Source: an uncultured virus (IMG/VR IMGVR_UViG_3300044617_002354)
Lineage: Duplodnaviria; Heunggongvirae; Uroviricota; Caudoviricetes
Length of the DNA: 20,000 nucleotides
IMG/VR virus record: IMGVR_UViG_3300044617_002354
Direction: 5' to 3' (one strand)
Shown: positions 1 to 20,000 of the stretch, one piece after another
Position numbering within the stretch: position 1 is the first letter of the stretch
How the letters are laid out: the number at the start of each line of letters is the position of its first letter
Position numbers and translations under genes: made by a program
The notes under the pieces: generated by a model
Told to the model about the DNA's origin: nothing
Databases searched by the model: none
What the model saw: only the letters and a program-made list of their open reading frames with translations

Positions 1-2
1 AG

Positions 3-290
3 AGCAACATTAAGTTGTTAGAAGCTGGTGCAATAGGATTACCGTGTGTTTGTCCGGATATGGTTACATATAAAGACGCGTTTTTGAAATATAAAACAGG
101 CGATGAATTTATTGATCAAATTAAGTATGCACTAAAAGATCAAACTCGTTACGGTCAGCTTTGTAAGAAGTCAAGAGAGTATACAGAGAAGTTTTGGCTT
201 GAAAGTGAAAACAACATCGGCAAACACCATGAAGCCTATTTTACTCAGTACGGCTCTTCTGAAAGAAAGTTTTTAAAAGAAGTAAATTAA
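3..290 (+). CDS. Glycosyltransferase (GT-B/GT4-like), C-terminal fragment truncated by the window start
   Basis: The frame is open from position 3 (SNIKLLEAGAIGLPCVC), so the TTG at 15 is not a true start. The motif resembles the K-x-x-E-x-x-A-x-G-x-P-x-V nucleotide-sugar binding signature of GT-B enzymes, followed by a typical C-terminal helix region. Confidence 0.7.
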   Translation, partial: SNIKLLEAGAIGLPCVCPDMVTYKDAFLKYKTGDEFIDQIKYALKDQTRYGQLCKKSREYTEKFWLESENNIGKHHEAYFTQYGSSERKFLKEVN

Positions 291-298
291 AGTTAATT

Positions 299-326
299 TT
301 GATAATGATTAAAAATACGCTATAAT
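299..326 (+). promoter_or_regulatory. sigma70-like promoter for the DNA polymerase gene
   Basis: TTGATA (299-304), 16-nt spacer, TATAAT (321-326); ATG at 340. Confidence 0.65.
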
Positions 327-339
327 TTATGGTGTATTT

Positions 340-2892
340 ATGTATCGAAATTGTTATTATAATAGCTACACAAGTAGTGTATTTCTTCGTACCTGGTCTG
401 AAGAAGGTGTGCGAATTGATACAGAGATGCCATTTTCACCATATCTTTACGTAGAGGACGAAAAAGGTAATTGCGCAACATCTATATTTAAGACACCACT
501 TAAAAGAAAAAACTTTCAGAATAGCTTTGAAAGAAACAAGTTTGTAAAAGAATCAGGTAAAAAACGCTTTTTTGGTAACCTGCCTCCAGAGCAACAATTT
601 CTTATTGATATGTATCATGAGAGTGTTCATGATAAAGATTTTAGTAAATTTCCTTTAAAAGTATATTATTTTGATATTGAAACATACTCACCAGATAGCT
701 TTCCTTTACCTAAGGAAGCAAAGGACCCTGTTATTTTAATTACAGTATACAATTCACTCAACGGTCAAATAGATACATGGGGTGTAGAGAAAGAATACAC
801 TCCAAAACAAAAAAACGTAAAATATCATTGCTGTGATTCTGAAGTTGAGCTGTTTGATAGGTTTATGAAGTTCTGGAAAGCTGACCCACCAGATTTATGG
901 GTCGGATGGAACAGTGAACAGTTCGATATACCGTATATTATTAACAGAGGTCGAAAGCTACTTAATGATGATTTTATCAATCAGCTTTCTCCGTTAAAAA
1001 GCTTAAGGTATAGAGAGTTTCGTAATGACTTTGGTCAAGAGACAGGTAAATGGATTATAAACGGTATAAGCTGTATTGATTATATGGACTTATATAAGAA
1101 GTTTTCAAAAGGAGATAGAGAGTCTTATTCTTTGAACTATATAGCTGAGTATGAATTAGAGGAAGGAAAGCTCGCTATTAATGCAACTAATCTTTCAAGC
1201 CTCGCTGAAACTAATTGGGAGAATTTTGTTGATTATAATATACAGGATGTTAACCTGCTAATTAAGCTTGATAAGAAACTAAATTTTTTGAATATTGTGA
1301 GGCTTTTAGCTTATAAAGGTTGTACAAATTTCGAAGCAGCTTTAGGTAAAATTGCAATTGTTACTGGCGCTATGTCACTACAAGCTCGAGAGCAAGGCTA
1401 TGTTATACCTACATTTGTAAATGATGAGATACGAGATTCGCTTGCAGGAGGGTTTGTAAAAGACCCAGTACGAGGGTTACACGATGGTATAGTTAGTTTT
1501 GACGTAAACTCTCTATACCCAAACACAATCATTACGTTAAATATATCTTCAGAAACAAAGCTTGGTAAAATTATTACAGGAGACATTGAGAAAGATCCGC
1601 GTATACAAATAAAACTTGTTAATGGTGCAGTTTCTTCAATAGAAACGGAAAAATTTAAAAAATTTATAAAAGATGAAAAAGTAGCAGTGTCAAAGGCTGG
1701 GGTGTTATACTCTCAGAAATTTAAAGGGGTTTGCCCTAATTTAATCAATAAGATCTACACAGAAAGAGTTGAAGCAAAAAAGAAAATGAAAGAACTTCAA
1801 CTTAGTAAAAAGCACGATAAAAGCACAAAAGACTCTATTGTATATTATGATACATTACAGTATACGTTAAAAATCTTACTTAATAGTATATATGGAGTTT
1901 TCGCAAATAAACACTCTCCATTTATGGATATTGATAATGCTTCATCAATTACGCTTACAGGTCAGGCTGTTGCTAAAGCAGGTTCAGATATCATAAGAAA
2001 TTTTGTAACTCAGAAGTACGGCATCACAGATGATGTGGTTATTTATAATGACACTGATTCTTGTTATATTACGATAAAACCAATTTTGCAAAAATATAAC
2101 ATACGTTTAGTTGATGATTCGAACCATATAACGCAAGAAGCGCATGTCGTTGTTAACGAGATAGATAAAATTGTAAACACGGAAATTCTTGCTTGGGCGA
2201 GAACTGAACTCAATTCCATGGACCCGCGTTACGAGTTTAAGAGAGAAGCTATTGCAGATGTTGGTACGTTTTTACAAAAAAAGAGATATATTATTAGAGT
2301 TTTAGACGATGAAGGTATACCAACAAATAAGTTTAAATATGTCGGGGTTGAAATTGCAAGATCAACGACCCCTAAAAAAGTAAAAGATCTTATTAAAAAG
2401 ACAGTAGAAACAGCATTTTTAACAAAGGATGTTAAAAAGACAAATGATACGTTTAGAGAAGTTTATGAAGAGTTTAAAAAACTCGATGAACAAGAAGCTT
2501 CTTTTAGAAAAGCTGTAAAGGATTACGAAAAATATAGTAAGACTACAGATTTAAGCAAGTTTGAAAAAGGTACACCGTGTCATGTTAAAGCGGCTATTGC
2601 ATATAATTTATTACTTAAAGCTTTTAAAATTGAAAACAAATACGAAAAAATAAACTCTGGTCAAAAAATAAAATATTTCTATGCAGCAAAAAACCGTTAC
2701 AATCTCGATGCGGTTGCATTTGTGGCAAAGTTTCCAGATGAATTTAAAGAATATATAAAAATTGACTACAATAAAATGTTTGATAAAATAGTCGCAGCAC
2801 CAATTGAAAGCGTGTATGAGGCTATTAATTGGAGAGTACCAAATTTTTCTAAAGAAATACAAACAGATTTATTTGATTTATTGGATGAATAA
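340..2892 (+). CDS. gp43: Family B DNA polymerase, T4 gp43-like, with 3'-5' exonuclease
   Basis: ExoI YFDIET, ExoII WNSEQFDIPY, ExoIII YNIQDV; motif A SFDVNSLYP, motif B KILLNSIYG, motif C YNDTDS, then KKRY and GVEIARSTTP. 850 aa with no obvious intein. Confidence 0.97.
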   Translation: MYRNCYYNSYTSSVFLRTWSEEGVRIDTEMPFSPYLYVEDEKGNCATSIFKTPLKRKNFQNSFERNKFVKESGKKRFFGNLPPEQQFLIDMYHESVHDKDFSKFPLKVYYFDIETYSPDSFPLPKEAKDPVILITVYNSLNGQIDTWGVEKEYTPKQKNVKYHCCDSEVELFDRFMKFWKADPPDLWVGWNSEQFDIPYIINRGRKLLNDDFINQLSPLKSLRYREFRNDFGQETGKWIINGISCIDYMDLYKKFSKGDRESYSLNYIAEYELEEGKLAINATNLSSLAETNWENFVDYNIQDVNLLIKLDKKLNFLNIVRLLAYKGCTNFEAALGKIAIVTGAMSLQAREQGYVIPTFVNDEIRDSLAGGFVKDPVRGLHDGIVSFDVNSLYPNTIITLNISSETKLGKIITGDIEKDPRIQIKLVNGAVSSIETEKFKKFIKDEKVAVSKAGVLYSQKFKGVCPNLINKIYTERVEAKKKMKELQLSKKHDKSTKDSIVYYDTLQYTLKILLNSIYGVFANKHSPFMDIDNASSITLTGQAVAKAGSDIIRNFVTQKYGITDDVVIYNDTDSCYITIKPILQKYNIRLVDDSNHITQEAHVVVNEIDKIVNTEILAWARTELNSMDPRYEFKREAIADVGTFLQKKRYIIRVLDDEGIPTNKFKYVGVEIARSTTPKKVKDLIKKTVETAFLTKDVKKTNDTFREVYEEFKKLDEQEASFRKAVKDYEKYSKTTDLSKFEKGTPCHVKAAIAYNLLLKAFKIENKYEKINSGQKIKYFYAAKNRYNLDAVAFVAKFPDEFKEYIKIDYNKMFDKIVAAPIESVYEAINWRVPNFSKEIQTDLFDLLDE

Positions 2893-2900
2893 GTTAAAAT
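2873..2900 (+). promoter_or_regulatory. sigma70-like promoter for the deazaguanine cassette, overlapping the end of the polymerase gene
   Basis: TTGATT (2873-2878), 16-nt spacer, TAAAAT (2895-2900); GTG start at 2910. Confidence 0.55.
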
Positions 2901-2909
2901 ACTAGCACC

Positions 2910-3740
2910 GTGAAAATATCTCATGAAGTACCTATTGACTTGTTAGATGTCTCTCATTCTTTTAATGATTACTGTTATTGTTTAGTACATTTACTTCCAC
3001 AGTTCTCTAAATACAGAGAACACTACTTTAATAGCGTTAAAGTGGGTAGGCATGTATTACTCGATAATAGTATTTTTGAGTTAGGAGAAGCTTATGACTC
3101 AGCTGAATTTGCAAAATGGGTTAAAGACTTATCTCCTACAGAATATATTGTGCCGGATGTTTTAGAGAATTCAGCGCTCACAAAACAAAAGTATTTAGAG
3201 TTTTTTGATACGTACCCTAACCTACCCGGTAAAGTTATTACAGTTGTTCAGGGACAGACATATGAGGAAATAAAAGAGCTATATTTGTTTTTCTTAAATG
3301 AAGAAAGAGTGAATAAAATAGCTATATCTTTTGATTATAGCTATTACTTGTCAGAGGAGTGTAAACAGTATGCTGCACGTCTTAATTTTAATGCAAAGAA
3401 CGGTAAATGGTGGGAATACACACTAGGCAGAGCTGCAACACTTTTTAGGTTAAAAGAAGAAAATATACTATCAAGTAAAAAGAAGCTACATTTACTTGGA
3501 TGCTCATTACCTATTGAATTTAGTTTTTATAAATATCTTGACCTCGATTCGTATATTGATACTATTGATACATCAAACCCTGTCGTGGCTGGTATGTTAG
3601 GTAAAAGATATTCTACAGAGGGACTGGATGAAAAATGGTCATATAAGTTAGTTGATTTTATAGAAGCAAAACTCACCACCAAGCAGGTAAAAGATGCATG
3701 GTATAATGTTAATAAATTTAAAAGGTTTTTACATAAGTGA
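2910..3740 (+). CDS. dpdA: TGT-fold 7-deazaguanine transglycosylase, DpdA-like (probably DpdA3-type)
   Basis: Motifs fall in TGT order: LLDNS (cf. DSGG catalytic Asp), IVPDV (substrate Asp), VVQGQ (cf. IVQGG), LHLLG (cf. YLMG), IDTIDTS (cf. DMFDC nucleophile Asp). No C-terminal CxCxxC zinc site. Same operon as QueF. Confidence 0.8.
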   Translation: MKISHEVPIDLLDVSHSFNDYCYCLVHLLPQFSKYREHYFNSVKVGRHVLLDNSIFELGEAYDSAEFAKWVKDLSPTEYIVPDVLENSALTKQKYLEFFDTYPNLPGKVITVVQGQTYEEIKELYLFFLNEERVNKIAISFDYSYYLSEECKQYAARLNFNAKNGKWWEYTLGRAATLFRLKEENILSSKKKLHLLGCSLPIEFSFYKYLDLDSYIDTIDTSNPVVAGMLGKRYSTEGLDEKWSYKLVDFIEAKLTTKQVKDAWYNVNKFKRFLHK

Positions 3741-4270
3741 AAAAGTGGGTAGCATTGTTTTCTCAAACAGGTAGTGAAATCTATAATCTTTCAAAAGATT
3801 TAAAAAGATCTCCAGATGTTATTGTTACAAATAAATCGTTTCAAGACATAGAATTGATTAATTTTAATCTCGTTAACACGCACTGGTCTAAATTTCTTTG
3901 GTTACCAAAGAAACCCACGGTGGATGAATACATCCTAGCTTTAGAAGGAGCAGATATAGTCACCTTACATGGTTATTTACGTATAATACCTAAAGAAGTG
4001 TGTGATATGTTTAATATATACAATCTTCATCCAGCACCTTTAACGAGATACCCGTTTTTAAAAGGTAAAGATCCGCAAAAAAAGATTTTTGAGCAAAAAT
4101 TAGATTATGGCGGGAACACTATACATAAGTGTACCGCTGAATTAGATAGCGGGGAAATTATTTTAGAAGAAGATTTTTTTATAAAAGACTATAGACTCGA
4201 TATAATTATCGGTTTGACGCATAAAAGAGCATCAGCTTTATGGTATAAATTTTTAAAAAATAATTTATGA
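3737..4270 (+). CDS. dpdN: PurN-like (GAR transformylase family) formyltransferase; probable preQ1 formyltransferase (DpdN-like)
   Basis: ALFSQTGSE (cf. VLISGNGSN), DIVTLHGYLRII (cf. VLAGFMRIL), YNLHPAPL (NxHP catalytic Asn/His), TIHKCTAELDSGEII (catalytic Asp). GTGA overlap with the upstream gene. The dpdN name rests on context. Confidence 0.8.
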   Translation: MKKWVALFSQTGSEIYNLSKDLKRSPDVIVTNKSFQDIELINFNLVNTHWSKFLWLPKKPTVDEYILALEGADIVTLHGYLRIIPKEVCDMFNIYNLHPAPLTRYPFLKGKDPQKKIFEQKLDYGGNTIHKCTAELDSGEIILEEDFFIKDYRLDIIIGLTHKRASALWYKFLKNNL

Positions 4271-4785
4271 AAATAGCAATATCTGGTGGAGCAAGTCAAG
4301 GAAAAAGTACTATAGTTAATATGCTTAAAGAAGATAGCATGTTTCAAGAGTATAATTTTTGCACTAACTTAACAAGAAATTTATCTCAGCAAGGTATACC
4401 AATTAATGAAGGAGGTACCGCGATAACACAACTTCACGTTATGCTCAAACATTTCGAGAGACTATATATGTATGAGAATGCTGTATTAGATCGTTGTGCA
4501 CTAGATGGGTTAGCATACAGCATGTATTTTTTTGACAAAATTGAAAAACCTGTACGAGAAGCAATTATAAAGCTTTTTGAAGCTATGATTGTAAAGTATG
4601 ATAAAATTTTTTATATACCACCTGAGTTACCACTAATAGAAGACGGTGAGCGTTCAGTGGATAGAAATTTTTTTAACGGAGTAAACAAGAATTTTGAAGC
4701 AGTAATTAGGGATTATAGTGTAGATGTTATTCGTATTAGCGGCACAGTTACTGAGAGAATAAAGCAGATTAAATCAAATTTATGA
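4267..4785 (+). CDS. P-loop nucleotide/nucleoside kinase (AAA_28/NadR-like, dNMP-kinase fold)
   Basis: N-terminal Walker A IAISGGASQGKST, kinase motif VLDRCALD, and YDKIFYIPPELPLIEDGERS. ATGA overlaps with both neighbours. Confidence 0.8.
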   Translation: MKIAISGGASQGKSTIVNMLKEDSMFQEYNFCTNLTRNLSQQGIPINEGGTAITQLHVMLKHFERLYMYENAVLDRCALDGLAYSMYFFDKIEKPVREAIIKLFEAMIVKYDKIFYIPPELPLIEDGERSVDRNFFNGVNKNFEAVIRDYSVDVIRISGTVTERIKQIKSNL

Positions 4786-5690
4786 ATACAAAATTAGATA
4801 ATACAGAAATAAGTAAAGTTTTAGGGCAAAGAGTTGATGCCCCGAAACAGTACAGTAAGGATATCTTGGTTCGAGAGAAAAGATCTAATAATCGAGAATA
4901 TCTAAATATTAAAGAAGAAGAGCTACCGTTTTTCGGTGTCGATATTTGGAATAACTGGGAAATAAGCGCCCTTACCGAGGGTGGGTTACCGGTTACAGGT
5001 GTAGCAAAAATTACATACCCGTGTAATAGCCCGTATATTGTTGAGTCAAAATCGGCAAAACTTTATTTTAACTCATTCAATATGACAAAATTTGGAAAAA
5101 CACCAGAAGAAGTAATTAGCAATATCGAGAGAGTAGCAAGTTTGGATTTATCCGAATTCTTAGAGACAAAAGTAGAAGTACATATTTTTTCTTCTGCAAA
5201 TAATCCATACACTTCAGATGCGGAAGGCTATTTTAATACATTTAAACTTATAGATAGAGTTAACCCGCACCTTGTTACAGATGTATATAGTGAGAGTAAA
5301 GAGTTATTAAGTTGGGAAGCCGGTGACACTCTTGCACCGATACCACAGCGATTTTCGAGCACTCTGTTAAGATCTAATTGCCGTGTAACCAATCAACCAG
5401 ATGCGGGAGATGTTTTTATAAGTATAACGTCATCTAAAATAATTGATCAAGAGAGTTTATTAAAATATATTATAAGTTTTAGAAATGAATGTCATTTTCA
5501 CGAAGAAGTTTGTGAGTGTATATACACGAGACTTAATGAGGTGTACGCTCCCACTGAACTTCTCGTTATGTGTTTTTACGTAAGACGAGGTAGTTTAGAT
5601 ATTAACCCAATACGGGCAAGTAAAATGGAAGTAATACCTGGTTTTTTATTAGAACCTAAAGCCCCGTACGCAAAATTTCGCAGACAGTGA
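4782..5690 (+). CDS. queF: NADPH-dependent 7-cyano-7-deazaguanine (preQ0) reductase QueF, bimodular E. coli/YqcD type
   Basis: LPFFGVDIWNNWEIS, QueF motif ESKSAKLYFNSFN, catalytic Cys/Asp in LLRSNCRVTNQPDAG, FHEE, and YVRRGSLDINPIR. Confidence 0.95.
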   Translation: MNTKLDNTEISKVLGQRVDAPKQYSKDILVREKRSNNREYLNIKEEELPFFGVDIWNNWEISALTEGGLPVTGVAKITYPCNSPYIVESKSAKLYFNSFNMTKFGKTPEEVISNIERVASLDLSEFLETKVEVHIFSSANNPYTSDAEGYFNTFKLIDRVNPHLVTDVYSESKELLSWEAGDTLAPIPQRFSSTLLRSNCRVTNQPDAGDVFISITSSKIIDQESLLKYIISFRNECHFHEEVCECIYTRLNEVYAPTELLVMCFYVRRGSLDINPIRASKMEVIPGFLLEPKAPYAKFRRQ

Positions 5691-5691
5691 G

Positions 5692-5719
5692 TTGATTTTT
5701 AAAACCATAATATTAAAAT
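5692..5719 (+). promoter_or_regulatory. sigma70-like promoter
   Basis: TTGATT (5692-5697), 16-nt spacer, TAAAAT (5714-5719); ATG at 5729. Confidence 0.6.
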
Positions 5720-5728
5720 ATATTCGAT

Positions 5729-6091
5729 ATGAAACAAGAAAATACGTTAATTACATTTTTAGACTCAGTCGGTAGAACTGTACTGGGTGAAAAAGTTGAA
5801 GAAAAAACTACAGACAAAATTTTAGCGGTTAAAAACCCTGCAGTTGTCGCTATCTCCCCTCAACCACAGGGTGGTTTGCAACTTCAAATTCTTCCTTTAT
5901 TTTTTAAAGAGTTTTTAGCAGATAAAAATGAGTCTACAGTTTGGTTGTATCAAAAGAACACTCTTACAATGTGTGAACAAATTCTTTTTGATTTTAAGCT
6001 TAACGCTCAATATCAACAGCTATTTGCACCGATACCTGTCCAGCCTCAAGGACAATCTCCCGAAGTCGTTAAACTTTTTGACGACGAATAA
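5729..6091 (+). CDS. Small phage protein, possibly Sm-like beta-barrel
   Basis: 120 aa with its own promoter and terminator. The beta-rich pattern (TVLGE...LAVKNPAVV...QLQILP) resembles small Sm-like proteins of T4-like phages; the fold call is tentative. Confidence 0.55.
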   Translation: MKQENTLITFLDSVGRTVLGEKVEEKTTDKILAVKNPAVVAISPQPQGGLQLQILPLFFKEFLADKNESTVWLYQKNTLTMCEQILFDFKLNAQYQQLFAPIPVQPQGQSPEVVKLFDDE

Positions 6092-6111
6092 AAAAATACA
6101 ACATAACAAAG

Positions 6112-6149
6112 AAAATGCTTCACAGTAAAATCGTGAGGCATTTTTTTTT
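6112..6149 (+). terminator. Rho-independent terminator
   Basis: Stem AAAATGCTTCAC (6112-6123) pairs with GTGAGGCATTTT (6133-6144) with one G-U pair and a 9-nt loop; T-run 6141-6149. Confidence 0.85.
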
Positions 6150-6153
6150 ATTC

Positions 6154-6181
6154 TTGAATACCTGTAAAAAGAGTTTATAAT
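6154..6181 (+). promoter_or_regulatory. sigma70-like promoter for uvsX and the helicase
   Basis: TTGAAT (6154-6159), 16-nt spacer, TATAAT (6176-6181), immediately after the terminator. Confidence 0.7.
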
Positions 6182-6192
6182 TAGTGGTAAAT

Positions 6193-7296
6193 ATGAAAAA
6201 CAAAAACGAAGACTCTTCTTTAAAAGATATTTTTAAAAGTGTTGATGATTTAAATCCAGATGCTGCGATACTTGACACCGCGACCCTTTCAACAGCAGAA
6301 GACTGGATAGATACTGGTTCATACGCTTTAAACGCTATTATTTCCGGGTCTCTTTATAAAGGAGTTCCTGCAGGTAGAATCACGGGCTTTGCTGGCCCGT
6401 CTATGGCAGGTAAAACACTCATAATGAATAAAATCATGGCAAACGCTCAGAAGAAAGGATATATGCCAGTGATTTGGGATTCTGAAGTAGCTGTAGATCG
6501 TAAGAGTGCAGAAAACGCCGGGATGGATACTTCTAAAGTGAAATATTACCCTGTGGAGACAATCGAAGATTGTAGAAATCAAATGTGTCTTTTTTTAGAT
6601 AATGTTATAAAAGCTGATAACCCAAATTTAAAGTTTATAGTTGCAATAGATTCTTTAGGTAATTTAGCGAGCGCTAAAGAAGTTAGAGATACAGCAGCTG
6701 GAAAAGAAGCAAGCGATGTCGGTCAGAGAGCAAAAGCGATAAAATCTATGATGAGAACACTCACATATAAAGCCGCTAAAGCTCGTGTTCCGATTCTTTT
6801 TAGCAATCACATATACGAAGGTATGGAGATGTTCCCAACTCTTGTAAAAACACAAAGTGGTGGGAAAGGACCAATTTATTTAGCATCTGTTCTTGTGCAG
6901 TTGAGCACAAGAAACGAAAAAACATCTGACAACCCTGAAGAAGAGTCTATTGCAATTTCTCATAATATTTCAGGGGTCACGTTAGGCGCTTTAACTGTGA
7001 AAAATAGGTTCGTACCATCTTATCTTAAGACTGAATTATATTTAAATTTTAAAACCGGTCTGGATAAATATGCAGGCTTATTTGAGATAGCAGAAGCATT
7101 CGGGGTTATAGAAAAACCAGGTCGCACGGTTATGTATAAAGGTGAAAGCCTCGGGTACAGGAAAGATGTTGAAAAATCAGCTGGGTTTTGGGAAAAGATA
7201 ATGCCAGAGCTAGAAGAAACATTACAGAAAAAATTATGCTATGGTACATCTGGAAAAATTACTGAAGAAATTGAAAACGACGTAAAGTCTATTTAA
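6193..7296 (+). CDS. uvsX: UvsX RecA-like recombinase
   Basis: WIDTGSYALNAIISG, Walker A GPSMAGKT, WDSE, Walker B IVAIDSLG, SGGKGPIYLAS, KNRF. ATG 6193 is preferred over GTG 6184 because 6184 lies too close to the -10 box to be transcribed. Confidence 0.95.
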   Translation: MKNKNEDSSLKDIFKSVDDLNPDAAILDTATLSTAEDWIDTGSYALNAIISGSLYKGVPAGRITGFAGPSMAGKTLIMNKIMANAQKKGYMPVIWDSEVAVDRKSAENAGMDTSKVKYYPVETIEDCRNQMCLFLDNVIKADNPNLKFIVAIDSLGNLASAKEVRDTAAGKEASDVGQRAKAIKSMMRTLTYKAAKARVPILFSNHIYEGMEMFPTLVKTQSGGKGPIYLASVLVQLSTRNEKTSDNPEEESIAISHNISGVTLGALTVKNRFVPSYLKTELYLNFKTGLDKYAGLFEIAEAFGVIEKPGRTVMYKGESLGYRKDVEKSAGFWEKIMPELEETLQKKLCYGTSGKITEEIENDVKSI

Positions 7297-7297
7297 A

Positions 7298-8644
7298 ATG
7301 TCCCAACAAGAGCAAAGTAAGCTCGATTTTGACTACTACGAGGGAGTTATTCTTTTTAACGCACTACTTAATAAAGAATATCTTGCATCAATAGTTGAAC
7401 ATATTGAGCCTGAGTTTTTTAACGACAAAAATATTGGTCTTATCTTTAAATCAATTATTTCATTCTTTAATGAAAGAGGTATATCGCCGACTTTAACTGA
7501 AATTAAAGCAAGACTTACCACAGATAATGAAAAAAAAGCCTTTAATGAAACAAGCGTAAAATTAAAGCAATTAGACCCAAAATTTAACAGAGACGAACTT
7601 ATATATAATACAGAGAGATTTTTAAAAGAAAAATGTTTACTAAAAACAATTAGTGAAACTGTCGAAAACTATACTTCAGGTAAAGTCGATATACAAGACA
7701 CGCTTAACCGGTTTGAAAAAGTTCACAATATCACGCTTATTGAGGATTTAGGGCATTGGTATTTTGAAGAAATTGATGAACACGTAAAAGAGTTAACCAC
7801 AATCTATAACCCGATTCCGACAGGTTGGAAGTTTTTAGATGAGAGATTAGAAGGTGGTTTATTTCCTAAAACATTAACATGTCTTGTAGGTCAAGTTAAT
7901 GTTGGTAAGAGTATTTTTCTTGGTAATATAGCTGCGAATTTAGTATTGGAAAACAGAAATGTGTTATTAATTTCTCTTGAAATGTCTGAGTTTATGTACG
8001 CAAAAAGAATTAGCGCACAGGTTACTCAAATACCACATAATCAACTCGGTGTGTATACCGATGAGCTTAAAGAGCAAATTAAACACCTACAAAAAAAATT
8101 AGAGAGTAAATTAGTTATAAAGGAATACCCTCCAAAGACAGTTACTGTAAGACATATCGACGCGTATATTACAAAGCTTGGGCATAAAGGTTTTAAACCT
8201 GAAGTAGTTGTAATCGATTATATTAATCTTTTAAAACCTACTACAAAAAATGTAAATTCATACGAATCAGTGAAAGAAATTGCTGAACAGTTACGAGCTC
8301 TTTCCTTTAAATACAACATACCTTTTGTTACAGCAAGCCAATTGAACAGAGGTGCTTTTAATACTGCAAGCCCGGGTATGGAAGGTATCTCAGAAAGTAT
8401 AGGTCTTGCTGCTACCTGCGATGTTATTTGTTCTTTATGGCAAGAACAAGAAGAAAAAGAGTTAGGTATTATTAATCTCGGTATGCAAAAAAATCGATTT
8501 GGCGCTAACCACGGCCATTGTGCGTTTAAAGTTAAGTATGAAACATTAACATTATCTGAAACGAACCCGGACTATTTTGCAACTGATTCAGCAGATTCAG
8601 TAGTTAATTCAGCAGATTCAGCTTTAAAGGTACTTGCAGAATAA
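7298..8644 (+). CDS. gp41: Replicative DnaB-like helicase, T4 gp41-like
   Basis: IPTGWKFLD, Walker A GQVNVGKS, ISLEMSE, IKEYPP, VIDYINL, TASQLNR, ISESIGL, QKNRFG. Confidence 0.95.
   Translation: MSQQEQSKLDFDYYEGVILFNALLNKEYLASIVEHIEPEFFNDKNIGLIFKSIISFFNERGISPTLTEIKARLTTDNEKKAFNETSVKLKQLDPKFNRDELIYNTERFLKEKCLLKTISETVENYTSGKVDIQDTLNRFEKVHNITLIEDLGHWYFEEIDEHVKELTTIYNPIPTGWKFLDERLEGGLFPKTLTCLVGQVNVGKSIFLGNIAANLVLENRNVLLISLEMSEFMYAKRISAQVTQIPHNQLGVYTDELKEQIKHLQKKLESKLVIKEYPPKTVTVRHIDAYITKLGHKGFKPEVVVIDYINLLKPTTKNVNSYESVKEIAEQLRALSFKYNIPFVTASQLNRGAFNTASPGMEGISESIGLAATCDVICSLWQEQEEKELGIINLGMQKNRFGANHGHCAFKVKYETLTLSETNPDYFATDSADSVVNSADSALKVLAE
8586..8621 (+). repeat. 15-bp direct repeat in the helicase C-terminal tail
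   Basis: ATTCAGCAGATTCAG at 8586-8600 and 8607-8621, encoding DSADSVVNSADSA. Confidence 0.8.
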
Positions 8645-8651
8645 CTACGAG

Positions 8652-8679
8652 TTGAAATATCATGTTCACTGAGTAAATA
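8652..8679 (+). promoter_or_regulatory. Putative promoter with a -35 box and a TAAATA box
   Basis: TTGAAA (8652-8657), 16-nt spacer, TAAATA (8674-8679); ATG at 8688. Confidence 0.45.
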
Positions 8680-8687
8680 CTTAGTGA

Positions 8688-9026
8688 ATGTTAAACGATA
8701 GAACTTTACAAAAATATATATTTCAAAGCAATCCGTTAGAGCTTATATGCACTAAAGAGTACATAACGGGGGTTCTGTTATTTGGCGCTTACGTATCAAT
8801 GGTATATAATAAAAAAATTAACGCTTCTGGTCTTTTTACGGCGGTACTTCAAGATAAAGATTTAAGAGAAGCTTTTATTTATGTAACAGGTTCCCAGGAT
8901 ACACATGAAGCTTTATTAGGGCTGTTGCAACTTTACCCAAATCTTATAAAATCAAAAAATACTAAAAAACTTTTCAACTCGTCTTTTAAAAGAAAAAAGA
9001 ACAGAAAAAATAATGACAGAATTTGA
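8688..9026 (+). CDS. Hypothetical protein with a basic C-terminus
   Basis: 112-aa ORF filling the gap after the helicase and overlapping the next gene; no motif recognised. Confidence 0.7.
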   Translation: MLNDRTLQKYIFQSNPLELICTKEYITGVLLFGAYVSMVYNKKINASGLFTAVLQDKDLREAFIYVTGSQDTHEALLGLLQLYPNLIKSKNTKKLFNSSFKRKKNRKNNDRI

Positions 9027-9684
9027 GAAAAGAATCTATAATACGCATTTAGCTGTTTCTAGATCTTTACGCAATAAGCCGTTTAAAAAAAGAGAAAATT
9101 TTAATAATTTTGAAACAGATTCAAAATTCTTTTTTATAAAACGTTTAGCTATTTTTTTTCAAAAATACCCTGACATTGATATGGGTATGTATTTTACAGC
9201 GCCTTATAAACTTTATAACGATGTAGAGTATTTTGATTTAAATTATTTTGCGTCCCCGCGAGCTATTAAAAGTTATTCTATTTTTAAGCAGGAGCTTTTA
9301 GGTAAATCTCCTGACCATCATAAGCAAAGTGTACTTGATTCATTACAGCAAATAGCAAAGTTTTGTCTTGAAAAACGTATTCAACTTGATGATTATATTA
9401 CATATAAAGAGACAAGCATTGAACCTGAATGGCTTTACCATGTTAAAAAATTTAATTTAAATTTTTACGTTTTTATGGAGTTTCCAAATGTTTTTGATAT
9501 AATATCAAAATTGCCAGTTGATGAAAAAGAGCTTTTATTAGGTGATTTCGGAGTAAATTATATCACATATAAAACCCGATATAATACATCAAAATATTTA
9601 AAACAAGCTTTACAGCAGGCATACATAAAAATAAAGTTTTTTATAGATAAAGAACTTTTATCAAAAAAATCCAATAAAAAATAA
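9013..9684 (+). CDS. Putative helicase loader (gp59-like) or hypothetical protein
   Basis: 223 aa, basic, aromatic-rich and helical. The N-terminus (FEKRIYNTHLA...FFFIKRLA) loosely recalls gp59, and it sits directly upstream of gp32 as gene 59 does in T4. Confidence 0.45.
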   Translation: MTEFEKRIYNTHLAVSRSLRNKPFKKRENFNNFETDSKFFFIKRLAIFFQKYPDIDMGMYFTAPYKLYNDVEYFDLNYFASPRAIKSYSIFKQELLGKSPDHHKQSVLDSLQQIAKFCLEKRIQLDDYITYKETSIEPEWLYHVKKFNLNFYVFMEFPNVFDIISKLPVDEKELLLGDFGVNYITYKTRYNTSKYLKQALQQAYIKIKFFIDKELLSKKSNKK

Positions 9685-9712
9685 TTGCATACTGTAAACA
9701 ATATACTACAAT
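9685..9712 (+). promoter_or_regulatory. sigma70-like promoter for the SSB gene
   Basis: TTGCAT (9685-9690), 16-nt spacer, TACAAT (9707-9712); SD-like AAGGA at 9716-9720; ATG at 9729. Confidence 0.6.
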
Positions 9713-9728
9713 TACAAGGAATAAAATT

Positions 9729-10658
9729 ATGACATTAACTAAAAACCTATTCAGTGAAATTAAAGCAGCTCTCTCTACAAAAAAAGATGACAGCCCGTAC
9801 AAAGAAATTATGAAGTTTGAACCGGGTAAAACCTATGTTGTTCGGTTAATACCGAATATTGTAGAGCCTAGAAATTCAATATATCATTACTGGCATCATA
9901 GCTGGAATAGTTTAGCTACCGGGCAGTTTGTCACCACGCTTTGCCCGTCAACGTATAATGAAAATTGCCCGATTGATAACTACGTAATGAAGACTTATCG
10001 AACAGGTACCACGGAAGAAAAAGAAAAAATGAAACCCATTACTAGAAAAGAAGCCTGGCTGGTTAATGCTTACATTATTTCAGATCCTTCGAATCCAGAA
10101 AACGAAGGAAAAGTAAAAATTATTAGATATGGTAAGGAGCTTGCTAAAATTATTACAAACGCCATTGAAGGGGATGATGCTGAAGAGTTTGGTGCAGAAA
10201 AAGTTTTTGATCTCGCAAATGGCAGTAGTCTTCGTATTAAATGTGAGTCTCGTGCGGGTAGTACCGGAAACGCTCGCAATTTCGTAACATATGCGTCTTC
10301 TAAGTTTATAAGCCCGTCAAGACTTGAAGGTGTTAATGAAGATCGAATTGAAGCTATTCACAACGGGGTTTTTGATTTAACTAAAATCTTTAAACCTAAA
10401 ACTCAAGCAGAATTACAAAGAATGCTTGATCAACATTTCTTTTGTATACAAGACACAGATATGGAGGACGGTAATGACGCTGAAGAAGTATCAGTGTCTA
10501 AGAAGCACTCTTTAGAGAGCGCATCAGCACCTACCCGCTCTGTAAAAGAAAAGAGTGATATGGAAGAAATTTTCAAAGGTATAGAAAACGCTCCGGAGGT
10601 TACACCTGAACAAGATGATACAGATGAAAAACTTAAAGAACTTCTAAAAGGACTCTAA
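9729..10658 (+). CDS. gp32: Single-stranded DNA-binding protein, T4 gp32-like
   Basis: VVRLIP, H...CPST...CP, NAYIISDPSNPENEGKVKIIRYGK, FDLANG, and an acidic C-terminal tail ending DDTDEKLKELLKGL. Confidence 0.93.
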   Translation: MTLTKNLFSEIKAALSTKKDDSPYKEIMKFEPGKTYVVRLIPNIVEPRNSIYHYWHHSWNSLATGQFVTTLCPSTYNENCPIDNYVMKTYRTGTTEEKEKMKPITRKEAWLVNAYIISDPSNPENEGKVKIIRYGKELAKIITNAIEGDDAEEFGAEKVFDLANGSSLRIKCESRAGSTGNARNFVTYASSKFISPSRLEGVNEDRIEAIHNGVFDLTKIFKPKTQAELQRMLDQHFFCIQDTDMEDGNDAEEVSVSKKHSLESASAPTRSVKEKSDMEEIFKGIENAPEVTPEQDDTDEKLKELLKGL

Positions 10659-10670
10659 TCTTCTGTTGAT

Positions 10671-11318
10671 ATGAAAAAATTACGTTACGCAAATCACAAT
10701 CACCCTCATACTCAAGAGGAGATAAATGATTTAATCGAGAAAGGTGCAAAAGCATATGAGACATATCTCGACGCTCTTGGTTTTGATTGGAGAAATGATC
10801 CTAATAGTGCAGATACCCCCCATCGAGTAGCAAAAGCGTTTGTTACAGATTTAGCAATGGGTTGTTACGCTCCGCCACCTAAGGTGACCGCTTTTGATAA
10901 TGTTGATAAGTACGACGGTATGGTGTGTCAGAACAATATTAAAGTTGTCTCTATGTGCTCACATCATCACGCTCCGTTCATGGGGTATGCCCATGTTGCG
11001 TATTTGCCTTCAAAAGACGGCAAGGTAATTGGATTAAGCAAACTTAATCGTATAGTAGATTGGTTTGCAAGAAGACCTCAAGTGCAAGAAAATTTAACAA
11101 TGCAGATTCATAATTACATTGATCAAATTTGCGAAAAAAATAAAGGTGTTGCGGTTATGATTGAAGCGAATCATACATGCTGTTCAAATAGAGGCATTAA
11201 GCATGATTCTACAATGAGGACCGCACGCATGTCAGGTGCTTTCTTAGATGAAGATGATAATTCTCGTAGCGAGTTTTATAAATTTGTTGAGTTTGCAAAA
11301 CACGGTATTACAGTTTAG
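10671..11318 (+). CDS. folE: GTP cyclohydrolase I
   Basis: DTPHRVAK, SMCSHH, GYAHVAYLP, IGLSKLNRIV, RRPQVQENLT, GVAVMIEANHTCCSNRG. Confidence 0.96.
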   Translation: MKKLRYANHNHPHTQEEINDLIEKGAKAYETYLDALGFDWRNDPNSADTPHRVAKAFVTDLAMGCYAPPPKVTAFDNVDKYDGMVCQNNIKVVSMCSHHHAPFMGYAHVAYLPSKDGKVIGLSKLNRIVDWFARRPQVQENLTMQIHNYIDQICEKNKGVAVMIEANHTCCSNRGIKHDSTMRTARMSGAFLDEDDNSRSEFYKFVEFAKHGITV

Positions 11319-11321
11319 TAT

Positions 11322-11741
11322 ATGATAAGCGACGAAGATCTAGCAACAGCTTTACTTGCTAAAATAACTTCCAGTGATTTAGGTCAAATTGATCAATTAA
11401 CCGAAAAAAGGTCAAGTGCCGGTGCTGCGAATCGGCTTGACCCTATGTCTTTTGTTAAACGGGAGACACCACAAAATTACTCAGTTCATCAAATACCTGG
11501 TTTGAACGCAACAGGTCCTACCCCTCAACAGCAGCAAAAAATTCTAGAAGAAGCAAATAGGATGGCGGAACAGTTGTGCCCGCTACCACCACCTATAACA
11601 CTTCCCCCACCCACTAATAAGGTTATAGATAATGAAACAAGTAATTCTCTTCTTACCGAAAAGCTTGATAATATAGCGACTTCTCTTATCACTATTAACG
11701 AGACTCTTCTTTTGTTAGTTGAGTCTCTTAAAAAAGAATGA
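11322..11741 (+). CDS. Hypothetical protein with a Pro/Gln-rich centre and a leucine-rich C-terminal helix
   Basis: 139 aa; starts 3 nt after folE and has an ATGA overlap with the clamp gene. Confidence 0.7.
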   Translation: MISDEDLATALLAKITSSDLGQIDQLTEKRSSAGAANRLDPMSFVKRETPQNYSVHQIPGLNATGPTPQQQQKILEEANRMAEQLCPLPPPITLPPPTNKVIDNETSNSLLTEKLDNIATSLITINETLLLLVESLKKE

Positions 11742-12478
11742 TTTCGTTACCTCTCAAAAAAGAAAGTTTTATTGAAGGATTTCTTTCACCGTTAAGTAAA
11801 ATTGCGGATAATGTGGTTTTATCGCCTTGTGAAAGTGGTCTGTATTCTATTTGCACATCTCAAATAGGCGGTAGTGTTATCTTATATTCGGAGTATAATA
11901 CAGAAGATTTTAAAGATTTAAAAACAAATATTAATATACCAGATGTTAAAAAGTTTATTAGGTTAATATCTTGTATTAAAGGAGATAATTTGACTTTAAA
12001 AATTAACGATAACCATCTTCTCTATGAAGATGATGATATTCGTTTTAAGTATTTCTTATTAGAAGATGGGGTAATGCCTCGAGTATCTATTAGTTTACAG
12101 AAAATTAAAAAACTAACATTTAATACAACATTTAATTTAAACAATATAAAGTTTAGTGAGTTATTAAAAGGTAGTGCCATAGCAACTGATTCAGATAAGG
12201 TTTATTTTTTTACAAAAAACGGGAAACTTTTTGCTGAACTTAATGATTACGAGAGACAAAATATAAATAATATTTGTTATTTGCTAACCGATGAATTTGA
12301 AGGAACTGAGCTCCTGACACCTATACCTTTGAGTCTAGAGAGTTTGAGATTATTTGCAGGTTTAAAAACAACCCACTACACGGTTAAGGTTAACACACAA
12401 TTAAAAATTATTTCGTTTGAGTATCAAGGAAGTGAAAATATTAAAATTCAGTTTTTAATATCTGGGTTAGTTAAGTGA
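11738..12478 (+). CDS. gp45: DNA polymerase sliding clamp (gp45/PCNA-like)
   Basis: 246 aa with a repeated alpha/beta clamp pattern (FLSPLSKI...INIPDVKKFIRLI...LTLKINDNHL; FNLNNIKFSELLKGS...VYFFTKNGKL; LESLRLF...YTVKV), in a replication context. Confidence 0.7.
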   Translation: MISLPLKKESFIEGFLSPLSKIADNVVLSPCESGLYSICTSQIGGSVILYSEYNTEDFKDLKTNINIPDVKKFIRLISCIKGDNLTLKINDNHLLYEDDDIRFKYFLLEDGVMPRVSISLQKIKKLTFNTTFNLNNIKFSELLKGSAIATDSDKVYFFTKNGKLFAELNDYERQNINNICYLLTDEFEGTELLTPIPLSLESLRLFAGLKTTHYTVKVNTQLKIISFEYQGSENIKIQFLISGLVK

Positions 12479-12516
12479 ACGGTTGATTAGTTAATCACTT
12501 TACAATAAGTGTAGTT

Positions 12517-12846
12517 ATGGCAAATAAGCTAACTACACTTGGTTATTTCTTAAAAAGAATAAGAGATAGCGGATACTACGCTCATAAGCTTTTTACTGAG
12601 TATAGTGAAGCAGATTCTAGGCTATGGACAATAATAATAGATCCTGGTCACTCTTCTATTTTTTGTACATGTTATGTACAAGACCCTCTTATTGAAGAAA
12701 CATATTTTGAACTTTATGACAGCGGACAGTATATACCTGGCCGTGTAAAGATAAAAACTGACTCATTTGAAGTTTTTGTACGCTATTTAGTAGAGTTCGG
12801 AATTAATAATAAAACAAGCACTTACAATAATAAAAAAACACTTTAG
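12517..12846 (+). CDS. Hypothetical protein
   Basis: 109-aa ORF with globular composition; AATAAGTG ends 5 nt upstream of the ATG. Confidence 0.75.
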   Translation: MANKLTTLGYFLKRIRDSGYYAHKLFTEYSEADSRLWTIIIDPGHSSIFCTCYVQDPLIEETYFELYDSGQYIPGRVKIKTDSFEVFVRYLVEFGINNKTSTYNNKKTL

Positions 12847-12854
12847 TATAAATA
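12847..12854 (+). promoter_or_regulatory. T4-type late promoter
   Basis: Exact TATAAATA, starting immediately after the upstream stop codon and ending 5 nt before the in-frame ATG at 12860. Confidence 0.65.
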
Positions 12855-12859
12855 TGTTT

Positions 12860-13228
12860 ATGCCATTAAATGACGAATCAACCCCACAGAAAAAGAAAAA
12901 ACTTCGCGCTCGAAAAAAAGAAAACCCCGTTTCACTTTCTAGTAAACATGACGAGGTTACAACCCCTGGTCAGTTAGAGCGAGCAATTACTCAAGCTTTT
13001 AAACGATTTTATGCAGCTTCAATAAGCAAACAAAATAAAATTAAAGATTTGCATCATCTCGATTCTATCGTAGCAGAATATTTACAGTCATTTATAATTT
13101 TGGGTTACGATCTTAATGGAGAAAAAATTTGCATATCCCACGCGTCAACACCAGCTGCAAGAGACGCTTTAGTGGAACATATGAGAACCACGTTTTTAAA
13201 TATTATAAATAATAATGGTGGAGAGTAA
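12860..13228 (+). CDS. Hypothetical late protein with a basic N-terminus
   Basis: The ORF track starts at 12854, but that ATG overlaps the late promoter box, so ATG 12860 is preferred. Contains KKKKLRARKK; lies directly upstream of the large terminase. Confidence 0.7.
   Translation: MPLNDESTPQKKKKLRARKKENPVSLSSKHDEVTTPGQLERAITQAFKRFYAASISKQNKIKDLHHLDSIVAEYLQSFIILGYDLNGEKICISHASTPAARDALVEHMRTTFLNIINNNGGE
13204..13211 (+). promoter_or_regulatory. T4-type late promoter for the terminase gene
   Basis: Exact TATAAATA 22 nt upstream of ATG 13234, followed by SD-like GGAGAG (13220-13225). Confidence 0.5.
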
Positions 13229-13233
13229 GTTTA

Positions 13234-15045
13234 ATGGGCAGACCTAAAAAAGTTTTAGAAAGCGCTAATAATCAAAATGTTTCTGATAATGAAATAGTTG
13301 AGGAACCAATTGATGAGAGTCAGTATTATAGAGGAGATAAAAAAATACCTAAACAAGATGCCCAATTTGTTTGGACTCCTGCTATGTATAATGAGCTTAA
13401 AAAGTGCTCAGAAGATATAGTTTATTTTGCAGAAAAATATTTCACTATTACACATATAGATAGAGGTAAAGAAAAGATATCTCTTTACCCGAAACAAAAA
13501 CAAGCTTTACGGTCTTTAATGAACAACCGTTTTGTTGTATTATTAGCATCTAGACAATGTGGTAAGTCGACAATATTAACCATTTACACATTGTGGTGCA
13601 CGTGTTTTTCTCCCGATCAACGAGCTGTTATAGTTGCTAATAATGAAAACACAGCAATTAAGATTTTTAAAAGAATTCGCTTGGCTTACGAGTTACTACC
13701 AAATTTTTTAAAACCTGGGGTAAAAGAATACGGTAAGACGGGTGTTACATTTGGCAATGATTCAAGTATCGGTATAAGCACAACTACCTCAACTGCTGCT
13801 CGTGGTGACACAGCAAGTATACTTTGTATCGATGAAGCTGCGTTTATTGAACCACATCTTTTAGATGAATTTTGGAAATCTGTTATACCTATTGTTTCAT
13901 CAGGTAAGAAAACAAAGATTTTTATGGTGAGCACGCCTAATGGGGTGGGTAATAAATTTTATGAGATTTTTACTGGTGCAGAAAAAAAAGAAAATGAGTG
14001 GTCTTCTGAAAGAATAGATTGGTGGGATGTACCTGGAAGAACTGAAAAGTGGAAAAAACAAATGATAAGTGCTCTCGGGTCAGAAGAAAGTTTTCAACAA
14101 GAGTTCGGTAATAGTTTTCTCGACCCAGGTAACTCTGCAGTGGGTGCAGAGATTATTGAGCGTTTTAAAGTTCAAAAAAAAAATCCTTTATGGGTTGGAG
14201 AAGGAGATTGTTATAAAGTGTATGATTCTCCATCTAATAAAAAAAATTACGTAATTGGGGTTGATGTTGGAGAAGGAATCGGTAGGGCCTATTCTGTAGC
14301 TCAGGTCCTAGATGTTACTGAGCTAACAGATATAAAGCAGGTCGCAGTATATAGCACAAATACAGTAGAACCGTACCACTTCGCAAATAAGCTAAATTTT
14401 CTTTGCAACCAGTGGGGCAAACCACCTTTATTAATTGAAAGAAATAATTGTGGTGCACAAGTTATAGATACTATGTTTCATAAACATTTTTATGAAAAAA
14501 TAGTTAGTTGTTCAAAACTTTCAAGTACAGGATCAACAAGTACAACGAGACACCTCGGCGTATTAAGCCATAATAACATTCGTTTTGCTGGTGTATCTAA
14601 TATGAGATATTGGATGAATACTCTTCAGGCTGTTTCAATAAACGATATAGATACAATAAATGAGCTTGAAACTTTTATTAGATACCCTAACGGTACATAT
14701 AGAAAAAAAAATGATACCTACAATGATGATAAGGTCATGGCTCTTGTTTGGGCACTTTTTATATTAGAAACTGAAATTTGTCAGCAATATTTTGAAGTGA
14801 CAGAGTACGATGAACAAAATAAACCTTTATGTATACAGGTCGATGAGTATGGTAAATTAGGTATAGAATTTTACACTGTCGGAGAATTAATTGAAGATCA
14901 TACACAAACCCCGGCTGTTTTACATGATAATACAAAAAACGAACATACCCGTATATTCAGTTTAGACGAAATAAATAAAATTGAAGAAGAATCGTATTTA
15001 GACATGGAAACCCTTTTCGCTGCAGGTTATAGACCTTTATCTTAA
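13234..15045 (+). CDS. gp17: Terminase large subunit, T4 gp17-like
   Basis: ELKKCSEDIVYFAEKY, LYPKQK, Walker A ASRQCGKST, Walker B LCIDEAAF, STPNG, FQQEF, nuclease IGVDVGEG, IERNN and DDKVMAL. Confidence 0.97.
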   Translation: MGRPKKVLESANNQNVSDNEIVEEPIDESQYYRGDKKIPKQDAQFVWTPAMYNELKKCSEDIVYFAEKYFTITHIDRGKEKISLYPKQKQALRSLMNNRFVVLLASRQCGKSTILTIYTLWCTCFSPDQRAVIVANNENTAIKIFKRIRLAYELLPNFLKPGVKEYGKTGVTFGNDSSIGISTTTSTAARGDTASILCIDEAAFIEPHLLDEFWKSVIPIVSSGKKTKIFMVSTPNGVGNKFYEIFTGAEKKENEWSSERIDWWDVPGRTEKWKKQMISALGSEESFQQEFGNSFLDPGNSAVGAEIIERFKVQKKNPLWVGEGDCYKVYDSPSNKKNYVIGVDVGEGIGRAYSVAQVLDVTELTDIKQVAVYSTNTVEPYHFANKLNFLCNQWGKPPLLIERNNCGAQVIDTMFHKHFYEKIVSCSKLSSTGSTSTTRHLGVLSHNNIRFAGVSNMRYWMNTLQAVSINDIDTINELETFIRYPNGTYRKKNDTYNDDKVMALVWALFILETEICQQYFEVTEYDEQNKPLCIQVDEYGKLGIEFYTVGELIEDHTQTPAVLHDNTKNEHTRIFSLDEINKIEEESYLDMETLFAAGYRPLS

Positions 15046-15046
15046 A

Positions 15047-15640
15047 ATGAACGATATTTGTATAAATCCAACCGAACAATCTGTATTGAATAGACCGAAT
15101 ACAGATAAATTTATTTTAGTTTTAAACTTACCGCAGATTTTACGAGATAATTTTTCAACTAAAGAAAAGAAAACAAGTATAACATCTCTTGAAATAAGCG
15201 TCTTCGGAGCTGTAGTACCACAGATTGAAGTACCACCTGTACCGGTTCCGTATGGCGGTCAAACATATAACGTCACAAGTATTACTCGCCCGAATTATGC
15301 CCCCCTTGAAGTTAATTTTGTTGTTGATAATCAATTTACAAATTATTTTACACTCTGGAGATGGTTAGCAGCTCTTAACGATCCAAAAAAATCTATTTAC
15401 ACTGGTAAACAAGGAGAAGAAAGAAAAGAACTTATAAAAAAAATAGGCTTAATGGAATATGAAACTACAGTTTCGTTATTCGGTTTAAATGAGTATAATA
15501 AAGCTGTTATTGAGTTTACTTATTATAATTGTTTCATTATCGGTTTAGGTAGTATCAATTACAATTATCGAGAAAATACACCAATAGATTCTAGTTTTAA
15601 ACTTCAGTATAGTCAGTTTGATGTAAAGTTGCTAAGTTAA
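15047..15640 (+). CDS. gp3: Tail completion / sheath stabiliser (tube terminator), T4 gp3-like
   Basis: YAPLEVNFVVDNQFTNYFTLWRWL and FTYYNCFIIGLGSINYNY...FKLQYSQF match the gp3/gp19-fold pattern; upstream of the sheath gene. Confidence 0.75.
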   Translation: MNDICINPTEQSVLNRPNTDKFILVLNLPQILRDNFSTKEKKTSITSLEISVFGAVVPQIEVPPVPVPYGGQTYNVTSITRPNYAPLEVNFVVDNQFTNYFTLWRWLAALNDPKKSIYTGKQGEERKELIKKIGLMEYETTVSLFGLNEYNKAVIEFTYYNCFIIGLGSINYNYRENTPIDSSFKLQYSQFDVKLLS

Positions 15641-15677
15641 AAAAAAATCGCAAAATAGCATAAGTAATAATACACAT

Positions 15678-17969
15678 ATGAGATCAATTAATTCACCCGG
15701 TGTACAAATAACAGAAAGAGATTTCTCTGCTACTCAAGTAGTAGCTGCTGGTACGAATGTTTTCGTAACCGGCTTTGCTGCTGAAGGTCCGACAGATGTT
15801 GTTCTAGATATTACTTCTGTACCTGAACTTGAAAACATTTACGGTAAACCAACAACCCCTGCAGAGCGTTATTTTAATCATACATGCAGACAGGTTTTAA
15901 ACTCTAGAGGTAATTTATTAACGTCACGTTTACCATATGGTACCGAAAGCGGCACTGTTGATGCAGCTTTACAGTATAGTGCGCTTTTATACCCTGTACT
16001 TTCTGCAAATAACACATTTAAATTAGGTGCTCCCACCCATCTTTCATTAAATGAAGATGAGTATAGGTCTATAATGGAAGGAAACTACACCTGGGCTGGA
16101 GCATATACAGCTACAGGTACTTCAACTACAACCACAAGTGTTGTCTCGACCCTCGCAGTGAACTCTACACTTAGTGCAGCTAAGTTAGCAGAAATTGCAA
16201 CAATTGATAGTACTTTCACTGTTGATTTTACAACACCAGGTTTTGCAACATTTACATTTGATCAACCAGTAACAACAACATTTGCTACCGGAGATGTGAA
16301 TTTTAAATACGATACAACCACTAAAACATCTTCCATTACAGGTGGTTTTATTATCGTTAATAAAGCACAGACAATTGTAGACCACACTTACAGTGGTTTT
16401 TATGTCTCGTTAACAGATAACGAGAGAATTGGCCCGAGTACAGATTTTGATTCTATTAACGCTATATATAGCTTGACAGGCACTAACGAGTTTTACAGTA
16501 TACCTGATGTTAAGCTTGCTTTTCCGTTAACCGCTCCTTACAACAACCCAAAAGATTCTATTTCTGAAATTGTAGAGCGTACACAGTCTTATTTCTTCGG
16601 TGACGATTATTATAGAGATAGTGTTCTTTTAAATGTTTTTAAACTTTATAGAAGTAACAACGAACCGCAAAAACTTTCTATGTATCTTGCAGAGACGCAC
16701 GCCGGTTCTTTTGACCAAACAAAGAGAGAGCTTTCAATAACAGGGGCCGGTAAAGTACGTTCTTTTTATTTAGAAGATACTGTAAACGTTAATTCTTCTA
16801 ATATTAAAATCCTTATTAACCCAGAAGTATCTTTTAGAGTTGATTGGACAAGTAAAGAAAGTAATACCCCGCCTCTTAAAGTGAGAGTTGAACCAGAAGC
16901 ACAGGCTGCCTTTGCGTTAGGGGTTTATATGCCTACCTATCTCGAGGTTGTAAATAAAAGACTCGGCAATATTCCCGCTAAACTCATTCGCTCTTTAGAG
17001 TTGATTCAAACAACCGAAACAACACAAGTTGATATCATACCAGACGCTGGTTTGAGTACAATAAACGCTTGGGTCGATCCGATAACTGAGCTTTATGATG
17101 ATGAAACTCGTAGAGACGTGCTAGATATTAATACAGCGATAGATACTGGATGGAGAACAATATATAATATCTTTAATAATTTTGTAACTAACACTCGTAA
17201 AGATTGTGTTTTTATTTCAGATCCTTTAAGAAACATCTTCGTCAACGGGGTTGTTAAAACTATGGGAGTAAAAGGTAGCCAGTTTACTACCGCGATTTAT
17301 ACCCCGCTTAAGAGATCATATATTGACTCGAGTAGTAGTTATTGCACAACTTATGGTAACTGGGTAAAGATTCTTGACCCGGCTACAGATAAATACACTT
17401 GGACCCCGTTCTCTGGGTTTGCAGCAGCTATATATTGTAATACAGACGCATCTGGCCATCCATGGGATGCACCAGCGGGCTTAAATAGAGGAGTTGTTAC
17501 AAACATTAATGATATAGCGTTTAATCCAAATCAGAAACAAAGAGATTATCTTTACACGATAGCGGTTAACCCTGTTGTGTACTTCACAGGAGATGGATAC
17601 ACGGTTTACGGGCAAAAAACACTACAAACTAAGCCATCAGCGTTTGATAGATTAAACGTCAGACGTTTATTCTTAGCTCTCGAAAGAGCTACAGTAAGTG
17701 TTGCAAAATATTTTGTATTTGAACCAAATACAGAGATCACTCGTAGCAGATTCAGAAATACCTTAACACCTATTTTTGAATTAGCTAAACAAACTCAAGG
17801 TTTATATGACTACTTAATTGTTTGTGATGATCGAAACAACACACCTGCTAACATTGATAGTAACGAATTAGTAGTAGATATATACATCAAACCAGTACGC
17901 ACTGCGGAGTTTATTTTAATTAACTTTATCGCAACACGTACAAGTCAAAACTTCCAAGAATTAATCTAA
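15678..17969 (+). CDS. gp18: Contractile tail sheath protein, T4 gp18-like
   Basis: N-terminal SPGVQITERD...GP...YGKP; C-terminal PWDAPAGLNRG, QRDYLY..AVNPV, YGQKTL...SAFDRLNVRRLF, FEPN, VCDDRNNTP, YIKPVRTAEFI. Confidence 0.97.
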   Translation: MRSINSPGVQITERDFSATQVVAAGTNVFVTGFAAEGPTDVVLDITSVPELENIYGKPTTPAERYFNHTCRQVLNSRGNLLTSRLPYGTESGTVDAALQYSALLYPVLSANNTFKLGAPTHLSLNEDEYRSIMEGNYTWAGAYTATGTSTTTTSVVSTLAVNSTLSAAKLAEIATIDSTFTVDFTTPGFATFTFDQPVTTTFATGDVNFKYDTTTKTSSITGGFIIVNKAQTIVDHTYSGFYVSLTDNERIGPSTDFDSINAIYSLTGTNEFYSIPDVKLAFPLTAPYNNPKDSISEIVERTQSYFFGDDYYRDSVLLNVFKLYRSNNEPQKLSMYLAETHAGSFDQTKRELSITGAGKVRSFYLEDTVNVNSSNIKILINPEVSFRVDWTSKESNTPPLKVRVEPEAQAAFALGVYMPTYLEVVNKRLGNIPAKLIRSLELIQTTETTQVDIIPDAGLSTINAWVDPITELYDDETRRDVLDINTAIDTGWRTIYNIFNNFVTNTRKDCVFISDPLRNIFVNGVVKTMGVKGSQFTTAIYTPLKRSYIDSSSSYCTTYGNWVKILDPATDKYTWTPFSGFAAAIYCNTDASGHPWDAPAGLNRGVVTNINDIAFNPNQKQRDYLYTIAVNPVVYFTGDGYTVYGQKTLQTKPSAFDRLNVRRLFLALERATVSVAKYFVFEPNTEITRSRFRNTLTPIFELAKQTQGLYDYLIVCDDRNNTPANIDSNELVVDIYIKPVRTAEFILINFIATRTSQNFQELI

Positions 17970-17977
17970 CAATTAAC

Positions 17978-17985
17978 AATAAATA
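17978..17985 (+). promoter_or_regulatory. T4-type late promoter for the tail tube gene
   Basis: AATAAATA (7/8 match) in the intergenic gap, 5 nt before ATG 17991. Confidence 0.6.
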
Positions 17986-17990
17986 ACTTT

Positions 17991-18536
17991 ATGGCAAATC
18001 AAGACATATCAGATTTTTATCAACAGTCCTACGAGCAAGACTTTGCAAGACTATTTCAGTTTCGTCTAGAGAGTTTCCCTGGCATAGGAGATGATGACGC
18101 AAAATTAATTTTTGTAGAGTCTCTAAACTTACCAGGTAGAGCGATCAATAATATACCTGTACCCTTTATGGGGTTACAGTTCAATGTACCAGGCACCGCC
18201 CAGTACCCTGGTTCAGATTCCTGGCAAGTCACATTTAGATGTGATGCTGCATATGATATACGTGCTTTACTTGAAAATGAAACAGCTCGTATTTTCAATG
18301 ATATAAGCTCAGGTGGTGAATACACTATACCTAAACCAGAAAAAGCTATGGTACTTAATTTGCTTGGCTCTGATTTTTCTACAAAAAGACAATATAAGTT
18401 TTTAGGTACGTATGTTGTCTCTATGGGAGAAGTTTCTTATGATATCGGTGATGGCGGCAACATAGTTAAAATACCAGTCACACTTGCATATCAGTATTGG
18501 AGAGTAACAAAAGGGGTATCTGACCTCAGCGAATAA
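17991..18536 (+). CDS. gp19: Tail tube protein, T4 gp19-like
   Basis: ARLFQF, SLNLPGR, VPFMG...VPG...WQVTF, YKFLG, VTLAYQYW; directly after the sheath gene. Confidence 0.9.
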   Translation: MANQDISDFYQQSYEQDFARLFQFRLESFPGIGDDDAKLIFVESLNLPGRAINNIPVPFMGLQFNVPGTAQYPGSDSWQVTFRCDAAYDIRALLENETARIFNDISSGGEYTIPKPEKAMVLNLLGSDFSTKRQYKFLGTYVVSMGEVSYDIGDGGNIVKIPVTLAYQYWRVTKGVSDLSE

Positions 18537-18570
18537 TTAAATAAAACTTAGTACTAAACAGCTTCTGTTG

Positions 18571-18578
18571 TATAAATA
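18571..18578 (+). promoter_or_regulatory. T4-type late promoter
   Basis: Exact intergenic TATAAATA, 5 nt before ATG 18584. Confidence 0.7.
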
Positions 18579-18583
18579 TACAT

Positions 18584-19357
18584 ATGACAGAAGCTGTTTC
18601 CCCGTTTGGTGGTAGAATACCGTATTTTTTGAGTCAGGTACTCGGTACGCCTGCAGGCAGTATACCTAAAGGCGCACAGTGGATTTTATCTTTTGATGGT
18701 ATTTACGGAGAAACTCAAACTAACGGTAGTACGGGTAAAATTGTGCCCATAGAAGCTATTAAAAAAGGTACACTCTATGAGCCTGGTAAATGGTCTATTG
18801 ATTCTAGCATCGATATTACGTTACAGGAAAAATATCAAACTGCAAAAGGATGTATGTTTGCACAAGCGATTCAAATACCCGGAGAAGGGGTTAATGTAAA
18901 CACTGAAGGAGTATCATACAATGGGTTTATACGTTCTCAAGTTGGTGCAGGTAGAACTGATCAAAATTTAGTTCAAATATCTTTTTTAGATACAAATATT
19001 AGTTTTGTTGATAATACAATACGCGCTTGGACAATTGCAACAAGTCATTTAGGTATGATTGCTCGAACTGGCCCTGATAACTATAGAGGTAATATTAGTG
19101 CATATAAACTCGGAGTTAATTCTCCAAACGAACCCCCGTTTGTAACTCAACATTATAAGTTTTACGGGGTTTGCCCAATTGCTATTACTAATGAAGAGTG
19201 GAATTATTCAAAAGATATTTCGTTTCGCCCACGAGAAGTTACTTTTGCATATCATTATTATAATTTAGATACTGTAACTGGTAATAAATTTATTGAGTTA
19301 GCTACAACCAATGAAGCGGTTGTTAATACAACAAATAGTAGCAATCAAGAAAATTAA
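18584..19357 (+). CDS. Tail-tube-fold baseplate protein (gp54 tube initiator-like)
   Basis: FAQAIQIPGE...ISFLDT...IRAW...YKFYGVCPIAI...NY...VTFAYHYY follows the gp19/gp48/gp54 fold pattern. Confidence 0.65.
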   Translation: MTEAVSPFGGRIPYFLSQVLGTPAGSIPKGAQWILSFDGIYGETQTNGSTGKIVPIEAIKKGTLYEPGKWSIDSSIDITLQEKYQTAKGCMFAQAIQIPGEGVNVNTEGVSYNGFIRSQVGAGRTDQNLVQISFLDTNISFVDNTIRAWTIATSHLGMIARTGPDNYRGNISAYKLGVNSPNEPPFVTQHYKFYGVCPIAITNEEWNYSKDISFRPREVTFAYHYYNLDTVTGNKFIELATTNEAVVNTTNSSNQEN

Positions 19358-19402
19358 TTCTTTGAAAATTGGTTTTATAAAAAAAGTTAGGGGGTTTAAA
19401 AA

Positions 19403-20000
19403 ATGATTAACTTTATAAAAAAAATTACACTCTTTAACGAGGATGTTGTTATTAAAGAATATACTTTAAAAGAGTATAAAACTCTTCTTAAAAAATTATT
19501 ATCTATAAAAAAATCTCCTTTAGAAACATTTAACTTTTTAAAGGATTTTTTAGTAGAAAAAACAAACCTTGAAACAAATAAAATTAATAGTTTAGACTTT
19601 ATAGATTTTTTCTTGCTTTTGTTTCACATACGTTGTACAAGTTCAGCGAATATTATTAAGGCGGAAACAGTTGTTAATGAAAAAAAAGTTAATTTAAAAC
19701 TTAATATAAACGATTTTATATTGTTTTTAAGTTCTATAGATAAAACTCAAATCCTAATACCAGAAAATATAGAAAAAACTACCACAATTTACTATACCTT
19801 ACCTACTATATTAGATATTTTTAATTCTGATGATACAACAATTTTATATTACTTTATTGATTCCATAAAAGTGAATGAACGAGTTTTTGAATTTAAAAAT
19901 CATAGTCTTGAAGAGAGAAAAATACTTTACAGTAAATTACCTTTAAAAATCGTACATAATATTAAAAAAAGAGTATATAGTATTATTGATTTTTTTAACA
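19403..20000 (+). CDS. Baseplate hub protein, T4 gp26-like; truncated by the window end and absent from the ORF track
   Basis: Manual translation from ATG 19403 (after AGGGGG) stays open to the end: MINFIKKITLFNEDVVIKEYTLKEYKTLL...SLDFIDFFLLLFHIRCTSSANII...YTLPTILD...FIDSIKVNERVF...EERKILYSKLP, which resembles the gp26 family pattern. Confidence 0.65.
   Translation, partial: MINFIKKITLFNEDVVIKEYTLKEYKTLLKKLLSIKKSPLETFNFLKDFLVEKTNLETNKINSLDFIDFFLLLFHIRCTSSANIIKAETVVNEKKVNLKLNINDFILFLSSIDKTQILIPENIEKTTTIYYTLPTILDIFNSDDTTILYYFIDSIKVNERVFEFKNHSLEERKILYSKLPLKIVHNIKKRVYSIIDFFN

Follow-up and report, generated by a model that had tools for sequence, protein, structure and literature searches.

A kinase-fold protein is a near-obligate genomic partner of the phage transglycosylase DpdA3 and a candidate enzyme in a nucleotide-level route to modified DNA

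We analysed a 20,000-nt stretch of DNA from an uncultured virus (the window; GC content 33%), in which genes for 7-deazaguanine modification follow a DNA polymerase gene in the order PolB, DpdA3, DpdN, kinase, QueF. The features are as follows.

340..2892, + strand: family B DNA polymerase, PolB (PF00136, E 1.9e-28; PF03104, E 1.7e-24)
2910..3740, + strand: DpdA3-type TGT-fold transglycosylase, 276 aa, no Zn site (phrog_19058, E 2e-47)
3737..4270, + strand: PurN-like formyltransferase, a DpdN homologue, 177 aa (PF00551, E 2.4e-12)
4267..4785, + strand: P-loop kinase of a DpdA3-linked AAA_28 subfamily, 172 aa (Pfam, PHROG, family alignment, structural model and linkage)
4782..5690, + strand: bimodular QueF, the preQ0 to preQ1 reductase, 302 aa (PF14819, E 3.1e-32; PF14489, E 5.7e-19; TIGR03138, E 1.4e-70)
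5729..6091, + strand: conserved 120-aa ORF with no assigned function, found 3' of the cassette in PolB-type relatives (tblastn matches)
10671..11318, + strand: GTP cyclohydrolase I, FolE, first step of 7-deazaguanine synthesis (PF01227, E 2.3e-49)

The kinase ORF opens with an ATG (4267-4269) that overlaps the TGA of the formyltransferase ORF (4268-4270), and its own TGA (4783-4785) overlaps the queF ATG (4782-4784), each overlap spanning 4 nt. Its product matched Pfam AAA_28 (PF13521; E 4.1e-14, 53.6 bits against a gathering cut-off of 27) over residues 2-164, covering positions 1-164 of the 164 in the profile, and also matched phrog_2107, named 'thymidylate kinase' (E 9.9e-24). At E <= 0.001, 197 relatives were retrieved by a word-indexed search and 1220 by an exhaustive search, with a top identity of 99%. 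When 149 family sequences were aligned, the window protein carried all six invariant positions (G12, K13, R37, R76, D80 and R129, in its own numbering) and all 12 near-invariant ones. This evidence is far above chance for an ORF at this GC content, and the kinase ORF is a real gene. The first-pass annotation of a P-loop kinase gene overlapping both the formyltransferase gene and queF was thus confirmed by the coordinates, the AAA_28 match, the relatives and the conserved residues. At the DNA level, the cassette matched none of 50,697 phage records.

PolB ends 17 nt upstream of DpdA3, an order that is the same in related loci. The window DpdA3 is approximately 40% identical to the DpdA of Flavobacterium phage immuto (E 1e-50) and to gp056 of Campylobacter phage CP220 (E 3e-42), with alignments covering 94-99% of its length. 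Its predicted model (pLDDT 95.4) is a TGT-family TIM barrel with two catalytic aspartates, D52 and D220, both invariant among 55 sequences, and is closest to ArcTGT (1iq8, Z 17.7) and DpdA (7ui4, Z 17.1). A weak local alignment (E 1.5) pairs D220 with the aspartate of the DpdA SID motif. The nucleophile of DpdA is given as Asp256 in PMC10164549; that the aligned position in the DpdA chain is Asp256 is our own count. The same paper states that a structural Zn site (CXCX2CX22H) is conserved in the DpdA family. This site is absent from the window DpdA3, which has no Cys after D220 and ends 56 residues later. Net charge and pI were rejected as a sign of DNA binding, as DpdA3 homologues (median pI 5.26) and the DNA-acting 9g DpdA (pI 5.64) are both acidic and the measure does not discriminate between them. 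A complex prediction for DpdA3 with the kinase scored 0.00, which is uninformative either way.

The DpdA3 and formyltransferase genes overlap at GTGA (3737-3740). The formyltransferase matched the PurN model TIGR00639 at E 2.5e-9, below its cut-off, and is 44% identical to the immuto formyltransferase, which occupies the same gene position. The ORF at 5729..6091 had no Pfam or PHROG match, and its tblastn matches lie at the same position in related loci.

The genomic association of the kinase was determined in viral contigs from the 80 top-ranked of 589 kinase relatives and the 80 top-ranked of 551 DpdA3 relatives, the pooled loci of which collapsed to 121 distinct groups. Kinase and DpdA3 were side by side in 111 of these; nine were ended by the contig end and one had DpdA3 without the kinase. 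Pairing was therefore seen in 111 of the 112 evaluable groups, and the possibility raised at first pass, that homologues show no linkage to deazaguanine genes, does not hold. Among the best 80 kinase loci, DpdA3 lay just upstream in 75, and in the remaining five the contig ends 62-341 nt before DpdN. Among the best 80 DpdA3 relatives, the kinase was present at 68 of 74 new loci; five of the other six are cut, with at most 562 nt of 3' DNA, and the sixth (contig L119) is truly without it, carrying DpdA3 and QueF with 6 kb on either side. Among cultured phages, the kinase lies 84-102 nt from DpdA3 in each of the 14 Campylobacter records that encode the latter. A divergent pair is present in CC_R7. 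The kinase is retained where DpdN or QueF is absent (DpdA3-kinase-QueF in 16 groups, DpdA3-kinase alone in 7), and thus tracks DpdA3 and neither of the other two genes. A quick tree placed the window kinase in a 73-row set that contains every DpdA3-linked row (SH-aLRT 86). Kinase and transglycosylase are near-obligate partners in the genome, with near-absolute linkage.

Outside this set, kinase relatives below approximately 30% identity, in cellular genomes and Streptomyces phages, have no DpdA3 linkage. Those in Streptomyces phages sit in replication modules without DpdA, which fits a phage kinase of general use (for dNMP, dTMP or deoxynucleosides) that raises the dNTP supply and stands in the cassette only through the clustering of replication and nucleotide genes. 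The name 'thymidylate kinase' given to the family by PHROG and by GenBank annotators points the same way, as does a DR motif common to the family and TMPK. We nevertheless consider a general kinase improbable. Adjacency to DpdA3 persists across unrelated phage backbones, whether these carry PolB, PolA or Pol III and whether or not they are T4-like, and the kinase is found fused to DpdN or to GNAT domains. A separate paralog stands beside a dUTPase in the replication module of Campylobacter phages, and the window kinase had no match to the Pfam thymidylate-kinase family at E <= 0.01. In addition, the genera listed for 233 phage records with a 9g-type DpdA exclude the genera with kinase hits.

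For two further P-loop genes that neighbour DpdA3, phiST gp041 and the upstream ORF in Chryseobacterium phage MA9V-3, homology to the kinase was not demonstrable (hhalign probability 1.5% and 8.6%, respectively), with alignment of the P-loop region only. Together with L119, these two count against the explanation favoured below. Separately, Bacillus phage BSTP12 gp039 gave a weak full-length match to the kinase (probability 71%, E 3.8e-5) and is noted here as a lead only.

The predicted model of the kinase (pLDDT 93) was closest to the nicotinamide-riboside kinase domain of NadR (8x7f: Z 17.4, rmsd 2.5 Å, 163 residues aligned; 6gye: Z 16.2), followed by deoxynucleoside kinases (Drosophila dNK, 1ot3, Z 15.4; human dGK, 2ocp, Z 15.2) and thymidylate kinases (vaccinia TMPK, 2v54, Z 14.8). 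Searching the solved structures with the kinase sequence alone gave no significant match. The family profile was needed, and matched NadR (E 9.3e-7), Aquifex TMPK (E 2.9e-6) and Giardia dNK (E 4.5e-6). The family has a DDGxRS lid in common with NadR, and a DR motif in common with dNK as well as TMPK. At E <= 0.01 the window kinase matched neither the Pfam thymidylate-kinase family (PF02223) nor the Pfam dNK family (PF01712), AAA_28 being the sole family listed; one relative, P0152, reached 31.8 bits with the dNK family against a cut-off of 27.

These structural matches to NadR kinase domains, the JGI label 'nicotinamide riboside kinase' on many relatives and the nicotinamide phosphoribosyltransferase gene that adjoins one cellular relative would all suit a NadR-type nicotinamide riboside kinase feeding NAD(P)H to QueF. 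Such a role is highly improbable, as the kinase persists where QueF is missing from the cassette (7 groups and CP220), fails the NCBIfam NadR model TIGR01526 (17.3 bits against a cut-off of 341.15) and carries the DR motif that aligned NadR lacks, and Pfam searches found no NAD genes near the kinase or elsewhere in the window. By its sequence, then, the kinase is assigned neither to ordinary Tmk nor to NadR, which answers the doubt voiced at first pass that it might be an ordinary dTMP/dNMP or NadR-type enzyme. The modelled fold is at least as near nucleoside kinases as NMP kinases and does not separate the two. This leaves as the candidate step either nucleoside to dNMP or dNMP to dNDP. As part of the best explanation given below, and with chances that we put at about even, the model suggests a small P-loop phosphotransferase of nucleoside/nucleotide-kinase fold in a distinct AAA_28 subfamily. 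Outside the P-loop, residues R37, Q55, D75, R76, D80, Y84 and R129 are invariant or nearly so in the family alignment; we take these positions to line the acceptor site in related kinases.

Fused forms of the kinase were also observed. DpdN is joined to the kinase in P0170 and P0238, a GNAT acetyltransferase in P0153, P0162 and P0169, and a dUTPase-family domain in P0191. For a further fusion of kinase and GNAT, P0267, a genomic context was obtained from metagenome contigs, and in marine contigs kinase-GNAT lies between DpdA3 and QueF. In the quick tree, all nine fusions group within the DpdA3-linked set. Word-indexed searches for longer fused forms each gave a single protein, P0284 in one case and P0285, which combines NADAR with AAA_28, in the other, and no DpdA3-kinase fusion was seen in the analysis. 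No relatives of P0191, P0169 or P0267 were found in viral contigs, nor of P0191 in metagenome contigs. The fusions to GNAT and to the formyltransferase suggest that DNA may carry acyl variants of preQ1 not yet described.

Fusion to tailoring enzymes would also fit a kinase that phosphorylated something other than a free nucleotide, either a group on the modified base in DNA or a polynucleotide 5' end. P-loop kinases acting on bases in DNA are known, namely the 5-hydroxymethyl-dU DNA kinases of thymidine-hypermodifying phages. We judge such a target very unlikely here. The kinase is kept across cassettes with chemically different predicted products (ADG in CP220, preQ1 and formyl-preQ1) and should therefore serve a step that these cassettes share, and neither preQ1 nor formyl-preQ1 appears to offer an obvious group needing phosphorylation.

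According to PMC10516641, phages with DpdA3 are fully modified (100% replacement) and DpdA3 is inactive in E. coli, and the other DpdA types reach 30% replacement at most. The published view, stated as late as December 2025 (PMC12783734), is that this modification is post-replicative; for Campylobacter phages, an earlier proposal was a route through modified dGTP (PMC6884629). From the observed gene, fold, intact motifs, linkage and fusions we infer a nucleotide-level route, in which the substrate, the order of steps and the action of DpdA3 on free nucleotides are all conditional. Acting on a free guanine deoxynucleotide or deoxynucleoside, DpdA3 would replace the guanine with a 7-deazaguanine base, presumably preQ1 in the window phage, made via FolE and QueF. 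DpdN would then formylate the aminomethyl group, and the kinase would phosphorylate the modified deoxynucleoside or dNMP, a substrate that host guanylate kinase may not accept. The product would be taken to the triphosphate and built into DNA by the phage PolB. Such a nucleotide-level route would account for the reports of 100% replacement in phages with DpdA3. The best explanation in our assessment, with roughly even chances of being correct, is that the kinase acts as a near-obligate partner of DpdA3 in such a route to a modified dNTP.

It is plausible, a little short of an even chance, that a pre-replicative pathway is formed by the base swap on a free guanine deoxynucleotide, by the kinase and, in many of the phages, by a dGTP pyrophosphatase. 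The phiST and immuto clusters include MazG-type genes. In one complete related record (G003) the cluster contains a gene of the dCTP-deaminase/dUTPase family, and in another record (G005) such a gene is approximately 3 kb from the kinase. A dGTPase, which the first-pass annotation had proposed to look for, did not emerge: profile searches found no dGTP-clearing enzyme in the 20,000-nt window, HD domains were absent from all five related records and MazG was found in one of the five. CP220 gp055 (HD and AAA_33) was rejected as evidence of a dGTPase, because we take its architecture to resemble that of HD-Pnk end-healing enzymes. The pre-replicative idea of the first-pass annotation is thus partly supported, in so far as the kinase is neither Tmk nor NadR and is linked near-absolutely to DpdA3, but no result places DpdA3 on free nucleotides.

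A partner that uses ATP need not in itself mean a nucleotide pathway, since bacterial DpdA needs the ATPase DpdB for exchange at the DNA level. According to PMC10164549, preQ0 is inserted into DNA by DpdA only with ATP hydrolysis by DpdB. The kinase-fold protein could accordingly be an ATP-hydrolysing helper of DpdA3 for exchange in finished DNA, an analogue of DpdB rather than a small-molecule kinase. The strict two-gene module has the look of an obligate enzyme and its helper, DpdA3 alone is inactive in E. coli (PMC10516641), and the closest folds to DpdA3 all act on macromolecules, namely tRNA, DNA or, for Cap10, protein. Even so, we consider this helper role unlikely, although a serious contender. 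The fold is that of nucleoside and nucleotide kinases and DpdB is instead described as ParB-like (PMC10164549). One lineage carries the dUTPase-family fusion, and a paralog stands beside a dUTPase. The putative acceptor-site residues (R37, Q55, D75, R76, D80, Y84 and R129) are also kept invariant or nearly so, which again speaks against a helper role.

A conserved kinase partner, so far unmentioned, is a concrete missing component for the reconstitution of DpdA3, which had failed in E. coli. It bears on how DpdA3 phages replace every G, and it offers a clean test between two models, synthesis of a modified dNTP and ATP-assisted editing of finished DNA. If the nucleotide-level route is true, it would be a new enzymatic way to non-canonical dNTPs, and the pair of DpdA3 and kinase would be a marker predicting fully substituted genomes from sequence. 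The pre-replicative pathway, if true, would be comparable to the Z-genome route: 7-deaza-dGTP analogues would be made and the phage polymerase would write a G-less genome.

Among known systems, the window is most like that of immuto (PMC10516641), which has the same order of DpdA3, DpdN, 'thymidylate kinase' and QueF, with identities of 40%, 44%, 33% and 44%, respectively. Given this shared order and these identities, the same product is predicted for the window cassette, namely formyl-preQ1 in DNA. Unlike the window, where neither was found, the immuto cluster holds a pyrophosphohydrolase of MazG/PRA-PH type and a phosphoribosyltransferase, and its polymerase is PolA rather than PolB. The kinase is not mentioned in the text or supplement of PMC10516641, which defined DpdA3. 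In the CP220 group, which has dADG genomes and in which DpdA3 is gp056 with gp057 beside it, the kinase is 34% identical to that of the window and starts 84 nt after DpdA3. Unlike the window, this locus is without DpdN and QueF, and the Campylobacter phages of the group have the second kinase paralog beside a dUTPase elsewhere in the genome.

The NadR kinase domain (8x7f, 6gye, 1lw7) resembles the window kinase in structure, as its best match, in the lid motif and in the Pfam AAA_28 assignment. Unlike NadR, the window kinase stands alone, with no NMN adenylyltransferase domain and no NAD context, and its DR motif, which is of the TMPK/dNK type, is missing from the aligned NadR sequence. In its proposed logic, the nucleotide-level route is like that of base-replacement phages, in which synthesis of a modified dNMP precedes its phosphorylation to a polymerase substrate. 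T4 gp1 is such a phage dNMP kinase, acting on hydroxymethyl-dCMP. In Z-genome phages the PurZ route leads from dGMP to dZTP (PMC12783734), with host kinases acting after PurZ. Unlike in the T4 and Z-genome routes, the base here would be installed by TGT-fold exchange, a reaction for which no nucleotide-level precedent is known. Like DpdB (PMC10164549), the window protein combines ATP use with genetic coupling to a transglycosylase of the DpdA family; unlike DpdB, which is described there as ParB-like, it has a kinase fold.

The window is phage DNA (GC ~33%), and genes for a T4-type terminase, sheath, tail tube and baseplate follow further downstream. The genes around the kinase are as follows:

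3-290, glycosyltransferase-like gene (phrog_7162, E 3.5e-6), of which only the C-terminal end falls within the window
340-2892, family B DNA polymerase, directly ahead of the four-gene cluster
2910-3740, DpdA3-type transglycosylase (phrog_19058; ~40% identity to Flavobacterium phage immuto DpdA and CP220 gp056)
3737-4270, PurN-like formyltransferase, DpdN (PF00551)
4267-4785, the kinase, 172 aa
4782-5690, bimodular QueF (Pfam)
5729-6091, conserved ORF of 120 aa without a family match, in the same place after QueF in all PolB-type relatives
10671-11318, FolE

As the first-pass annotation had claimed, the kinase gene overlaps both neighbours, its ATG with the stop of the formyltransferase gene and its TGA with the ATG of queF. 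The DpdA3 and DpdN genes overlap likewise, and the four genes therefore run head to tail right behind the polymerase.

Viral contigs were scanned with the kinase alignment (589 relatives; best 80 analysed, 34-52% identity) and with the DpdA3 alignment (551 relatives; best 80 analysed, giving 74 new loci). Among the best 80 kinase relatives, a DpdA3 homologue was found just upstream in 75 loci, and in the remaining 5 the DNA stops 62-341 nt before DpdN. Equally, the kinase was present in 68 of the 74 new loci from the best 80 DpdA3 relatives; five have at most 562 nt of DNA 3' of DpdA3, and one (L119) carries DpdA3 and QueF with 6 kb on either side and no kinase. The pooled loci (154 after de-duplication) fell into 121 groups.

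Gene content of the locus groups (most similar 80 loci per scan)
DpdA3 and kinase both present: 111 of 121 groups
Cut by contig end: 9 of 121
DpdA3 without kinase (L119): 1 of 121
DpdA3-DpdN-kinase-QueF: 83 of 111 linked groups
DpdA3-DpdN-kinase, cut downstream: 5 of 111
DpdA3-kinase-QueF: 16 of 111
DpdA3-kinase alone: 7 of 111

The co-occurrence of this kinase clade with DpdA3, named as a check in the first-pass annotation, holds among these loci with a single exception, apart from those cut by a contig end. Cassettes without DpdN or QueF keep the kinase, which therefore tracks DpdA3 and not the tailoring enzymes. At L119:5334-7727, the gene directly upstream encodes a CxxCxxCC-domain protein, and around DpdA3 and QueF there are genes for QueE, QueD, FolE, QueC and Pol III alpha.

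Prokaryote genome contigs yielded 19 kinase relatives. All four at 31-41% identity adjoin DpdA3; the 15 at 23-30% identity have no DpdA3 within 5 kb and mixed neighbours, one adjoining a nicotinamide phosphoribosyltransferase. A quick maximum-likelihood tree (86 de-duplicated rows out of 171, with a long-branch warning) placed all DpdA3-linked rows in one 73-row set (SH-aLRT 86, under the 95 mark) and all 13 unlinked rows outside it.

Searching 50,697 phage records returned 107 with a kinase match (Streptomyces 86, Campylobacter 17, Flavobacterium 4). The gene order of immuto is that of the window, and DpdA3 is followed by the kinase after 84-102 nt in each of the 14 Campylobacter records that have DpdA3. 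Campylobacter phage CC_R7 has a divergent pair. The Streptomyces homologues (22-27% identity) belong to a replication module that lacks DpdA. In Campylobacter group II phages there is, besides the copy beside DpdA3, a second paralog adjoining a dUTPase in the replication module (L200:4992-5995 in CC_R7; 5407-5937 in the CP220 record). The 9g-type DpdA was found in 233 records, and no kinase-hit genus is among the ten genera listed for these (29 further genera being unlisted). Just upstream of DpdA3 in CP220, gp055 (L002:4050-5081) fuses an HD domain to an AAA_33 kinase domain, an architecture which we take to resemble HD-Pnk end-healing enzymes more than a dGTPase. Bacillus phage BSTP12 has a DpdA3-like gene (L168:3336-4684; hhalign probability 98.8%) annotated NadR; in sister phages it is labelled polynucleotide kinase or integrase. 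Its start is overlapped by a P-loop gene of 187 aa with a weak kinase-profile match (probability 71%).

The kinase covers the whole Pfam AAA_28 profile (53.6 bits, cut-off 27) and also matches phrog_2107. Its AlphaFold2 model, built from a 149-sequence alignment, has a mean pLDDT of 93, and exhaustive comparison with solved structures ranked the NadR kinase domains 8x7f (Z 17.4) and 6gye (Z 16.2) ahead of Drosophila dNK (15.4), human dGK (15.2) and vaccinia TMPK (14.8). Foldseek gave Mycoplasma deoxyadenosine kinase, dCK, Aquifex TMPK and NadR as top matches, and the family profile, run against the sequences of solved structures, hit NadR, TMPK and a Giardia dNK (E 1e-6 to 5e-6). The family has the lid motif DDGxRS in common with NadR and a DR motif in common with TMPK and dNK; in the profile alignment Q55 pairs with a Gln of dNK that presumably binds the base. 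Residues G12, K13, R37, R76, D80 and R129 are invariant across the 149 sequences. Fold and invariant residues together make the protein look like an active small-molecule kinase. The P-loop kinase originally described is borne out; as to its acceptor, the modelled fold is compatible with a nucleoside or an NMP alike. An ordinary dTMP/dNMP or NadR-type enzyme, the outcome set against the original proposal, is not what the family models returned. A general dNMP kinase would suit the 'thymidylate kinase' label of phrog_2107 and is less likely, there being no match to the Pfam thymidylate-kinase and dNK models at E <= 0.01. A NadR-type role, despite the structural ranking, is likewise less likely: the NadR NCBIfam model gives only 17.3 bits against a cut-off of 341.

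Fused forms were read by Pfam among representatives of the exhaustive kinase search.

Fused forms of the kinase
P0170, P0238: formyltransferase-kinase
P0153, P0162, P0169: kinase-GNAT acetyltransferase
P0191 (329 aa; 2 cluster members, contigs of 52 and 72 kb): kinase with trimeric dUTPase-family domain (PF00692, E 3.2e-16)
P0152 (451 aa; 5 cluster members): kinase plus ~280 residues with an HRH motif

All nine fused forms lie within the DpdA3-linked set of the tree, where the partner of P0191 is a DpdA3-linked row (SH-aLRT 91). The extra part of P0152 falls near Amidohydro_2 in a language-model protein atlas (score 0.92) and, as a lead only, may be a different carboxy-deazaguanine decarboxylase. 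The kinase-GNAT fusion occurs at nine marine metagenome loci (L171-L179), following DpdA3 in eight, the ninth being cut inside the fusion gene, and QueF lies downstream in all six with enough room. These cassettes (e.g. L173:4194-7356) read DpdA3, kinase-GNAT, a 114-121-aa ORF and QueF, with no DpdN; their product may be an N-acetyl-preQ1 base, which is absent from the derivatives listed in the available part of PMC10516641. The search for longer forms also found P0285 (404 aa), a NADAR domain (PF08719) with AAA_28.

The kinase accompanies DpdA3 regardless of which base is finally made, and in some lineages it is joined to tailoring enzymes or to a dUTPase-family domain. The most economical account of this is that the pathway would handle a free deoxynucleoside or deoxynucleotide, a reading to which we give an even chance. 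An older proposal of modified dGTP in Campylobacter phages is cited in the accessible text of Hutinet et al. 2019 (PMC6884629). Pfam and PHROGs detected no MazG, HD or dUTPase-type gene in the window. Among five related records, a MazG model matched in one, an HD domain in none and a dCTP-deaminase/dUTPase-family model in four, two above cut-off. G003 and G005 are near-complete 163-kb T4-like records in which the kinase is followed, after a few genes, by a dCTP-deaminase/dUTPase-family gene on the same strand (L166:4026-4520 in G003; G005:132256-132642); the order in G003 is FolE, unknown ORF, DpdA3, DpdN, kinase, QueF, QueC, unknown ORF and this gene. Two genes ahead of DpdA3, immuto has a PRA-PH/MazG-type gene, and phiST has MazG, DpdL, the P-loop 'ATPase' gp041 (CGPG_00066) and DpdA3. 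As a sign of dGTP removal, these nucleotide-pool genes, together with the dUTPase adjoining the second Campylobacter paralog, are suggestive, not conclusive. Homology of phiST gp041 to the kinase was not demonstrable.

The portion available of Cui et al. 2023 (PMC10516641) defines DpdA3, reports that replacement is complete in CP220, phiST and immuto, states that DpdA3 could not be made to work in E. coli and says that CGPG_00066 homologues are absent from other deazaguanine phages; 'kinase' appears neither in its text nor in its supplement, as far as these were available. We found no description of a DpdA3-linked kinase in the full-text literature, whose coverage leaves out most subscription journals.

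The main rival is that the kinase would be an ATPase helper for exchange at the DNA level, the role that DpdB plays for bacterial DpdA according to the sections available of PMC10164549; set against the free-nucleotide pathway, we consider it doubtful. Direct action of the kinase on DNA is also less likely, since cassettes predicted to yield chemically different bases (ADG in CP220, preQ1, formyl-preQ1) all retain the kinase. In the accessible part of a December 2025 paper (PMC12783734), 7-deazaguanine is still the example of modification at the nucleic-acid level. Closest to the DpdA3 model (pLDDT 95.4) are archaeosine TGT (Z 17.7), DpdA, which acts on DNA (17.1), bacterial TGT (15.3) and QTRT2 (15.0); Cap10, which puts deazaguanine on protein, is also similar (13.8). 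D52 and D220 are invariant in the alignment, and a weak local alignment matches D220 to the SID aspartate of DpdA; the proposed nucleophile of DpdA is Asp256 (PMC10164549, available sections). The comparison shows a stripped-down barrel and says nothing on what the barrel binds: whereas the same sections call the Zn site conserved in the DpdA family, the window DpdA3 is without it, because no cysteine follows D220.
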